A stretch of DNA of 64,000 bases from an uncultured Armatimonadia bacterium (GTDB taxonomy: Bacteria; Armatimonadota; Zipacnadia; CAVVLO01), in assembly GCA_963749155.1 (NCBI GenBank), contig CAVVLO010000001.1:448001-512000 (forward strand), given 5' to 3'. The translations under genes and the position numbers were made by a program. Positions 1 through 64,000 of this stretch are shown one piece after another. The notes beneath the pieces were generated by a model. That model saw only the letters and a program-made list of their open reading frames with translations. It did no database searches and was not told where the DNA came from. How positions within the stretch are numbered: position 1 is the stretch's first letter; each line of letters opens with the position of its first letter.

Positions 1-46
1 TGGGCGCGCGGAGTCTGGGATAATATCTCCAGTGGAAGGTGAACCG

Positions 47-346
47 ATGAGCCTGCGCCTCGAGGTGAATAGAGACCAGATCGCGAGCTTCTGCAGACGG
101 CATCACATCTGCCGACTGGCCTTCTTCGGGTCAGTGCTGAGGGACGATTTCCGCCCCGACAGCGACGTGGATGTGCTGGTGGAGTTCGAACCAGGTTTCA
201 GGCTCGGTCTCTTCGACCTGATCCGGATGCAGCAGGAGTTCTCCCAGTTTCTCGGCCGGGAGGCCGACTTCCGCACCCCCGAGGATCTGGGCCGTTATAT
301 GCGCGCCCGCATCCTCGCCGAGGCCGAGGTGCAGTATGCTGCCTGA
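47..346 (+). CDS. MNT minimal nucleotidyltransferase antitoxin (MntA-like)
   Basis: [18 protein letters not shown] matches the GSX10DXD motif; ~99 aa; overlaps the downstream HEPN gene. Confidence 0.9.
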
Positions 347-677
347 ACTGGACAAGGAGCGGCTGCTGCACATCCGTGACGCTGCCACAAAAGTCGGCGA
401 GTTCGTCGCTGGGCTTACGGAGGATGACTTCCTTCAGTCAGAACTAGTCCAGCACGCTGTCATCAACTGCCTCTTTATTATCGGGGAAGCCGCCAGCCGC
501 ATCAGCGAACAGACGCGCGCCCTTTGCCCTGAGATCGAATGGGACGTGATCCGGGGCCTGCGCAACAGGCTGGCCCATGCCTACTTCGACATAAACCTCG
601 GGCTGGTCTGGTATTCTGCCACCAAGGACACCCCTCGCCTTCTGGCCGAAGTCGAGATAATACTCGCCAACTCCTAG
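336..677 (+). CDS. HEPN (DUF86/HepT-like) RNase toxin
   Basis: RNRLAHAY matches the RX4HXY motif; 113 aa; coupled to the MNT gene. Confidence 0.9.
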
Positions 678-681
678 AACC

Positions 682-1656
682 TTACGCCGCCGGCGCTAGC
701 GCCTCCTGGCCCTCAATCCAGCGCTCCAGTAGTCGCTTCACAGCGAGGTCTTCAGTCAGCCTGGCATCAATCGGAATCAACTCGCCCACAGCCGCAAGCA
801 ACCGCCAGCTGTCGGTCTTCTCGAAAGTCAAATCCAGCCGTCCCAGGCACACCCCGTGTTCTCCCGCCTGCACAATCGGCACCAGGCGGCCCTCCGGATT
901 GAATACATACACTGGCGCGGGCAGAAAAGTATGCGAATCTCCCCCGATGATCGCATCCAGCCCTGCCACCTGGGCGGCCAGCCTCAGGTCGGTCTCATAG
1001 CCAAGATGAGTGACCGCAATCAACACATCACATTCCCTTCGCGCAAGGGGCGCCCATTTCCGGGCCGCTTCGATGGGATCACTTATTGTCCAGCCCTGGG
1101 TCATCGGATAATTCGCCGAGCGCGGCGCCGTAAGGCCCAGAAAGCCGACCCGCACGCCTTCATAACGCCTCACGATGAAGGGGTGGATGCCTTCGAGAGG
1201 CACTCCAGTATCGCCCACGGTCAGGTTCGCCGCCAGCCAGGGGAAGCTGCTCTGCCTCATCAGCGCCAGCATCAGAGATTTCGCGTCTTCGGTCTGGGTC
1301 GCTTGAAACTCGTTGTTGCCCACGCACAGCAGGTCATAGCCGAGTTCGTTGTAAGCGGCGATCTCCATCGCCCCGAAGAAGCGCTGATGCCAGGGCCCCC
1401 GGGCGAAGATATCTCCCGCCTCCACCAGCGCCACCGGATGGTCGATTGTCCTGCGCAACTCGGCAACCAGCGTTGCCCTTCGCGCCAGGCCTCCCGCATC
1501 AGGCCCGGCAAACAGGCCATTCCCCTGCGAGTAATCGAAAGGCAGCACCATCCCGTGCAGGTCATTGGTGTGCAGGAGGGTTATCTGCCAGGTCTCACCA
1601 GCCCAGCAAACGCCAGTCAGAACGAGCAACAGAAGCCCAACGATGATTTTCTTCAT
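682..1656 (-). CDS. Secreted 5'-nucleotidase-family metallophosphoesterase (N-terminal domain only)
   Basis: Signal peptide; motifs HTNDLHG, EAGD, GNNEF, THLG, GGDSHT. Confidence 0.85.
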   Translation of the reverse strand: MKKIIVGLLLLVLTGVCWAGETWQITLLHTNDLHGMVLPFDYSQGNGLFAGPDAGGLARRATLVAELRRTIDHPVALVEAGDIFARGPWHQRFFGAMEIAAYNELGYDLLCVGNNEFQATQTEDAKSLMLALMRQSSFPWLAANLTVGDTGVPLEGIHPFIVRRYEGVRVGFLGLTAPRSANYPMTQGWTISDPIEAARKWAPLARRECDVLIAVTHLGYETDLRLAAQVAGLDAIIGGDSHTFLPAPVYVFNPEGRLVPIVQAGEHGVCLGRLDLTFEKTDSWRLLAAVGELIPIDARLTEDLAVKRLLERWIEGQEALAPAA

Positions 1657-1704
1657 TTTCGCCTCACAGGCCAGTCGGCCTCAGCTTGCAGCTAAAGGGA
1701 AGCC

Positions 1705-2607
1705 TTATTCGCTTGCTTGTTCTGCCTCGTACCACACGCCCAGGTTGTTGCCGTTGCAGCGTTCGGTGTATTTGAAGTTGAGCCCGCTTCCACTGCCCAC
1801 GGGATAGTTAAGCAACTCGGCGCGCAGATTGCCTTCGAGCCGGGTATTCCACCACACCATCGAGGTCGAGCCGCCTCCATCGAGGTTCAAGCCCGACCAG
1901 GCCCCGAACTTCGCCAGCCACTCGCCGACCTCGCCCAGTTTCGCGCCGAAGCTCCGAAGCTGGCGGCCATCCACCACCAGGAAGTACACATAGCGCGCAT
2001 CCTGGGACAGCCCAATCGCAGTCCGGGGATGCACGTCTTCGCCGCCTCCCACCGACTTGCCTTCCAGCAGCACAAAGCCGGAGCCAGTGACCGCCGTCTC
2101 GACCTGGCTGCAATCGAAGCCTGCCGGCGTCTCCGGCAAAGCCACTGTGCCATCTTTCATCACGAGGAAGGACGCCCCTCCGCTTGCCGGCGAGACCACC
2201 TCGCCGCCCTCCATCGCCAGGCCAATCAGGTTGCCGATGGTCTCCTCGTTCCAGGGCGCAGGCCAGGGGGAGAAGAAATTGGCGTTGATAGCCGCGACCA
2301 GCTTGCGGTCGCTCTCCTGGGAGGTCAGCAGGAAGTTGCGCGTGGTCTGCCGCTTCGTTTCGGAGACATCGGCGACCCAGTCGTCATAGCGCCCTGTAGC
2401 TCGAAAATGCAGCCCGGGCGTCTGCGTGTCGATGCGCAGACAGTTGAGTCTCATCGGGCGCGGGTCATCCACCACCAGCTTCAGATGCTGAAGGCCCGGA
2501 GAGAGTGTCCTGGACGCGCCCCAGTCCACCGCCTGCGCGCTGGCTAAGGAGGCCAGCAGCAGCAGGAGCAAGACCCAACCTGTCACCCTGACTCTACTAG
2601 ACTTCAT
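1705..2607 (-). CDS. Secreted phosphodiester glycosidase (NAGPA/DUF2233 family)
   Basis: AAINANFF, HPRTAIG, VVDGRQ and LNLDGGGST motifs; signal peptide. Confidence 0.88.
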   Translation of the reverse strand: MKSSRVRVTGWVLLLLLLASLASAQAVDWGASRTLSPGLQHLKLVVDDPRPMRLNCLRIDTQTPGLHFRATGRYDDWVADVSETKRQTTRNFLLTSQESDRKLVAAINANFFSPWPAPWNEETIGNLIGLAMEGGEVVSPASGGASFLVMKDGTVALPETPAGFDCSQVETAVTGSGFVLLEGKSVGGGEDVHPRTAIGLSQDARYVYFLVVDGRQLRSFGAKLGEVGEWLAKFGAWSGLNLDGGGSTSMVWWNTRLEGNLRAELLNYPVGSGSGLNFKYTERCNGNNLGVWYEAEQASE

Positions 2608-2639
2608 TCTCTGCACTCTCCCTTGCCCGAAAGGGCTAT

Positions 2640-4871
2640 CTACCGACCTAGACTGAACCAGCGTGTGTCGCCCGCTCCGAAATGGGCGTATATTTGACTG
2701 CCTTCCCAGCGTTCGATCTGCCCGCCCAGCGCGGTTGCCGTTACGCCCTTTGGCAGTTTGATCGCCTTGAGCCCGGCCTTGGCTGAATGGATCATCAGAA
2801 AGGAGCCATCTGTCACGACCACGGAGCCATCGTCAGTCCAGCTATGCGCGCCCGCCTCGACAAATAGACGCCTCAGCACCGGTGCGGTCAGGCCAACGCC
2901 GCCCAGATAGACGCTGCGTATCCGCCCTACTTGCTTCTGGGCCGAGGCCACGGCGCCATCGCTCTTGTACACGCTGAGCGGCTCTGCCGCCGGGTCGCGG
3001 ACGGTGAAGCGGGGAGAAAAATTCATCGGCTGACCGCTCCAGGCACAACTGGCGCCCAGTGTCTCGCCCGCCAACGGGCCGATGCCCTCGCTGACCTGCG
3101 TCCCGTCGTCAGTTGCAATTTCCAGGCCAGTAAGCGCCTTCATTCTGGTGGCATCCGGCCCCTGGGGGCCGAGGTAGCCTGCCGCGTAGTTCCAGATAGC
3201 CGTGGCGCCTTCCCGCTCCAGCCTGGCCCTGATTCCGGCGATCTGCTCCTCGCTCAGCTCAAAGGCATTCGCGAAGAGATACACTTTGCAGCGCGGTACG
3301 ACGCCGCTGATGAAGTCCTCCAGCAGATAGTAGCCAACCGACACGCCGGAGAGATCGCACTCGTTACGCAACTGGCCAAGTGACCAGGTGTTCATGTCCC
3401 AGTCGCTGCGGATACCGAACCGGGAGCGCTCAGCCAGGAGGAAGGCCACCTCGGGCCGATACGGCCTCGGGTGGGCGTAAAGGTCCTCATACAGCTTCAT
3501 CCGCTCCTTCAGCATCCGCCACAGGTTGGGCTCGTTGAAGGCCCCGGCGCCCATCAGATCGCACCACCAGATACCCGCGCGATGCGCAAAGGCCGCAGCC
3601 AGATTACGCTCCAGCATCGTCCGCGTAGCCTGGGGAGTGGCCAGCGTATCATAAGGCTGAGGGACATTCGTAGGGGGGAACCACGCAGGCACGGCTTCCT
3701 TGTCGATATAGGCCGTCCGCATATCGTCCTCGCTGAGCCACAGCTTGCCGCGCGCGTTGACGGAATCGACTGGTGCCATGAAGCCCGCTGGCTCGCCCAC
3801 CTGCCGCGCGGCGTAGGAGACAGGGCTCATCAGCACGTCTATCTCCGGGCACGAGAGCACCTTGTCCAGCGCATAGTGTCCGCTGAAGCTGCCGCCTATC
3901 TCCAGCATATAGCCCTGACAGAACATACTCAGCCGGCGACCGCCTGAGGCCTGTTTCACCGTCCGGGCCCAGTCCATCACCCGGCTGGCCACCAGGTCGC
4001 TGTAATAATCGGAATAGTCCACCCAGGCCTGTTCGGCCGGCCGGTCGTAGAAGACCTTGATCGGGCTGCCGTCACTGACGCTGACCATCGGGAACCGGCC
4101 CTTCTCTGGCCTCGGTATAGTGGCCCCGGCCAGGCTCACCGTCTCATCGCCCCAGGCCTCGCGCAGCGCCTTGCTGGTCTTGTACTTCTCCCGCAGCCAC
4201 TTGCGGAACAACCGCTGGCTGGCTTCGCAGTAGTCAGGCCCTTTGTCCGTGTAGTGCGGAGGGAACATCTCGAACTCCGGCCCGCCCAGGTGATAACCGA
4301 GCATCCGTCCGGCATAGGGGCTGGTTTCGAAGTGGCTGACGATACGCGTTGTCTCTTCCTCAAAGGAGCGGGCGAAGTAGTCCGAGGCGATGGAGATATA
4401 CGGCGCGGCAGTCGTGCCGTCATCGAAAATCATAAACTCGTCCTTCGGCACCTCCTTCCAGTCGGCCCATTGAGGGGTAGGCCAGGGGACAGCGCGCAGG
4501 AAGAAAACCGCCTCTGGGTCAACTTCGATGAAGGTGTCGAGTATCTGCTCCGCCCCGCCAAAGTCGATGCTGATCCCATCAGCCGCGCGAGGGAAGTAAA
4601 TCAACAAGCCGTAGATGTGGATGCCCGCCGCCGCTGCCAGCCTGACCTGCGGATTCTGGAATCGTTCCAGGTAGTCACTCGCCTGGCCCACATTAAACCA
4701 GAAGATGACCGGCGGCACTGGCTTGCCGTTGATAATCAGTTGGGCGACCCCGCTACGACTCTCGATGCGTGCCTGGGTGATAGGCTGAAAACCTTCTTCT
4801 GTGGCGCTGCCTACCTGCCTCAGGGCAAGTATCAGTAGCAGCGTTATCCCGAGCCAGGCACCGCGTTCCAT
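2640..4871 (-). CDS. Secreted glycoside hydrolase, beta-galactosidase (GH42-like TIM barrel) type
   Basis: Signal peptide; FRKWLREKYKTSKALREAWG segment typical of GH42-like enzymes; C-terminal trimerisation-like region; start approximate. Confidence 0.65.
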   Translation of the reverse strand: MERGAWLGITLLLILALRQVGSATEEGFQPITQARIESRSGVAQLIINGKPVPPVIFWFNVGQASDYLERFQNPQVRLAAAAGIHIYGLLIYFPRAADGISIDFGGAEQILDTFIEVDPEAVFFLRAVPWPTPQWADWKEVPKDEFMIFDDGTTAAPYISIASDYFARSFEEETTRIVSHFETSPYAGRMLGYHLGGPEFEMFPPHYTDKGPDYCEASQRLFRKWLREKYKTSKALREAWGDETVSLAGATIPRPEKGRFPMVSVSDGSPIKVFYDRPAEQAWVDYSDYYSDLVASRVMDWARTVKQASGGRRLSMFCQGYMLEIGGSFSGHYALDKVLSCPEIDVLMSPVSYAARQVGEPAGFMAPVDSVNARGKLWLSEDDMRTAYIDKEAVPAWFPPTNVPQPYDTLATPQATRTMLERNLAAAFAHRAGIWWCDLMGAGAFNEPNLWRMLKERMKLYEDLYAHPRPYRPEVAFLLAERSRFGIRSDWDMNTWSLGQLRNECDLSGVSVGYYLLEDFISGVVPRCKVYLFANAFELSEEQIAGIRARLEREGATAIWNYAAGYLGPQGPDATRMKALTGLEIATDDGTQVSEGIGPLAGETLGASCAWSGQPMNFSPRFTVRDPAAEPLSVYKSDGAVASAQKQVGRIRSVYLGGVGLTAPVLRRLFVEAGAHSWTDDGSVVVTDGSFLMIHSAKAGLKAIKLPKGVTATALGGQIERWEGSQIYAHFGAGDTRWFSLGR

Positions 4872-4888
4872 ACTGCCTCCCATCCTAC

Positions 4889-6313
4889 TCAAAACTTCCC
4901 AACCAGCTCTGGCAGCTCTGAGGGGCCAAAGTTGGCATGCGCCTTCGCGCTCACGGTGAGCCCCTTCGCCGAGCACTTGCAGGTGATCGTCCACTTGGCG
5001 GGCATCTCAACCTGCCGCATCGTTATCTGAAAAGTGTCAGGCGCCGTCCAGATACCGCTCGAGACGACTTTCTCTGGCCTGAAACAGAGCAGCGCAGTCC
5101 TGCCCGGACGCCACTCCTCGAAGCCGCACTCGACGCTCTGCTTGCGTCTGCCAGCCGCGAGCGTCAGCTTGGCGCCGCCCTCATCGAAGTCCAGTCGCGC
5201 CGAGGTTAGCTTCCAGTCATTGGGCTCGAAGGTAGCCGTCCGCCCCGAGACCTTCGCCGCCATCGCAGAGGTCTTCTTTCCCGCAGGGGGATCATAGCGC
5301 AGATTCGCGAGCCGCTCAGTCAGCGCCCTGGACGCCGTGTCCTCAGGCAACGCCTTCGAAGCGAAGCCGGGCAGCAGATAGTCCCAGACCTTGTTCAGCA
5401 CCGCCTGCATATCGGCGACGCCCGAGGTTATGGCCACCACGGCGTGCTGCTCCGGCATCACGATACAGTACTGCCCGCAAGCGCCATCGCCCCGGTAGCA
5501 GTTATGCCTGCAGCGCCAGAACTGATATCCATAGCCCTGATTCCAGTCGTTACTCGGATCAGGCCCGTTGTCCACCTGTTTGCTGCTTGCGGCCTTCACC
5601 CACTTCTCGGACACCAGCCGCTGCCCGCCGAAGACGCCCTTATCGAGGTAAAGCTGCCCGAACCGCGCGATAGCCTCGGTCTTCACCCGCAGCCCCGAAC
5701 CGCCTACGTTGATGCCAAGCGGGCAAGTGTCCCACCTGGTCTTCGTGATGCCCAGCGGCTCGAAAAGTCGCGGTTTCAGATAATCAGTCAGCTTCTCGCC
5801 GGTCAGCTTCTGCACGATGGCCGACAGCATATACGTGGCGGCTGTGTTGTAGACGAAGTGGGTGCCCGGCTCGTGTTCTACGGGCAGCGAGAGGAAGCTC
5901 TGTACCCAGTTGTGCTGGCTGAAGACAGTCCAGGTTGGGTCGGTATCGTGCCCGGTGGCCATCGAGAGGAGGTGTTTCACGCGCATCCGCTGGAGGTTGG
6001 CGTCAGGCCTGGCCGGCGCCTCGTCGGGGAAGAAGCCCAGCACCTTGTCCTCGACCGACAGCCGCCCCTCGTCCACGGCGATGCCGACCGCCGTCGAAGT
6101 GAAGCTCTTGCTCAGCGAGTAGAGCATATGGACGCGTCTTGGCCCATATGGCGCCCACCAGCCCTCGGCGATGACGACGCCGTTACGCAGCACCATCAGG
6201 CTGTGGAATTCGGGCGCCTCGCGCTCGACTTCGTCCAGGAAGGTGAGGATTGCCTTGGAGGAGACGCCCTGCGCCTCCGGGGTACTCCGGGGAAGCTTCA
6301 CTTGGCCAGCCAT
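4889..6313 (-). CDS. Serine hydrolase, beta-lactamase class C-like family
   Basis: SLSK (SxxK), YNT, YGYQFW; GGAGA RBS before the ATG at 6313. Confidence 0.88.
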   Translation of the reverse strand: MAGQVKLPRSTPEAQGVSSKAILTFLDEVEREAPEFHSLMVLRNGVVIAEGWWAPYGPRRVHMLYSLSKSFTSTAVGIAVDEGRLSVEDKVLGFFPDEAPARPDANLQRMRVKHLLSMATGHDTDPTWTVFSQHNWVQSFLSLPVEHEPGTHFVYNTAATYMLSAIVQKLTGEKLTDYLKPRLFEPLGITKTRWDTCPLGINVGGSGLRVKTEAIARFGQLYLDKGVFGGQRLVSEKWVKAASSKQVDNGPDPSNDWNQGYGYQFWRCRHNCYRGDGACGQYCIVMPEQHAVVAITSGVADMQAVLNKVWDYLLPGFASKALPEDTASRALTERLANLRYDPPAGKKTSAMAAKVSGRTATFEPNDWKLTSARLDFDEGGAKLTLAAGRRKQSVECGFEEWRPGRTALLCFRPEKVVSSGIWTAPDTFQITMRQVEMPAKWTITCKCSAKGLTVSAKAHANFGPSELPELVGKF

Positions 6314-6403
6314 GATGGATTCTCCAGCACTGCGGGATACATGACGAATAAAGTATAGCAGGAAGGAGAGGGCGCAGGCGCCAGGGCGACCTCCTTTGTG
6401 TCC

Positions 6404-6503
6404 GCCTGGTTTCGGCACTGAAGTGGCCGAAACACCAGGCCTTGGTTCAGCTCTCAGGCTCTCTAGCGTTGGTGTTTCGGGGCTTCAGCCCCGAAACCAA
6501 CGC
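6404..6503. repeat. Pair of inversely oriented REP-like palindromes (TGGTGTTTCGG-stem-TTCA-stem-CCGAAACCA)
   Basis: 6404-6440 and 6466-6503 are hairpins with a shared GTTTCGG/CCGAAAC stem and TTCA/TGAA loop. Confidence 0.75.
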
Positions 6504-6532
6504 CTTGCTTCCCACGCCGCTGCCTCCGGACA

Positions 6533-7703
6533 CTACCGTTCCGGCGGTTCCATACCCTGGTTCATAACTTCGATGTATTCGCCATAACTGAAGATGCGGT
6601 TGCGCTTCTGGGCGGTTAGCTCGCGCACAAGACCGAGATGCGCAAGATGGCCGAGAGCCTTGTTCACGGTCGCTGGCGTGAGGCCCGTCCTGTTCACCAG
6701 AGACCCAGAAGTCGCAAGTGGCTGCTCCATCAACGCGCGGTGCACCTGCAGGGCGGAGTCCGCCGCTCGGCCCAGTCCTGCAAGTCTTACCCTGTCACGT
6801 CGAGCCACCTCTGCCAGCGCCTCGGCGGTCTCGACCGCTTGCAGAGCTGTAACAGCCACAGCCTCGGCGAAGAAGTCAATCCACGCCTCCCAGTCGCCCG
6901 TGAGGCGCACGCGGTTCAACAACTCGTAGTAATTCTCCCGGTGAGTCTTGAAATAGAGACTGAGGTAGAGCAGCGGCGCTCGCAGTACCCCCTGTTCGCA
7001 CAGCAGCAGCGTGATCAGCAGGCGCCCAAGTCGCCCGTTGCCATCCAGGAAGGGATGGATTGTCTCGAACTGCACGTGGGCCAGCGCCGCCTTCAACAAG
7101 GGCGGGGTTGGCTCTGGCTCATCGTGGAGGAACAGCTCCAGTTCGCCCAGGCACCTTACGACCTCGTGGGGCGGGGGAGGCACGAACACTGCGTTGCCTG
7201 GCCGGGTGCCGCCAACCCAGTTCTGACTCTGCCCGGAACTCGCCTGGCGCCTGCTTGCCGCCTCTACCCCCGGCCACCAGCAGAGCGTGCAATTCGCGAA
7301 TCAGCCGTAGCGATAGCGGCATCCCCTCCGCCAGCCTTCGCAGTCCATGCTCCAACGCTGCCACATAGTTGCTTACCTCGCGCGCATCGTCCAACGGCAC
7401 CCCAGGCTCCTGCTCCAGCTCAAACAGCAGCAGAGCTGCAAGCGATGACTGTGTGCCCTCTATCATTGAAGAGAGCACCGCTTCCTTACGCACATACATA
7501 TAGAGGAACAACGCCGTGTCCGGCAGCAGACCTGCAACTGCATCCAGCCGCCCAAGTTCCAGCAACGCCGCATCGAACTTGCTCCGCAACTCGGGGCTCC
7601 ACTCGAGCGGTGGCTTCGGTGGCAAGGGCGCCGGCACGAAGGCCTGCGCCTTCTCTCCGACTGTGCTTATCGTCACGTTGTTGCCCTGCAGCCCGCGTTC
7701 CAT
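6533..7703 (-). CDS. Fic family AMPylase (class II, N-terminal inhibitory motif, C-terminal HTH); frameshift near 7232
   Basis: SSMIEGT inhibitory motif; HPFLDGNGRLGR; removing one base at the CCC run 7232-7234 restores GEFRQSQNWVGGTRPGNAVFVPPP. Confidence 0.88.
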
Positions 7704-7889
7704 ATGCCTCGCCATCCTATAATACTTCCGCTTCTTATTATAGTATAACTCACTTATCCTATAATAACGCCCACTCCGACCCCCCGCCACTGCAAGCTGC
7801 CTGACCAATAAGGTATAACTGGTGATGTAGTAATATGGGGGATAACCTGGACTTGCCACCCGCTCTGAGGTCTGGCGAAGGAGAACCAA

Positions 7890-9505
7890 ATGAAATCCTT
7901 TTTGTTCCTGGCAGGCATCGCCATGCTGCCTAGGCACTTCTTGGGATCGTGAAGGCCAAACCGCACCGGTGGCCCTCCACCGCGGGCTCTATGAGCTCAG
8001 CTTCGTGTCGCAGGTTCCTGTCGCCGACCCTTATCTGGGTCTGGAGCTGAAGGTCACTTTCACCCGGCCTGATTCCACTTCAGTCACTGTCGAGGGTTTC
8101 TACGATGGCTCGTTAGAGGGCAAATCAGTTTTCAAGGCGCGCGCCTACTCCGATGCGGTGGGCAAGTGGACCTGGCGCGCCACCTCCAATCTGGCGGACC
8201 TTGATGGGCAGAAGGGCGCCTTCAAAGTGACGCCCTCAGAGCTGCCTGGCAAGCTGCGCAAGCATCCTGGGGATCCCCATCAGTTCGCCTATGATAGCGG
8301 TCAGTGGTTCCTCCATATCGGCGATACCGGTTATCGGTACCTCACCGACACCGAACCCGAGTGGCAAGCCTATATTGATCAGGCCGTCCAGATGGGCGCG
8401 ACGAAGCTACGCGTCTGGTTCAGCAAGTCGCGCAGCGGGGTAGAGGCCCTTCTGGAGCCAGATCGCTCTGCGCTCAATCTCGAATACTGGCAGGAGATGG
8501 ACCGCAGGCTGCAATATGCGCTCAACCACTACCCCCAGGTGATTCTGCAACTCATCCCTTACGGCGAAGACCTCGACGAACTGCGCCGTTACGGCGAGGG
8601 GGATCGGATGGCGCAAGTTCATCGCCGCTTATTCTCAGGCCCGCTTCAGCGCCTACCCCAATGTGCTCTGGTGTGTCTCGAATGACCGCACTCTGGTCGC
8701 TGACGAGGCCGAGGCCACAGGCAACAAGGTGCATGCCTCTCTCATCGACCAGATCGCTCGGGATATGGCAGCGCGCGAGCCCTGGGGCACGCTCCTCACC
8801 AACCATCAGGCGCGCAACACTGGCTATGCCTTCGCGACGGCGCCCTGGTCCGACCTCATCACCCTCGAAGCCCTTGACCAGGTGACTGGCAACCTGTTGC
8901 TGGAATACCGTGAGAAGTCGGATGACCCGGTTATCAATGATGAAGACCGATACGAACTTTATCGCCCGCCGGCCCACCCGCGCTACTTCTTCCGCCGGCT
9001 GATGTGGGCAAGCCTCTTGTCGGGCGGCGCGGCGACTTATGGGGGCGCCAGGACCTACGAGCCTTATGATGGTCAGACGCGCGGGGTGCGGGGTTATTAT
9101 GATCTGAAAAAGGAAGGGCTCCTCTCCGGAGGCGCGGACGACTTTGTCCACATCCATACCTTTTTCGAGAAAACCGGGCTCACTTTGGTCGGGATGGAGC
9201 CTGCTGACGCGCTGGTTGGCGGCGACCCAAACCAGGCCAAAGCCATCGCAAGCGATTCGGCCATCATCGTCTACCTGCCCAATCCGGATGCTCCCTCACC
9301 GGAGCAAGCCACCGCGGCCAGAACCCCTGCTACTTGCTCGCTTCAGCTGCCGGAAGGCAATTGGGCTCTCTCGTGGTTCAACCCGCGCACCGGCAAGGGG
9401 CTGGAGGAGCCTCCTGTCACCGTAACTGGCGGCATTACGCCCTGTCACTGCCAGGCGCCCTTCACGGGAGATGCGGTGCTGGTGGCCAGGCGTACCGGCC
9501 GCTAG
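7890..9505 (+). CDS. Secreted DUF5060/DUF4038 apiosidase-like glycoside hydrolase with C-terminal collagen-binding-like domain; frameshifts near 7930 and 8615
   Basis: AAGGAG RBS and signal peptide from 7890; GFYDG, WFLHIGDT, SWFNPRTG, PFTGDAVL motifs; fragments join with single-base fixes. Confidence 0.75.
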
Positions 9506-9517
9506 GCCTGACTCGCG

Positions 9518-10498
9518 CTAGGCTGGCGCCTGCAGGGGATAATCGCCGAACTCGGCAAGCGCTTCCACATAGGCGTTATAATGCTCCTCTGGCCAGGGCA
9601 TCCCCTGGTCGGGAGAGCAGAAGTACCCGCCCTCGCGCCCAAGCAGTCCCAGCAAGCGCTTCACCTCGGCGCGGATTTCCTCCGGCGGCCCGTCCACCAG
9701 CAGCCCCGAGGAGAGCCCTCCCTGCAGGGCCATCCGCCCCTGCGTCACTCGCCGCAGTTCTGGGAGGTCATTGGCCGTCGCCTGGACAGGATTCAGCACA
9801 TCAATGCCAAGCTGGATAAACGTCTCGAGGAAGGGCATCACATGCCCGCAGGAATGGAAGTTGATTAGCACCCCGTGCCGTTTGTAGAGGTCGAAGAGAC
9901 GCCGGTATTCGGGCACGAGAAACTCCTGGACAATAGCGGGGGAGAGCAGCGGGCCGATCTGCGTGCCCAGATCATCGCTGCACCCGACCATCTCAACGCC
10001 GACCGCCAGATAGTGCTGGGCCATCCCAAGCTGGAAATCCATAATCCTGTGCAGCAACTCGCGCATCGCCTCGGGCTCGGAATAGAACGCGCACATTGCG
10101 TTCTCCATCCCGCACAGCATATAAGTCCGCTCCCAGAGCGTGTCCCGGTGGCCGCCCCAGAGGAAGCAGGTCTCCTTGTCCCAGCCTTCGGCTTGCCTGT
10201 ATATCTGCCCCACCAGCCGCTCATCGCTCGCATCGGGCCAGGCATAAGTGGCCATCTCCGAGAGGTCGGCAAGCGGATTGCCTCGCGGAAAACCCATCAC
10301 CCCGGCGTGTTCCTTATGCCAGGTGGTGCCCCAGATATCCCTCCAGGTCGCCCCGACTGGCTGCTCATGCCCAAGCCCCTCGGCGTTCTCGTGGTTCATC
10401 CCGAAATAATTGACGCCCTGCGCAGGCCCAGGCCCGCCAGTGATTCGCTCAGGCTTGCCAAACTGGATAATCTCGAGGCTGTTCTGCTTCTCTGTCAT
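9518..10498 (-). CDS. Uroporphyrinogen decarboxylase (MtaA/CmuA-like) family protein
   Basis: DIWG, SDDLGTQ, FHSCG, LNPVQ, GGYFCSPD motifs. Confidence 0.85.
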   Translation of the reverse strand: MTEKQNSLEIIQFGKPERITGGPGPAQGVNYFGMNHENAEGLGHEQPVGATWRDIWGTTWHKEHAGVMGFPRGNPLADLSEMATYAWPDASDERLVGQIYRQAEGWDKETCFLWGGHRDTLWERTYMLCGMENAMCAFYSEPEAMRELLHRIMDFQLGMAQHYLAVGVEMVGCSDDLGTQIGPLLSPAIVQEFLVPEYRRLFDLYKRHGVLINFHSCGHVMPFLETFIQLGIDVLNPVQATANDLPELRRVTQGRMALQGGLSSGLLVDGPPEEIRAEVKRLLGLLGREGGYFCSPDQGMPWPEEHYNAYVEALAEFGDYPLQAPA

Positions 10499-10695
10499 CG
10501 GCGTTTTGCACCAGCTTCTTTGGTATTTCTGGCACTTGCCAGGCGCAAGCAGTATAACAGCAAAGATATTCTGCAGAAGCTGAATCTCCCGGTATTTCTC
10601 CCTTGACTACGCGAGGCGATGAGACTACCCTCTCGCGCGTTGCCGGGCAGTCGTTTCGACTGCTTCCGGCTAGTCGAAGCCAGGACGATTTTTCA

Positions 10696-11601
10696 GTGGA
10701 AAAGCTGCAACTCACAAATCTGAAGACTCTCGAAGCCGAGAGTATCCACATCTTTCGCGAAGTCGTCGCCGAGTTCGAGCGCCCCGTGATGCTTTACTCC
10801 ATCGGTAAAGACTCCTCCGTAATGGTGCGTCTGGCCCAGAAGGCTTTCTATCCGGGCAAGCTGCCCTTTCCGCTATTGCATGTGGATACAGGGCTGAAGT
10901 TTCCCGAGATGTACGATTTCCGAGACAGTTTCTGCGAGGAGATCAGAGCCGACCTGCACGTCTATAAGAATGAAGAAGCCATCGCTCAGGACGCCAATCC
11001 CTGGGAGCTTGGCACGGTGCGGTGTTGCGCTCTCTTGAAGACCCAGGCCCTGCTGCAGGCCTTGCGAGCGGGAGAGCATGATGTGGCCTTCGGCGGAGCG
11101 CGCCGGGATGAAGAGAAATCTCGCGCCAAGGAGCGCATCTACTCCTTCAGAGACTCCTTCGGCCAGTGGGATCCCAAACACCAGCGCCCCGAGCTGTGGA
11201 ATCTCTATAATGGCCGCATCAAGAAAGGCGAGAGCCTTCGGGTGTTTCCTCTTTCCAACTGGACTGAACTCGATATCTGGCTTTACATCTACCTGGAGAA
11301 CATCCCCGTCGTGCCGCTGTATTTTGCCGCTGAGCGCGAGATGGTAGTCCGGGAGCAGCGCCTGATTCCCGTCTACGACACCACGCGCCTGGCCCCTGGC
11401 GAAGAGCCCGAAAAAGTGATGTGCCGCTTCCGCACGCTGGGCTGTCATCCTTGCACTGGCGCGGTGCGCTCGGAGGCGCGCACTGTGGCCGATATCGTGG
11501 AAGAGATGATGGTTGTGCGGCAGTCCGAGCGCATTACCCGGCTCATAGACCACGACCAGGACAGCTCGATGGAGCAGAAAAAGCGCGAGGGGTATTTCTG
11601 A
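10696..11601 (+). CDS. cysD: Sulfate adenylyltransferase subunit 2
   Basis: [42 protein letters not shown]. Confidence 0.97.
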
Positions 11602-13508
11602 TGGCACTGGAGAAGCTGCTCGAGCAGGCAGCCCATACCGAACTCCTGCGTTTTACTACGGCGGGCAGCGTTGATGATGGCAAATCTACCCTCATCGGGC
11701 GTCTGCTGCACGATTCAAAAAACCTTTACGAAGACCATCTGTCCGCGCTTGGCAAGGATTCGCGCTCGGCTGGCCGGGAAGAACTGGACTTCGCGCTTCT
11801 CACCGACGGGCTCAAGGCCGAGCGAGAGCAGGGCATCACGATTGATGTGGCCTACCGGCACTTCGCCACTCCCAGGCGTCGCTTTATCATCGCTGATACC
11901 CCCGGGCATGAGCAATACACGCGCAATATGGTCACGGGCGCTTCCACGGCCAACCTCGCGATTGTTTTGATTGACGCGCGTCACGGGGTGCTTACCCAGT
12001 CCAGGCGCCACGGCTTTATCGCCTCCTTGCTGGGGATCCCCCATCTTGTCGTCGCCATCAACAAAATGGATTTGGTGGATTACTCAGAGGCGACTTTCGA
12101 TGCCATCCGCCAGGAATATCGCGAGTTCTGCGCCAAGCTGCCCATCAGAGATCTGCAATTTATCCCGATGAGCGCTGTCTACGGCGACAATGTCGTCGAA
12201 CGCAGCGAGCGTATGCCCTGGTACAACGGCGCGCCCCTGCTAACGTATCTGGAGACAGTCCACATAGCAAGCGACCAGAACCTGGTGGATTTCCGCTTTC
12301 CTGTTCAATATGTGCTGCGTCCGAAGGCGGATTTTCGAGGTTATTCGGGGACCCTTGCCTCTGGTGTTGTGCGCCTGGGCGAGGAAGTTATGGCTCTGCC
12401 TTCGCGCAAAGTGGCTCGTATCACGCGCATACTGGCCGGCGATGAAGAGGTCGAATACGCCTTCCCTCCGCAGGCCGTCACACTTTGTCTCGATGAAGAG
12501 ATTGATATCAGCCGCGGAGATATGCTGGCACGACCTGCCAACCTGCCCTGGAAGGCCCAGGAGCTCGAAGCCTTGCTTATCTGGATGGATACCGAGCCAA
12601 TGCGCCCTGGCCGTGGCTATGTAATAAAGCACACCACCCGGATGGTGCGCGGGCAGATTTCCAGGCTTGAATACAAGATAGACCCCAACACCTTGCATCG
12701 GCAGCCGGCCGACCAGCTTGAACTAAACGACATTGGCCGCGTCAACCTCGAACTGCTTGGGCCTGTCCTCTGCGATGAATACGCGCGCAACCGCAGCACC
12801 GGCAGTTTCATCGTTATCGATCCCGAGACCAACTTCACTGTCGCGGCAGGGCTTATCATCGACCGCCTGCACAAAATGAGCGCTACCGGTGAGGCGCCTG
12901 CAAGCCAGCTCAACCTTACGCGCCATTACGGGCATGTCTCAAAGGAACAACGCGAAAGACTGTTTGGTCACCGGCCCGTTACACTGTGGCTTACAGGGCT
13001 TAGCGGAGCGGGCAAGTCAACGCTTGCTTACGCGCTCGAGCAGCGCCTTACCGAAGCTGGCCACGCTTGTTTTGTGCTCGATGGGGATAATGTCAGACAC
13101 GGGTTGAATCGCGACCTGGGCTTCTCTCCGGAGGATCGCAGCGAAAACATCAGGCGTATCGCCGAGGTCGCCAAACTCCTAAACGAGGCGGGCCTGCTGG
13201 TCATCACCGCCTTCATCTCTCCCTATCGCGAAGATCGTCAGGGCGCGCGGGAGATAATCGGCGAGGAGCGTTTCCTTGAAGTATTTGTAGATGCTTCACT
13301 TGCCACTTGCGAGCAGCGCGATACCAAAGGCCTTTACGCCAAGGCGCGCGCGGGGGAGTTGGCCGAATTCACTGGCATCTCTTCCCCTTACGAGCCGCCA
13401 GCCAGTCCCGATATCCATCTCGAGACCGACCGGCAGTCCTCGGAAGAGTGCCTTGACGCGGTATTTGTATATCTCCAGCAGGCCGAAATATTCGAGCAAG
13501 GCAACTAG
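11601..13508 (+). CDS. cysNC: Bifunctional sulfate adenylyltransferase subunit 1 / adenylylsulfate kinase
   Basis: GSVDDGKST and [13 protein letters not shown]ase motifs; C-terminal [12 protein letters not shown] and [13 protein letters not shown] kinase. Confidence 0.97.
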
Positions 13509-14227
13509 TCGTAGCCCAGCTCGCGCATATCCGCTTGCAGGAAGTCGAAATCGCGGTGGTTTACGTCTTTTTGCCAGCGCCCAACCGCTTCTGGCCTTAC
13601 TTCAATCCTGGCCAGGGGTATGCCCAGGAAAGCTTCAAGCCTCTCAAGAGTCTTTTCCTGTTCCAGCACAAAATCCTCGAAGCGCACATCAATCGTATAC
13701 TTCGGCTGAGGGGTGGCCTTAACGATCTCGCGCTGATATTTCCAGCTCATCGCGCGATTGCGCAGCACGTCATCGGTCTTGTCATACGGCACGCCGAAGT
13801 CGGCCAGATCATCCGTCATATGAGCGCCCAGGATGGAATCTCTGGGGTCGCGAGTCCAATGGATGTAGCGGATCTCCGGAAACATCCTGCTTATCCACGG
13901 GTAGATGAGCGTGGTCTCCGGCAGCTTCCAGCCCTTGTTTTCGGCCTCACTGCCCAGCACAGAGGCCAGATATGACTCCACCAGGCGAGTGAATTCCGGA
14001 TCTAGCGGCGCGGCAAGCAGCTCGGAGAAATCCCAATTGACACCGCCCAGATGCTTCACGTGGCGAGCCATAACCCGGCAGGCTTCATACAGGTCGTCAG
14101 GGGGGACCAGGTCACTCGACTTGTTAAGCTGAGCGCCCATATAGACGCCGCTCTCCACAAGCGTGTGGGAGATAGCTCGGGTGCCTCCGTGGCCCCTGCC
14201 AATAATTGTAATCATCATTTGAAGCAT
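13505..14227 (-). CDS. Sulfotransferase family protein
   Basis: IIGRGHGGT 5'-PSB-like loop, GWKLP, RDPRD 3'-[20 protein letters not shown]. Confidence 0.8.
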
Positions 14228-14416
14228 CGCCTCGATATGCTAATTTTACCTTGTCACTCGCGGCGCTATTATGGACCCGCCCTTTGGCGAAGTAAAGCCC
14301 CTTTAAGGCTTTGTTCAAGGTACAGGACTAGGCTGAGCTACCTGCGAGGCGCGCCTGGTAAATCCGGGAGATTACAAGCCTGGCCAGTAGCAGTCTGTCC
14401 AGGAACCGCTTGACTA

Positions 14417-14822
14417 CTATTCCTTGCCGGAGCCTTCGCTTCCAGCATTTGGCTTGTGCTTGCCCTGTTCTGCCAGTTCAACGATCCGGGATTCCACTAA
14501 CTTGCGAACAAGCCCTGCCCGGCAGGGGCTTGTCAGGCTGGAATCGGATAGTACCTTTGCTGGTATCGAAGTCTTTGAGGTCAGTCTGGTGGGTTGCTAC
14601 GGTGGAAGCGCTCATTGGGTAGAGCGCGCAATGGTGCCTGGCCGCCCCGAAAAGGACCAGCAGCTTTCCGTTAAGCCTGAAGGCTGGCATCCCATAACCC
14701 AGGCCCTCGACAGCTTCCGGCGCTGCGGCCTTGATCCTTTGCCGAAGCTGTTCGAGCGCGCCTCGTTGGTCCTCGGGTAACGCCGCGAGATACTCCTCGA
14801 TGCTCGTGAACTTGCCTTTCAT
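14417..14822 (-). CDS. DUF1801 (YdhG-like) protein; frameshift near 14519
   Basis: SIEEYLAALP, YGMPAF, HCALYP, SKGTIRF; one-base fix gives DKPLPAGLVRKLVESRI ending at 14417. Confidence 0.85.
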
Positions 14823-14941
14823 ACTCGTCCTCCAGTTGGCCCCACTACCTTACAGGTCCACCTGGCTGTTTTTATGCCTTGTTTGGCCGATTCCACTTCA
14901 AGGAGTGATCTGGGGGATGGGCTTGTTCCTATTTCGCTTTG

Positions 14942-15185
14942 CTGGCCGAAGCTCAGCCTGTTTCCCCGGAGAAAGAGGCCTTGCCCTCCGTAGCCTGGCG
15001 ACGCAGTCGCCAAAGGCGAAGGGGGGTTGCCATGGGACTTCGCCAAGGCTACGTCCCACACTGGCCGAAGCTCAGCGAAGATACTCTACCGATTAGCTGG
15101 CTTTCCCCCCAAAGCTTTCCACGAAGATACTCTACCGATTAGCTGGCCTGCCAGCCGAAGCTCGCCATCGGCGAGCGAAGGCTGG
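14942..15185. repeat. Cluster of GCCGAAGCT/CGAAG REP-like hairpins and a 26-bp direct repeat abutting the tmRNA 3' end
   Basis: CTGGCCGAAGCTCAGC at 14942 and 15061; CGAAGATACTCTACCGATTAGCTGGC at 15076 and 15122; hairpin 15151-15185. Confidence 0.8.
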
Positions 15186-15532
15186 TGGAGGCGGCGGGAA
15201 TTGAACCCGCGTCCGAAAAGCAGTGCTACAGCCACATCTACGAGCGTAGTCCGCCTTTAGGTCTCGCCTGGCTCACCCAGCGGACGCGGTTTACCTGGCC
15301 AGCCCGGTTAAAGTCTCGGTCAACCGTTCGGGCCGCCAGTTGACCAACAAGCCACAGTTTTGTGACGGTTCCCCTCGCCCCCCGTGGCCGGGGCGGGTTC
15401 ACCGGCTGCTAGTTAAGCAGCGATAGCCAGATTGTCGTTGGCTTTTTTAGCTTTGCCACACTTAACGGGCGTCGTGGCCGTCCCGGCTCGCAGCAACTGT
15501 CACTTGGCAATCCGTCGAAGCCGATCGCCCCC
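15183..15532 (-). ncRNA. ssrA: tmRNA, tag reading frame ANDNLAIAA* (15413-15442)
   Basis: 5' GGGGGCGAUCGGCUUCGAC and 3' GGUUCAAUUCCCGCCGCCUCCACCA with G3-U acceptor pair; internal GCC AAC GAC AAT CTG GCT ATC GCT GCT TAA. Confidence 0.97.
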
Positions 15533-15554
15533 ACTTGCTGTTACTTCAACACTT

Positions 15555-15574
15555 ATGATAGCACATCTGTTCCG
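15555..15574 (-). promoter_or_regulatory. tmRNA extended -10 promoter (TGcTATCAT) overlapping a LexA-like GAAC-N4-GTGC box
   Basis: Minus strand reads CGGAACAGATGTGCTATCAT ~22 nt upstream of the mature 5' end. Confidence 0.55.
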
Positions 15575-15605
15575 CTTTTGGATGGCCTTCTTGCGGTGAA
15601 CCCGC

Positions 15606-15752
15606 CTACACTTGCCCGCTCCAGCCTGCCCGAATCAGCATCACATCGAACTGCCACCAGGGCAGCTCATCCAGCCTTGGATCAAAGGGCCCCAGAAACC
15701 CATAAGCCCGCGCGACCAGCTCGCGCGCCCCAAGCTCTGGAGCCCTCATCAG
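15606..15752 (-). CDS. gpT-like -1 frameshift extension (48 aa) of the tail-assembly-chaperone-like gene; not in the ORF track
   Basis: The -1 frame after G GGA AAC reads LMRAPELGARELVARAYGFLGPFDPRLDELPWWQFDVMLIRAGWSGQV*. Confidence 0.7.
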   Translation of the reverse strand: MMRAPELGARELVARAYGFLGPFDPRLDELPWWQFDVMLIRAGWSGQV

Positions 15753-16420
15753 TTTCCCAGTTCAGCCTCGTTCCTCGGCTCCATCTCCTGATAAGCCTCA
15801 AGCAGCTTGTAGAACACCTCGGGCGCCAGTCCCCGCACTTCTTCGATCTCGGTAAAATACCGCGCGTCCTTCCCTGGCTCGAAGGTCGCCCGCAGCACTA
15901 CCTCGTACTCCCACTCTTCAACGAAAGCCAGTTTGGCCAGCTCGAGGCGACGCGCTTCCACTAGTCGCGCGTCCAGTTCGCCCTCTTCCAGCCTCACCAG
16001 TTCTTCCTCCAGCGCCTCTCTTACCGCCTGCCCATACTGCGCGCGCTTCTCGGCGACTGTTTTGAGTCTCTCCTCGTACCCCTTCTCGGCTTCTTCAAGC
16101 TCTGCTTCGCTTGCGCAGAAGCCCTTCGCTGGATCCCCCAGGGCAGGTTTCGAGGGGGTGGGGAAGCGATGTGACGCTTCCTCCTCGATCACCGGCATCT
16201 GCGCGGCCACGAGATAGCCTGCCTTCTTCTCCGACCGCCACGCAAGCGCCAGATCGTCCCTTGCTTCTTCCAGCCGCGCATCGGCTCGCTCCAGCGCGCT
16301 TCTCAAGGCCGCCTCTCGAGCGGCAACCCCGAGGGTGCGCAATTCTACTGCCTCCACTCCGCCAGCCCCATCCTCAAGTTCCAGCACCTGCTTCGTCCTG
16401 TAGAACTCGCTCAGCCGCAT
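15749..16420 (-). CDS. Phage tail assembly chaperone (gpG)-like protein
   Basis: Acidic helical 223 aa; N-terminal VELRTL strand; C-terminal FTEIEEVRGLAPEVFYKLLEAYQEM; ends CTG GGA AAC TGA slippery site. Confidence 0.65.
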   Translation of the reverse strand: MRLSEFYRTKQVLELEDGAGGVEAVELRTLGVAAREAALRSALERADARLEEARDDLALAWRSEKKAGYLVAAQMPVIEEEASHRFPTPSKPALGDPAKGFCASEAELEEAEKGYEERLKTVAEKRAQYGQAVREALEEELVRLEEGELDARLVEARRLELAKLAFVEEWEYEVVLRATFEPGKDARYFTEIEEVRGLAPEVFYKLLEAYQEMEPRNEAELGN

Positions 16421-16444
16421 CGTTTGCCCCTTTCTGCTTCAGCG

Positions 16445-17485
16445 CTACCTTACCGCTGTCGAGATCGTCGACTTTGCGAACGCCATATCGTTCGCCAGTT
16501 CTCTTCCAATCGCCGCGCCTGCATCCCTCGCCACCTTGCCCAGGTTGCCCGAGTAGTCCTGCAGGTTCACGATTACCGTCGGACTCGCTTTGGTGCTGCT
16601 TGCGCTTGTCCCCCCCGACATCGACAGGTTGTACAGGTACGGCGCGCTGTCCCACGTCTGGGGCGCGTTGTAAGCCTTCCCAACCTGTGACTTCGGTTTG
16701 CTCGATTTGCTGCCCCCGCCAAACAAGCTGAGCCCCAGCCCGACAACCGCGCCCACCGGCCCGCCAAGCGCGAACCCCTGCAACGCTCCCGACAGGGGCG
16801 ACAGTCCCCCGCTCTGAGCCTGGGTGTACATATCCGCCAGCCCGAACACCTGAGGCCACGTCCGGTCGCCGCCGATCCCGAAACCCGACAGGCTCCCCGC
16901 CTTTGAGAACTGCTGGCTGATCTGCTGGAACCATCCCTGCTGCCCCAGGCTTGCCTGAAGCTGGTTCGCCATCAACGTCCGAGTGCCGAAATACCCCCCT
17001 CGACTGTTGCCGAGGGCCATCGAGGCTAGCGCCTGCCCCAGGTATCTGTCCGCTGCCGTGCTTGCGGAGGCCGGCTTCTTGCCCGCCGCATCCGGCCCCC
17101 CAAGTTCTGGGATGTCTCCCGCCGCTGTTGCCGCCCACTGGCCTGCTCCCCCTGCCTTGCCACTCTGCCCACTTGCCAGGCCAGGCGCAGCTCCTACCGC
17201 ATCTGCCTGTGGAACACGCCACAGGTCCTTGCCTCCGCTCCCGATGCCGCCACCGCCGCTACTAGCGGCCACCTTCCGCAGCGCCTCCGCGAGCAAGCCT
17301 TCCAGCGAGCCTGTGCTCCGCTGCCAGCTCCCAGGCGATTCTGTGCCCACACCATTTTGCGCCAGCCGCTGGTTTGTCCGCCTCAGTTCCTCCGCAAGCC
17401 GACCGAAAGCCCCCTCGTTCAAGCTTCGCACGCTCTCGGTTAACTCGCCCACCTTTCTCGCTACCTGGTCCTCGCTGCCTGCCAT
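16445..17485 (-). CDS. Short tape-measure-protein-like protein (346 aa)
   Basis: GGAGG RBS; N-terminal coiled coil; Gly/Ala/Ser/Gln-rich; GALQGFALGGPVGAVVGLGLSLFGGG and C-terminal TVIVNL...AIGRELA resemble tape measure C-termini. Confidence 0.55.
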   Translation of the reverse strand: MAGSEDQVARKVGELTESVRSLNEGAFGRLAEELRRTNQRLAQNGVGTESPGSWQRSTGSLEGLLAEALRKVAASSGGGGIGSGGKDLWRVPQADAVGAAPGLASGQSGKAGGAGQWAATAAGDIPELGGPDAAGKKPASASTAADRYLGQALASMALGNSRGGYFGTRTLMANQLQASLGQQGWFQQISQQFSKAGSLSGFGIGGDRTWPQVFGLADMYTQAQSGGLSPLSGALQGFALGGPVGAVVGLGLSLFGGGSKSSKPKSQVGKAYNAPQTWDSAPYLYNLSMSGGTSASSTKASPTVIVNLQDYSGNLGKVARDAGAAIGRELANDMAFAKSTISTAVR

Positions 17486-17553
17486 CTTGTCCTGCCTCCG
17501 TTCTTGCGTCTGCCTACACCCTCTTCCCAGCCGCCGCGCCAGTTCTTCACGGA

Positions 17554-17648
17554 TTGTCATATATAATGACAAAGCGCCAGCCTCCAATTGCTCCGTAAGG
17601 CAATCTATGAATCAGCGCAATGTATTTATATTGACCAACGCTTGTCAA
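17554..17648 (-). promoter_or_regulatory. Sigma70-like promoter and two palindromic operators for the tail-like module
   Basis: Minus strand TTGACA-N18-TACATT; TTGAC-N8-GTCAA at 17631-17648; TTGTCAT-N5-ATGACAA at 17554-17572. Confidence 0.55.
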
Positions 17649-17708
17649 AAACATCTTATCCTTCGCCTTTGCTGCCTGTCCCCTCTCCCTTCGGAGATAA
17701 GCCTGACC

Positions 17709-17734
17709 GGGGTGCAGGGGCAAGCTGCCCCTGC
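17709..17734. repeat. REP-like palindrome GGGGT-GCAGGGGCA-agc-TGCCCCTGC
   Basis: 9-bp perfect inverted repeat at 17714-17734. Confidence 0.55.
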
Positions 17735-17768
17735 CTGGCTGCACCGTTGCCTCGCCTTTCCGCAGGGG

Positions 17769-17797
17769 TTGAACCTCTCTTGCTTCACTGCTATAAT
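17769..17797 (+). promoter_or_regulatory. Sigma70 promoter for tRNA-Val/thrS
   Basis: TTGAAC-N17-TATAAT with extended TG. Confidence 0.8.
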
Positions 17798-17835
17798 CTC
17801 GGAACTACGTCCCTTGGGAGGCGTACCAGTTGAGT

Positions 17836-17910
<75 letters not shown>

Positions 17911-17927
17911 CTCTACTGCACTAGCTG

Positions 17928-17964
17928 GCCTGCCACCGGCAGGCAGGCCTGCCCTTTGCAGGCC
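17928..17964. repeat. Two tandem GCCTGC/GCAGGC hairpins after tRNA-Val
   Basis: GCCTGCC-acc-GGCAGGC and GGCCTGC-ccttt-GCAGGCC. Confidence 0.5.
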
Positions 17965-18051
17965 CGGCTTCCCTCGGCAGGCTGCCTCGTTTGTTGCTCC
18001 TCTTTCGTCCCGGGCGCCCAGTAGGTTCCCTTGCACAGGAGTGTGATTTTC

Positions 18052-19980
18052 TTGTCACCAGTAGTTAAAATTACCTTGCCCGATGGCGCGCAGCTTGAGG
18101 CCCCCCAGGGCGCTACATTGCTCGAAGTCATCGCCCAGATAGGCCCCAGGCTTGCCAAAGCCGCCGTTGCCGCAATCGTAAACGGCCAGCTCCGCGATGT
18201 CCGCGATGCGGTGGAAGAAGACGCCACTCTCGAGGTGCTTACAGCCAAGGATCCCCGTGCCCTCGAGGTGCTCCGTCACAGTGCAAGCCACCTGATGGCC
18301 CAGGCTGTCCGACAGCTCTTCCCTGGCACGAAGGTCGCAATCGGCCCTTCCATCGCCGACGGTTTCTACTACGACTTCGACACCGAGGTCGCCTTCACTG
18401 AAGCTGATCTCGAAGCCATCGAATCGCGTATGAACGAGCTCGCCAAAGCCGATATCCCGCTCGAACGGATGATCCTGCCCGTTGCTGACGCCATCCGGCT
18501 TTTTGAAGAGCTGGAAGAGCCTTATAAAGTCGAGCTGCTTAAAGACCTTGAGGTTGAGACGGTCACGCTCTACAGGCAGGAGTCCTTCCTCGACCTTTGC
18601 CGGGGCCCCCACGTGCAGTCCACAGGTGCCCTTGCGGCCTTCAAATTGCTCTCGGTGGCTGGCGCCTACTGGCGCGGAGACGAGCACAACAAGATGCTTC
18701 AGCGCATCTACGGCACGGCCTTCGGCGATGCTGACGGTCTGGCTAAGCACCTGAATCTGCTTGAGGAAGCCAGGCGCCGCGACCACCGCAAGCTCGGTCA
18801 GGAACTCGGCCTTTTCAGCATCCAGGAAGCCGTTGGGCCTGGCCTCGTCCTGTTCCACCCCAAGGGCGCTCTGCTTCGCAAGCTCATCGAAGATTTCGAG
18901 CGCGATATGCACCTGGCCAACGGCTACGACCTCGTCGTCACGCCCCATATCGCCAGTCAGGACCTCTGGGACACTTCTGGCCACACGAAGTTCTATACCG
19001 ACAATATGTTCTTCCTGAACGTCGAAGATCAGGATTATGTCCTTAAACCGATGAACTGCCCCTTCCACATCCTGATTTACAAGTCGTCCACGCGCAGTTA
19101 TCGCGACCTGCCGATGCGCTATTTCGAGCTGGGTACGGTCTACCGCTACGAGCGCTCCGGCGTGCTGCACGGCCTTTTGCGCGTCAGGGGCTTCACCCAG
19201 GATGACGCCCATCTTTTCTGCACGCCGTTGCAGCTTCAGGCAGAGCTTATCAAGCTCATCGCTTTCGTGAAGAATATCCTCGGCGCCTTCGGTTTTTCCG
19301 AGTATAAGGTCTATCTCAGCACCCAGCCCGAGAAGTCCGTTGGCGCCCAGGACCACTGGGATATGGCCACCGAAGCCCTGCGCCAGGCCCTTGAGGCTAC
19401 CGGCCTTGAGTACCAGGTTGATCCAGGCGAGGGCGTCTTCTACGGCCCCAAGATTGACATCAAACTTGTGGATGCCCTCGGCCGCCAGTGGCAGTGCTCG
19501 ACCCTCCAGGTGGATTTCAATATCCCCGAGCGGTTCGATGCCACCTATATCGGCGAGGATGGCCAGGAGCACCGCACGGTTATGGTCCACCGCGCCTTGC
19601 TTGGCTCTCTGGAGCGTTTCATTGGCTGCCTTATAGAGCATTACGCGGGCGCCTTCCCGATGTGGCTGGCTCCCGTCCAGGCTGTCGTCATACCCATCGC
19701 CGAGCGCCATCACGATTATGCCAAGCAGGTTGTGGCGAAACTGAAAGCCGCCAAGGTCCGAGTGACTCTTGATGCTCGCTCCGAAAGCGTCGGCTACAAG
19801 ATACGCGAGGCCCAGACCCAGAAGTTGCCTTATATGCTTGTGGTTGGCGACCGCGAAGCCGAGGCAGGCCAGGTGGCTGTCCGCCGCCGCGATGGCACCG
19901 ACGAAGGCGCGCTCGATTTGGCAGCTCTTGCTCTTCGCCTGGCCGATGAAGGCAAGGCGCCAGAGTTCACGCTGGACTAA
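18052..19980 (+). CDS. thrS: Threonyl-tRNA synthetase
   Basis: TGS domain, LRHSASH, DLCRGPH, RDHRKLG, KPMNCP, FTQDDAH, HRALLGSLERF; TTG start after AGGAG. Confidence 0.98.
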   Translation: MSPVVKITLPDGAQLEAPQGATLLEVIAQIGPRLAKAAVAAIVNGQLRDVRDAVEEDATLEVLTAKDPRALEVLRHSASHLMAQAVRQLFPGTKVAIGPSIADGFYYDFDTEVAFTEADLEAIESRMNELAKADIPLERMILPVADAIRLFEELEEPYKVELLKDLEVETVTLYRQESFLDLCRGPHVQSTGALAAFKLLSVAGAYWRGDEHNKMLQRIYGTAFGDADGLAKHLNLLEEARRRDHRKLGQELGLFSIQEAVGPGLVLFHPKGALLRKLIEDFERDMHLANGYDLVVTPHIASQDLWDTSGHTKFYTDNMFFLNVEDQDYVLKPMNCPFHILIYKSSTRSYRDLPMRYFELGTVYRYERSGVLHGLLRVRGFTQDDAHLFCTPLQLQAELIKLIAFVKNILGAFGFSEYKVYLSTQPEKSVGAQDHWDMATEALRQALEATGLEYQVDPGEGVFYGPKIDIKLVDALGRQWQCSTLQVDFNIPERFDATYIGEDGQEHRTVMVHRALLGSLERFIGCLIEHYAGAFPMWLAPVQAVVIPIAERHHDYAKQVVAKLKAAKVRVTLDARSESVGYKIREAQTQKLPYMLVVGDREAEAGQVAVRRRDGTDEGALDLAALALRLADEGKAPEFTLD

Positions 19981-20001
19981 CCAGCCCAACCAGAACGCAT
20001 A

Positions 20002-20066
20002 TTTCGGGAACTCGTTCCCGAAACCTGAACAACAAGTGGCGTGTTTCGGGAGCTTGCTCCCGAAAC
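20002..20066. repeat. Two tandem TTTCGGG...CCCGAAA palindromes (same family as 6404-6503)
   Basis: TTTCGGGAAC-tc-GTTCCCGAAA (20002-20023) and GTTTCGGGAGC-tt-GCTCCCGAAAC (20043-20066). Confidence 0.75.
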
Positions 20067-20126
20067 CTTTTAGTCTGGCTGCCTTCCGAATTGCCTTGAC
20101 TCGCGCCTTTCAGGGCGCCAGGCTAG

Positions 20127-20155
20127 TTGACACCTGCTCTAAGGACCCGTATAAT
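20127..20155 (+). promoter_or_regulatory. Consensus sigma70 promoter of infC-rpmI-rplT
   Basis: TTGACA-N17-TATAAT perfect match. Confidence 0.9.
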
Positions 20156-20192
20156 CCGACTTCCGAACCAGGCACGACGGAGGTGCTCTGCA

Positions 20193-20801
20193 ATCGATAG
20201 ACGTTTGCGCGTGAACGAGCGCATCAGGGCCAGAGAAGTGCGCGTAATTGGCCCGGAGGGCGAGCAGCTTGGTGTAATGACCTCGCGCGATGCTCTCCAG
20301 AAAGCCCAGGAAGAATATGAGCTTGACCTGATCGAGGTCGCGCCCAATTCGCAGCCGCCGGTCTGCCGTATTATGGATTACGGCAAGTACAAATACGACC
20401 AGCAGAAGAAAACCAAAGCTGCGGCCAAGACTCAGCATACGACCAAGCTCAAGGGCGTCCAGTTCAAAGCCAATATCGCCGCGCGCGATCTTGAGATCCG
20501 CGTAAAGCGGGCGCGTGACTTCCTGGAAGAGGGCGACAAAGTCAAGTTTACCGGCCTTTTCAGAGGCCGCCAGTTCGCCCATACCGACCTTAGCCGAGAG
20601 CAGATGGATCGCATCATCGAGCTGCTCAAGGATATCGCTATCGTCGAGAAGCCTCCCTCAATGGAAGGCCGCATTATGACGATGGTGCTTGCGCCTATTA
20701 AGACCAAAGAAGCCAAACTAGCCGAGCAGGGCAGTCCCAAACCGGCCCCCTCGGAGCCCGAAGGAGCAACCGAAAGTGGCGAAGGGAACGAAGACTCATA
20801 A
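20193..20801 (+). CDS. infC: Translation initiation factor IF-3 (non-canonical ATC start)
   Basis: VNERIRAREVRVIG, PPVCRIMDYGKY; GGAGGT 8 nt before an in-frame ATC. Confidence 0.95.
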   Translation: MDRRLRVNERIRAREVRVIGPEGEQLGVMTSRDALQKAQEEYELDLIEVAPNSQPPVCRIMDYGKYKYDQQKKTKAAAKTQHTTKLKGVQFKANIAARDLEIRVKRARDFLEEGDKVKFTGLFRGRQFAHTDLSREQMDRIIELLKDIAIVEKPPSMEGRIMTMVLAPIKTKEAKLAEQGSPKPAPSEPEGATESGEGNEDS

Positions 20802-20985
20802 AGGTATTTCCAAGCGGGTCTGGGTTACAGGCACCGGTAAAGTTATGCATCGTAGCGCCTTCCAGAAGAAACATCATTCTGTGAAGACCAGTTCGCACCT
20901 GCGCCGTATTGGCGGGACGAAAGAACTCGAGGGCGCCGACGCCAGAAACGTCCTCCAGCTGCTTCGCGGCTATAAACCTAGCTAG
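20776..20985 (+). CDS. rpmI: 50S ribosomal protein L35
   Basis: KTHKGISKRVWVTGTGKV; position between infC and rplT. Confidence 0.92.
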   Translation: MAKGTKTHKGISKRVWVTGTGKVMHRSAFQKKHHSVKTSSHLRRIGGTKELEGADARNVLQLLRGYKPS

Positions 20986-21021
20986 CTTCAGCGCCTAGCG
21001 CTTGATCGGGAGATTGTCACG

Positions 21022-21375
21022 ATGAAAACTACAAACGCAACAGCTCGCAAGAAGCGTCACGATAAGATTCTAAAGTTCGCCAAAGGCTACCGCGGCGCCA
21101 AGTCGCGTATCCTGAAGCGCGCCAAGGAGCAGGTTCTTCACTCGGGCGTTTACGCCTACCGCGACCGCCGCAACCGCAAGCGCGAATTTCGCAGCTTGTG
21201 GATCACTCGCATCAATGCGGCGACTCGCCAGAGTGGGATGACTTACAGCCAGTTTATGTATGGGCTGTCCAAGGCCAGCGTCGAGCTTGACCGCAAGCAG
21301 CTTGCTTTTATGGCTTACGCCGACGAGCCAGCCTTTGGCCAGCTCGTTGAGGTCGCCAGGGCCGCGCTCGCTTAG
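21022..21375 (+). CDS. rplT: 50S ribosomal protein L20
   Basis: [37 protein letters not shown]. Confidence 0.97.
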
Positions 21376-21395
21376 TTTCTCTCCAGTGCTTCTTG

Positions 21396-21431
21396 CGCGA
21401 GCTGCCCTTTCGGGTGGCTCGCGTTCTTTTT
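21396..21431 (+). terminator. Intrinsic terminator after rplT
   Basis: CGCGAGCTGCCC-tttc-GGGTGGCTCGCG followed by TTCTTTTT. Confidence 0.8.
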
Positions 21432-21494
21432 GACTACCCGCTTTGGGGATGTTACAATCCTCAAGCGGTCGCAAGGCCGTATAACCAAATATCG

Positions 21495-21757
21495 AAGGCT
21501 ATGACGGAGCAAAGTAAGTCCTGACCAGGGCCGCCAGAGAGGGGAATCACTGGCTGAGAGTTCCCCAGGTACCGCTGGACTGAAGTTCTCTCCCGAGCCG
21601 CAAGCTGAACCGCCGCCAGCCCCCGCTGGTCGCCCACTAGGCCGAGCCGGTCGCGCGCCGTTATCGCGCCAGAGAGCCGTCACCCACCGGTGACGGAAGC
21701 AAGCTGGTACCGCGTACCGATCCCGTCTGCGCGCTTGCGCGGCGGGATTTTTTGTTT
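21495..21757 (+). promoter_or_regulatory. T-box riboswitch, Phe specifier
   Basis: AGTA, AGAGA and GCTGAGA stem I motifs; GAAG-TTC specifier at 21586-21588; TGGTACCGCG T-box at 21705; terminator ATCCCGTC...GGCGGGATTTTTT. Confidence 0.92.
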
Positions 21758-21772
21758 GCTGGAGGTTGCCTT

Positions 21773-22819
21773 ATGCTCGATAAACTCACGCAGCTCGAAG
21801 CCGAAGCTCGCCAGGCGCTCGCGGCCGTAGATTCCCAGGCCGCAGTTGACGCCTTCAAGAACGAGTTCACAGGCCGCAATGGAGCGCTCACCGCCCTGCT
21901 CAAAGGCGTTCGCGATGTGCCCGCCGACCAGCGCGCCGCTTTCGGCCAGGCCGCCAACAAGCTCAAGAACGAGCTGGAGGCTGCTCTTGCCGAGAAGGCC
22001 GAGCACCTCAAGCAGGCTCGCGTCGCCGCGCCCACCAGCAAAGCCAAAGGCGCTTCTTCTCTCTTGCCCGCTACGCCCGATGTGACACTGCCGGGCCGCT
22101 CGCGCAGGATGGGCCATGTCCATCCGCTTACCCAGGTGATGGAGGAGTTCCTCGACCTGTTCGTGCGCCTTGGCTACGAGGTCGTCGAGGGCCCAATCGT
22201 CGAGGATTATCGTTACAACTTCGACCTGCTCAACTATGAGGACGGCCACCCCGCTCTCGATGAGCAGGAGTCCTTCTACCTGGGCCCGCGCTGCCTGCTG
22301 CGCACCCAGACTTCGGCCGTCCAGCCGCGCGCGATGCTCGCCAAAGAGCCTCCGATGCGCGTCGTGTCGCCAGGCCGGGTGCATCGCCGCGATGCCGTGG
22401 ATGCCACCCATTCGCACACCTTCCACCAACTCGAAGGGTTTGTGATAGACCGCGGCATCACCTTTAGCGACCTGAAGGGCACGCTGCTCACCTTCGTCCG
22501 GGAGATTTTCGGGCCTGAGACCAAGCTGCGCTTCCGGCCTGACTTCTTCCCCTTCACCGAGCCAAGCGCCGAGGGCGCGATGACCTGTATGCTCTGCAAG
22601 GGCTCCGGCTGCCGCGTCTGTGGGGGCAGCGGCTGGATTGAGGTCTTCGGCGCGGGGATGATCGACCCGAACGTCCTGACCGGCTGCGGGATAGACCCTG
22701 AAGAATGGTCCGGCTTCGCCTTCGGTTTTGGCGTAGACCGTTTCACGATGCTGCGCTATGGCATTGAAGACATCCGCCTGCTCTTCTCGGGCGACGTCCG
22801 CTTCCTCGAGCAGTTCTAG
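21773..22819 (+). CDS. pheS: Phenylalanyl-tRNA synthetase alpha subunit
   Basis: LLRTQTS, DATHSHTFHQLEG, FFPFTEPSAE, GFAFGFGVDR. Confidence 0.98.
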   Translation: MLDKLTQLEAEARQALAAVDSQAAVDAFKNEFTGRNGALTALLKGVRDVPADQRAAFGQAANKLKNELEAALAEKAEHLKQARVAAPTSKAKGASSLLPATPDVTLPGRSRRMGHVHPLTQVMEEFLDLFVRLGYEVVEGPIVEDYRYNFDLLNYEDGHPALDEQESFYLGPRCLLRTQTSAVQPRAMLAKEPPMRVVSPGRVHRRDAVDATHSHTFHQLEGFVIDRGITFSDLKGTLLTFVREIFGPETKLRFRPDFFPFTEPSAEGAMTCMLCKGSGCRVCGGSGWIEVFGAGMIDPNVLTGCGIDPEEWSGFAFGFGVDRFTMLRYGIEDIRLLFSGDVRFLEQF

Positions 22820-22834
22820 GGAGGACTTACAATT

Positions 22835-24906
22835 ATGAAAATGCCACTTTCCTGGCTTGCTGATTATGTCGAACTACCGGCCGATACCAAATCGTTCGCC
22901 CATCAACTCACGATGAGCGGCCTCGAGGTCGAGGCGCTAGTGAGGAAGTCACGACCCCTGCGGGGCCTGAGACCGTCTTCGAGACCTCGCCGACCTCCAA
23001 CAGGGGCGATCTCCTCTCCCTCGTCGGCGCCTCCCGGCTGGTCCACGCGGTCACCGGCGGCGCCCTCAAGCCAATTGATGTCGCCTTCACCGAAGGTCAG
23101 GCGCCCGCCAGCTACTATGCGCGGGTCACAGTGGAGGATACCGAAGGTTGCCCGCGTTACACCGCCCGGGTAATCACTGATGTCAAGGTCGCGCCCAGCC
23201 CGCAGTGGCTCCAGAATCGCCTTATCGCCGCCGGCGTGCGTCCAATCAACAACGTGGTGGATGTCACCAACTATGTGATGCTCGAACTCGGTCAGCCGCT
23301 TCACGCCTTCGATCTCGACACCCTGGCTGACCACCATATTATCGTCCGGCGCGCCCGCTCTGGCGAACAGCTCGAGACGCTTGACGGCCTTGTGCGCAAC
23401 CTTACCGAAGACCATCTCGTCATCGCCGATGCCCAGCGTCCTGTAGCCCTCGCGGGGATTATGGGTGGCGAGGATACGGGCGTCACCCAGGCCACCACCA
23501 CTGTCCTTATCGAGTCGGCGCATTTCAAGCCCCAGCTCAATCGCGCCACCGCGAAGGCCTTCAGCCTGTCCAGCGAATCCACTTACCGCTTCCAGCGCTA
23601 TGTGGATGTGAACAACACCTTGCGCGCCTGTGACCGGGCCATCCAGCTCATCCAGCAACTTGGAGGCGGGACGATTGCCGCAGGCCCAATCGACATCTAC
23701 CCCATGGTGAGGCAGCCCGTCCGCCTTAGCCTGCGCCCCGAACGCGCCGATGCAATCCTTGGCCAGCATGTCCCCGCCGAGCGCCAGGTCACTATCTTGC
23801 GTTCGCTCGGTCTTGACGCTGCCCTGTCCGATGGCCTTATCAACGCCACCGTGCCGACTTTCAGGCCTGACCTGACTCGCGAGATAGACCTGGTGGAAGA
23901 AGTCGCCTGTGTCTGGGGCTATGACAACCTTGAGGGCACTCTCCCCGCCATCGGAGGCCTCCTCGGGCGCCTGGGCGAGAAGCACGCCTTCTTCAACCAG
24001 GCCCGCAACTGGCTCGTCGGCGCTGGCCTTGCCGAGATGAAGACCTTCAGCCTGCTCTCTCCCAAAGAAGTGGACGCTGTCGGCTGGCTCGCGGGCCATG
24101 AGGCGCCCGCTCCCGTCACCAACGCGATGAGCGAGGAGTATTCCGTCCTGCGTCCGACTCTCTTGCCTTGCCTGCTGCGCGAGGTCGCCTACAACCTTAA
24201 CCGCCAGCAGACCAGTGTCGCCCTGTGCGAGCTCGATCCGGTCTTCCTGCCCTCTGACGGTGCTTTCCCAACCGAAGAGTTTCATGCTGGGCTCGTCCTG
24301 ACAGGCCGCAATTACACCTCCGAGTGGAACCTGGGCGCTTTCGGCGCCGCCGACTTGTACGAGCTGAAAGGCCTGGTGGAGGAACTCGCTGCCCGCCTTG
24401 GCCTGCTGGAAGTCACCTTCGAGGCCGCCGAGTTGCCCTTCGCCGTCCCTGGCGCCGGCGCTCGCGTCCTGGCCTCAGGCCAGCCGCTTGGGTACCTGGC
24501 CCAGGTGAACGGCGCCACGCTCGGTTTCTGGGATATCGAGCAGCCCGTCTATGTCGCAGAACTCAACCTTGAGGCCGCCTGGGAGCTGCGCGCAGTGGAG
24601 AAGCCCTACAAGCGTCCCCCTGCCTTCCCGAAATCTGAGCGTGATCTGGCCCTGATCGCTCCAACTTCCGTGCCGGTTGGGGCCTTGCTTTCCACTGCAA
24701 ATTCCGCCGGTGGGGAACTCCTCGAGACCTCTGGGGTGTTCGATGTATTCGAGGGGGCTTCCCTGGGTGAGGACAAGCGCAGTGTCGCTTTGCGTCTCGT
24801 TTTCAGGCATCCTGAACGTACGCTCACCGATGAGGAAGTGAACGAGGCGGTCGCCGCCATCCTGACCGCACTCCAAAGTGCCTATGGAGTCGCCTTACGC
24901 GGCTGA
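22835..24906 (+). CDS. pheT: Phenylalanyl-tRNA synthetase beta subunit, short form without B2 domain; frameshift near 22940
   Basis: MKMPLSWL...LTMSGLEVE, then in another frame ETVFETSPTSNRGDLLSLVG, RPINNVVDVTNY, RPDLTREIDLVEE, ERTLTDEEV. Confidence 0.95.
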
Positions 24907-27196
24907 GTCTTCAACGTCCTTAGCCTGGCCGAGGGGGGGCAAGCCTGACTTGCTCGCCCTTGCCTGGCTGGCCTTGCTTGCGCTTCTCCTGCTGCTGCCC
25001 GCCCTGCTGCCGGGGCGCTGCCTGCTCGCTGGTGATTATGCTCTGCATCTGGAGCCCTGGGCCTCCGAACTGCCTGATTACGCCGCCCAGCCGACGCCCG
25101 GCTTCAACTCGCTCCTTTGGGATTCGATGGCCCAGTATTACCCCTGGCGCGCCTTCGCCCACCGTTCTATTACCGCTGGCACTGTGCCCCTGTGGAATCC
25201 TCACAGCCTGTGCGGAACGCCTTTCCTGGCCAATTTTCAGTCGGCGCTCTTCTACCCGCTCAACCTGCCCTTCTGGCTGTTCGACCCCGCGCAGCGTCTT
25301 CGGCTGGATGGCTCTCTTCCATCTCGTGCTCGCCGGCTTTGGCGCTTATGCGCTGGCCCGGGTGCTTGGCCTCTCGCGTGTGGCCGCCCTTACTGCCGGC
25401 ACGGCCTTCGAGCTGTGCGGTTTCCTCATCACCTGGCTTGAGCTGCCCACCCTCGTCTATGTCGCAAGCTGGTTGCCCTGGGCGCTGCTCTTCGCCTGCC
25501 AGGCCGCGCGCCTTGCGAGTTGGCGTCTGGCCCTTGTCACTGGCTTCATACTGGGAATCCAGGCCCTCGCCGGCCACCCGCAGATATGGCTCTACTCCGC
25601 GCTTGCGGTGGGCGCGGTGCTGGTCTTCGTCCGAGGCAGCCGCCCGCTGCCGCGCCTGGGCTTCCTGGCGCTGGCCTTTGGGCTGGCTGGCCTGCTGGCT
25701 GCCGTCCAACTCCTGCCCGCGATGGAACTCGCCTCCGAGAGCCATCGCACTAGTGGCGCCACTCTCGAACGCTTCGCCGCTTATCGCAGTTTCGCTCTGC
25801 CCCCGCAGAATCTCGTCACTGCCTTCCTGCCCAACTTGTTCGGTCGACCTGACGCCGGCAACTACTGGGGACTTGGCAATCTCGCCGCGCCCTCCCTGGT
25901 CACTGGAATGTATTCGGAATACTGCCTGTTCGCAGGTGTTGCGGTCTTGTTCCTGGCCCTGGTGGGCGTTGTATGCAGTGCTGACAAGCGGGCCAGAATC
26001 CTCGGGATTCTTGCCCTGCTGCTCCTTTTGCTGGCCCTCGGTACCTGGCTCAATGCGCCACTCTTCTTCCTGATTCCGGGGATGGCCTCCTCTGGCGGTC
26101 CCAACCGGATTGTCATACTTTATCTTTTGGTGATGGCCCTGCTTGCGGCTTATGGCGTAGACGCCCTGCGCGCCCGCCGTGTCACTTCCAGGCAGCTCTT
26201 CTGGATCAAGGCGAGTGTCTTCTTCCTCGGTGTGCTGGCGCTTGCCTACACCTACGTCAGGGTCTCGCCACTGGTGCCTGATCCGCTTGCCCTTTGGGTC
26301 GAGACCGACGCCGTGGGCGTTCTCCGGTCGCTGCTGGCTCTCGGCTTCGTCTCGATACTGGCCAACCTTGTTGTAAAGCTCAAACCGCGCTTTGCCGTGC
26401 TCTTCCCGGTGCTTGTTGGCCTCGAGTTGCTCCTCTTTGCCTGGGGCTTCAATCCGACCTGCGACCGCGCCGTCGTGTATCCCAGGTCGGCTTTTGTGGA
26501 AGAACTCCGCGCCGCTGCAGGCCCGAACCGCATCGCCGTGATGAAGCCTGCCTGGCCACTTCACGAGTACCCCAAGGCAACCCTCCCGCCCAATGCCGCG
26601 CTGGCTTACGGCCTGTACGAGATTGGCGGATACGATTCACTGTTACTAAAAGACTATATCCAGGGCCTGGAAGAACTGGCAGGTCGGTCGCCCTTCCCGC
26701 CTACCAATGGCAATATGGCTTTCGCCGTCGGTACTCCTGGCGATCTGGCCCGGCTGGGCGCTGCCTGTTTCGTATTGCCCCTGCCCGAACAGGGCAAGCC
26801 TGTCTTCCTGACCGACGAGATTGCTGCCCCGACGCGTGCTGTGGCAGCCCTTGGCGAAAATCGTTATGCTCCAGTGTTCAGTTATCCCTCGCCCAACCGC
26901 GTGGATATCGAGCTTGCCCAGCCTGCCACAGCCTTGCTGTTCTCGGATACCTGGGAGCGCGGCTGGCGCGCCTGGCTGGTTGCTGAGGGGCAGGCCGAGC
27001 CACTTGAACTCCTCTCCGACTCACTTGCTCGTCGCCAGATTAGTCTGGCAAGTCCTGCCGAGGGCCTGGTGAGAATGGCATATCGTCCCCCTCCTTCCTC
27101 TTTGGCCTATACTGCACTCTGATAGCGCTCTTTATAGCGGCCTTCTCTCTGGGAGGAACGCTCAGGAGGTCTCTTTATGGCAGAACCAGCAGTTAA
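24884..27196 (+). CDS. YfhO-family membrane GT-C glycosyltransferase; frameshifts near 25291 and 27090
   Basis: QYYPWR, PLWNPHSLCGTPFLANFQSALFYP, AGHPQ, GGYDSL, FSDTWERGWRA; multiple TM segments. Confidence 0.82.
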
Positions 27197-29027
27197 GCAG
27201 CTTCCCGCTGTTAATCCGTATCACAATAGCTTCCAGCGGATGGCCCAGTTGCTTCTGTTGCTCGCTTTCGCGTTCGTCCCGCGCTTCTATGGAATGCAGT
27301 GGGGCCTTCCCAATGCGATGCACTTCTTCTCATATCACCCCGATGAGAACGTAAATGCTGGCGTAGTGATGTCTTTGCTTAACGGAGACGCCAATCCGCA
27401 CTTCTTCAACTACCCCTCGCTCCTGTTCTACCTGACAGCGGGCTTGTACAAGCTCTTCGGGGCGCCATGGGCCGCCGCTCAGGGAGGCGAACTGTGGGCT
27501 ATCAACGCCGCTGTCATCCTCTGCGGGCGCGTAGTCGTCGCCTTTGCCGGCATAATGAGCATCCCCTTCGCCTATTTCCTGGCGCGCAAGCACTGGGGAG
27601 AATGGCCTGGTTTCCTGGCCGGCCTTGCGCTCGCTTTCGCTCCGCTCCATATTGTCCAGAGTCACTATTTCACGGTGGATGTACTGGCTGCTTTCTGGCT
27701 AGTTGTCTGTTTGCATTTCGCAAGTCGCATCTGGGCCGACCGCCCTTACCGTATCGAATACCTTATGGCCGGCCTCACCGCAGGCCTGGCCGCCAGTACG
27801 AAATACAATGCCGCCCTCGTCTTCCTGGCCGTGCTGGTCGCGCATTATTTCCTTATAAAGGACAAGGAGAAAGGCAAGCGCTTCTTCGATGGGCGCCTGG
27901 CGCTGGCGTTTGGCTCTTTCATCGCCGCCTTCGCCCTCACCTCGCCCTATGTGCTGCTGGATTTCGGCGCCGCGTGGAAGGACATCAGCTACGAACTCGG
28001 CCATGTCGCCACCGGCCACGGCTTCGTCTTCACCGGGCTTGGCCCAGGCTGGCTGGTGCAGGCCCAGAACCTCTGGGTCGGCCTTGGCCCTGCCGTACTC
28101 GTACTGGGGCTGCTTGGGCTAGTCTGGGCGCTGGTGAAGAAGGACCGGGGCGCGCTCATAATCTGGGCCTTCCTGCTGCCGGCTTTCCTCCTCATCGCCG
28201 GGGGCAAAGTCCACTTCGCCCGGTACGCTCTGCCTTTGCTGCCCTGCCTGGTCTGCGGCCTGGCCGTGCCCATCGCGCTGGCGAAAGCTAAATCCGCCAA
28301 GACGCTCTGGACGCTGCTCGTACTTGCCTCAATTGCCTTCTCGCTGGTGCTCGCCTGGCCACTGGTGCAGATTGTCTCGCGCAGCGATATCCGCGATGAG
28401 TCAATGCACACCATAGACCACAAGACGCCTCTTTACGCGAAGGTGGGCCTGGTGGAAGAACCCTGGTTTTACTCGCCCCCTATCGCTCGCTATAACGCCG
28501 GACCGCTGACCAGGAAGCTCTTCTGGGAGCATCCCCCGAACACCTATGAGCTCTACATAACCGGTCGCGATGCGAAGAAGCTGGCTGAGGTATATCCCAA
28601 CTACTTCATCACGACCGACTTCGAACTGGACGATGGCGTCCGCGCCCAGGATCCTGCCACCGTCGCCTTCGTAGCCGAACTTAACAAGCTATACGAGAAG
28701 GTCGCCACCTTCACCCGGGACTATGGCCCCATCGAACGCGTCGGCCGGGTGCCGCACGATATGCGTTACATCGCCCCGCGGATAGACATCTGGATGTCTT
28801 ACAAGCTGAGCAAAGAACTGGATGCCGAGGAGAAGGCCGAGGCCGCCAAGGAAGCCAAGAAGCCGAAGGTGCCTGCCGCCAAGGAAGCCAAGCCTGCTCA
28901 TCATCATCACGACCCTTATGCGATCAAGCGCAACTGGTTCGAGAAATTGCTTGGCCTGGGCGATCCCGTCGCTGACGAGATTGAAGCTGAAGCAAACCAC
29001 GAACACGAGGGAGAAGCGCCTCACTAG
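27177..29027 (+). CDS. GT39/ArnT-like (PMT_2) membrane glycosyltransferase with charged His-rich tail
   Basis: HPDE, NPHFFNYP, SHYFTVD, GLAASTKYN, ARYALPLLP. Confidence 0.85.
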   Translation: MAEPAVKQLPAVNPYHNSFQRMAQLLLLLAFAFVPRFYGMQWGLPNAMHFFSYHPDENVNAGVVMSLLNGDANPHFFNYPSLLFYLTAGLYKLFGAPWAAAQGGELWAINAAVILCGRVVVAFAGIMSIPFAYFLARKHWGEWPGFLAGLALAFAPLHIVQSHYFTVDVLAAFWLVVCLHFASRIWADRPYRIEYLMAGLTAGLAASTKYNAALVFLAVLVAHYFLIKDKEKGKRFFDGRLALAFGSFIAAFALTSPYVLLDFGAAWKDISYELGHVATGHGFVFTGLGPGWLVQAQNLWVGLGPAVLVLGLLGLVWALVKKDRGALIIWAFLLPAFLLIAGGKVHFARYALPLLPCLVCGLAVPIALAKAKSAKTLWTLLVLASIAFSLVLAWPLVQIVSRSDIRDESMHTIDHKTPLYAKVGLVEEPWFYSPPIARYNAGPLTRKLFWEHPPNTYELYITGRDAKKLAEVYPNYFITTDFELDDGVRAQDPATVAFVAELNKLYEKVATFTRDYGPIERVGRVPHDMRYIAPRIDIWMSYKLSKELDAEEKAEAAKEAKKPKVPAAKEAKPAHHHHDPYAIKRNWFEKLLGLGDPVADEIEAEANHEHEGEAPH

Positions 29028-29168
29028 ACAAGTCACGCAACTTTTTTTGTAAAAAAACTGCCCGGCCTCTGGATTTTACTCGGCGAGTTCGTTATCATCG
29101 GGTTTATCCAGAGGCCGTTTGCTTCTGGCACGAAGCAAATCAAGCTACCTATAGGAGGTGCAGTCTCG

Positions 29169-29318
29169 ATGCTCAAGCCGCGCGCCCAACTCGGCCAGGC
29201 TCTGACACGTGGACTCAGCTCCTCCGGGTTTGCTCCCACCTGCTACGCCCACCGTTTCACCCACCAGGCCCGTTGGGCCTCAGTCGTTGTTGGCTGCTCA
29301 GCGCCCGCTGGCCTCTAG
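29169..29318 (+). CDS. Putative 49-aa leader peptide upstream of the serine operon (not in the ORF track)
   Basis: AGGAGGT RBS at 29153-29159; MLKPRAQLGQALTRGLSSSGFAPTCYAHRFTHQARWASVVVGCSAPAGL*; stop lies inside a hairpin. Confidence 0.5.
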   Translation: MLKPRAQLGQALTRGLSSSGFAPTCYAHRFTHQARWASVVVGCSAPAGL

Positions 29319-29448
29319 TGGCGGCAAGCCAGACTTAGACTTACCACCCGCCCAGAGGACCAGCGCCCGCCGAACTTTTTCCGTTCGACTGGATTTTCTG
29401 GCCCATTGCCCTATCGAAACCAATTACCTTTAGAGGAAGGGAAACCTG

Positions 29449-30594
29449 ATGAAAGAGAAGCTCCTTATGATTCCTGGTCCGACCATTACCCCCCCCGAGG
29501 TCGCGGCAGCGCTTGCCAAGCCTCCTCTTGGCCATCGCAGCAAAGAGTTTGCAAAGCTTTTCACCGCCACCGAGAAGCAGCTTCGGGACATCTTCCAGAC
29601 CGAAAACGAAGTGCTTATCTACACCAGCAGCGGTACCGGCGCGATGGAAGCTGCCGTTGTCAACCTGCTCAATCCTGGCGACAAAGCCATCAACGTCAGC
29701 ATCGGCGTGTTCGGCGACCGGTTCGCCAAAATTCTCAAACAGTTCGGCGCCGAAGTAGTCGAGGTAAAATTCCCCGAAGGCGCCGCCGCCGATGTCGAAG
29801 TCGTAAAGGCCGCAATCGCCGCCAATCCCGATGCCAAAGCCCTCTACGTCACCTTCAACGAGACAAGCACCGGTGTAGTAAATGACCTCACCGAGATTGT
29901 CCCCGCAGCCAAAGCGGCCGGCCTGCTGGTCGTCGTGGACGCCATCAGCGGTCTGGTGGCGATGGATTTGCCCGCCGACAAGCTGGGGATTGACGTGGTC
30001 GTGGCCGGCTCCCAGAAAGCTTTCGGCATCCCACCAGGGCTTGCGTTCTGTACCGTCAGCGACGCTGCCTGGAAAGCCTATGAAGGCGCAAAGATGCCCA
30101 AGTTCTACTGGGACTTCGGCGCGATGAGAAAGGCCCAGGCCGAAGGTTCCACCGCCTGGACGCCCAGCGTCTCGCTGGTTTTTGGGCTCGAGGCTGCCGT
30201 CCAGTTGATAATCGACGAAGGCTTGCCTGCCTGTTTCGCTCGCCACCAGCAGAACGCCGATATGGTGCGCGCCGCGATGAAGGCCGTGGGCTTCGAGCTG
30301 TTCGCCGCCGAGGCCAATGCCTCCAACGCCATCACCAGCATCAAGGCCCCCGAGGCTTTCGGCGAGAACGAGCTGCGCGGCATCGTGAACAAGAAATTCG
30401 ACATCGTCACAACTGGTGGTCAGGCTGGCCTGAAGGGCAAGATCTTCCGCATCGGCCACCTGGGCTTCTGCTACCCGCGCGACATAATGGCCACCATCGC
30501 GGCTTTCGAATATGCGCTCTACGAACTCAACTGGGATTTCGACCTTGGCGCTGGCGTAGCCGCCGCCATTAAAGCAATGAAAGGGGCTGACTAA
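29449..30594 (+). CDS. Class V PLP aminotransferase (serine-pyruvate/AGAT type, probably phosphoserine aminotransferase role)
   Basis: MIPGPT, SSGTGAME, NETSTG, VDAIS, GSQKAFGIPPGL, FRIGHLG; directly upstream of serA. Confidence 0.9.
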   Translation: MKEKLLMIPGPTITPPEVAAALAKPPLGHRSKEFAKLFTATEKQLRDIFQTENEVLIYTSSGTGAMEAAVVNLLNPGDKAINVSIGVFGDRFAKILKQFGAEVVEVKFPEGAAADVEVVKAAIAANPDAKALYVTFNETSTGVVNDLTEIVPAAKAAGLLVVVDAISGLVAMDLPADKLGIDVVVAGSQKAFGIPPGLAFCTVSDAAWKAYEGAKMPKFYWDFGAMRKAQAEGSTAWTPSVSLVFGLEAAVQLIIDEGLPACFARHQQNADMVRAAMKAVGFELFAAEANASNAITSIKAPEAFGENELRGIVNKKFDIVTTGGQAGLKGKIFRIGHLGFCYPRDIMATIAAFEYALYELNWDFDLGAGVAAAIKAMKGAD

Positions 30595-30596
30595 AA

Positions 30597-32181
30597 ATGA
30601 AAGTCCTTGTAGCCGATCCACTGGATGCGGCAGGGGTAGAACTGCTCGAGCAGGCTGCCCAGGTCGATGTGAAACCTGGTCTTTCCGAAGCCGAACTCGT
30701 CGAGATTATCGGCGAATATGACGGCCTTATCGTGCGCAGTGGCGTAAAAGTCACCCGCCCCATTATCGAGGCCGCCGACAACCTGAAGATTATCGGCCGG
30801 GCGGGCGTGGGCGTAGACAACATAGATGTCCCGGCCGCGACCGAGAAAGGCATTATCGTGGTCAACTCGCCAGCCGGCAACACCATCGCGGCGACCGAGC
30901 ACAGCTTCGCGCTCATCCTCGCGATGGCGCGTAAAATCCCGATGGCCTATATGTCCATGAAAGAAGGCAAATGGGAGCGCGGCAAGTTCAAAGGCGTCGA
31001 GCTTTACAAGAAGACCCTTGGCCTGGTGGGGCTTGGCGCGTATCGGTATGGGTATGGCCAGGCGCGCGCAGGAGTTCGTTATGAAGGTCGTCGCCTACGA
31101 TCCCTATGTAGACGCTGACTATGCGGCAGAAGCCGGCATCGAACTCGTGGATACCCCCGAGGAGCTTTTCGAGAAGTCGGATTTCATCAGCCTGCATGCT
31201 CCAGCCACCGACAAGACCAAAGGGATGGTCAACACCGCGCTGCTTTCTCATGCCAGGCCCAACCTCAGGCTCGTGAACTGTGCTCGAGGCGCGCTGGTAG
31301 ACCTGGACGATCTGAACCAGGCGCTGGAGGAAGGCAAGCTGGCCGCCGCTGCGCTGGATGTCTATCCAGGCGAGCCGCCGGACTTCAACCATCCGATTTT
31401 CGCCTCTGACAAAGTAATCGTGACGCCTCATCTGGGCGCTTCCACCGAAGAGGCCCAGCTCAATGTAGCGCTCGATGTCTGCCAGCAGACAGTGGATGTC
31501 TTCAAGGGATTGCCCGCTACCTCGGCGGTCAATCTGCCTGCGGTAGATCCCCAGGTATTGGCCTTCGCGAGGCCCTATCTGCTGCTTGCCGAGAAGATGG
31601 GCCGGATGGCCGCGGCGCTTGCCAACTGCCGCATCAACCGGGTCGAGGTGGCCTGCACGGCGGAACTTGCCGATCAGGCGATGACCATCGTCTCGCGCAG
31701 CTTCATCAAGGGACTGCTCGAGCCTATCCTCACGACCAGCGTTAATTTCGTGAACGCGCCAACCGTAGCCCGGGCAAGAGGGATTGAGGTCGACGAGAAG
31801 AAGGTTGCCGAGTCGATAGATTATCCCGACGAGATACGCGCCCTGGTCCAAGGCGAAGACGGCTGCGATGTGACCTTACTCGGTACCGTCTTTGGCGCCG
31901 ACGACCCGCGCATCGTGGCCATCAACAACCTGCGCGTGGATGTTATTCCCGAAGGCTACAAGCTGCTGCTGCCACACGAGGACAGGCCTGGGATGATTGG
32001 TCAGGTCGGCAGCCTGCTTGGAGAGCGCGACATCAATATCGCCGGGATGCAGGTAGGCCGGGACAAACCACGCGGCCAGGCTCTGATGGTGCTCAGCGTT
32101 GACAGTCTCGTGCCCGAACCTGTAATGGCCGAGATAGTTAAGATCGGCGGTATTAAAGGGTGCGTGCAGGTTCAGTTATAG
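30597..32181 (+). CDS. serA: D-3-phosphoglycerate dehydrogenase with ASB and ACT domains; frameshift near 31037
   Basis: GRAGVGVDNID, GLVGLG/RIG, TPHLGASTEEAQ, EDRPGMIG, INIAGMQVGR. Confidence 0.95.
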
Positions 32182-32193
32182 GAGGAGCCCTTC

Positions 32194-32955
32194 TTGCGGC
32201 TGCTTGTTACCAATGACGATGGGTTAGACTCACCTGGAATAAAAGCCCTTGCAGCGGCTTTTGGAGCCGTGGCCGAAGTAATTGTGGTAGCGCCCGAGCG
32301 CCCTCAAAGCGCTTGCAGCCACGCGGTCACTCTCCATAAGCCGCTGCGAGTGCGTCAAGTGGGGCAGGAGCCGGGGGTCACTTACTGGACCGCCAACGGC
32401 ACCCCTGCCGACTGTGTGATTATCGGCCTCGACCGGCTGAAGCAGACGCCGCCCGACCTGGTGCTTAGCGGTATCAACGAAGGGTGGAACCTGGGCGAAG
32501 ATATTATTTACTCCGGCACGGTCGCCGCGGCTGTCGAGGCTGCCCTGCACAGAGTGCCCTCGATGGCGCTTTCGGCTGCGCCCGAGGCTGCGCCCAATTG
32601 GCCCAAACTTGCCCAGTTTTCGCTGGAACTTGTCAGGCGCGTCCAGCAGATTGAACTGCCGACAGACACCTGCCTCGCGGTTAATTTTCCTCCGATTGAA
32701 AAAGAAGATCCAAAAGGAATAATCGTTTCCAGGCCGGGCAGAAGGAATTATCCAACGACTATCGAAGCTAGGGTAGACCCCCGTGGCCAGCCGTATTACT
32801 GGCTTGGAGTAGAGAAGCCTGAAGACTCGGCTGAGCCCCGGACTGACGTGTGGTGTGTGAATAACGGGTACCTTTCAGTTACCCCGCTAGGCCTTGAGCT
32901 GACCCGGACCCAGGCTATGGAGCCGCTGGGCAGTCTCGAGGGAAGCTGGGTGTAA
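32194..32955 (+). CDS. surE: 5'/3'-nucleotidase SurE
   Basis: LVTNDDG, GTPADCV, SGINEG.N, YSGTVAAA, DPRGQPYYW. Confidence 0.95.
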   Translation: MRLLVTNDDGLDSPGIKALAAAFGAVAEVIVVAPERPQSACSHAVTLHKPLRVRQVGQEPGVTYWTANGTPADCVIIGLDRLKQTPPDLVLSGINEGWNLGEDIIYSGTVAAAVEAALHRVPSMALSAAPEAAPNWPKLAQFSLELVRRVQQIELPTDTCLAVNFPPIEKEDPKGIIVSRPGRRNYPTTIEARVDPRGQPYYWLGVEKPEDSAEPRTDVWCVNNGYLSVTPLGLELTRTQAMEPLGSLEGSWV

Positions 32956-33027
32956 CTACTTTTGCCCGCGCCCGCACTCTGCTATACTTGGCGCCAGGAT
33001 CCTGTAAGGCAAGGAGCGGAACCGTAG

Positions 33028-34836
33028 ATGGCTCGATTCAGCTTGCAGTCACCGCGGGTAAGGAACTATCTCATTACGTTCCTCGTAATCCTGCTAATAG
33101 TGGCTTATAGCGTGTATAAATCCCGTGTTACAGAAGGGTTGCTGCAGGGGCTTGCCAGCCCTGAAGAGCAAATCCGGCAAACGGCTGCTCTGAGCCTGCT
33201 GGCCTCGGATAACCTCATCAACGCTACTCTTGATGAGCCTGAGTGGATCCGCCTTAACGCCTGCAATGCGCTTGCCAAAGCCGAACCCAACGAGCGCACC
33301 CTCGACACGCTGGTCAAGTTCTGCAAGGACCCCTCTTTGCGCGTCCGTACCGCTGCTGGCCTGACCTGGGGTAGTTTTGGTATGGAAGCTCTCGAGCGTT
33401 CCGTTAAAGAACTCGGTAGTGGCGATGCCAACGTGCGCCTGCAGGCGGTCGAAGCCATCAAGAAAATTGGCTCTGGCGCCGCTTCGCAGACGCTGATGGC
33501 GTATAAAGATTCCTTCGAACAGGACCCCATAGACTGGAACCAGCGCATTGCCGCTGCCCAGGCGCTGGGCGGGCTGAAGGCCGAGAAAGCTGTCAAAGAG
33601 CTTATCGCCGGGCTGAAAGACCAGAATGCCACCGCCCGGGTGACCGCTCGCGATTCGCTTGTGGCTATTGGCGTGCCCTCCGTGGAGCCTCTGCTTGCCA
33701 TACTCGAGGACGGCGACCCGCCGCAGCCTCAGTACGCCGCTTACTGCCTGGGTATGATCAAGATTACCCCGCCTGCTCCTGTGGTTGAGGAAGTGGCCGA
33801 AGAAGAAGAGGAAGAAGCGGCTACCGACGCAGTAGCTACTGACTCTACGACGACTGCCGCTGAGGAAGAGGAAGTCCAGGCCACCGAGGGCGAGGTTGAA
33901 GTCGCCAGTGAGCCTGCTGATGCCGAAGCCGAAGCCGCCGCTGAGGAAGAAGAAGAGGAAGAAGTCGTGGCAGCAGCCCCGGCGCCCGAGCCTTATGTGC
34001 CCGAGGTTATCTTCCAGAAGGCCGTGCCTGCTTTGCTTGTGGCCCTTAACCGCGACGACATAGCTACCACTGTGGCCGCTGCTCTCGGCAATATCGCCGA
34101 CAAACGCGCGGTAGCGCCGTTGATCTCTTCACTCGCGCGCCCTGCCGAGATAGCCGCCGCAGCCGCTTCGGCCCTGGGTAAACTCGCTGATCAGCGCGCC
34201 GTCATGCCGCTTATCAACGCCCTGCACAGTGACACCGAGTGGGTAGCGGAGGCTGCAGGTCTGGCTCTCACCCAGCTTGGTAAACCTTCTGTTACGCCTC
34301 TTATGGCAATGACCGGAGAAGCTCAGGGGGAGATACGCCAGCGCGCCATCAAGGCTCTGGCCGAGATGAATGATCCCACGCTCTCGGGCGTCTTTATCTC
34401 GCATCTTAAGGACCCGGCCGCTTCGGTTCGCCTGCAGTGCGCTCGCGCGCTTGGTATGTTGCGCCCGAACAGCGCAGTGCCGGCTCTGGTTGCGGTGCTT
34501 GCGGATCCCGACTGGCATGTCAGCTATGCGGCTCGTGATGCCCTGGTCTATATCGGCACGCCCGCTGTAACGGCTCTCATCGGCGCGATGAGTTCTGACA
34601 ATCCCCGCACGCGGCTTTATGCCCAGCAGGCGCTTGTCGGGGTAGGAGATGGAGCTGTCGAGCCAGCCATAAAGGCCCTTGCAAGCCAGAACACCGCGAC
34701 GCGCCTTGGCGCTGTCATCGTACTTGGCGAACTTGGGGGCCAGCGCGCTGTAAAAGCTTTGCAGACGCTCGATAAAGACCCCAACGAGACTGTGAGGAAC
34801 CAGGTTTCACGCGCCCTGTCGACTATCGGCACCTAA
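33028..34836 (+). CDS. Membrane-anchored HEAT/PBS-lyase repeat protein with acidic low-complexity insert
   Basis: N-terminal TM; repeated VR..AA.ALG...AV..L units; Glu/Ala tract at ~33770-33990. Confidence 0.88.
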   Translation: MARFSLQSPRVRNYLITFLVILLIVAYSVYKSRVTEGLLQGLASPEEQIRQTAALSLLASDNLINATLDEPEWIRLNACNALAKAEPNERTLDTLVKFCKDPSLRVRTAAGLTWGSFGMEALERSVKELGSGDANVRLQAVEAIKKIGSGAASQTLMAYKDSFEQDPIDWNQRIAAAQALGGLKAEKAVKELIAGLKDQNATARVTARDSLVAIGVPSVEPLLAILEDGDPPQPQYAAYCLGMIKITPPAPVVEEVAEEEEEEAATDAVATDSTTTAAEEEEVQATEGEVEVASEPADAEAEAAAEEEEEEEVVAAAPAPEPYVPEVIFQKAVPALLVALNRDDIATTVAAALGNIADKRAVAPLISSLARPAEIAAAAASALGKLADQRAVMPLINALHSDTEWVAEAAGLALTQLGKPSVTPLMAMTGEAQGEIRQRAIKALAEMNDPTLSGVFISHLKDPAASVRLQCARALGMLRPNSAVPALVAVLADPDWHVSYAARDALVYIGTPAVTALIGAMSSDNPRTRLYAQQALVGVGDGAVEPAIKALASQNTATRLGAVIVLGELGGQRAVKALQTLDKDPNETVRNQVSRALSTIGT

Positions 34837-34875
34837 CCCTTGCAGTTAGTCAGACAGCCTGATAGCAGGTAAACC

Positions 34876-34915
34876 GCGGCAAGCTCCTCACCCGAGGGTC
34901 TTGCCGCTGTCTTTT
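34876..34915 (+). terminator. Probable intrinsic terminator
   Basis: GCGGCAAG...CTTGCCGC followed by TGTCTTTT. Confidence 0.55.
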
Positions 34916-34939
34916 GGGTTGAAGGGAGGAGACCGCCGT

Positions 34940-35803
34940 ATGCCAAGCCCTGTCGTCAGACGTTTTACCGGGTTGCTGGCGCTAATGGCACTGGCTTGTT
35001 GCCTCGCTCCCGCCTGGCCCTGGGCTAACGGAACCGCTGCTCGCTCCGGAGGCATCCCTTTCGGCACCCATGACTGGCTGGCCTGGGAGGCCGTCCAGTT
35101 GCTGCCGGAGCAGAGCCGCTGGTGGCTTGTCCAGAACGATGACGCCCTGTGCCTTGGCACCTCCGCGCCCGACAACAAGCAGGATGCCACAGGCTTTGCG
35201 GACGTTGAGGATTATCAGGATCGGCCCAGGCATCACGTCTATTTTTCGATATATGGCCCTTGCGCCGATTTTGCTTCCGCCTTGCGGGTATTACAAGAGT
35301 ATGATGAGGCTCTCGCCGCGCTTCGCGCTGGCAACCATCGCAAGGCGGCCTTTCATGTTGGGGCGATGACCCACTATTTTTGCGATATCGCAGTATGGGC
35401 GCATCTGATGGGACAAGGCAGCGACCTGCCCTCCGAAGAAGACCGGGCTCACAGCTTTTATGAAGAGGGCGTAGACAAAACTATCACGCCCAAATATGCC
35501 AAGGATCCGGTCGCTGGACGTGATTCGACGGTTTTTGGCCGTTATCTGGCCTTCGATGGGCAGCTCGAGTTTCTTTATCCCATCGAGGCTACCCTTAGAC
35601 TGGCCCGCGTAATCCACGCCGGACCACCCGGGGGCCTGAGCCCGGCCAGGTTCAATGAGGTAATCGATACAAGCATCGTCTCAAAGTGGCCAGAGGCGGC
35701 AGTGCGCACTACTGGCCTCAATATGAACACAGCAATCAATGGACTGGCTGACCTGATTTATTCCTTGTTGCTGGACGCGGAGCTGTTGCCAGCCGCAGCC
35801 TGA
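34940..35803 (+). CDS. Secreted zinc-dependent phospholipase C / P1 nuclease family protein
   Basis: Signal peptide, then W...THDW, APD, HHVY, GAMTHYFCD, AHL, HSFYE Zn ligands. Confidence 0.8.
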   Translation: MPSPVVRRFTGLLALMALACCLAPAWPWANGTAARSGGIPFGTHDWLAWEAVQLLPEQSRWWLVQNDDALCLGTSAPDNKQDATGFADVEDYQDRPRHHVYFSIYGPCADFASALRVLQEYDEALAALRAGNHRKAAFHVGAMTHYFCDIAVWAHLMGQGSDLPSEEDRAHSFYEEGVDKTITPKYAKDPVAGRDSTVFGRYLAFDGQLEFLYPIEATLRLARVIHAGPPGGLSPARFNEVIDTSIVSKWPEAAVRTTGLNMNTAINGLADLIYSLLLDAELLPAAA

Positions 35804-35823
35804 AAGCAAGACGCGCGGGGGGC

Positions 35824-36948
35824 GTGTTTTCGGTGAGGTTGCAAATTGTAATTCTGGATTCACTGATTTTCCTTTTACTGGTTGCCTTAACAACAGGGGC
35901 ACTGGCCTGGACTCCTGACACCAAGTCGGCGCTGGCGGGGCGTTGCTTCAAATCAATGCCTGGCGAGTGGCAACGCCAGATTGGCCCTGGTCTGACGACA
36001 ATCAAAAAGGCTGCTTCGACCGCCAGATTCGACTTCAACAAAGGCCCCAAACCAGCCGATTATCCCTCGCGCGACGCCTGGGTCGAAGCCGTGCTGGAGC
36101 AGGAATACAGCGAGCTCGTGGCCTCCGCTGTGAAAAGCGACGACCCGGCCGAGGGGCTCGAGCATCTCGGGCGGCTGGCGGGACTGATTGCCGAGGCCCA
36201 TATGCCCCTTACGGGCAACTGGCCTTTTATTGGGCAGGCTGGCGCCCCTCCCAAGCTCAGAGCCTCTTACGAAGCGGATGTAATGAAGGCCTTGCCAACG
36301 CTTACCTGGCAAGTCAGCGCCGTCTCGCCCAGAGCGCCTTACAATCTGGCGGACAGGGGGATTTGGGCGCGCAGTTTCGAGGATGCCGTTACTTACGCCT
36401 ATAGCAGTGGCACGGGCTTCGCGGTGCTGCGCAGCATCACCAGGCTGGTGCTTCAGAAATCCTCCGTCACCACCGTCGAAGCCTGGATGGCAGCCTTGCG
36501 CGATGTCAGCGCGCAGCTCAAACAACAGTATTATCTGGTCGAATCCGCCAGGAAACGCGGCAATATCGTGTATCTCAAAGGGGAAGAATTGTATTTCCCC
36601 CTGCGCAAGATAGCCGCTTTTGGGCGTTTTTCGGTCACCTGGCAGGCAAGTGAGAGTCGCGCTTATGCGGTGCGAGAAGATCGCTGGGCCGCGGTAAAGC
36701 CAAACGAACGCAAAGCTGTGCTGGATGGGAAGACTCACAAGCTTCGAGTGGCGCCCGAGATTATAGAGGGAGCCCTTTCGGTGCCTGTGCAGTTTGTGGA
36801 AGAGTTTCTCGGTATGAAGGTTACCTTCGACAAGACCAGTCCGTTAATTATGACCGAGGATCTGCCCGCCGAAAAGCGGGAGTTGTGGGCCGCGAAGCCC
36901 TTGCCTGGCGAGGAAAATCGCGGCTGGTTCTGGTGGTGGCCGTTCTAG
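35824..36948 (+). CDS. Secreted degenerate PLC/P1-like domain fused to copper-amine-oxidase N-terminal (stalk) domain
   Basis: Mature N-terminal W; LGRLAGLIAEAHMPL; C-terminal LYFPLRKIA...LRVAPEIIEGALSVPVQFVEEFLGMKVTFD. Confidence 0.6.
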   Translation: MFSVRLQIVILDSLIFLLLVALTTGALAWTPDTKSALAGRCFKSMPGEWQRQIGPGLTTIKKAASTARFDFNKGPKPADYPSRDAWVEAVLEQEYSELVASAVKSDDPAEGLEHLGRLAGLIAEAHMPLTGNWPFIGQAGAPPKLRASYEADVMKALPTLTWQVSAVSPRAPYNLADRGIWARSFEDAVTYAYSSGTGFAVLRSITRLVLQKSSVTTVEAWMAALRDVSAQLKQQYYLVESARKRGNIVYLKGEELYFPLRKIAAFGRFSVTWQASESRAYAVREDRWAAVKPNERKAVLDGKTHKLRVAPEIIEGALSVPVQFVEEFLGMKVTFDKTSPLIMTEDLPAEKRELWAAKPLPGEENRGWFWWWPF

Positions 36949-36966
36949 GATGAGGGGGAGCAAGTT

Positions 36967-37863
36967 TTGAGTATCGTCCTGACGGCTACACCGAAGCTGG
37001 CTCGAGAACTGGAGCGGCTTGGCCTTTCACGCGTTGCCGAGCGGCCTGCGCTTGCCTGGGCAGGCCCCGAGGTGCGAGTTACCCTTTACCACACTGGCAA
37101 GGTATTGGTGCAGGGCAAGCTGGGCGAAGAATTTGCCGCTCATCTCGTCGAGTCGGGTGTGGCGCGGCCAGCCCTTCCTGCCAGGAAAGCCTCCCTCTCG
37201 CGAGGCGCGCCGGATGAAGTGGACGCGGGCCGAGGACGCATCGGCGCTGATGAGGCGGGCAAGGGCGACTACTTCGGCCCTCTTGTCGTGGCGGCTTTCG
37301 CTGTGGAAGAGAAGCAGCTTCCTCTGCTGGCAGAGCTGGCGCCACGTGACAGCAAGCAACTTGGCGATGGGCCCCTCATCCAGTTGGCGGGCCGGCTAAG
37401 CCAGGCCTTCCCCCATAATGTGGACGTCCTCGAACCTGAAGAATACAACCGCATCTACCCGCGCTATGGCAATCTCAATGTGCTGCTGGCTGACCGATAC
37501 ACCGAGACTCTTGAGCCCCTGGTGCGGTCTACGGGCGTTCGTTATGTAATCTGTGACAAATTTGGCCCGGCAGGACGACTCAAAACCAGACTCGCCAAAC
37601 TCGGAAAACTGGAACTGGTGCAGATTACCAAAGGGGAACGAGATTTGGCCGTTGCAGCGGCCTCGATTCTTGCCCGGGCGGCGTATCTGGCAGCTCTGGA
37701 GCGGCTTTCAGAACGTTTCGGTTTGGAGCTTCGACCGGGGTCTGGCGCGCCGACGGTGCGCACTGGACGCCGGTTTGTGGCACAATATGGTGAGACTTCG
37801 CTGGGCCAGGTTGCAAAGTTGCATTTTCGCACTACAGCCGAATTAACAGGCCGCGGTAGCTAA
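36967..37863 (+). CDS. rnhC: Ribonuclease HIII
   Basis: N-terminal LYHTGKVLVQG; IGADEAGKGDYFGPLVV, RDSK, AVAAASILAR, AKLHFRT. Confidence 0.93.
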   Translation: MSIVLTATPKLARELERLGLSRVAERPALAWAGPEVRVTLYHTGKVLVQGKLGEEFAAHLVESGVARPALPARKASLSRGAPDEVDAGRGRIGADEAGKGDYFGPLVVAAFAVEEKQLPLLAELAPRDSKQLGDGPLIQLAGRLSQAFPHNVDVLEPEEYNRIYPRYGNLNVLLADRYTETLEPLVRSTGVRYVICDKFGPAGRLKTRLAKLGKLELVQITKGERDLAVAAASILARAAYLAALERLSERFGLELRPGSGAPTVRTGRRFVAQYGETSLGQVAKLHFRTTAELTGRGS

Positions 37864-37880
37864 GAAGAGAGGACAGACTT

Positions 37881-38870
37881 TTGCTGGCTGGCGACGACAG
37901 GATAGCGGGACTTGATATCGGGGGCACCAAACTCGCGGTGGTACTGAGCAATGCGCGCGGGGATGTGCTGGCGAAGCGCTCGGAGCCGACCAGGGCCAAG
38001 GAAGGCCCCGAGGCGGTCATCGCCCAACTGCTTGCAATGCTTGAAGCGTTGCTGCTCGATCAGGGGATGTGGATGCAGGGCCTCGAAGGCATCGGCATCG
38101 CCTGTGGTGGCCCTCTCAACAGCAAGACGGGGATCATCTACAGTCCGCCCAACCTTCCCGGCTGGAACGCCGTCCCTCTTAAAGAACTGGTTGAAAACGC
38201 CACCAGGTTGCCTGTCATCGTTGAGAACGACGCCAATGCTGGCGCTCTTGCCGAGTTGCGTTTTGGAAACAATCCCAAAATCCGCAACCTGGTCTATATG
38301 ACGATGAGTACCGGCATCGGCGGCGGCATCGTGCTGGATGGGCGTATCTACCACGGCGCCAGCGACCTGGCGGGCGAGGTGGGCCATCAGGTGGTGATGC
38401 CTGACGGGCCAGAGTGCAAATGTGGCAAACGCGGGTGCCTGGAGGCTATCTGTTCAGGCCCCAACATCGCTCGCAGGGCCAGGCAGCACGCCGCGGCGGA
38501 AGACACCCTGATGCTCGAACTGGCAGGGAATGACCTCGAGAGCATCACTTCGGTGCATGTTTTTGCCGCTGCCAGGGCAGGCGACTCGCTGGCAAGTCGC
38601 ATCGTGGATGAAACCGCGTATTATATGGGCGTCGGGATTGCCAATATATTACAGACTCTAAATCCCGAGGTGGTGCGGATTGGCACCATCGCGGTGCGGA
38701 ATGGCGATTTCTTTCTGGCGCCGCTGCGCCGTTATGTCAGGCAAAACACCTGGCCATCAATCTTTGAGGTGTGCCAGATAGAAGCTGCCAGCCTGGGCGA
38801 ATCGGTCGGAGACCTGGCGGCTGTGGCTACTTTCCTCGAACGCCAATGGGAACTGACTGGCACGGACTAG
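37881..38870 (+). CDS. ROK family sugar kinase (glucokinase-like)
   Basis: LDIGGTK, ENDANA, STGIGGG, GEVGH, CKCGKRGCLE. Confidence 0.92.
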   Translation: MLAGDDRIAGLDIGGTKLAVVLSNARGDVLAKRSEPTRAKEGPEAVIAQLLAMLEALLLDQGMWMQGLEGIGIACGGPLNSKTGIIYSPPNLPGWNAVPLKELVENATRLPVIVENDANAGALAELRFGNNPKIRNLVYMTMSTGIGGGIVLDGRIYHGASDLAGEVGHQVVMPDGPECKCGKRGCLEAICSGPNIARRARQHAAAEDTLMLELAGNDLESITSVHVFAAARAGDSLASRIVDETAYYMGVGIANILQTLNPEVVRIGTIAVRNGDFFLAPLRRYVRQNTWPSIFEVCQIEAASLGESVGDLAAVATFLERQWELTGTD

Positions 38871-38908
38871 CCTGGCCACCCGGCCAAGGCAGCAAGAAGG
38901 AGGCAAGG

Positions 38909-39556
38909 ATGGGTTCACTTGATCCCCTTAACGATTATATCCAGGCAGCGCTAGGGCATTTCGCCCAGGTAGATGCGGCCAGAGAACAGGCAATACGGCT
39001 TTCGCGAGAGCTAATCCGAACCTGCGCCAGCGCCATACAGCGCGTTCACCGGGGCGATCTGGAGGCCTCTCGCAAGGGGCTTGACGAGGCGCGGGCTATC
39101 TCAAAAGAGTTGGTCGAGGTCACTAGCCCGTACACCGAGCTTTCGGATTCTGGCCTGGTGACCGATGCGCTCAAGGAATATGCCGAGGGCGAGACCTTCC
39201 TGGCCTGCGTTACAGGGCTCGAGTTGCCTTCTCCTGAGGAACTTGGGGTAGCTTATGCGACCTATCTCAATGGCCTGGCCGAGGCTATCGGCGAATTGCG
39301 CCGCCACGTGCTGGAGTTGCTGCGCGCCTCTGATGTGGAGGGCGCCTCCGAGGCGCTTGCGGCGATGGAGACCATCTATTCATCCCTGATGAATGTCCAT
39401 TATCCCGATGCCATCCTGCAGGGGCTGCGTCACCGGGCCGATGCCGCGCGGGGGATGCTCGAGCGCACCCGGGGCGAGGTCACGAGCGCGGTGCAACAGG
39501 CCAGGCTCGAAGCAGAACTGCGCAAAGCGCGCGAGCTGCTGGAAGGGGGAGCCTGA
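38909..39556 (+). CDS. Translin/TRAX (C3PO-like) family protein
   Basis: REQAIRLSRELIR, KEYAEG, YLNGLAEAIGELRR, LRHRAD; AAGGAGG RBS. Confidence 0.85.
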   Translation: MGSLDPLNDYIQAALGHFAQVDAAREQAIRLSRELIRTCASAIQRVHRGDLEASRKGLDEARAISKELVEVTSPYTELSDSGLVTDALKEYAEGETFLACVTGLELPSPEELGVAYATYLNGLAEAIGELRRHVLELLRASDVEGASEALAAMETIYSSLMNVHYPDAILQGLRHRADAARGMLERTRGEVTSAVQQARLEAELRKARELLEGGA

Positions 39557-40183
39557 ATGCATCCGTTGCTGGTGGAGATGGCCCAGGAGCAGGTTGTGGC
39601 AATTATTCGAGGCACCGTGACCGCCAACACGGCAGGGGCCTCGGAGGCGCTCTGGCGAGCGGGACTTCGCTTCCTGGAAGTGACCTTTACAATTCCTGAA
39701 ACCGGCAAAGCAATCGAGGCGGCGAAGGCTGCGTGTCCCGAGGCGCGCGTCGGCGCCGGCACAATCACCAGCGGGGCGCAGGCGGTCGAAGCTGTGGCCG
39801 CGGGAGCTGAGTTTTTGGTCACGCCGGGCCTTGTGCCTGAGGCGGCCGAGGTTGCAGGACTGGCCGGCGTGCCGATTCTGATGGGCACGACTACTGTCTC
39901 GGAAGTGCTGACAGCCAGGTCTCTTGGATGCGAAGGGGTAAAAATATTCCCTTGTTTCTTGCTGGGGCCTGAATACGTGAAAGCTATACGGGGCCTTGTT
40001 CCCGACCTTTTGATGATGTGCACGGGCGGGGTAAATCCTGAAAACGCCAGGAGCTTTCTCGAGGCGGGGGCAGAAGTAGTTGGCTTTGGCACCGAAGTCG
40101 CCGCGCCGCGTTTGATGGACGAGGGCAACTTCGCTGAACTGGAAGCCCGGGCGAGGGCAGGCCTTCAGAAACTGCGCGCTTGA
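39557..40183 (+). CDS. eda: KDPG/KHG aldolase
   Basis: VAIIR, LEVTF, VGAGT, FLVTP, VKIFP, TGGVN. Confidence 0.88.
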   Translation: MHPLLVEMAQEQVVAIIRGTVTANTAGASEALWRAGLRFLEVTFTIPETGKAIEAAKAACPEARVGAGTITSGAQAVEAVAAGAEFLVTPGLVPEAAEVAGLAGVPILMGTTTVSEVLTARSLGCEGVKIFPCFLLGPEYVKAIRGLVPDLLMMCTGGVNPENARSFLEAGAEVVGFGTEVAAPRLMDEGNFAELEARARAGLQKLRA

Positions 40184-40260
40184 GCAGGGCTTCCGGGCAA
40201 GAGGCTTGAATCAGCGGCTTACCTTTGATACCATACGACCAGTCTGAACTTTAGGTGGTA

Positions 40261-40488
40261 ATGATGTCCGTACTTATTGCTATTCAGCTTCTCGCAGCGC
40301 TCATACTTATTGCGCTTATAGCCAGCCAGACCAGCAAGCAGGAAGGTATGGGCGGCGTGATAGGGGGCCAGACCAGTTCGGCCTTCGGCGGCAAGTCAAT
40401 GTGGGAACACCAGCTCGACAAGTTCACCAAGTATATTGCCATTGGCTTCTTTGCAATAAGCTTCCTTATAAGCGTATTGGGTGGCTAG
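40261..40488 (+). CDS. secG: Preprotein translocase subunit SecG
   Basis: Two TM segments flanking Q.SK.EGMGGVIGG...FGG; LDKFT. Confidence 0.9.
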   Translation: MMSVLIAIQLLAALILIALIASQTSKQEGMGGVIGGQTSSAFGGKSMWEHQLDKFTKYIAIGFFAISFLISVLGG

Positions 40489-40583
40489 ACCAGACGCCTC
40501 GATATGCTTTCTGGTTTTGGTGGCACGAGGGCTCACAGGTCCTCGTGCTGCGCGTTGAATAGCCCTCTGACAGGAGCCCGAAT

Positions 40584-41849
40584 ATGCCAGAAATACAACC
40601 TTTCAGGGCAATAACCTATTCGAAGCGCGCAGACCTCTCGCGGCTCCTCTGCCCCCCTTATGACATCGTCACTAGCCTGGATCGAGAGCGGCTTGACCAT
40701 CTGGAAACCCATAACTTTATCAATCTCATCCTGCCGGAAGGCGTAGATGCTTATCAGCACAGTCGCCAGTTGCTGGACGAGTGGCTGGCCGAGGGGATGC
40801 TACAGGAACGTCCCGCGCCGGCGCTTTACGTGTACCGCCAGACTTTCGAGTTTGGCTCCGAACTTTATACGCGGACGGCGCTTATAGCTTCGGTACGGGC
40901 GACCGACTATTCTGAGGGGAAAGTCCTTCCTCACGAATACACCCACAAGCACGCCAAGGAAGACCGCTTGCATCTCCTCGAGGCCACCAGGGCCAATCTC
41001 GACTGTGTCCTGGGGCTGTATTCCGATGCCTCGGGCACTGTAGCAGGCTTGCTTGCCGAGGGCGCCCGGCAGGGAGAACTGCTGATCGACTCGGATGACC
41101 CGATGGGGTATCGTAACGAGCTCTTCGAAGTGACCGATCCCTCTCTTTTGATGAGCCTTGAGGAGGCGCTGGCCTCGACCGTGGTGGTCATCGGCGATGG
41201 TCATCATCGGTACGAGACAGCCCTCAATTATCGTGATTCGCGAAGGCAAGCGGCAGGCCAGATTGACTTTGAGGCTCCGTGGGAATTCGTAATGATGGCG
41301 CTCGTGGCAGAGGAAGATCCCGGGCTGTGCATTCTGCCAACCCATCGGATAATTGATCCAGGAGAGGCGCTGGGCGGGGTAGAGCCGTTCCTTGAGGCAT
41401 TGGCTGTGGATTTTGACCTGAAGCTGCTGGATGCCCCTGCGGTCTCGAGATGGGAGCAGCATCGGGCCCCTGGCGGCTTTGTGGTGTGTCTTTCGGACGG
41501 ACGGCGCTGGCTGGCTGAGGCGCGCGGGCCAGAGGCGATGGCGAAGGCGGCGCCGGACAGGTCCGAGGCCTGGCGGGTGCTGGATGTGGCGCTTTCGCAA
41601 GAGCTGGTGCTGAAGAAGCTACTGAAGCTTTCGGATGATGAACTGCTGCCCAAGGTCGAGTATGTGAAGAGCCGGCGGTTGCTGGCGCGCAGGCTGGCCG
41701 AGGCGCCGCTCAGAGTCGGCCTGATGATGGGCAAGCCGGATGTAAGCGCAATTTTGAAGGTGGCGGCGGCGGGCGAGAAGATGCCCCAGAAGTCGACTTA
41801 CATCGAGCCCAAGCTCACCAGCGGGCTGCTGCTGAGGCTGCTGGACTAG
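40584..41849 (+). CDS. DUF1015 family protein
   Basis: IQPFRA, PPYDIV, LPHE.T, IGDGHHRYETA, ILPTHR, KMPQKSTY.EPKL.SGL. Confidence 0.92.
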   Translation: MPEIQPFRAITYSKRADLSRLLCPPYDIVTSLDRERLDHLETHNFINLILPEGVDAYQHSRQLLDEWLAEGMLQERPAPALYVYRQTFEFGSELYTRTALIASVRATDYSEGKVLPHEYTHKHAKEDRLHLLEATRANLDCVLGLYSDASGTVAGLLAEGARQGELLIDSDDPMGYRNELFEVTDPSLLMSLEEALASTVVVIGDGHHRYETALNYRDSRRQAAGQIDFEAPWEFVMMALVAEEDPGLCILPTHRIIDPGEALGGVEPFLEALAVDFDLKLLDAPAVSRWEQHRAPGGFVVCLSDGRRWLAEARGPEAMAKAAPDRSEAWRVLDVALSQELVLKKLLKLSDDELLPKVEYVKSRRLLARRLAEAPLRVGLMMGKPDVSAILKVAAAGEKMPQKSTYIEPKLTSGLLLRLLD

Positions 41850-41942
41850 AAGGCTTCGCAAAGTTATTTCAAACACGCTAAGTTAAGTTGACACCACTAC
41901 GCTCAGCCTGAGAATTATCATCCAGAAAAAGTCCTTTCCCCC

Positions 41943-41970
41943 TTGACACTTTGGCTACAGGTGCTATATT
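41943..41970 (+). promoter_or_regulatory. Sigma70 promoter of groESL
   Basis: TTGACA-N16-TATATT with extended TG. Confidence 0.75.
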
Positions 41971-41979
41971 TCCCCTTGG

Positions 41980-42006
41980 TTAGCAGTCTCGGGCTGAGAG
42001 TGCTAA
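41980..42006 (+). promoter_or_regulatory. CIRCE element (HrcA operator)
   Basis: TTAGCAGTC-N9-GAGTGCTAA, one mismatch to consensus, upstream of groES. Confidence 0.92.
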
Positions 42007-42079
42007 TCTTCCAAACAAGCTCCCTGAGGCAGTGCTTCGGGAGAGCAAATCCAATAACAAGAATGGAGGGGAGAAGCCA

Positions 42080-42382
42080 ATGGCAAACGATCTCAACCTC
42101 AAACCACTGGGCAACCGCGTAGTGCTTGAGCCGCTGGAGAAGCAGGAGACGACCGATTCGGGTCTCGTACTGCCTGATACCGCCAAAAAACGGCCTCAGG
42201 AAGGTACCGTGCTGGCCCTTGGGCCAGGCCGAGTGACCGAGAACGGCGAGCGGGTGGCCATCGAGGGCGTCGAGACAGGGGACACAGTAGTGTATCCCGA
42301 GTACGGCGGCACCGAGTTCAAGGTCGCCGGCAAGACGTATCTGATCATTGATGCCGATTCACTGCTCGCAGTGCGCAAGTAA
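42080..42382 (+). CDS. groES: Co-chaperonin GroES
   Basis: [31 protein letters not shown]. Confidence 0.97.
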
Positions 42383-44032
<1,650 letters not shown>

Positions 44033-44057
44033 GCGGCTTTTCAAAGCCTGGCAGTAA

Positions 44058-44093
44058 AGCAGAGGCCCGACCTTTATGGTCGGGCCTTTTGCT
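44058..44093. terminator. Terminator hairpin between the convergent groEL and M16 genes
   Basis: AGGCCCGACC-tttat-GGTCGGGCCT followed by TTT. Confidence 0.8.
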
Positions 44094-45493
44094 GGGTGGG
44101 AGAAACTAGATGGCGTCCTGACCAGCCTTCGTCAGCCTCGCCGTTGCCTACACCCGGCATCACCATTACCACAGCAGAGGGCACAGGGCCAAAACTGGCA
44201 AGCAAGGTTTCCATCGAGGCGGGGGTCACTTCCGCGCAAGCTCTCTGGAGGGCGAACACCTCAAGGCCAGTAAGACCACAGGCTTCCATCCGGGCCATAT
44301 GGCGCGCAAGGTCGGCAGGTTCGGGATAACCCAGGGCCTGTTTGTTGGTAGAGGCAAGCCTGGCCGAGGTCAGACGCTCTGTGGTCTGAAGCTCGACTTG
44401 GGCCTGGGCAAGCGAGGCGACGACATCCTCATAACTTTCTTTCAGCACGCGCGGGTCAGAAGCGCAGGTGATAGAAAGCAGCAATCCCTTGCGCGTGAAG
44501 GCCAAGAGAGGTCATCCGCTGGGTGCGCGCGAGCACCGCTTTGATAAAGTCGGGCAAGGGCAGGCCCGCGAGCAGCGCAGGATCGAGTCGGCCATCTCCG
44601 GTCGAAAGCTGCTGGGCAAGCACGAGCAGCGAAGCATACTGCGCCAAGGAAGGGGCGGAAAGCTCCCAGGCGCAGGTGACCTCGGCCATTGGCGGCCCCT
44701 CCGAAACAAGCAGAGCAGGTAGCTGAGGGGGCGCCTCCTCGGCGGGACGGGTCTGCCAGCGAACCGGCCTCAGGGGAACAGTTTTGAGGGCGCTTTCCAA
44801 AGCCTTGCCATCGAAACTGCCTACCACCGCGACGAAGGCTTTGTCGGCCGAGAAAGTCGACGAGTAAAAATTGAAGAGGTCATCGGCGGTCATCAACTGG
44901 GCGACGTAAACGGCGTCCGAGGCCAGCGTCGTACTCTGCCCATAACCGCCAGTCAGATTCTGCACAGCCAGGCGCTGGGCTACCTGAGGCACCGAAAGAC
45001 TCTCGAAGAGACGCTGAGAGGTGCGCGGTATGACACTGGACTGGACGAAATCTTCCGAAGGCGGGGCTAGCGAAAAAAGCTGGGTCACAAAGGCAAGCGC
45101 GGTGGGGAAGGAATCTTCAGGGCCTGCCAGCAGCAGTTCGAAGAACTCGTATTCGCCCGAGAGCACGACGACCTGACCGCCTTTGGCGCTCAGTTCTCCC
45201 GCCAGCTTGTCGAGGCCGGCAGCAGGACTGCGGTCATCTCCCGAGGGAGATGAGATAAGCGAGGCAAGCGCGTCAGAATAAGCCGCAAGCGCCTCTCCAG
45301 CGCCTTTGGGCAGCTTGAGCAGGAGGTGCAAGGCATAGGCGCCAGTCGTGGTCGAGGGCAGGGTCAGGAGTTGCAGGCGGTTGGCCAGCAACAAGCGGTC
45401 AGGCCGGGCCTGCTGGGCCAGCGCGGGATGGCAGGCCAGCAGGACAAGCACCATCAGAAGCCAGAAAAAACGAGAGCGAGCAACCATTGGCAC
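44074..45493 (-). CDS. Secreted M16 peptidase-like protein, no HXXEH; probable frameshift near 44505
   Basis: Signal peptide; LANRLQL, DDLFNFYSSTFSADKAFVAVVGSFD, CAEVT; adjacent to an M16 paralog. Confidence 0.6.
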
Positions 45494-45500
45494 TCTCCAA

Positions 45501-46883
45501 TCAATAATAAACGAGTACTAGCCTGGCTTCGTCCCAGGCCAGTTTCTTGCTTGCCAGGTCAGGCAGTTCGGAAAGCTTGAGGGCAGTGATATTTGAGGTG
45601 TAATCCACCCCGAAGGAATAGCCCCCCTTACGCTGGTAGAAAGCCAGAGCATCGGCGCGCTCGAGGGGATTCTGGTTGCCCGCGAGAAAACCTGCGAGCA
45701 GTCGCCTGCGAGCATCTTCGAGCACTTCGGGTGTGAGTTTGCTGGGCAATCCATTAAAATGGCGCTGCAACGCCGCTATGACACTGCTGGCCTGGTCTTC
45801 AGGCACGTCCAGCCCAAGGGTAAGCAAGGCAGGCCCTTCAAAAGTAAGGAACTCCACCGAAACGGGATTTCTGAGGTCCACGTCTCCGAGCACGCTCATC
45901 ACGCTGGCAGGCCCATATCCGAGCAAGGCATAAAGCAGCACATCGTATTGCCAGACCCGTTTGGGCGTGTCGAGCGAGGGGCCGGTGAAAGCGACAAGGA
46001 TATGCGCGTTATCTCCGAGACTGCCTTCGGTAATTATGCCGCGACTAGGGGGAGCGGGCGCGACGGGGACCGCAGGCGCCGGCTCACCAGCGCGCAGCAG
46101 AGGCGCAAGCTCGGAGGTCACAAAGGAGAAAACTTCCTCCGGCAAGACAGGTCCGCCTACCACCAGGCCAGCCTGGCGAGCAACGTAATGCTGGCGCCAG
46201 AAGGAGATCACATCGCGCAGAGCAAGGGCTTGAAGGCTTTCGCGTGAGCCTCTTACTGGCAAGGAGTAAGGATGGCCGGCGTAAATCGCCTGGTGGGCGC
46301 GGTCCAGAGCGCTGTAAGTGGGATTCTGAGCAAGCCGTTCCAGTTCGCTCAGGACCTGGGGCCGGGCTTTATCCAGTTGTTCGGCCTTCGGCTCTTCCAC
46401 AAAAAGCACGGTGAAGATAGCGCGCAAAGCTTCTCGCCAGTTGAGAGGCGAGCAAGAAAGTGAAAAGGAGGTGTAATCTTTGTTGGAGTTTTGTAGCAGG
46501 CCAGTGCCTAGCAGGGGACTTGCCGGATGGCTGGAAGCATCAAGCCAGCCTTCAAGAGAAGAACTTTTGAGTTCGGCAAGCAGGTTGGCAAGGCCGCTGG
46601 TGGCAGCCTCATCGAGGTGAGAGCCAGCCTCCAGGCTCACAACCAGGCTGACCTGGGCCGATGCGGGGACCTGGTCGACCACGCAGCCAAGCCCGCAAGG
46701 TAATTCCTGACTGACGACCGAACTTGCGAGGAAGGGGCCGCGCGCAAGCGAATCGGGAGCAGCAAGAACCGGCCCCGTAGCGATTAGCAGCAATAAAAAC
46801 GCTGCAAGCAGGCCGGGGACGTGTGCTATAATCCGGCGCGAATCCAGGTCTGGGCGGACGATTAAGACGCTAAAGAGCTTCAT
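45501..46883 (-). CDS. Secreted M16 (pitrilysin-like) peptidase homolog with degenerate active site
   Basis: AGSHLDE...GLANLLAEL in place of HXXEH; YAGHPYSLPVRG, FWRQHY, LVVGG; start uncertain. Confidence 0.75.
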   Translation of the reverse strand: MKLFSVLIVRPDLDSRRIIAHVPGLLAAFLLLLIATGPVLAAPDSLARGPFLASSVVSQELPCGLGCVVDQVPASAQVSLVVSLEAGSHLDEAATSGLANLLAELKSSSLEGWLDASSHPASPLLGTGLLQNSNKDYTSFSLSCSPLNWREALRAIFTVLFVEEPKAEQLDKARPQVLSELERLAQNPTYSALDRAHQAIYAGHPYSLPVRGSRESLQALALRDVISFWRQHYVARQAGLVVGGPVLPEEVFSFVTSELAPLLRAGEPAPAVPVAPAPPSRGIITEGSLGDNAHILVAFTGPSLDTPKRVWQYDVLLYALLGYGPASVMSVLGDVDLRNPVSVEFLTFEGPALLTLGLDVPEDQASSVIAALQRHFNGLPSKLTPEVLEDARRRLLAGFLAGNQNPLERADALAFYQRKGGYSFGVDYTSNITALKLSELPDLASKKLAWDEARLVLVYY

Positions 46884-47988
46884 AAGACAGCTTGATTACA
46901 CCTTGCTTGCCGCCGTCGCGGGGCTGGCGGCTTTCAGTCTGCTGATGATCTACAGCAGTACCCACGCCAACAGCGCCCTGGTCGGCGACAAACCCCTTTA
47001 CTACGTAACGCGTCAGGCGCTCTGGTTTGTCCTTGGGTTCGGCGGGCTGCTCGTGCTGGCGATAATGGACTATCATCAAGTATTGCTGGCGCGGCGAGTC
47101 ATATACATCTTTATGCTGGCCACGCTGGTCTTCGTGCTGATATTTGCGCCTTCAGTGAGAGAAACGACTCGGTTTATCCCGATTGGGCCTTTCCGCTTTC
47201 TGCCTTCGGAGTTCGCCAAGTTAGGGTTAATCATAACACTAACCGGGGTACTCACCAACCAGGGCAAACAGATCCAGCAAATACCGCAACTTCTTATTAG
47301 CCTTTTGCACGTGGCTGTGCCGATGATGCTTATTCTGAGACAGCCGGCGCTGGGCTCTACGCTGACCGTGCTGGTGATCTGGACCGCGATGGTGTTCGCG
47401 GCGGGTTCCAGGCTACCGCATATGGCCGGAATTGGCCTTGCAATGAGCGGGGCAAGCGTGGTGGCGTGGTTCACAGGGGTCATCAAGCCCTATCAGAAAG
47501 CGCGTTTGCTGGCCTTCCTCGACCCGGCAGCCGACCCGATGGGGGCCGGCTATCACCTTAGGCAATCGAAAATTGCAATCGGCGCCGGGCAGGCGCTCGG
47601 GGCCGGATTGCTTCAGGGATCGCAGACCCAGTTGCATTTTATTCCCGACCAGCACACTGACTTTATTTTCACTTGCGTGGGGGAAGAAATCGGCTTTCTG
47701 GGCGGGATGCTGCTGCTTCTGCTTTACGGGATTATCCTCTGGCGCGCGCTCGAGATAGCTTTGTCGGCCAAGGATACCGCAGGCAGCCTTATGGCGGTGG
47801 GGGTGGCAACCTTGATGGTCTTCCATATTGTCATCAATATCGGGATGACCGTCGGGCTTGCGCCTCCAACAGGAGTCGCCTTGCCTCTCTTCAGTTATGG
47901 CGGTAGCCAGGTGATGGCCATGCTGGCCGGAATCGGGCTGCTGCAAAGCATATACATCAGGCGTAATCCGTTGCAATTTGCACGCTAA
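46861..47988 (+). CDS. rodA: Rod shape-determining SEDS protein RodA (start uncertain)
   Basis: LDYTLL, PSEFAK, KPYQKARL.AFLDP.ADP.GAGY, IPDQHTDFIF, TGVALPLFSYGGS. Confidence 0.92.
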   Translation: MKTLKSFIRQLDYTLLAAVAGLAAFSLLMIYSSTHANSALVGDKPLYYVTRQALWFVLGFGGLLVLAIMDYHQVLLARRVIYIFMLATLVFVLIFAPSVRETTRFIPIGPFRFLPSEFAKLGLIITLTGVLTNQGKQIQQIPQLLISLLHVAVPMMLILRQPALGSTLTVLVIWTAMVFAAGSRLPHMAGIGLAMSGASVVAWFTGVIKPYQKARLLAFLDPAADPMGAGYHLRQSKIAIGAGQALGAGLLQGSQTQLHFIPDQHTDFIFTCVGEEIGFLGGMLLLLLYGIILWRALEIALSAKDTAGSLMAVGVATLMVFHIVINIGMTVGLAPPTGVALPLFSYGGSQVMAMLAGIGLLQSIYIRRNPLQFAR

Positions 47989-48004
47989 CAGGGAGGAATT
48001 TGGA

Positions 48005-49033
48005 ATGGGATATGGAGTTGGACTTATCGGCGCAGGCCTTATTGCGGGCTTGCATCTGGACGCGCTGAAAGCGAGTCCTTACGTTGACTTCGTGGATATT
48101 GCGGAGGAGAGCGAAGCACTGCTGGCTCAGCGCAAAGCCGAATATGGCGACCTGATTCGCTCTACAACAACCAATTATCAGGATTTGCTGGCCAAGGACG
48201 AGTTGCAGGTTGTAGATATCACCGTGCCTCATTATCTGCATTATCCCGTGTGCAAGGCGGCCTTCGAAGCCGGCAAGCAGGTCATCATGGAGAAGCCAAT
48301 CACCATCGAGCTAGAGCATGGGGTAGAGCTTTGCAGGCTGGCCAGGGACAAAGGGCTGAGGTTCTACGTTTCGATGAACCAGCGGTTGATGCCCGCCCAC
48401 GTCAAAGTGGCCGAGTTGCTGGCCTCGGGCGAGCTGGGCAAGCCCTATCTGGCACTGTTCAATCTGATGGGTTATGACCCCCGGATGCTTGATGCGGATT
48501 CCTGGAAAGGCGACTGGGAAAAGGCTGGCGGCGGCGGGTTGATAGACACCGGCTTCCACGGAGCCTATCTGCTGAAGGGGTTCCTCGGGCCGGTAAAGAG
48601 CGTGCAGGCTGTGACCAAGCGCACGCTGTCGAACCTGGAGTCCAAAGCCGATGACATCGCGGTGGCTATCTGGGAGCACGAAAGCGGCGCCATATCGGAG
48701 CTTGCGGTGTGTTATGCCGTGAAGACCGATCCCTGGTACGAGACCAGGCGCATCTACTGCGAAGAGGCTTCGCTTCATTTCGATGACGATCCCATACGGC
48801 CGCTTAAAATCGGCCGGGGCGGGCAGTACGAGTGGGTAGAGGGGCTGGAGGCGCCGCAGGGCACTTTCGCCCAGTCGGTCAGCACCAGCGTCGCGCTGGG
48901 CCTCGAGGCACTGGCAACTGGGGGAGCTTTCCCCAGCGAGCCGGAAGAATCGGTCGAGGTGCTGAATCTGTTGCGGACGACTTATGAGGCCGCTCGGACT
49001 GGGCGCAAAATCGAGGTACCGGCTGTTTACTAG
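48005..49033 (+). CDS. Gfo/Idh/MocA oxidoreductase
   Basis: GLIGAG, VIMEKP, GGGGLIDTGFH. Confidence 0.9.
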   Translation: MGYGVGLIGAGLIAGLHLDALKASPYVDFVDIAEESEALLAQRKAEYGDLIRSTTTNYQDLLAKDELQVVDITVPHYLHYPVCKAAFEAGKQVIMEKPITIELEHGVELCRLARDKGLRFYVSMNQRLMPAHVKVAELLASGELGKPYLALFNLMGYDPRMLDADSWKGDWEKAGGGGLIDTGFHGAYLLKGFLGPVKSVQAVTKRTLSNLESKADDIAVAIWEHESGAISELAVCYAVKTDPWYETRRIYCEEASLHFDDDPIRPLKIGRGGQYEWVEGLEAPQGTFAQSVSTSVALGLEALATGGAFPSEPEESVEVLNLLRTTYEAARTGRKIEVPAVY

Positions 49034-49036
49034 TAT

Positions 49037-49951
49037 ATGAATAAGGCAGCGACGACCGGCAGGACCCTGGTAGGGGTGCATCTGCCACTGGATAAAGGAC
49101 TGAGGGGCGCCGTGGAATATGCGGCGTCCCTCAAACTCGACTGCGCCCAACTTTTCGCGGGCAATCCGCGCAGCTTTACTGCCTGTGCGTGGACAGAAGA
49201 AGCGATGGCGGAGTTTCGAGAGCTGGCCGAGGCGCAGGGGCTTGCGCCTTTGGTTATCCATGCGCGCTATCTTTGCAACCTGGCAAGTCCAGATCCCGAC
49301 CAGCAGCGACTGACAAGAGACTCGCTCCTGGACAGTCTGAGAGTCGCCGATGCAATTGGCGCGGGGTTTGTCGTGGTGCACTCGGGAGCGCATTTGGGAG
49401 AAGGACCAGAAGCAGGCCTCCAGCGCGCCCAGGATTCGGTGCGCGCGGTGCTGGCTCGCTACAGGGGGCAGGCTGGAATACTACTTGAAAACGGCGCTGG
49501 GTCAGGCACGGGACTGGGCGCAGACCTTTCGGAACTGGCGCGACTGGGAGAGGGGCTGGAGGCGGACCGGGTTGGCTTTTGCCTGGATACGGCCCACCTG
49601 CACGCGGCAGGATATGATTTTTCGGACGCGAAAGGACTTGCGCGTCTCGAAAAACAGGTAACGCGGGAACTAGGACTTGCCCGGCTAGCGTTGCTTCACG
49701 TGAACGACAACTCGCGCGAGCTTGGCGGCAGGTGGGATAGACACGAGCAACTCGGGGCCGGTAGAATTGGCCAGGGGGGCTTTGAAGCGCTGTTCGGCCT
49801 GGAGTGGCCCAGGGCTTTACCGTGCATACTCGAGACTCCAAAGAGTCCTGCCAGTGCCGACCGGCGCAATGTGAACTGGCTTAGGCGATTGCTGGCCGGC
49901 AAAGCGCCGGGGCAGCCTGTAAAGCCAGCCCGCAAGGATGTTTCCGCATAA
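49037..49951 (+). CDS. nfo: Endonuclease IV
   Basis: HARYLCNLAS, VVHSG, LLENGAG, CLDTAH, LHVND, DRHE.LG, ILETP. Confidence 0.93.
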   Translation: MNKAATTGRTLVGVHLPLDKGLRGAVEYAASLKLDCAQLFAGNPRSFTACAWTEEAMAEFRELAEAQGLAPLVIHARYLCNLASPDPDQQRLTRDSLLDSLRVADAIGAGFVVVHSGAHLGEGPEAGLQRAQDSVRAVLARYRGQAGILLENGAGSGTGLGADLSELARLGEGLEADRVGFCLDTAHLHAAGYDFSDAKGLARLEKQVTRELGLARLALLHVNDNSRELGGRWDRHEQLGAGRIGQGGFEALFGLEWPRALPCILETPKSPASADRRNVNWLRRLLAGKAPGQPVKPARKDVSA

Positions 49952-49965
49952 GCAGGAGGGACAGA

Positions 49966-50598
49966 ATGGTAAAGAGTATTCCGCTTGCAATTATCCTCAT
50001 CGTGGTGCTGCTTGTGATAGCACTCTTCCTGTTTGACCGCACTAGCCCCGAGCCGGACGAAGCGCCTGTTATAACCGAGCAGCGAACCGAAAGCGGGCTG
50101 GTAAAAGCTGATGTAATACTGATGCAGCGGTACAAGGGCAACTTGCTGCTCTTTGTGGAGACAGACATCGATGTTTTTCCCGCCAAAGGTGAAATCCAGC
50201 CGAACAAGAATCCCAATGTCTGCGCCAATTTTATGCGGCTGGTTGATGACCATAATTACATAGGGTCAACGGCAAGCCAGACAGAAAACGGAGCGATGTT
50301 GCAGGTGCTGTGTCAGAAAGAGAAGCTGACAGAAGGCGGACTTGAGAAACTGCCTGCGGACCGGGCCCCTGATAAACCGAAGAAAGGCGATATTTGCGTG
50401 GCTTTTGTTGAGGAGGGGCTGGTGACTGGGCGCGCTATGTACTTCTGCTTGAAGGAATCGGATACACTGAAGTCGAACTATCAGGTAATAGGGCACTTGT
50501 CGGAAGGGGTCGACAAACTGGCCAAGCTGGAGAACGGCTCCAGAGTCCAGGACCTGAGGGTAGAAAGACTGGTGCCGGGGCTGCAAGGGAACCAATAA
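49966..50598 (+). CDS. Membrane-anchored divergent cyclophilin-like protein
   Basis: N-terminal [43 protein letters not shown] parallels the cyclophilin C-terminus. Confidence 0.55.
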
Positions 50599-50630
50599 GC
50601 ACCCATACAGCCCAAAAAGGGGGAAGCAGG

Positions 50631-51272
50631 ATGACACACCGACGCGGTTTCACGCTGATAGAGCTTTTGGTGGTCATCGCCATAATTGCAATACTGGCCG
50701 CCATTCTCTTCCCGGTGTATAACGCGACCAGGGAGAAGGGCCGCACTTCGGCGTGCGCGCAGAATATCAGGCAGCTCGCTTTGGCAATCGTGCAATACGC
50801 TGATGACTATGACGACGAGCTTCCAGTGGGGATGTGGACAGATCTGACAACCGGGCAGACCCATTACTGGTATGAGGGGTTGATGCCCTATATTCAGAAC
50901 TATGACATCTGGACCTGCCCTTCAGAACCTGATGTGTGGCTCGGGTACGGTTACAACTATCAATATCTGGGTTTCCAGGATCCGATGACTGGCCAGTTGA
51001 ATACCTTCAAGGCTGGTATGGTGCGGAACAAGGCGCGCACCATATCGCTGGCCGACACCAAGCCTTTCACTTCAACAACTGGAGGGACAGTAGTCGGAGG
51101 CAGAGAGCCAAGGCCACTATTGGTACCGGTAACCGATTCCCAGTTCGAGTACGTTATCTCGAAGCGACATAATCAGGGCGCCAACTGCGCGCATCTGGAC
51201 GGGCATGTTAAGTGGTTCTCCTATGACACCTTGCTTGAGCATCCGGAGTGGTGGGACCGGAATCTGCCCTGA
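50631..51272 (+). CDS. Prepilin-type N-terminal cleavage/methylation protein (DUF1559, H-X9-DG)
   Basis: [39 protein letters not shown]. Confidence 0.93.
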
Positions 51273-51275
51273 CAA

Positions 51276-53337
51276 GTGGATAGAAGCCTGCTGACAGTTA
51301 TGCTAATGATGACTTTTATGGGCTGCCTTGCCTTCGGGGCGGGGCAGCCTTTCTTTGTGGGTCAGCGACAGCTCTCGGTCGCCGGCGACAGGCTGCTGGC
51401 GGATGGGCAGGCGCTGGAAGGCCTCGGCGTGATGTGGCATGCGGGAGAGGTTACTCCGGAGCAGGATGAGGCCTGGTACAAGGGCAACTTCCGCAGGATG
51501 AAAGAGGCGGGCTTCAGTTTTGTGGGACTGGAGCGAGGCTGGAATGCCCTCGAACCGGAGCAGGGCAAGTTCGACTTCAACCCCCAGGGCTTTGAGGACG
51601 TCATCCGCTGGGCAGGTGAAGAAGGCCTGTGGGTCACAATCCTGCTGACGCCCCATTACACGCCGGGCTGGGTGATGGAAGCCTTCGGCGACGTGGGAAT
51701 AAAAGATGTCGAGGGCAATCCGACGAACGGGAGCTTCCTCTATTTTTCTCCTTTCAGTCCCGCCGTCGAGGCACAGATTGCCTTCCAGAAGGCGGCTTTG
51801 GAGCATTACTCGGCCTGGCCTAACGTGATGGCAGTCTTCCTGACCAATGAGCAGGGCTGGGGCCAAGGCGCCTGGGGAGATTACAGCAACTGGGCCAAGG
51901 CAGCCTGGGAGCACTGGCGCGCCGAGCAGGGCCTTCCTCCGGCCTCGCTGCCGCGCGAAGGCGAAGCAGGCTGGGAGGAGTTTCTCCACTTCCGCAGGCA
52001 GGGCTTCGTGGACTATATGAACCGGCTGTATGAGGGCGCGACCGCGGGGCGCAGGCGCTTTGTGCCTGTGGCGCACAAGCTGGTCTTCTACGTCGCAAGT
52101 GACGCCTTCGCGCACCGGTGGGGACTGCGATACTCGCCTCTGCAACTGAAGGGCGACCTGCTGGCGGCGGACGCCTATCCAGGCTCGGAGTTGACCAGGG
52201 CTGGCGAAAGGGCTTTTGGGTTGCCAATTGTCTATGCGGAAGTAAACTTCCAGGCTTCGCCTGAAGGCCCCGAGGCGAAGGGCCAGTGTTTCAGCCTGGC
52301 GCTGGATCATTATTTTGCGGGGATTGGCCTGCAGCAGCTTTACGCCTGGAATGTGAAGGGGCCGGAATTCGCCTGGGGGCTGCAACGGGCCGAGGGCGAG
52401 CTGAACGAGGCGGGCGAAGGTTATGCCGCCGCGGCCAAGTTTCTCGCAGAGCTGCCGGAAGGGAAGGGTACCCTCAGCGCGACCAATCTGGCCCTGGTGA
52501 TTCCCGAAAGAGATTTCGCACTGCACGCGGACAGATACTGGATTTTTCAGCACCGGATGACTGAGGTGGCTGGCGCGGCGCGGAGCCTGGGATTTGACCC
52601 GGTCTGGGTCTATTCGGGCGACCTGAAGCCGACTCAGTACCCTTACTCAAGACCTGAAGGGCAGGAGCTGAACCTTGCCAGGGCGCCCTTGGTTTTTTGT
52701 CTCGATGATGCGGGGCGAGAAGTCGCCTTTGGGTTTGGCGATCTGGAGCGGCTGGCGCGCGAGGGGCATGCGGTGGTCTTCGAGGCGCGGTCGGGAGCTG
52801 ACTTCCCGGAGTGGACAGGCCTGAGGCTGCACCGAAGCGAGGGGACCGACCCGACAATACGGCTTGAAGGCGCCGAAGCCACTTCAGAGGCGCTGGATGT
52901 GCAAGGCTGGGTCGAGGCAAGTGGGCAGAGCAACTGCCTGGCCACTTATGAGGCGACTGGCCAGCCGGCGCTCGTGGCGCGCCAGGTTGGGAAAGGGCTG
53001 GTGGTGGCGGCAGGCTTTCGGCTGTCAGGCCTGCTCGCAACCGATGAAGGCAAGCGGTTGCTGGCAAGCCTTGCAGCAAGAGTCGGCGCAAATCCGCTGG
53101 TGAGTGAGCCTATTGCTTTTGCGGCGATGCGGTCGGGGTATGTCTATCTGAGAGCCGAGGCGCCCTGGGAAGGAAGCCTCAACCTGCCAAGGTCGGTTGT
53201 CAGCCGGCAAGCAGCAGGTTTATAGTAGAGAAGGCGCGCTGCTGCGCCTGGTGGCTGAAGGCGAGTCACTGAAGCTGGCGGCGGGCGAACTGGCGCTTAT
53301 TGAGCTTCTACCGAGTGAAGGGAGCAATCCGAAGTGA
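51276..53337 (+). CDS. Secreted GH42-like beta-galactosidase; probable C-terminal frameshift near 53200
   Basis: Signal peptide; MKEAGFSFV, WNALEPEQGKFDF, TPGW, TNE; alternate frame continues to a stop overlapping the next start. Confidence 0.75.
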
Positions 53338-54407
53338 GCAAGGCTGACAAGTATCTGGTAACTGGCGGGACGGGCTTTCTCGGGACGCATGTGACGCGAA
53401 GACTGCTGGCAGAAGGGGTCCAGCCGGTGCTCGCGGACCTCGTCGCGCTTAACGAGCCTGACCTGGATGAGACCAACTGCGAAGTCCACATCGCGGATAT
53501 CCTCGATGCGGCGGCGATGAAGGAGCTGGCCAAGGGCAAGGCGGGCGTGGTGCACGCGGCGGCTTCGCTGCCCATACGCGGTTCGCGAGAGGCCATCCTC
53601 CGCACCAATGTCGAAGGCACGCGCAACGTGCTGGAGGCGGCGCTGGCGGCGGGGGTGCCGAAAGTCGTGTTCATCAGCAGCACGGCGGTATATGGCATAC
53701 CGAAAATCCACCCGCTGTACGAGACCAGCCCGATTGTGCCTCTTGGCTCTTATGGAGAGTCCAAAGTGGCGGCCGAGGGCGTGTGCCGGGAGTATATGGA
53801 AAAAGGCCTCGATGTGACCATCATCAGGCCGAAGACCTTTATCGGGCCTGGCCGGCTTGGGATTTTTCAGATCCTCTTCGAGTGGATCCGGGAAGGCTGT
53901 TATATCCCTATGATCGGCAAGGGGACCAACAGGTACCAGTTGCTGGCGGTGCAGGACCTGGTAGAGGCTATCTGGCGCGGGCTGTCGCTGCCCAACAAGA
54001 ACGAGACGTTCAATGTGGGCAGTCAGCACCTCGCGCCGGTGGGGGTCTATCTGCAGCAACTCTTCCAGCACGCGGGCACGAAGGCAGAGCTGGTTCCGCT
54101 GCCGGCCAAACCGGCGCAGTGGTTCCTGCGCGCGGCGGAGCTTTCCAAACTGTCGCCACTGGTCGAGTGGCACTACAAGACCGCCTGCCAGGACAGTTTT
54201 GTGGATGTATCGCATGCCAAGGAAGTGCTTGGCTGGGAGCCCCAGTACACGGATGCCCAGACGCTTATCCAGACATATGACTGGTATATCGAGCATTACC
54301 AGGAGTATCTCGACCACACGGGCATCACGCACCGAGTGGCCTGGGACCAGAAGATACTGAGATTCTTCAAGTGGCGGACGTTGAAGGCGCGGGGGTGGGT
54401 CAAGTGA
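53334..54407 (+). CDS. NAD-dependent epimerase/dehydratase (extended SDR)
   Basis: VTGGTGFLG, SSTAVYG, YGESK. Confidence 0.9.
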   Translation: MSKADKYLVTGGTGFLGTHVTRRLLAEGVQPVLADLVALNEPDLDETNCEVHIADILDAAAMKELAKGKAGVVHAAASLPIRGSREAILRTNVEGTRNVLEAALAAGVPKVVFISSTAVYGIPKIHPLYETSPIVPLGSYGESKVAAEGVCREYMEKGLDVTIIRPKTFIGPGRLGIFQILFEWIREGCYIPMIGKGTNRYQLLAVQDLVEAIWRGLSLPNKNETFNVGSQHLAPVGVYLQQLFQHAGTKAELVPLPAKPAQWFLRAAELSKLSPLVEWHYKTACQDSFVDVSHAKEVLGWEPQYTDAQTLIQTYDWYIEHYQEYLDHTGITHRVAWDQKILRFFKWRTLKARGWVK

Positions 54408-55375
54408 TACTGATTACCGGGGCGGCGGGCTTCATCGGCAGCGCCGTGGTGTGGGAGCTGAACAACGCGGGCCTCACCGACCTGGTGCTGTGCGACAGGT
54501 TTGGCAGCAGCGAGAAGTGGAAGAACCTGCGGACGCGCCGATTCGAGGATTATGTCGAGGCAGAAGACCTGTTCAGGCGCCTTGCGGACGCAAGTTGGGC
54601 CAGTAAGATCGAGGCAGTCATCCACATCGGGGCTTGCAGCAGCACCAAACAGTGGGATATGACCTTCCTGCACAGCAACAATGTGGCCTTCAGCCAGCGA
54701 CTTGGCGAGTGGGCGGCTGAGCGGGGGGCGAAGTTTATCTATGCTTCCTCGGCGGCAACCTACGGAGACGGGAGCCTGGGTTTCTCGGACAGGGATGAGC
54801 TTACGCCGAAGCTCGAGCCGCTCAATCCTTATGGGTTCTCGAAGTGGCTGGTGGATATGTGGGCTATCCGGCACGATTTCCCCGCGCGGGCGGTCGGGCT
54901 GCGCTTCTTCAATGTGTTCGGGCCTAACGAATACCACAAGGAAGATATGGCGAGCGTGATTTTCAACGCTTTTGAGAAAGTGAAGCGCGAGCGACTCATC
55001 AAGCTGTTCAAGTCGCATCGGCCGGACTTCGCCGATGGGGAGCAGAGCCGGGACTTCGTCTATGTGAAGGATGTGGCCAGGGTGGTGCGATATTTCCTCG
55101 AACGACCCGAGACACAGGGCATCTACAACGTGGGCACGGGGAAGGCGCGCAGCTTCAATGATCTGGCGAAGGCGCTGTTCGCCGGACTAGACCTCGCGCC
55201 GAATATCGAGTATTTCGATATGCCCGAAGAGCTGCGAGACAAATATCAGTATTTTACCGAGGCGGACCTTGCGAAGCTCCGTGAGGCAGGATATACCGAA
55301 GAATTCACCCCTCTTGAAGACGCAGTGGACGATTATGTAAGGAACTACCTGGCGCAGGATTATCGGCGCCTGTAA
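54404..55375 (+). CDS. hldD: ADP-L-glycero-D-manno-heptose 6-epimerase
   Basis: TGAAGFIGS, GACSST, YASSAATYG, PLNPYGFSK, FNVFGPNEYHK, KYQYFTEAD. Confidence 0.93.
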   Translation: MILITGAAGFIGSAVVWELNNAGLTDLVLCDRFGSSEKWKNLRTRRFEDYVEAEDLFRRLADASWASKIEAVIHIGACSSTKQWDMTFLHSNNVAFSQRLGEWAAERGAKFIYASSAATYGDGSLGFSDRDELTPKLEPLNPYGFSKWLVDMWAIRHDFPARAVGLRFFNVFGPNEYHKEDMASVIFNAFEKVKRERLIKLFKSHRPDFADGEQSRDFVYVKDVARVVRYFLERPETQGIYNVGTGKARSFNDLAKALFAGLDLAPNIEYFDMPEELRDKYQYFTEADLAKLREAGYTEEFTPLEDAVDDYVRNYLAQDYRRL

Positions 55376-55385
55376 GGAGCCCCTG

Positions 55386-58247
55386 ATGAGATATTTCCTC
55401 GCGGCGCTGGCCGCACTGCTCGTGTTCGCCTTTCCCTTGTGGGCCAAATCGGTGCTGGCGCCGGCCGGCGTGGACCTGTCGGCTGCGCTCGTGATGGAGG
55501 CCGAAGAGGCCCAGGTGGAAGGCATCATCTTCAACCAGGAGCATGCCGGATTTACCGGGCGCGGGATGCTGGCGGGCTTCTATCAGGGGAGCGTCACTTT
55601 TGATGTGGAGCTTGCCGGCGGGCCAACTGTCGTGCTGGTTCGATACGCCAATGCGATGGGGCAGGGGGCAAGTCGAGAACTAGCCCTGGACGGGCAGCGG
55701 ATTGGCGATATCGAATTTCCAACGCAATCTGCCTGGACAGATTACGTGACAGTCGCGAGCCAGTTCGACCTGCCAGCGGGCAAGCACAAGCTGACTCTGC
55801 GTATCGCTGGGCCGGACGTTGTGCCTATGAACCTGGACAACCTGGGTTTGATGCCGCTAGCGGACTTCCTTTCGGCTTTGAAGGCGAAGGGAGAAGGCAT
55901 CGCAGAGGCGCTGCAGAGCCTGCCAAGGCGACTGGCAACGGCAAGCGCGCTCTCGCCGGAGCAACTTGGAGCGCTGCGACAGGGACTGGTAGAGGCTGAC
56001 AGCGTGGAAGTGGCGCTGGCGCGGCTTGCTGATTTTAGCTGGCATTCAGGCGAGCTGGTCAGGCAACTGGGCGAGGCGCGGGCGATAAGATATCCAAGGC
56101 CAGCAACGGTCGAATATATGCTGCCCTCGAGCGCGAAGCTGGAGTTGCAGGTCAAGCCTGACCTCGAGTGTCGACTGACCTGGCAACCGCCACTGGGCGG
56201 GCTGGACCCGACCTGGCTGTGGAAGTCGTGCGGGGTGCCGTTCGGTTTCAGGCTTGAGGGCTACGGCGAGCTGGAGCGCGAGCTGGGCGCGGGCACGAGT
56301 TTTGAGCTGGAGCGGGTGTGGTACAGGCCCGAGGGGGCGGACCTCTCCTTCGGCAAGGCGCGGGTGAAGCTGGAGTGCAGTTGGATCCAGCCTGTCGCGC
56401 GGCTGACCAGCACGGGCGCGAAGCTGCTGCCGGGAGAGGCGTTTCACGGCGTGGCAGAGGGCCGGAGCGGGGTATCGCTATCCAATTGACTACGAAGGAC
56501 ACAAGCTGCAGGTGATTGCGCGACCGACTCAGGCCGGCTGGGAGATCGGCTGGTTTACTGATGCGAAGCAGGCCAAGGCTTTTTCGCGAGAGGGCGCTGA
56601 GGCAAGCAGTTTTGGGCCATATCCACTGGGCCAGCGGGCCGAGTTTACTTCCACCTTGTGGCAGCGGACGGCGGAGTATAACCTGCGCGAGCTTGCGATG
56701 GCGCAGGGGCTGGCGGGCGAGCTACGCGCGGCGCCGAGCGGCGGCTACAACGTGCCCTGGGTGCGCGATGGGACTAACGCGGCGGCGTATCCAGTGTATG
56801 CAGGCTATGGCAAGTTACTTGCGCGCTGGCGACCACTGCTGATGGCGAATCCCTCGGAGCTGACCTGGGGCGGCAAGACCTATCGCACCTATGGCACGCT
56901 GGTGGGCTTCACCCAAAAGTATGAGCAGGACGGGGCGTTGTATCCAATCCTGGCTGTCTACACGGACTGCCTGGTTGGGTCGGGGCCACCGCCAGTGAGA
57001 ACGAGCTGGCAATCCTCGAGGACGGCATCAGGTATCTGCGAGAGCAATTCTACTCGGAAGAACTGGGATTGTTCTGCGAGCTGTACATCAACGAGGCGCC
57101 GCTGAAAGACGCCCCCGAATGGCAGTCTGGAGAGCGGTACGAGGCGCTGAAGCAGGACGGCGAGTGGATCCGCAGGGCGTATACGCTGTACCTGAACGAG
57201 TTCGCCTATGGGGCGCTGTTGCAGCTTGCGGAGTTGGAGGCTCTCTCAGGGCGCACCGAACAGGCTGAAGGCTATCTTGAGATGGCACTTGGATTGCGCG
57301 AAGCCATCGAAACGAGGCTTTGGCTGCCGGACGAAGGACATTACCTGGTTGGCTGGGGGCTGAACGAGAGCGACAAACTGGTGCCGCTGGACTGGTATTA
57401 CTGGGATTCCTTCTTCGATTATATCTGGGCGCTTACACTGACGCCGAATCTGTCCCACCCGGGACGCGCGCATCAGGGGCTGCTGGCTATCTGGGACCAG
57501 CGTAAAGTAGTAATGCCGAACTCAATCGCGGGTATCTACTTTGCCCCAAGTTATGCTCATTCGGCCTATACGCTGAACGCGCTTGGAGATGAGAGGCAAG
57601 CGGAGAGGCTGATAGGGCCGCTGATTGAGCGCACCTGGGCGACAGACCCTCATCCACCCGAGCAACTAGAACGCGCGATGGCCGGGGCGGTACCCGAGAC
57701 GATGCACACGGTGGCCTACCACAGGCCGGAGCTTTTCACCTGCGGGCCGCTGGCGTATGGGCTGTCCAGTTTCGGAGTGCTTGCAGACCGCTGGGGGCTG
57801 ACGCTAAGGCCCCAGGCCAAGTTGAAGGGGTTTGAGGGCTTCGAGTGGAAGGGCAAGGCGCGGAGCATCGGGCTGGTGGAAGGCGCGCCGACCGAAGTGA
57901 CTCTCTACGTGGACGGGCAGGCATTCTCCAATTGTTTGAAGAGCCCAATTGCAGCGAGCCAGGCCAGCCGATTCGAGCTGCGAACCGAAGCCCAGGTGTG
58001 GCCGGTGCTGACTTATACCCCTGCAGGAGTGCGCTCGGTCGAAGTGACGCGCAGCGGGTTATACTTCCACCTGACGAGTCTTGGGCCAACCTGGGTGATG
58101 CTCGCGGGAGCGGCAGGGGCCGAGTGTTCAGTGACCGATGGGCAAGGCCAGAAACTGCCTATCGAGGTCTATCCAGTCGGCGAGCAGCTCTGCGTGGACC
58201 TGAAGACCGCGCCAAGGGGCGATTTCATACTGAAGGTGGAACCCTAA
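55386..58247 (+). CDS. Large secreted CBM35/CBM6 plus (alpha/alpha)6-barrel glycoside hydrolase-like protein, split by frameshifts near 56470 and 56985
   Basis: MEAEEA...[38 protein letters not shown]; three same-strand fragments join with single-base fixes. Confidence 0.6.
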
Positions 58248-58666
58248 TGGCATATCGCAATCCTGTGCCGACTGTGGACGCTTTGATAGAGCGCGAGGGG
58301 CGCATCGTACTTATCAAGCGGAAGAACCCCCCGCCTGGCTGGGCGTTGCCAGGGGGCTTTGTGGATTATGGCGAGACGCTCGAGGCGGCAGTGATACGCG
58401 AGGCGAAGGAAGAGACGGGGCTGGACATCGAACTGGTCAGCCAGTTTCACGTCTATTCTGACCCAAGCCGCGACCCAAGGCAGCATACGATTGCAACGGT
58501 CTATCTGGCCAGGGCAAAAGGCGAGCCTGAAGGCGGAGACGATGCCTCCGAGGCGCGCTGGTTCGACCCGGAGGAACTGCCCGAGATGGCTTTCGACCAT
58601 GCCGAGATCATCGCCGACTGGCTGCGAGCCAGTCGAGAGGGCAAATTGACTCGGGACTGGGTCTAG
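58247..58666 (+). CDS. NUDIX hydrolase (ADP-ribose pyrophosphatase-like)
   Basis: [24 protein letters not shown]udix box; RDPRQH, AFDH. Confidence 0.92.
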
Positions 58667-58668
58667 AC

Positions 58669-59604
58669 TCAGGGCAGGTCGAAGTCGAGGCGCGCCTGAA
58701 CCTGCTGGCGGGTGGGCAAGGAATCGAGGGCGCCGCGTCCAAGGCATTTGAGCGAGGCCACTGTGACGCCGATAGTGGCGGCGTTGATTGGATCGAGATG
58801 ATTCATCAGGCCGTAGAGGAAGCCCCCAACGAAGGCGTCGCCAGCACCGGTAGTATCCACAACAGGCCCGAAGTCATGGGCCTCTATGCTGAGGCGCTGA
58901 TCTTCCCAGCCCAGCATTACTCCCCGGTGGCCAAGTTTAATGGCCACGTATTTGACGCCTTCATCCAGGAGTTTTGCGATGGCTTCCTCTGGGCTACGAG
59001 CGCCAAGCAGGAGGCTTATCTCGTCAGGGGCGCTGGGAGTGACGATATCCAGGTAAGGCAAGACCTCGCGGAAGGCCTCGGCGGCGGCAGAGTGCGACCA
59101 GAGTTTGGGGCGATAATTGGGGTCATAGCAGGTTAGCGCTCTGGCTTCTCGCGCCAGGTGATAAGCGTGCTGTACGGCTTCCCTCATCGAGTCGCTTATA
59201 GCTTGACTGATCCCGCTGGAATGGAAGCAGTCGAGGTGCTTGAAAGCATTGTCTGGCAGGTCGGCTACCGAGTAAGTGCTGGCGGCGCTGCCCTTGCGCC
59301 AGTAGGAAAACTCGCGCTGACCGCCCTCCAGCAGCGAGATGAAGTAGATGCCATTGGGCTCTGGGGAGGACAGGACACCGGAAAGATCGACACCTTCGGC
59401 AGCCCAAAGCGAATGAAGGAAGGCCTCGAAGGGATCCTGCCCAAGGCGGGTGAGCCAGATGGCATCCGCGCCCAGACGCCGCGCAGTAACCAGCACGTCG
59501 AGGGTGTCTCCACCGCAGGCTTTGGTGAGCTCACGGGCCTGGCTGAGAGGCTCGCTCGCATATAATTCGACCATAGCTTCGCCAAGTGCAGCAAGCCTGG
59601 CCAT
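58669..59604 (-). CDS. PfkB sugar kinase (KdgK-like)
   Basis: GEAMVE, GGDT, YDPNYRPKLW, VDTTGAGDAF. Confidence 0.9.
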   Translation of the reverse strand: MARLAALGEAMVELYASEPLSQARELTKACGGDTLDVLVTARRLGADAIWLTRLGQDPFEAFLHSLWAAEGVDLSGVLSSPEPNGIYFISLLEGGQREFSYWRKGSAASTYSVADLPDNAFKHLDCFHSSGISQAISDSMREAVQHAYHLAREARALTCYDPNYRPKLWSHSAAAEAFREVLPYLDIVTPSAPDEISLLLGARSPEEAIAKLLDEGVKYVAIKLGHRGVMLGWEDQRLSIEAHDFGPVVDTTGAGDAFVGGFLYGLMNHLDPINAATIGVTVASLKCLGRGALDSLPTRQQVQARLDFDLP

Positions 59605-59670
59605 AGCGCATCGCCTCCACGACAAAAAGAGCAGGGCAACCTGCAAAGGTCGCCCCGCCCCTCTGAAAAA

Positions 59671-60699
59671 CTACTCGCCGCTCTCGACTTGTTCGCCCTG
59701 ATTGCCGGTTACGAGATCGCCAGCTTCTTTCTGCTGCTGCTCAATTTCTTTCTCTTCGGCCTGTTGAGCGAGCATCTGCTTGGCTTTCTCGGTATCGATG
59801 GTGCCGACTGCGATTAGCTTCTCGGCCAAAGGGGTGCCTCCGGTAATAAAGGAGCCAACCATATCGACGACGGTCTTACCAATTACGCGCGGGTACTGGG
59901 TGACGGAGACCTTTAGGCAACTGCCCTCTTCGGCCATCTTCTCGACGGCTTCAGGACCCCCATCGTAACCTACCACGATGATGTCCTTCCGACGTCCAGC
60001 GGCTTCGATAGCCTGGACGGCGCCGAGGGCCGAATCATCGTTGATGCCGAAGACGGCATCGAGGCTCTGATGCTTGGTGAGCATCTGCTTCATAACCTCG
60101 AAGGCCTTGTCTTTCTTGCCTTCGCCGGAGGGCGAGTCCAGGACTTTGATGCCCGGGAGCTTCTTGAGACCTTTCTTGAAGCCCTTCACGCGGTCCTGGA
60201 CCGAGCGAGGCGCGGGGTAGTCGATGATTACGATGTTGCCCTTGCCGCCCAGCAGAAGGCCCAGTTCCTTCGCGGCAAGCTCGCCACCCTGGACGTTGTC
60301 AGAGGCGACGTGGCAGACAACGGTGCCTTTGTCGGCTTTCACATCGGCGGTAAATACAGGGATGCCGGCTTCGTTGGCTTCCTTGATGGCTTCGCCTATG
60401 GCGGCGGAGTCAATGGGGCAGATGATCATCGCATCATAACGCTGCGTGATGAAGGAACGCACCTGTTCCATCTGTTTTTTGCTGTCGAACTCGGCTGAGC
60501 TGATGAAGAGCTCGCAGTCATTGCGGGCCTGGGAGTCCTCCATCGCCTGGCGTAAATCCTGATAAAACCAGTGCTGCTCGGTCATCAGGCTGACGCCGAC
60601 CTTGTACTTGAACTCGCGCTGGGTGGCGCATGAGGAGACGAGAACGGCTGCAAGCACGATCAGCAGCGCCAGAGCAAGAGGAACGCAGAGCTTTTTCAT
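59671..60699 (-). CDS. RbsB-like sugar ABC substrate-binding lipoprotein
   Basis: Lipobox-like VSSC; AGIPVFT.D, VASDNVQGG, NDDSALG, VVGYDG. Confidence 0.9.
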   Translation of the reverse strand: MKKLCVPLALALLIVLAAVLVSSCATQREFKYKVGVSLMTEQHWFYQDLRQAMEDSQARNDCELFISSAEFDSKKQMEQVRSFITQRYDAMIICPIDSAAIGEAIKEANEAGIPVFTADVKADKGTVVCHVASDNVQGGELAAKELGLLLGGKGNIVIIDYPAPRSVQDRVKGFKKGLKKLPGIKVLDSPSGEGKKDKAFEVMKQMLTKHQSLDAVFGINDDSALGAVQAIEAAGRRKDIIVVGYDGGPEAVEKMAEEGSCLKVSVTQYPRVIGKTVVDMVGSFITGGTPLAEKLIAVGTIDTEKAKQMLAQQAEEKEIEQQQKEAGDLVTGNQGEQVESGE

Positions 60700-60796
60700 A
60701 CCTTACACTCTCCTGATCAAAGGGAGTCCGCTAACGAGCGGATTATAGCACAGCACTTGGCCGGTGCAGGTTTCGGCACTAGCCTGGAACCTCCTG

Positions 60797-62719
60797 CTAA
60801 GGCTGAGGCAAGGCGTCGAGTTGTGATTGGATACGGCCAAGCGCTTCGGCATCGCCCAGCTCCCGGAGGGCATCGCGCAAGGCTTCGAGCCTTATGCGAT
60901 TGTCGGGAGTGATCGCCACGGCTTTGGACAAGGCTTCGACGGCTTCGTGAGGGCGATGAAGAGCCAGATAAGCCTGGCCAGCGCCTGCAAGATAATCGGC
61001 TTCGCCAGGATGGCGCTCCAACAAGGTCAGGTAGTCGGCCAGAGTGCGGTCAGGTTTCCCAGCGGCAAGCGCCAGGCGGGCGCGCACACCGAAATAGTAA
61101 TCCGAGGGATCTAGTTCGATTAGGTGGTCAAGTACAGCGAGCGCCTGATCGAAGCGCCCGAGTTGTTCAAGCGCGCGTACCTGGCCAAAAAGGGCAGGCT
61201 TGGCGTTCGGGTCAGCAAGCCCAAGCCGGGCATAGACAGCGGCAGCTTCTTCATACCGGCCGGCCTCGGCAAGAGCCTCAGCCCAGGGGTAAAGAGCGCC
61301 AGGCTCCTCGGGGAACTGTTCCGCCACCTGCTGGAGCAAAGTGGTGGCTTCTTCCGCGCGGCCTGCCTTCTGGTAGAGCCTGGCAAGGGAGAGCTTCGGG
61401 CGCCAGTCGCCACGGATCTGGCTGGCAAGGGCCTCCTGGGCGGAGATGGCCTCCTCCAGCCTGCCGGCATCAACGAGCAGATTTACTTTTGTGGCGACGA
61501 GTTCAGGGTCGCCAGGGGTCTCGGCGATGAGCTGGTCAAGCAACTTCAGGGCCTGGTCGAGTTTGCCCTGCTGGGACAGGCAGGTGGTCAGGGCCAGCTT
61601 GATGCTGCGAGAGCCAGGGGCGAGTTCCATCGCGCGGAAGAGCTTCACGGCGGCCAGGTCGTGCTTGCCGAGGCGCTCGTAAAGCAGACCGTACTGGACA
61701 AGAGCATCCACGTGTTTGGGTTGCTTTTTGAGCACATAATCGAGCTGGCTGGCGGCAAGGGCGGGCTGATCGAGCTGAGCATACCAGGCGGCAAGCTTGA
61801 TACGGGCGTCATAATTGTCAGGCTCATAAGCGACCAGGCGTTTTAGCCAAAGGGTGGCTTCTTCGATTTTGTTCTCGCTGCCTGCGAGTATGGCCAGGTT
61901 GAAAAGGGCAGGCACGAAATCGGGCTGGAGTTCCAGGAGGGTTTCATAATAACGCCGGGCGAGAGCAGTATCGCCAATTTTCTGGGCAATAACCCCGCTA
62001 TTGAACAGGGCTGCGGTGTCTTTGGGATTGTGCCCAAGCACGCGCCGGTAGGTAGCCAGAGCGTCCTGGGACTTCCCAAGCCTGGCGTAGGCGAAACCGA
62101 GATTGAGCAGGGCTTCCATATCAGCAGGGGCGGCTTTGGAGGCGGCTTGCAAGGGGGCAAGGGCCTTGTCGGGAGCGCCAGCCTGCAGGTAGGAAAGGCC
62201 CAGTTCCTTGTTGAGATTGGCGCTGGCGGGGTGGGCGGCAAGGAACTTGGTAAGCACCGCGATGGCCTGGGCGGTGTTACCGGTAGAGCGAAGCACCTGA
62301 GCCGAGATGAGCGCGACCTCGGGATTTTCAGGAGCCAGGGCGCGAGCTTTCTGGACGGCGGCAAGGGCGAACTCGGGTTTTTGCGTAGCCAGATAAAGCT
62401 TGCCAAGCCAGGCGAAGTAATCGCCGCGCTGGTTGCCTTGTTCGCGCACCCGCAGCAGCGAACCAAGAGAGGCGTCGAACTGGGTAAGGGCATAATGGCA
62501 TTTGGCTTTGCCCAGCGCGTAGTCCACATTGGCAGGCGACTTGGCTACGAGTTTGCCCCAGGCGGTCAAGGCTTCGGCAAATTTGCCAGCGGCTGTCAGC
62601 TGGCGAGCCTGGGCATCAGGCGCAGGCGTAGTGGGAGTGACAGTCGGTTGCTGAGCAAAGGTCAGCCCAGCTAGCAGAATTAGTGCCAGTGCGAGGCAGC
62701 AGGCGAGTCTGGAGCGCAT
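60797..62719 (-). CDS. Secreted TPR-repeat protein
   Basis: Signal peptide; many 34-aa LG...Y...G...A...Y...L...P repeats. Confidence 0.9.
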   Translation of the reverse strand: MRSRLACCLALALILLAGLTFAQQPTVTPTTPAPDAQARQLTAAGKFAEALTAWGKLVAKSPANVDYALGKAKCHYALTQFDASLGSLLRVREQGNQRGDYFAWLGKLYLATQKPEFALAAVQKARALAPENPEVALISAQVLRSTGNTAQAIAVLTKFLAAHPASANLNKELGLSYLQAGAPDKALAPLQAASKAAPADMEALLNLGFAYARLGKSQDALATYRRVLGHNPKDTAALFNSGVIAQKIGDTALARRYYETLLELQPDFVPALFNLAILAGSENKIEEATLWLKRLVAYEPDNYDARIKLAAWYAQLDQPALAASQLDYVLKKQPKHVDALVQYGLLYERLGKHDLAAVKLFRAMELAPGSRSIKLALTTCLSQQGKLDQALKLLDQLIAETPGDPELVATKVNLLVDAGRLEEAISAQEALASQIRGDWRPKLSLARLYQKAGRAEEATTLLQQVAEQFPEEPGALYPWAEALAEAGRYEEAAAVYARLGLADPNAKPALFGQVRALEQLGRFDQALAVLDHLIELDPSDYYFGVRARLALAAGKPDRTLADYLTLLERHPGEADYLAGAGQAYLALHRPHEAVEALSKAVAITPDNRIRLEALRDALRELGDAEALGRIQSQLDALPQP

Positions 62720-62720
62720 C

Positions 62721-63500
62721 TCAGGCCTCCTCGGTTAGCCTCACGGGAACACCCCGGTCGGCCAGGTAGCGCTTGACTTCAGGTACTGTCAGTTCTCCGA
62801 AGTGGAAGATGGAAGCGGCAAGAGCCGCGTCCGCCATCCCGTCGGTGAGCACTTCATATATGTGGTGCATATTGCCGGCACCGCCCGAGGCGATAATGGG
62901 GAGGGTGAGCGCCTCGGCCAGCGCGCGATTAAGCTCCAGGTCGAAGCCATCGCGAGTGCCATCTTTATCCATACTGGTCAGGAGTATCTCGCCAGCGCCG
63001 AGTTCTTCGCAACGTTTGGCCCAGTCAAGGGCGTCGATACCGGTAGGGGTGCGACCGCCGTGGGTGAAGACTTCCCAGGCAAGGGGAGAACTGCCTGGCA
63101 CCCGGCGGGCATCAATTGCGACCACGATGCATTGGGCGCCGAAGGCCTGGGCGCCGCCACTAATGAGAGAGGGATTCTCGACGGCAGCGGTATTGATGCC
63201 AATCTTGTCGGCTCCAGCGCGCAAGGTGGCGCGTATGTCGTCCACTGTCCGAAGACCACCGCCGATGGCAAAGGGGACGGTGAGAGTGCGGGCGACAGCC
63301 TCGGCCAGTTTCAGGACCGTGCTACGGCGCTCGTGAGAGGCGGTGATATCGAGAAAAACCACCTCGTCAGCGCCTTGGAGGTCGTAGACAGAGGCCTGCT
63401 CCACCGGGTCGCCGGCATCGCGGATATTGATGAAGTTTATTCCTTTTACGACCCGGCCTTTGTCAATATCAAGGCAGGGGATGATGCGCTTGGCGAGCAT
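62721..63500 (-). CDS. hisF: Imidazole glycerol phosphate synthase cyclase subunit
   Basis: [32 protein letters not shown]. Confidence 0.98.
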
Positions 63501-63503
63501 TGG

Positions 63504-64000
63504 TCAGCCTCCAGCTGCGCGAAGCAGCTCGGGGTAGGTGGCGCGGCCATCGTAAAGAGCCTTGCCTACGATGACGCCTTCGAGATTGGGCACAGCAAGT
63601 CCTGCCAGAGCGGCAACATCAGCAGCCGTGGCGACGCCCCCGGAGGCAATGCAGGCGGCTGGAGTGGCCTCGGCAAACAGGCGCTGAGCCTCGAGATTCG
63701 GGCCGATGAGATTGCCGTCTCGAGAGATATCAGTATAGATGAAACGCTGGACGCCGACGTCCGCGCAACGCTGTGCGGCTTCAAGGGCGGAAAGCTGGCC
63801 GGACTCGACCCAGCCTTTCACCATCACGATACCATCGCGGGCGTCAAGGCCAACGACGAGGCGCTCCTGGAGGTCGGCGGCAAGGAATTCCAGATACTCC
63901 CAGTCTTCGAGGGCTTTCGTGCCAAGAATTACACGGTCCACGCCGGGCATGAAAGGCAGCGTCGATATCCTCAGGCTGGCGAAGGCCGCCGCCAAGCTCG
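63504..64000 (-). CDS. hisA: HisA, 5'-truncated by the window edge; frameshift near 63945
   Basis: ELGGGLR, RVILGT, YTDISRDG, IASGGV, GVIVGKALY. Confidence 0.93.
   Translation of the reverse strand, partial: SLAAAFASLRISTLPFMPGVDRVILGTKALEDWEYLEFLAADLQERLVVGLDARDGIVMVKGWVESGQLSALEAAQRCADVGVQRFIYTDISRDGNLIGPNLEAQRLFAEATPAACIASGGVATAADVAALAGLAVPNLEGVIVGKALYDGRATYPELLRAAGG

Follow-up and report, generated by a model that had tools for sequence, protein, structure and literature searches.

Probable programmed -1 frameshift in an orphan phage-type tail assembly chaperone pair of an uncultured Armatimonadia bacterium

A short gene unit on the minus strand lies between a tRNA-Val gene and the tmRNA gene ssrA in the window, the 64,000-nt stretch of DNA that was analyzed and in which all coordinates are counted. 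The unit consists of a tape-measure-like gene, a 223-aa open reading frame (ORF) designated G and a short frame designated T, followed by the tmRNA gene. The three ORFs seem to be transcribed together as a single unit. The features are as follows.

15183..15532, minus strand: tmRNA gene (ssrA), from ARAGORN; downstream boundary of the three-ORF unit
15606..15752, minus strand: T-like extension, 48 codons plus stop, -1 frame by translation; includes the 47-aa ORF
15685..15747, minus strand: predicted RNA hairpin of 63 nt, from RNA folding; candidate frameshift stimulator
15758..15752, minus strand: heptamer G GGA AAC, putatively slippery and phased as X XXY YYZ, abutting the TGA
15749..16420, minus strand: ORF of a probable G-like tail assembly chaperone, 223 aa plus stop, ATG start, 0 frame
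16445..17485, minus strand: tape-measure-position-like gene, 346 aa from a MAGSED start
17619..17648, minus strand: promoter-like site TTGACA-18-TACATT, from a consensus scan (10 of 12 positions matching; a pattern match alone)
17836..17910, plus strand: tRNA-Val(GAC), from ARAGORN; upstream boundary of the three-ORF unit

The promoter-like site sits upstream of the three-ORF unit, and aaagggg precedes the ATG of the 223-aa ORF. At its 3' end this ORF reads GAA CTG GGA AAC TGA, with the TGA at 15751..15749; the correctly phased heptamer that an earlier, sequence-only reading had placed at CTG GGA AAC TGA is therefore present in both sequence and translation. That reading had also described a -1 frame open for 48 codons, and the translation agrees: after the heptamer the -1 frame (CTG ATG AGG ..., giving LMRAPELGARELVARAYGFLGPFDPRLDELPWWQFDVMLIRAGWSGQV) runs for 48 codons to a stop at 15608..15606, and the 0 and -1 frames joined would total 271 aa. 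The -1 frame opens just 3 codons ahead of the first post-slip codon. The second post-slip codon is the ATG (15749..15747) of the 47-aa ORF, which overlaps the stop of the 223-aa ORF as TGATG.

Programmed -1 ribosomal slippage in tail chaperone pairs is a well-known phage device. The binding partners in the lambda-type pair are the tape measure protein for the G part and the tail tube protein for the T part, and the lambda heptamer is GGGAAAG. The arrangement studied here resembles lambda gpG/gpGT in its overlapping ORFs, the second of them in the -1 frame, in the X XXA AAZ heptamer close to where the first one ends and, among relatives, in the position of the gene between the tail tube gene and the gene in the tape measure position. 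It differs from lambda in lacking a sequence-family match, in having a T part of only 48 residues and a heptamer that ends in C rather than G, and in the absence of a tail tube gene from the window, where the tape-measure-like gene lies upstream of G. The window G protein, at 223 aa, is longer than that of lambda owing to an extended insert that folds as a helical hairpin (residues ~55-160 of the model). A chromosomal -1 shift site with a strong hairpin a few nucleotides downstream, as predicted for the window, also occurs in Escherichia coli dnaX, where the stimulators are an upstream Shine-Dalgarno-like element and a downstream hairpin. However, the dnaX protein is unrelated and its heptamer is different (A AAA AAG, as given in the portion of Atkins et al. 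[2016], PMC5009743, that treats such sites). The same portion reports that lambda gpG and gpGT are made at 30:1 and that the haloarchaeal virus HCTV-1 shifts at G_GGA_AAC in its g-t genes (PMC5009743). HCTV-1 thus shares an identical heptamer used in tail chaperone expression, but it is an archaeal virus, compared here by its heptamer alone, and the window heptamer directly abuts the 0-frame stop.

The sequence-only reading had further pointed to a CGCGCGA-gctgg-TCGCGCG hairpin downstream of the heptamer. This hairpin exists, but it is merely the tip of a larger and closer one of 63 nt (15747..15685) that begins 4 nt 3' of the heptamer. In a 70-nt fold, the larger hairpin has a predicted free energy of -38.8 kcal/mol (z score, -4.2), and 1 of 200 shuffled sequences was as stable; a 136-nt fold of the same downstream region gave a z score of -2.1. 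A counterpart of the 63-nt hairpin was not found in relatives. RNAalifold applied to 10 of them returned nothing beyond a weak hairpin of 5 bp, located 47 nt past the heptamer, and single RNA folds of 6 relatives had z scores of -1.5 to +0.5, so that no conserved stimulatory structure was found in their clade. In an uncontrolled count, Shine-Dalgarno-like (GGAGG-like) stretches occur 3 to 10 nt ahead of the heptamer in 7 of 10 relatives.

Within this genome alone, a heptamer at the stop is not beyond chance. An in-phase heptamer abuts the stop in 8 of 3,297 proxy genes, where an in-phase rate of 0.0022 predicts ~7.2; in 5 of those 8, the -1 frame stays open for at least 40 codons. Since the local pattern occurs at the chance rate, it is the comparison with relatives that decides the case for a frameshift.

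Close homologs of the 223-aa protein (83 to 96% identity) are all 223 aa long and all end in LGN; its relatives include P0003 (83% identity) and P0011-P0013 (27 to 39% identity, with P0011 at 39%). A profile search of 401 genomes of the phylum recovered distant homologs (23 to 28% identity) in 13 others: 12 of the 15 genomes of family f36, representing 10 of its 11 genera, and 1 genome of family f47. Twelve of these distant loci reach the junction, and one further locus ends before it. Conservation of the heptamer in homologs, which the sequence-only reading had proposed as a check, was found in all twelve: each has C CCA AAA in phase, in the same alignment column as the window G GGA AAC (the L-G-N column of the window protein), and each continues after the heptamer with a homolog of the 47-aa peptide in the -1 frame. 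The context is CTC CCA AAA in 11 of the 12 and TTC CCA AAA in the other, which keeps the required C. Both codons are rare in these genomes, with CCA making up 5.7% of Pro codons and AAA 8.3% of Lys codons. A tblastn search with the 47-aa peptide likewise located its homolog immediately behind the G homolog in 10 of 10 loci tested, each time in the -1 frame (E values of 1.8e-4 to 0.015 in a small database). The window extension is 26 to 37% identical to the -1 extensions of the relatives, with invariant R, Y, P, D and LPWW. The 0-frame stop in the relatives lies 3, 27 or 36 nt past the heptamer, while conservation of the -1 peptide begins at its second codon. Searches of 40 relatives of the same class with the single 223-aa protein found no homolog, and no related loci were found in JGI metagenomes or in viral contigs, the latter searched with alignments A1 and A2 and with the 380-aa form of the tape-measure-like protein.

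The sequence-only reading had allowed that polished reads might fuse the two frames, in which case G and T would really be one in-frame gene split by a sequencing or assembly indel. No evidence in favor of this explanation was found, and we give it next to no probability. Two independent metagenome contigs cross the junction free of gaps: contig X2 covers 15190-15898 with 5 differences, 0 gaps and an identical heptamer, and contig X4 covers 15703-17950 with 55 differences and a single gap at 17679. Six close homologs are 223 aa long or have an identical end, and the same -1 arrangement recurs in 12 of 12 distant loci.

The surroundings of the gene in relatives are those of a phage tail. The order at locus L013 is a terminator-like gene, a tail tube gene (PF18906, 6.8e-25; phrog_290, 1e-33), G/T, a 259-aa protein in the tape measure position, a tail protein (phrog_1887 match) and an M15 peptidase. 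Nine further loci have the same order over whatever part each reaches, and the tail protein recurs in those that continue downstream. Only tail genes make up this cluster, the 20 kb examined being free of head genes, and it occurs in 10 of 11 genera of one family, adjoining the same glycosyltransferase gene. The window gene next to G corresponds to the relatives' protein in the tape measure position. Its open frame extends to a TTG at 17587, for 380 aa, and its product has a Gly-zipper segment and an N.P..W...YLYNLS motif; relatives start with MAGSDD where the window protein has MAGSED. Alignment of the relatives (A6) against the window protein by hhalign gave a probability of 88% (E value, 3.2e-6), and the sole match of profile A6 in its own genome is this gene (E value, 9.7e-5). 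The arrangement of the window genes probably descends from a cluster of siphovirus-like tail genes.

The fold of the 223-aa protein was examined by structure prediction. For a first AlphaFold2 (AF2) model built from 4 sequences (pLDDT of 69), neither Foldseek against BFVD and the PDB nor a VIA-wide search gave a meaningful match. A model with a pLDDT of 87.4 was compared with 48,161 PDB chains, and its best match was the HK97 tail assembly chaperone (2ob9_B), with a Z score of 8.6 that is moderate for a helical protein, helical background matches having Z scores of 5 to 7.5 (root mean square deviation, 3.2; 87 of 104 residues). The second-best match was Bacillus subtilis YqbN (3klu_A; Z score, 7.5; 91 of 119 residues); we take YqbN/XkdN to be a tail chaperone family. 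Both matches span residues ~1-218 of the window model, which differs from the two proteins in its low sequence identity to them (7 to 14%) and in a large helical insertion. Foldseek on BFVD returned weak matches only, two of which are named tail assembly chaperone (E values of 0.48 and 0.79). Sequence-based searches were largely silent. The 223-aa, 47-aa and 380-aa ORFs matched no Pfam or PHROG profile at an E value of 0.01 or below; all 15 members of alignment A4, scanned at E values up to 1, yielded scattered single-member matches and no chaperone family; and a PDB sequence profile search returned nothing relevant. The nearest clusters in a protein atlas, which serve as leads only, were viral hypothetical proteins (0.90 and 0.93) and Phage_TAC_4 (0.83). 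With this protein, the tail assembly chaperones would gain a previously unrecognized sequence family that neither Pfam nor PHROG models.

We conclude that the 223-aa and 47-aa ORFs form an orphan pair of tail assembly chaperones of the phage type, most likely connected by a programmed -1 ribosomal slip. The gpG/gpGT-like pair that the sequence-only reading saw at G GGA AAC gains support from the conserved heptamer and -1 peptide, the synteny of the relatives with tube and tape measure genes, the fold match to HK97 and the hairpin in the window. We regard the anatomy of the locus, its homology, the selection on it, the fold match, the synteny of the relatives and the conserved place and frame of the heptamer as established; slippage in this organism, its efficiency and the role of the pair without a tail tube are inferred. 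The "G" protein encoded by the 223-aa ORF would be a tail assembly chaperone of the phage type, although a divergent one, and at G GGA AAC, immediately ahead of the TGA, a minority of ribosomes would move back by one base. The slip would be aided by the strong hairpin that starts 4 nt past the heptamer and possibly by a pause at the stop. Slipped ribosomes would continue in the -1 frame to yield a 271-aa "GT" fusion, with a 48-residue T tail bearing the conserved R..Y...P.D....LPWW motif. Relatives would use C CCA AAA at the same codon, in a gene that lies between the tube gene and the gene in the tape measure position, and in this genome the chaperone pair and the tape-measure-like gene would be what remains of the tail cluster, with their order swapped. 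It would follow that the recoding signal is kept by pattern and not by sequence, as G GGA AAC and C CCA AAA at the same codon in different lineages. Annotation should link the 223-aa and 47-aa ORFs into a single -1 frameshift product, and the T part of relatives that lack a start codon would otherwise be missed.

It is possible that the frameshift was replaced in this lineage by translational coupling at TGATG, so that two separate proteins, a 223-aa chaperone and a free 47-aa T peptide, are made and the heptamer is a leftover or just a weak ribosome-binding stretch. The ATG at 15749..15747 does overlap the stop, and all four close variants of the peptide (P0004-P0007) are called as separate proteins of 47 to 48 aa starting with MRAPEL. 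A 1-nt overlap of the TGATG type with an open downstream frame occurs in 127 of 3,297 genes of this genome, a layout common enough that the T peptide could be made on its own. In E. coli, according to the part of Atkins et al. (PMC5009743) on such heptamers, XXXAAAC sites are weakly shifty and much less shift-prone than XXXAAAG sites. A fused form was not found in databases, including a comparison of the 47-aa query with longer proteins that gave no match among 47 candidates (weak evidence); however, absence of the 271-aa form is expected for a real frameshift and equally for two separate genes. Set against this, no Shine-Dalgarno-like sequence stands at a proper distance from the ATG, only GGGA 5 nt upstream, and the G of the ATG falls within the base of a very stable hairpin. 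The heptamer is held in phase at the ancestral codon with a rare GGA (12.6% of Gly codons in this genome). At least two relatives encode the same peptide without any start codon: in L004 and L012, no ATG, GTG or TTG occurs in the -1 frame between the preceding stop and codon 15 of the extension. L026 likewise has none of these triplets in the first 15 codons of its extension. Reinitiation at TGATG is possible in the window lineage only, because that lineage alone has the ATG. A free T peptide would also lose the G-T linkage, which is the point of the fusion in the lambda model as presented in that part of the source (PMC5009743). On balance, we consider two separate proteins unlikely and favor the frameshift, although frameshifting and reinitiation could coexist.

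Unlike a typical gpG/gpGT locus, the window locus stands outside a phage tail cluster. The canonical place between tube and tape measure genes, a feature of the context rather than of the protein, is seen in the relatives and not in the window. No tail tube gene was found in the genome of the window with PF18906, with the tube profile A7 or with tblastn, so the usual binding partner of the T domain is missing. Searches of the same genome for terminator, distal tail and lysis homologs also found none. These absences, together with a gene order rearranged relative to intact clusters and a location adjoining tmRNA and tRNA genes, which are common integration regions, would suit a decaying prophage remnant, in which three unexpressed or functionless ORFs are left from a lost tail cluster and the heptamer and hairpin have just not yet eroded. 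Direct repeats of the att type flanking the unit were looked for, and none were found. The condition of the genes makes such decay very improbable. The three ORFs remain uninterrupted in strains sampled by several studies, and a promoter-like site lies ahead of the unit. Codon usage is gene-like: the 223-aa ORF scores 0.427 bits per codon, with its other frames negative, and the T extension scores 0.235; gene windows score 0.28 +/- 0.15 when read in frame and -0.68 in the -1 frame. The listed strain differences comprise 8 synonymous and 5 nonsynonymous changes in the 223-aa ORF (pN/pS of 0.20), 14 and 5 in the tape-measure-like gene (pN/pS of 0.12) and 23 and 10 in the unit overall (pN/pS of 0.14; binomial P value of 8e-8). 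The chaperone pair and the tape-measure-like gene are under purifying selection.

Rather than a relic, the chaperone pair and the tape-measure-like gene might be a free-standing module under selection in a bacterium that lacks a tail tube gene, either satellite-like or exapted, that acts on the tails of infecting or helper phages or chaperones another filament. Tail assembly or tail length might then be altered, as parasitism or as defense, and the ratio of G to GT set by the frameshift would have been kept as it would still be relevant. We regard this specific role as quite unlikely. More generally, the orphan module and the tail-only cluster of the relatives point to domesticated tail-derived machinery, which would be found in poorly studied bacteria of anaerobic sediments and digesters. 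The relatives' cluster can be compared with the clusters of F-type (flexible, noncontractile) tailocins, which are likewise tail-only. It differs from them in being known from genes alone and in having a protein of ~259 aa in the tape measure position, and the genome of the window has no such cluster, its orphan unit having the order of tape measure and chaperone genes swapped relative to the relatives.

Three minus-strand ORFs, a 380-aa open frame, the 223-aa ORF G, and a 47-aa ORF in the -1 frame extension T, form a unit that is flanked by a tmRNA gene and a tRNA-Val gene. Farther neighbours are thrS, infC, pheS and pheT on one side and cysD, cysNC, a sulfotransferase gene and a DUF1801 gene on the other, and there is no phage tail cluster around the locus. 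None of the three ORFs had a Pfam or PHROG match. The codon-usage scores of their annotated frames (0.427, 0.235 and 0.106 bits/codon) are gene-like, in-frame 47-codon windows of real genes scoring 0.28 +/- 0.15 and -1 frames -0.68.

Features of the unit and its junction
15183..15532, minus strand: tmRNA gene, one flank of the unit
15608..15606, minus strand: stop of the -1 frame extension, which reads LMRAPELGARELVARAYGFLGPFDPRLDELPWWQFDVMLIRAGWSGQV
15747..15685, minus strand: predicted RNA hairpin of 63 nt, beginning 4 nt past the heptamer
15758..15752, minus strand: slippery heptamer G GGA AAC in X XXY YYZ phase, abutting the stop
15749..16420, minus strand: G ORF, 223 aa, ATG start with aaagggg just before it, 3' end GAA CTG GGA AAC TGA
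16445..17587, minus strand: 380-aa open frame
17648..17619, minus strand: promoter-like pattern upstream of the unit
17836..17910, plus strand: tRNA-Val gene, other flank of the unit

The sequence-only reading had proposed a -1 frameshift on this heptamer, giving a gpGT-like product; its junction coordinates and sequence were correct when the minus strand was read again. The downstream CGCGCGA/TCGCGCG stem that it described exists but is merely the tip of the larger 63-nt hairpin, which has a predicted dG of -38.8 kcal/mol (z -4.2; 1 of 200 shuffles equally stable). The ATG of the 47-aa ORF is the second codon of the -1 frame and overlaps the G stop as TGATG. An assembly indel is hardly credible as an explanation of the junction, since two metagenome contig records cross it without a gap: one, over 15190-15898, shows 5 differences and 0 gaps, and the other, over 15703-17950, shows 55 differences and a single gap at 17679. 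These two independent contigs exclude an assembly error there.

Within its own genome the junction is unremarkable. In a proxy set of 3,297 genes from that genome, in-phase heptamers occurred at 0.0022 per codon, and 8 genes had one abutting the stop against about 7.2 expected; in 5 of these 8 the -1 frame was open for at least 40 codons. A stop overlapping the start of an open downstream frame, as in TGATG, was found in 127 of the 3,297. The pattern is thus not more than chance in the own genome alone, and before distant relatives were considered, translational coupling of the ordinary kind seemed the more plausible explanation. Close homologs of G (96, 93 and 83% identity) are each 223 aa with an LGN terminus, one further homolog being a truncated JGI member; for the 47-aa ORF three close variants were found, 47-48 aa long, and protein searches found no fused G-T form. 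DNA sequencing runs bearing the locus came from 12 studies (sediment, digester, wastewater, bioreactor and freshwater), with no RNA run among those listed.

The distant relatives argue for a frameshift. Among 1.84 billion cluster representatives, HMMER found three remote G homologs of 222-247 aa, and a profile built from them matched 13 other genomes among 401 of the phylum, 12 in family f36 and 1 in family f47. A G homolog is present in 12/15 f36 genomes and 10/11 genera, the three genomes without one all belonging to one genus. Wherever a locus reached that far (10/10, tblastn), a homolog of the 47-aa peptide lay directly 3' of the G homolog, always in the -1 frame. An in-phase C CCA AAA is present in all 12 loci that extend to the junction; it reads CTC CCA AAA in 11 and TTC CCA AAA, which keeps the required C, in 1. 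One additional locus stops at a contig edge and is outside this count. The L-P-K that these codons encode is column-aligned with the L-G-N of the window, five residues past a conserved Y.E.EP motif. The slippery pattern has been kept at one position in two clades with 23-28% protein identity, in different nucleotides. CCA and AAA are rarely used in the relatives' genomes (5.7% of Pro and 8.3% of Lys codons, respectively); GGA makes up 12.6% of Gly codons in the window genome. The relatives' 0-frame stop falls 3, 27 or 36 nt past the heptamer and their 0-frame tails are unrelated. Their -1 peptide is conserved from its second codon,.LSRHPGFRLNDLICRRYPGAYRHPLDPALL.LPWWLKEAIA.L., and is 26-37% identical to that of the window, with R, Y, P, D and LPWW invariant.

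As the sequences stand, the relatives' T peptide could be made only by a -1 shift, because their -1 frames offer no usable start codon. No ATG, GTG or TTG occurs between the preceding stop and the end of extension codon 15 in loci L004 and L012, nor in the first 15 extension codons of L026, and the other loci have TTG or ATG only within the conserved peptide and with no Shine-Dalgarno sequence. RNA folds of the relatives held no counterpart of the 63-nt hairpin. In the 24 nt upstream of the heptamer, read in L002-L012 without control windows, 7/10 relatives have GGAGG-like stretches 3-10 nt 5' of it, whose predicted pairing with the anti-Shine-Dalgarno is at least as strong as -7.4 kcal/mol while the encoded residues vary; they may act as a dnaX-like upstream stimulator.

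The gene order around the relatives' G is that of a tail, as in locus L013 of genome G162.

Tail gene cluster of locus L013, in order
Gene 1: glycosyltransferase
Gene 2: 230-aa protein, weak phrog_807 match
Gene 3: 159-aa protein, tail terminator (phrog_4204, 2.9e-6)
Gene 4: 321-aa tail tube protein (PF18906, 6.8e-25; phrog_290, 1e-33)
Gene 5: G with its -1 extension
Gene 6: 259-aa Gly-zipper protein in the tape-measure position
Gene 7: 916-aa tail protein (phrog_1887)
Gene 8: 566-aa protein (tail protein)
Gene 9: M15 peptidase

This order is identical in 9 further loci as far as each reaches, genes 7-9 being present in those that extend downstream, and no head genes were found within the 20 kb examined. 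The tail-only cluster spans L013:7325-17682, and its order is repeated in L014, L015, L016 and the short loci L003-L012. It is present in 12/15 f36 genomes and 10/11 genera, always beside the same glycosyltransferase gene, and appears to be a domesticated element, similar to an F-type tailocin, whose tape measure is very short.

The predicted fold of G agrees with its position. An AF2 model from a 15-sequence alignment (pLDDT 87.4) had as its best match among 48,161 PDB representatives the HK97 tail assembly chaperone (2ob9_B; Z 8.6, rmsd 3.2 A, 87 of 104 residues), followed by YqbN (3klu_A, Z 7.5); both alignments span model residues about 1-218, flanking a long helical insert. The matches that Foldseek found in BFVD were all weak; two carried the name tail assembly chaperone (E 0.48 and 0.79). 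Known chaperone family profiles did not match the window proteins or the alignment members (Pfam, PHROG), nor did PDB sequence profiles. By position, recoding signal and fold, which bear out the gpG/gpGT-like assignment of the sequence-only reading, we say that the G family is a tail assembly chaperone and, given the lack of a profile match, a new sequence family of them.

By hhalign, the 380-aa ORF is a homolog of the protein in the relatives' tape-measure position (probability 88%, E 3.2e-6), and a search of the own genome with that protein's alignment found this single place (E 9.7e-5). Unlike in the relatives, it lies upstream of G. Its frame begins with TTG; since the relatives' proteins begin MAGSDD, the true start is probably MAGSED at codon 35 (17485), giving 346 aa. 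The own genome, 100% complete by markers in 7 contigs, has no tail tube gene by PF18906 or the tube profile and no tblastn homologs of the relatives' other cluster proteins, and what the window contains is therefore an orphan module, a tape-measure-like gene plus G/GT. Such a remnant could be a functionless relic, which we regard as very improbable. Among the best-supported 40 of 97 strain differences, 23 were synonymous and 10 nonsynonymous (G 8:5, tape-measure-like 14:5, T 1:0), with a pN/pS for the unit of 0.14 (binomial P 8e-8); the module is under purifying selection.

According to an excerpt of PMC5009743, the haloarchaeal virus HCTV-1 uses G_GGA_AAC, the same heptamer as in the window, for its g-t shift; in E. 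coli, XXXAAAC sites are described there as slipping less readily than XXXAAAG, and the lambda G:GT ratio is put at 30:1. An excerpt of PMC10274946 gives 2397 joined chaperone genes in SEA-PHAGES genomes for PRFect. We consider it likely that a -1 slip on G GGA AAC yields GT beside G: a fraction of ribosomes would slip, helped by the 63-nt hairpin and perhaps also by the adjacent stop, and the 271-aa fusion would be made alongside the 223-aa G. A switch in this lineage to coupling at TGATG, releasing a free T peptide, is a lesser possibility and may coexist with the slip. A frameshift in a tail chaperone gene is textbook. Beyond the routine are a chaperone family that no Pfam or PHROG model covers, a heptamer switched between G GGA AAC and C CCA AAA with its codon position unchanged, a chaperone and tape-measure-like module that is orphaned yet selected in a genome where tail genes were undetected, and a tail-only cluster conserved across one bacterial family.

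ORF19 of a Vibrio cholerae PICI-like element (PDB 5ir0_B) aligned over the entire chaperone core of the G model (Z 5.2, 94 of 103 residues, model residues 8..222). This hints weakly that chaperone-like proteins can be carried by satellites, a point relevant to a satellite-like reading of the orphan module. A tandem pair of a 46-nt unit (85% identity) lies at 15076-15167, just past the tmRNA gene 3' end, and a 21-nt partial copy (86%) at 17922-17942, just past the tRNA-Val 3' end. The copies do not enclose the chaperone unit in the manner of att sites and may be a repeated terminator or REP-like element. A 644-aa open frame (18055-19989, minus strand) without family matches, antisense to thrS (18031..19980, plus strand), is a shadow ORF of the ordinary sort seen in GC-rich genes.

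Follow-up and report, generated by a model that had tools for sequence, protein, structure and literature searches.

Probable mini tape measure and frameshifting tail chaperone genes, standing alone between tmRNA and tRNA-Val in an uncultured Armatimonadota bacterium

The window analysed here is a 64-kb stretch of the genome of an uncultured Armatimonadota bacterium (GCA_963749155.1, contig CAVVLO010000001.1, positions 448,001 to 512,000); unless stated otherwise, positions are those of the window. Its ORF list places a small module on the minus strand between the genes for tmRNA and tRNA-Val. The module comprises gene1 (17485..16445, minus strand; 346 aa), encoding a mini tape-measure-like protein, gene2 (16420..15749, minus strand; 223 aa), a homologue of G-type tail assembly chaperones, and ORF3 (15749..15606, minus strand), a -1 frame 'T' extension of gene2 with 47 codons from its own ATG or 48 after a slip. 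The gap between the stop codon of gene1 and the ATG of gene2 measures 24 nt (16421-16444). Ribosome-binding sites precede both start codons (GGAGG 9 nt upstream of gene1 and AAAGGGG 6 nt upstream of gene2).

The two RNA genes, both located with ARAGORN and Rfam, flank the module from outside. The tmRNA gene ssrA (15183..15532, minus strand; tag ANDNLAIAA), the single match over the cut-off in the whole genome, is co-oriented with the module and lies directly downstream, 73 nt from ORF3, with no terminator-like site in between. The gene for tRNA-Val(GAC) (17836..17910, plus strand) is divergent from the module, so that the module is situated 5' of both RNA genes. The flanking genes are housekeeping genes, thrS/infC/pheST and cysNC, and do not form a defence island. 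An initial annotation of the DNA had described two intact, co-oriented genes with good ribosome-binding sites, 24 nt apart and 5' of both RNA genes. The ORF list, the sequence and the RNA gene placements bear out each of these points.

In the ORF list, the frame of gene1 extends over 380 aa from a TTG codon (16445..17587). We assign 346 aa to the protein because all three database homologues begin at the ATG at 17485. These homologues (99, 71 and 41% identity; 346, 346 and 355 aa) are its only relatives in a database of 5.8 billion proteins. Gene1 is composed of an N-terminal coiled coil (residues ~1-47), a variable linker rich in Gly, Ala and Ser (~48-144), a conserved middle part and a C-terminal module (~214-346). 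This last module contains a hydrophobic Gly-zipper segment, GFALGGPVGAVVGLGLSLFGG, followed by the motif AYNAP..W...PYLYNL. An exhaustive profile search of 1.84 billion proteins resulted in eight matches at E <= 1e-3, two of which are the family itself. Four of the other six are long proteins (894-2009 aa) that were matched in their C-terminal parts (E 1.7e-4 to 7.5e-4). All four match PHROG tape-measure families and three (P0008, P0010 and P0012) carry PF10145. The pairwise alignments with these long tape measure proteins extend beyond the Gly zipper and follow the pattern G[FY]ALGGPVGA.VG..L.L.GG, a linker and YNAP...Y.Y. Gene1 itself had no match among the tape measure family models of Pfam and PHROGs and has no PF10145 domain. 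For its N-terminal coiled coil and linker, profile and database searches yielded no relatives beyond the three close homologues.

The structural model of gene1 (pLDDT 46) is too poor for a fold search; at low confidence, it predicts a largely helical protein that would require partners for folding. A prediction of the complex of gene1 and gene2, run without controls, scored 0.00 in both runs and carries no weight either way. When the mini tape measure alignment was used as a profile against PDB sequences, the sole match was the cargo protein gp45 of crAss001 (7qog_M, E 1.4e-4). Membership of one family with gp45 was rejected, as the match covers the Gly-zipper stretch only. We read the likeness as a putative common membrane-insertion motif.

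Gene2 ends in CTG GGA AAC TGA. The slippery heptamer G_GGA_AAC (15752..15758, minus strand; codons Leu-Gly-Asn) conforms to X_XXY_YYZ, is in the right register and abuts the TGA stop codon; beyond it, 48 further codons can be read in the -1 frame before a stop. A predicted long stem-loop (15685..15747, minus strand), a candidate stimulator of frameshifting, begins 4 nt after the heptamer. Folding of a 101-nt stretch gave a minimum free energy of -43.8 kcal/mol (z -2.2), and 4 of 200 shuffled sequences folded at least as well. ORF3 has a conserved LPWW motif and is intact in all four database variants. As for gene1, three close homologues of gene2 (96, 93 and 83% identity) are its only relatives in the 5.8-billion-protein database. 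G/GT-type chaperones are highly diverged in sequence. Searches with gene2 gave zero matches in Pfam, PHROG, NCBIfam and the PDB sequences, and Foldseek found no fold in the PDB for its AlphaFold model (pLDDT 69) at E <= 0.001. The chaperone alignment, used as a profile, did not match any PDB sequence. No curated model of Pfam, PHROGs, NCBIfam or PADLOC names any of the three window proteins; the defence models of PADLOC-DB 2.0 (2023) gave no match to them at E <= 0.1.

Related tail modules were found in prophages of the same phylum. The C-terminal module of gene1 recurs in ORFs of 261-332 aa in 6 of 400 other Armatimonadota genomes, and homologues of the mini tape measure (250-330 aa) occupy the tape-measure slot in the loci L014, L015, L017, L018, L020 and L021. 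In L014 and L018, a tube gene (Phage_tube_2) and a gene of ~230-250 aa come before the mini tape measure. The next gene after it encodes a YQBQ-like hub-type protein in L017 and L018; in L015 such a protein comes after two intervening small ORFs, whereas an 859-aa protein without a family follows in L014. Near these tail modules (L014, L015, L017 and L018) there are also Mu gpT-like or SU10-like capsid genes and SPP1-like portal genes. In five phage loci (L015, L017, L018, L020 and L021) the mini tape measure is immediately preceded by a chaperone gene; of these five, L018 alone has a confirmed upstream tube gene that Pfam recognises. Gene2 matched the chaperone-slot genes in phmmer searches (E 2e-6 to 2e-4 for L015, L017 and L018; 4e-7 and 2e-6 for L020 and L021), with 26-30% identity in full-length alignments. 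In all five loci, ORF3 matched an ORF of the -1 frame overlapping the phage G gene at its 3' end (E 3e-5 to 1e-3). At the codons aligned with G_GGA_AAC of the window, each of the five phage genes has the heptamer C_CCA_AAA (Leu-Pro-Lys). Overall, the likeness of the module to the phage proteins is distant (21-30% identity, E 1e-3 to 1e-10).

Judged from these sequence comparisons, gene1 very probably encodes a mini tape measure protein, and gene2 together with ORF3 a chaperone of the G/GT type whose -1 frameshift is conserved. The initial annotation had proposed both identities and the frameshift extension. The extension is upheld by the heptamer in register and the open -1 frame, and the identities by the homology to Armatimonadota prophage modules and the slip heptamer aligned in five of five loci.

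In phage lambda, gpG coats the tape measure protein and the T domain of gpGT recruits tube subunits. Xu, Hendrix and Duda reportedly described in 2004 a conserved programmed -1 frameshift in the tail assembly chaperone genes of lambda-type phages. Gene2 and ORF3 resemble gpG/gpGT in that two frames overlap, the first has an X_XXY_YYZ heptamer close to its end and the -1 extension is short; the phage homologues of gene2 are placed between tube and tape measure genes. Unlike gpG/gpGT, gene2 has no sequence or fold match to curated chaperone families or solved structures. It is also longer (223 aa) than typical G proteins (~110-140 aa), and it follows the tape measure gene in a genome without a tube gene. 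The C-terminal module of gene1 resembles that of the PF10145-bearing tape measure proteins (Gly zipper and YNAP...Y.Y), and the homologues of gene1 stand in the tape-measure slot, between a chaperone gene and hub/tip genes. Gene1 differs from those proteins in its length (346 aa vs 894-2009 aa) and in the lack of PF10145, and the window copy has no hub gene after it. Since gene2 follows gene1 and a tube gene is missing, unlike in the phage loci, the window copy appears to be a rearranged copy of the phage arrangement.

Upstream of gene1 lies a sigma-70-like promoter candidate, TTGACA-18-TACATT (17648..17619, minus strand), which is a consensus match only (10 of 12 positions); two sigma-70-like sites were found in 15000-18100, where 0.5 would be expected. 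The outer end of the candidate, 17648, coincides with the upper coordinate given in the initial annotation. The leader of gene1 contains a perfect 7+7 palindrome, TTGTCAT-N5-ATGACAA (17572-17554, minus strand), an operator-like candidate with a single full match in the 4.17-Mb genome. The module had been credited with its own promoter and operators, the latter to be sought in other parts of the genome. Of this, the promoter stands as a candidate and the palindrome is present; a shared operator was rejected, as the palindrome has no second full copy and the six loose matches to its core elsewhere look unrelated. In three of four sequencing runs a base is changed at 17553, just beside the palindrome; the 40 listed of 249 differences include none that falls within it. 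RNA runs contain about 0.10 of the words of the queried stretch, which is roughly the size of the tmRNA.

The orphan state of the module was examined at the level of the window and of the genome. None of 49 window ORFs matched PHROG head, tail, connector, lysis or integration families at E <= 1e-10. This set consists of the 57 ORFs of at least 100 aa minus nine already identified (cysNC, thrS, infC, pheS, pheT, gene1, gene2 and two antisense ORFs) plus a DUF1801 ORF. Near the locus, PHROG integration and replication families were without a match. In the whole genome (seven contigs, 100% complete by markers), no match was obtained for PF10145, PF05065, PF04860, PF03354, PF04984, PF04865 or PF03237. 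The recombinase family PF00589 gave two matches only, C1:143752 and C2:1110209, both outside the window (C1:448001-512000). A tblastn search of the genome with all ORFs of at least 80 aa from seven related phage-bearing loci found no tube, hub, capsid, portal or terminase gene and returned housekeeping look-alikes only, namely an S49 peptidase adjoining polA and glycosyltransferases. Direct repeats bounding an element were not found; the repeat search gave short, chance-level repeats only. A 21-nt similarity by the 3' ends of both RNA genes was rejected as an element boundary, being at chance level: 18 of 21 bases match, and 5 kb contain 17 families of this kind. The earlier statements that the 64 kb contain no other phage genes, and that the pair is an orphan in reversed order (ruler, then chaperone), were confirmed.

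The distribution of the module is very narrow. A search of 78 other genomes from the class did not find its genes in any of them, and the 40 nearest relatives lack them too. Metagenome, viral and genome contig collections yielded no locus when queried with the alignment of the gene1 family; the protein P0003 found none in metagenome contigs and the chaperone alignment none in viral contigs. In 12 relatives from the class, the sequence around the tmRNA gene (at most ~6 kb to either side, depending on contig ends) contained none of cysNC, the sulfotransferase, DUF1801, thrS, infC, pheS, gene1, gene2 and tRNA-Val. Relatives at that distance do not allow an 'empty site' to be inferred.

Contigs from four runs of four metagenome studies bridge tmRNA-ORF3-gene2 and gene2-gene1-tRNA-Val-thrS with all frames open. 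Insertions or deletions inside the coding region do not occur among the 40 listed of 249 differences. The 25 of these 40 that fall into gene1 comprise 16 synonymous and 9 nonsynonymous changes, counted from contigs and not from a full codon alignment, vs ~25% synonymous for random change. The 71% homologue of gene1 has the same length, and its identity by region (94/45/72/84%) points to domain-wise constraint. The GC3 of the module (0.71-0.76) is within the range of the neighbouring housekeeping genes (0.65-0.79). We consider it rather probable from this pattern that the pair is maintained by selection because of a benefit to the host. These signs of selection weaken the reading as a plain decayed remnant and are silent on the function of the genes. 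The 71% and 41% homologues of gene1 could sit in live phages.

Based on these results we tentatively favour an exapted, phage-derived tail-assembly cassette that stands alone in the chromosome and most likely acts against related phages. The cassette would consist of the mini tape measure and the G/GT chaperone, with the T extension made by -1 frameshifting on G_GGA_AAC, and would be transcribed from its own host-type promoter, for which the site upstream of gene1 is a candidate. How the pair might act is a slightly more speculative matter; we propose interference with infecting phages of the donor type, in line with the tail-assembly decoy that the initial annotation had put forward as its first option. 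Because phage G coats the tape measure and T recruits tube subunits, the resident ruler-chaperone complex could capture the invader's tube or hub proteins, yielding dead-end or wrong-length tails. Alternatively, the Gly-zipper C-terminal module of gene1 may block the membrane step of DNA entry. In its strongest form, which we regard as doubtful, the proposal is that a tail-initiation pair was domesticated into a chromosomal immunity that is fixed and non-mobile. The host would then constitutively make the mini tape measure coated by G/GT, and the frameshift would be kept so that the T domain still grips tube subunits. The complexes would capture the tube or hub of a donor-type phage or occupy the membrane site of its tape measure, and as a result progeny tails would be dead or DNA entry would fail.

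Defence acting on tail assembly has known precedents in Tab (tail assembly blocker; PMC10884400), whose activity targets the tape measure protein of the invader, and Tai (PMC11364771). Both are encoded by prophages or satellites, and the descriptions available in part do not call them homologues of tape measure or chaperone proteins. The module is set apart from Tab and Tai by these descriptions rather than by sequence, and the PADLOC release of 2023 may predate both.

Among the competing explanations, a neutral leftover of a dead prophage fares best, and we still judge it unlikely. According to this explanation the rest of the prophage was deleted, the host draws no benefit and decay is still to come. 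The absence of the genes from all class genomes searched and from the nearest relatives would fit, as would the zero matches to known defence families. Integration classically takes place at tRNA and tmRNA genes; the module, however, is situated 5' of both. Genome G280 has another orphan mini tape measure (P0007, locus L013), on a 10.4-kb contig without any other phage gene. It demonstrates that such prophages can leave lone remnants, and it fits simple decay as well as exaptation. A neutral leftover is harder to reconcile with three frames open in every variant seen, a slip site and downstream hairpin that are kept, the excess of synonymous changes and the strongly domain-dependent identity to the 71% homologue. 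It would also have to explain the lack of phage debris on either side and a reversed gene order with a tidy 24-nt gap and a ribosome-binding site, which needs several precise events.

A satellite-type partial tail-assembly pathway, or a relic of one, appears improbable. The element would provide its own chaperone and tape measure and build chimeric tails from helper parts. Such tails would serve the DNA transfer of the element itself or of the host. In favour of this, the T domain, whose known partner is the tube protein, is retained in a genome that lacks a tube gene. The PLE satellites of Vibrio cholerae encode tac, tmp and the baseplate hub gene bhuB, which the source, available in part, describes as a 'partial tail assembly pathway' (PMC12987554). 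Like the module, and as far as this description goes, PLEs keep chaperone and tape measure outside a complete phage while lacking their own tube, sheath and head genes. In the same description PLEs are mobile islands with an integrase, replication functions, a hub gene and many other genes, whereas here two genes are fixed between housekeeping genes without an integrase in the window. Of the traits of PLE- or PICI-like phage satellites, the module shows no PF00589 domain, no att-like repeats and no replication genes. Integrase, replication and packaging genes are absent from the window and the PF00589 matches are far away. Bounding direct repeats were not detected beyond chance level, the flanks are thrS/infC/pheST and cysNC, and strains of four studies all have the locus fixed at one position.

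A recruitment of the pair to a cellular job unrelated to phages has an equally small probability in our view. One example would be a membrane-inserted gene1 that needs the chaperone to fold or insert. The hydrophobic Gly-zipper segment, the apparent selective maintenance and the housekeeping neighbourhood, with ssrA following on the same strand without an intervening terminator-like site, are in line with such a role. Against it stand the retained frameshift and tube-recruiting T extension, which have no obvious use without a tube, and the very narrow distribution of the pair, with three database relatives for each gene. The second option of the initial annotation, one locus of a split tailocin or GTA with tube, hub and head genes elsewhere, would suit intact genes with a promoter candidate of their own and a very short ruler, as for a short-tailed particle such as a GTA, but is highly improbable given seven unmatched structural Pfam families in a seven-contig genome that is complete by markers, tblastn hits to housekeeping look-alikes only and a leader palindrome whose uniqueness leaves no shared operator.

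To our knowledge, it is as a rule only in complete tail modules that tape measure proteins and G/GT chaperones are encountered. The pair described here is alone and in reversed order, with its -1 frameshift intact and signs of purifying selection, in a genome in which no other tail part was found. If the exapted cassette indeed acts against phages, a tape measure and its frameshifting chaperone would for the first time make up a defence, and a programmed frameshift would have outlived the virus that invented it. Should the host use the pair in any such way, it would add a new building block to the tail-assembly defences (Tab, Tai) and to the PLE trick of bringing an own ruler, and would indicate that recoding signals are inheritable by cellular genes from phages.

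Whatever the function, very short tape measures (250-355 aa) are now a defined family, found in Armatimonadota prophages. The chaperones that go with them, likewise from Armatimonadota prophages, form a second family in which the slip site is conserved, and neither family fits any Pfam, PHROG or NCBIfam model. A tape measure residue accounts for ~0.15 nm of tail. By this arithmetic, given in the initial annotation, the 346 aa of gene1 would correspond to a tail of ~50 nm.

The module lies on the minus strand between the tmRNA and tRNA-Val genes. Gene1 (17485..16445) encodes 346 residues from the ATG common to all database homologues and is followed, after a 24-nt gap that contains a ribosome-binding site, by gene2 (16420..15749, 223 residues). 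ORF3 (15749..15606, 47 codons, -1 frame) starts with an ATG that shares one base with the TGA of gene2. The tmRNA gene (15532..15183) follows on the same strand 73 nt past ORF3, and tRNA-Val(GAC) (17836..17910) is located upstream in divergent orientation. A sequence match to a sigma-70-like site, TTGACA-18-TACATT, marks a candidate promoter at 17648..17619, and the gene1 leader contains a perfect 7+7 palindrome (17572..17554). Both flanks consist of housekeeping genes: cysNC and genes for a sulfotransferase and a DUF1801 protein form one, thrS, infC, pheS and pheT the other. All items that the initial annotation recorded as observed are present in the sequence at their coordinates.

The distribution of gene1 and gene2 is very narrow. 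Neither these two proteins nor that of ORF3 has a match in Pfam, PHROGs, NCBIfam or PADLOC. Gene1 and gene2 are absent from the 40 nearest relatives, which all share merely the class, and gene1 is absent from 78 other genomes of that class, in which three weak matches contain stop codons and fall within the low-complexity linker. A database of 5.8 billion proteins contains only three relatives of gene1 (99, 71 and 41% identity; 346, 346 and 355 residues) and three of gene2 (96, 93 and 83% identity). For both the 71% homologue of gene1 and the 83% homologue of gene2 the longest contig measures 2,349 bp, and the two were taken to share one contig. Locus searches for related modules yielded nothing usable.

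To classify gene1 we compared its family profile with 1.84 billion representative proteins. Eight matches were obtained at E <= 1e-3, two of which are members of the family. Among the remaining six are four long proteins (894, 1245, 1319 and 2009 residues), aligned over their C-terminal parts; each of these matches PHROG tape-measure families, and three also match PF10145. The last two are short (228 and 248 residues). Pairwise alignments extend past the glycine zipper and comprise G[FY]ALGGPVGA.VG..L.L.GG, a polar linker of 10–15 residues and YNAP...Y.Y. This C-terminal module is present in six of 400 further genomes of the phylum, each time in an ORF of 261–332 residues. A low-confidence structure model of gene1 and profile searches of the PDB gave nothing usable for its identification. 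In the alignment of the mini tape measures, the Gly-zipper segment (positions 144–199) does match gp45, an ejected cargo protein in the crAss-like phage structure 7qog (E 1.4e-4), which hints at a membrane-insertion motif common to ejected phage proteins.

Several of the ORFs carrying the module lie in prophages. In locus L018, an SPP1-like portal, an SU10-like major capsid protein, a 735-residue glycosyltransferase and two small genes precede a Phage_tube_2 tube gene, followed by a 251-residue gene, the 270-residue module protein, a 918-residue YQBQ-like protein, an 808-residue protein and an M15 peptidase. Loci L017, L015 and L014 are arranged on the same logic, L014 with an additional Mu gpT-like capsid gene. 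L016, a 5.4-kb contig, is too short to judge; as in L014, an ORF (of 815 residues in L016) follows the module gene. In these prophages, then, the tape-measure slot is taken by the protein of 250–330 residues. Together with the profile matches this supports the earlier assignment of gene1 as a mini tape measure.

Loci L014, L015, L017 and L018, with L020 and L021, appear to represent an undescribed Armatimonadota prophage lineage. Its genes encode an SPP1-like portal, an SU10-like or Mu gpT-like capsid, a Phage_tube_2 tube, a frameshifting chaperone, a tape measure of 250–330 residues, a YQBQ-like hub and an M15 peptidase. A GT4+GT2 glycosyltransferase of ~700 residues sits within the structural module, and most of the tail proteins belong to no Pfam or PHROG family.

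In long-tailed phages the frameshift of the tail chaperone is conserved; the tape measure is coated by G, and the tube is recruited through the T domain. We searched all six-frame ORFs of the prophage loci with the three window proteins using phmmer. In L015, L017 and L018, gene2 matches the gene that separates the tube gene from the mini tape measure (E 2e-6 to 2e-4), and ORF3 matches an ORF in a different frame that overlaps this gene at its 3' end (E 3e-4 to 1e-3). Scanning genome contigs with the chaperone alignment brought in L020 and L021 as well, where the three matches recur in the same order. The second ORF lies in the -1 frame in all five distinct phage loci, each with a C_CCA_AAA heptamer in the correct register at Leu-Pro-Lys codons, and the extensions have the motif D..L..LPWW in common. 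In a full-length alignment (26–30% identity) these codons align with Leu-Gly-Asn of the window, encoded by G_GGA_AAC. Window and phages differ in the heptamer itself but share the X_XXY_YYZ pattern at the homologous position. In the window the slip site runs directly into the stop codon; a long hairpin, predicted to begin 4 nt past the heptamer, has a folding energy of -43.8 kcal/mol (z -2.2), which 4 of 200 shuffles equalled or bettered. The five homologues and the aligned slip site support the reading of gene2 and ORF3 as a G/GT chaperone. A fold search with the gene2 model and a PDB profile search with the chaperone alignment gave nothing usable. In L015 the chaperone-like region forms the C-terminal part (~residues 303–506 of the open frame) of a much longer ORF (7730–9079, at least 449 residues), in which an upstream tail gene may have been fused to it or the start may be mis-set.

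The reversed gene order was borne out: the chaperone precedes the tape measure in all five phage loci, whereas in the window the tape measure precedes the chaperone, neatly spaced. The isolation of the pair from other phage genes was likewise confirmed. Among the 49 other window ORFs scanned, no structural, lysis or integration PHROG was matched at E <= 1e-10. The genome, 4.17 Mb in 7 contigs and 100% complete by markers with 5.9% contamination, lacks any match to the seven head, tail and terminase families sought, and its only two tyrosine recombinases are distant from the window. A tblastn search of the genome with all ORFs of at least 80 residues from seven phage-bearing loci returned housekeeping look-alikes only, such as an S49 peptidase beside polA and glycosyltransferases. 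The pair is genuinely orphan, reversed and conserved, which is unusual.

The same locus occurs at ~95–99% identity in contigs from four runs of four studies (sediment, digester, wastewater and cave metagenomes). Three single contigs span tmRNA, ORF3 and gene2 (X1, X5, X9), and X4 spans gene2, gene1, tRNA-Val and thrS with 58 differences in 2,456 nt. None of the indels listed between strain contigs and window falls in a coding region. Among the differences listed (40 of 249), 25 are in gene1, 16 synonymous and nine not; ~25% synonymous would be expected under random change. One of the nine replacements, among those listed, falls in the C-terminal module. Compared with the 71% homologue, the N-terminal coil is 94% identical and the C-terminal module 84%, against 72% for the middle part and 45% for the linker. 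All four database variants retain an intact -1 ORF, with one to three conservative changes apiece, and the GC3 of the module matches that of neighbouring genes. These observations, drawn from the differences listed and from the sequences of the homologues, favour maintenance of the locus by selection. Comparing gene order near the tmRNA gene in 12 relatives from the class gave nothing usable.

Identity, orphan state, an intact recoding signal and signs of constraint are observed; the function of the pair is inferred, and a role in defence is plausible. The known partner of the retained T extension is a tube protein. As none is encoded in the genome, the extension would most simply serve for a tube protein brought in by a phage. 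We favour interference with donor-type phages, in which the pair would divert the invader's tube and hub proteins into dead-end tails; alternatively, the Gly-zipper module might act at the membrane step of DNA entry. Precedents for tail-assembly defence are Tab, which acts against the tape measure protein (PMC10884400), and Tai (PMC11364771).

Rival readings are that the pair was recruited to a cellular role or is a neutral prophage remnant, the latter standing against the synonymous excess in gene1. Another orphan mini tape measure, P0007 (248 residues, L013 8147–8893, G280:C249), has a BatA/VWA gene, the his operon and a gene for a YhcG nuclease as neighbours, on a 10.4-kb contig that holds none of the other genes of prophages L014 and L016. 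P0007 shows that orphan mini tape measures recur in the phylum, which fits repeated exaptation or repeated decay alike. The pair could also be a satellite relic: PLE satellites carry tac-tmp-bhuB, called a "partial tail assembly pathway" (PMC12987554), which is the closest architectural precedent. Unlike PLEs, the window locus lacks an integrase and other satellite genes, and its position between housekeeping genes is fixed. One locus of a split tailocin or GTA, as the initial annotation had suggested, with genes elsewhere under the same operator, is not supported, because the search for the seven families and the tblastn search revealed no structural genes in the genome and the leader palindrome occurs in it once.

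Directly 3' of the tmRNA end lie two tandem 46-nt repeats (15076–15167, and 14942–15076), each with a tRNA D-arm-like stretch (AGCTAATCGGTAGAGTA). This region varies by strain, with 46 nt skipped in the contig of one run and 178 nt replaced by 13 nt in another. A 21-nt direct similarity (18 of 21 bases) connects 15140–15160 and 17922–17942, just past the 3' ends of tmRNA and tRNA-Val; both copies lie within hairpin-forming, terminator-like sequence, and the similarity is probably due to chance. At 7969–9505 of the window, two overlapping ORFs encode DUF5060 and only positions 145–316 of an apiosidase-like catalytic domain, respectively, and may be a single gene split by a frameshift or an assembly error.
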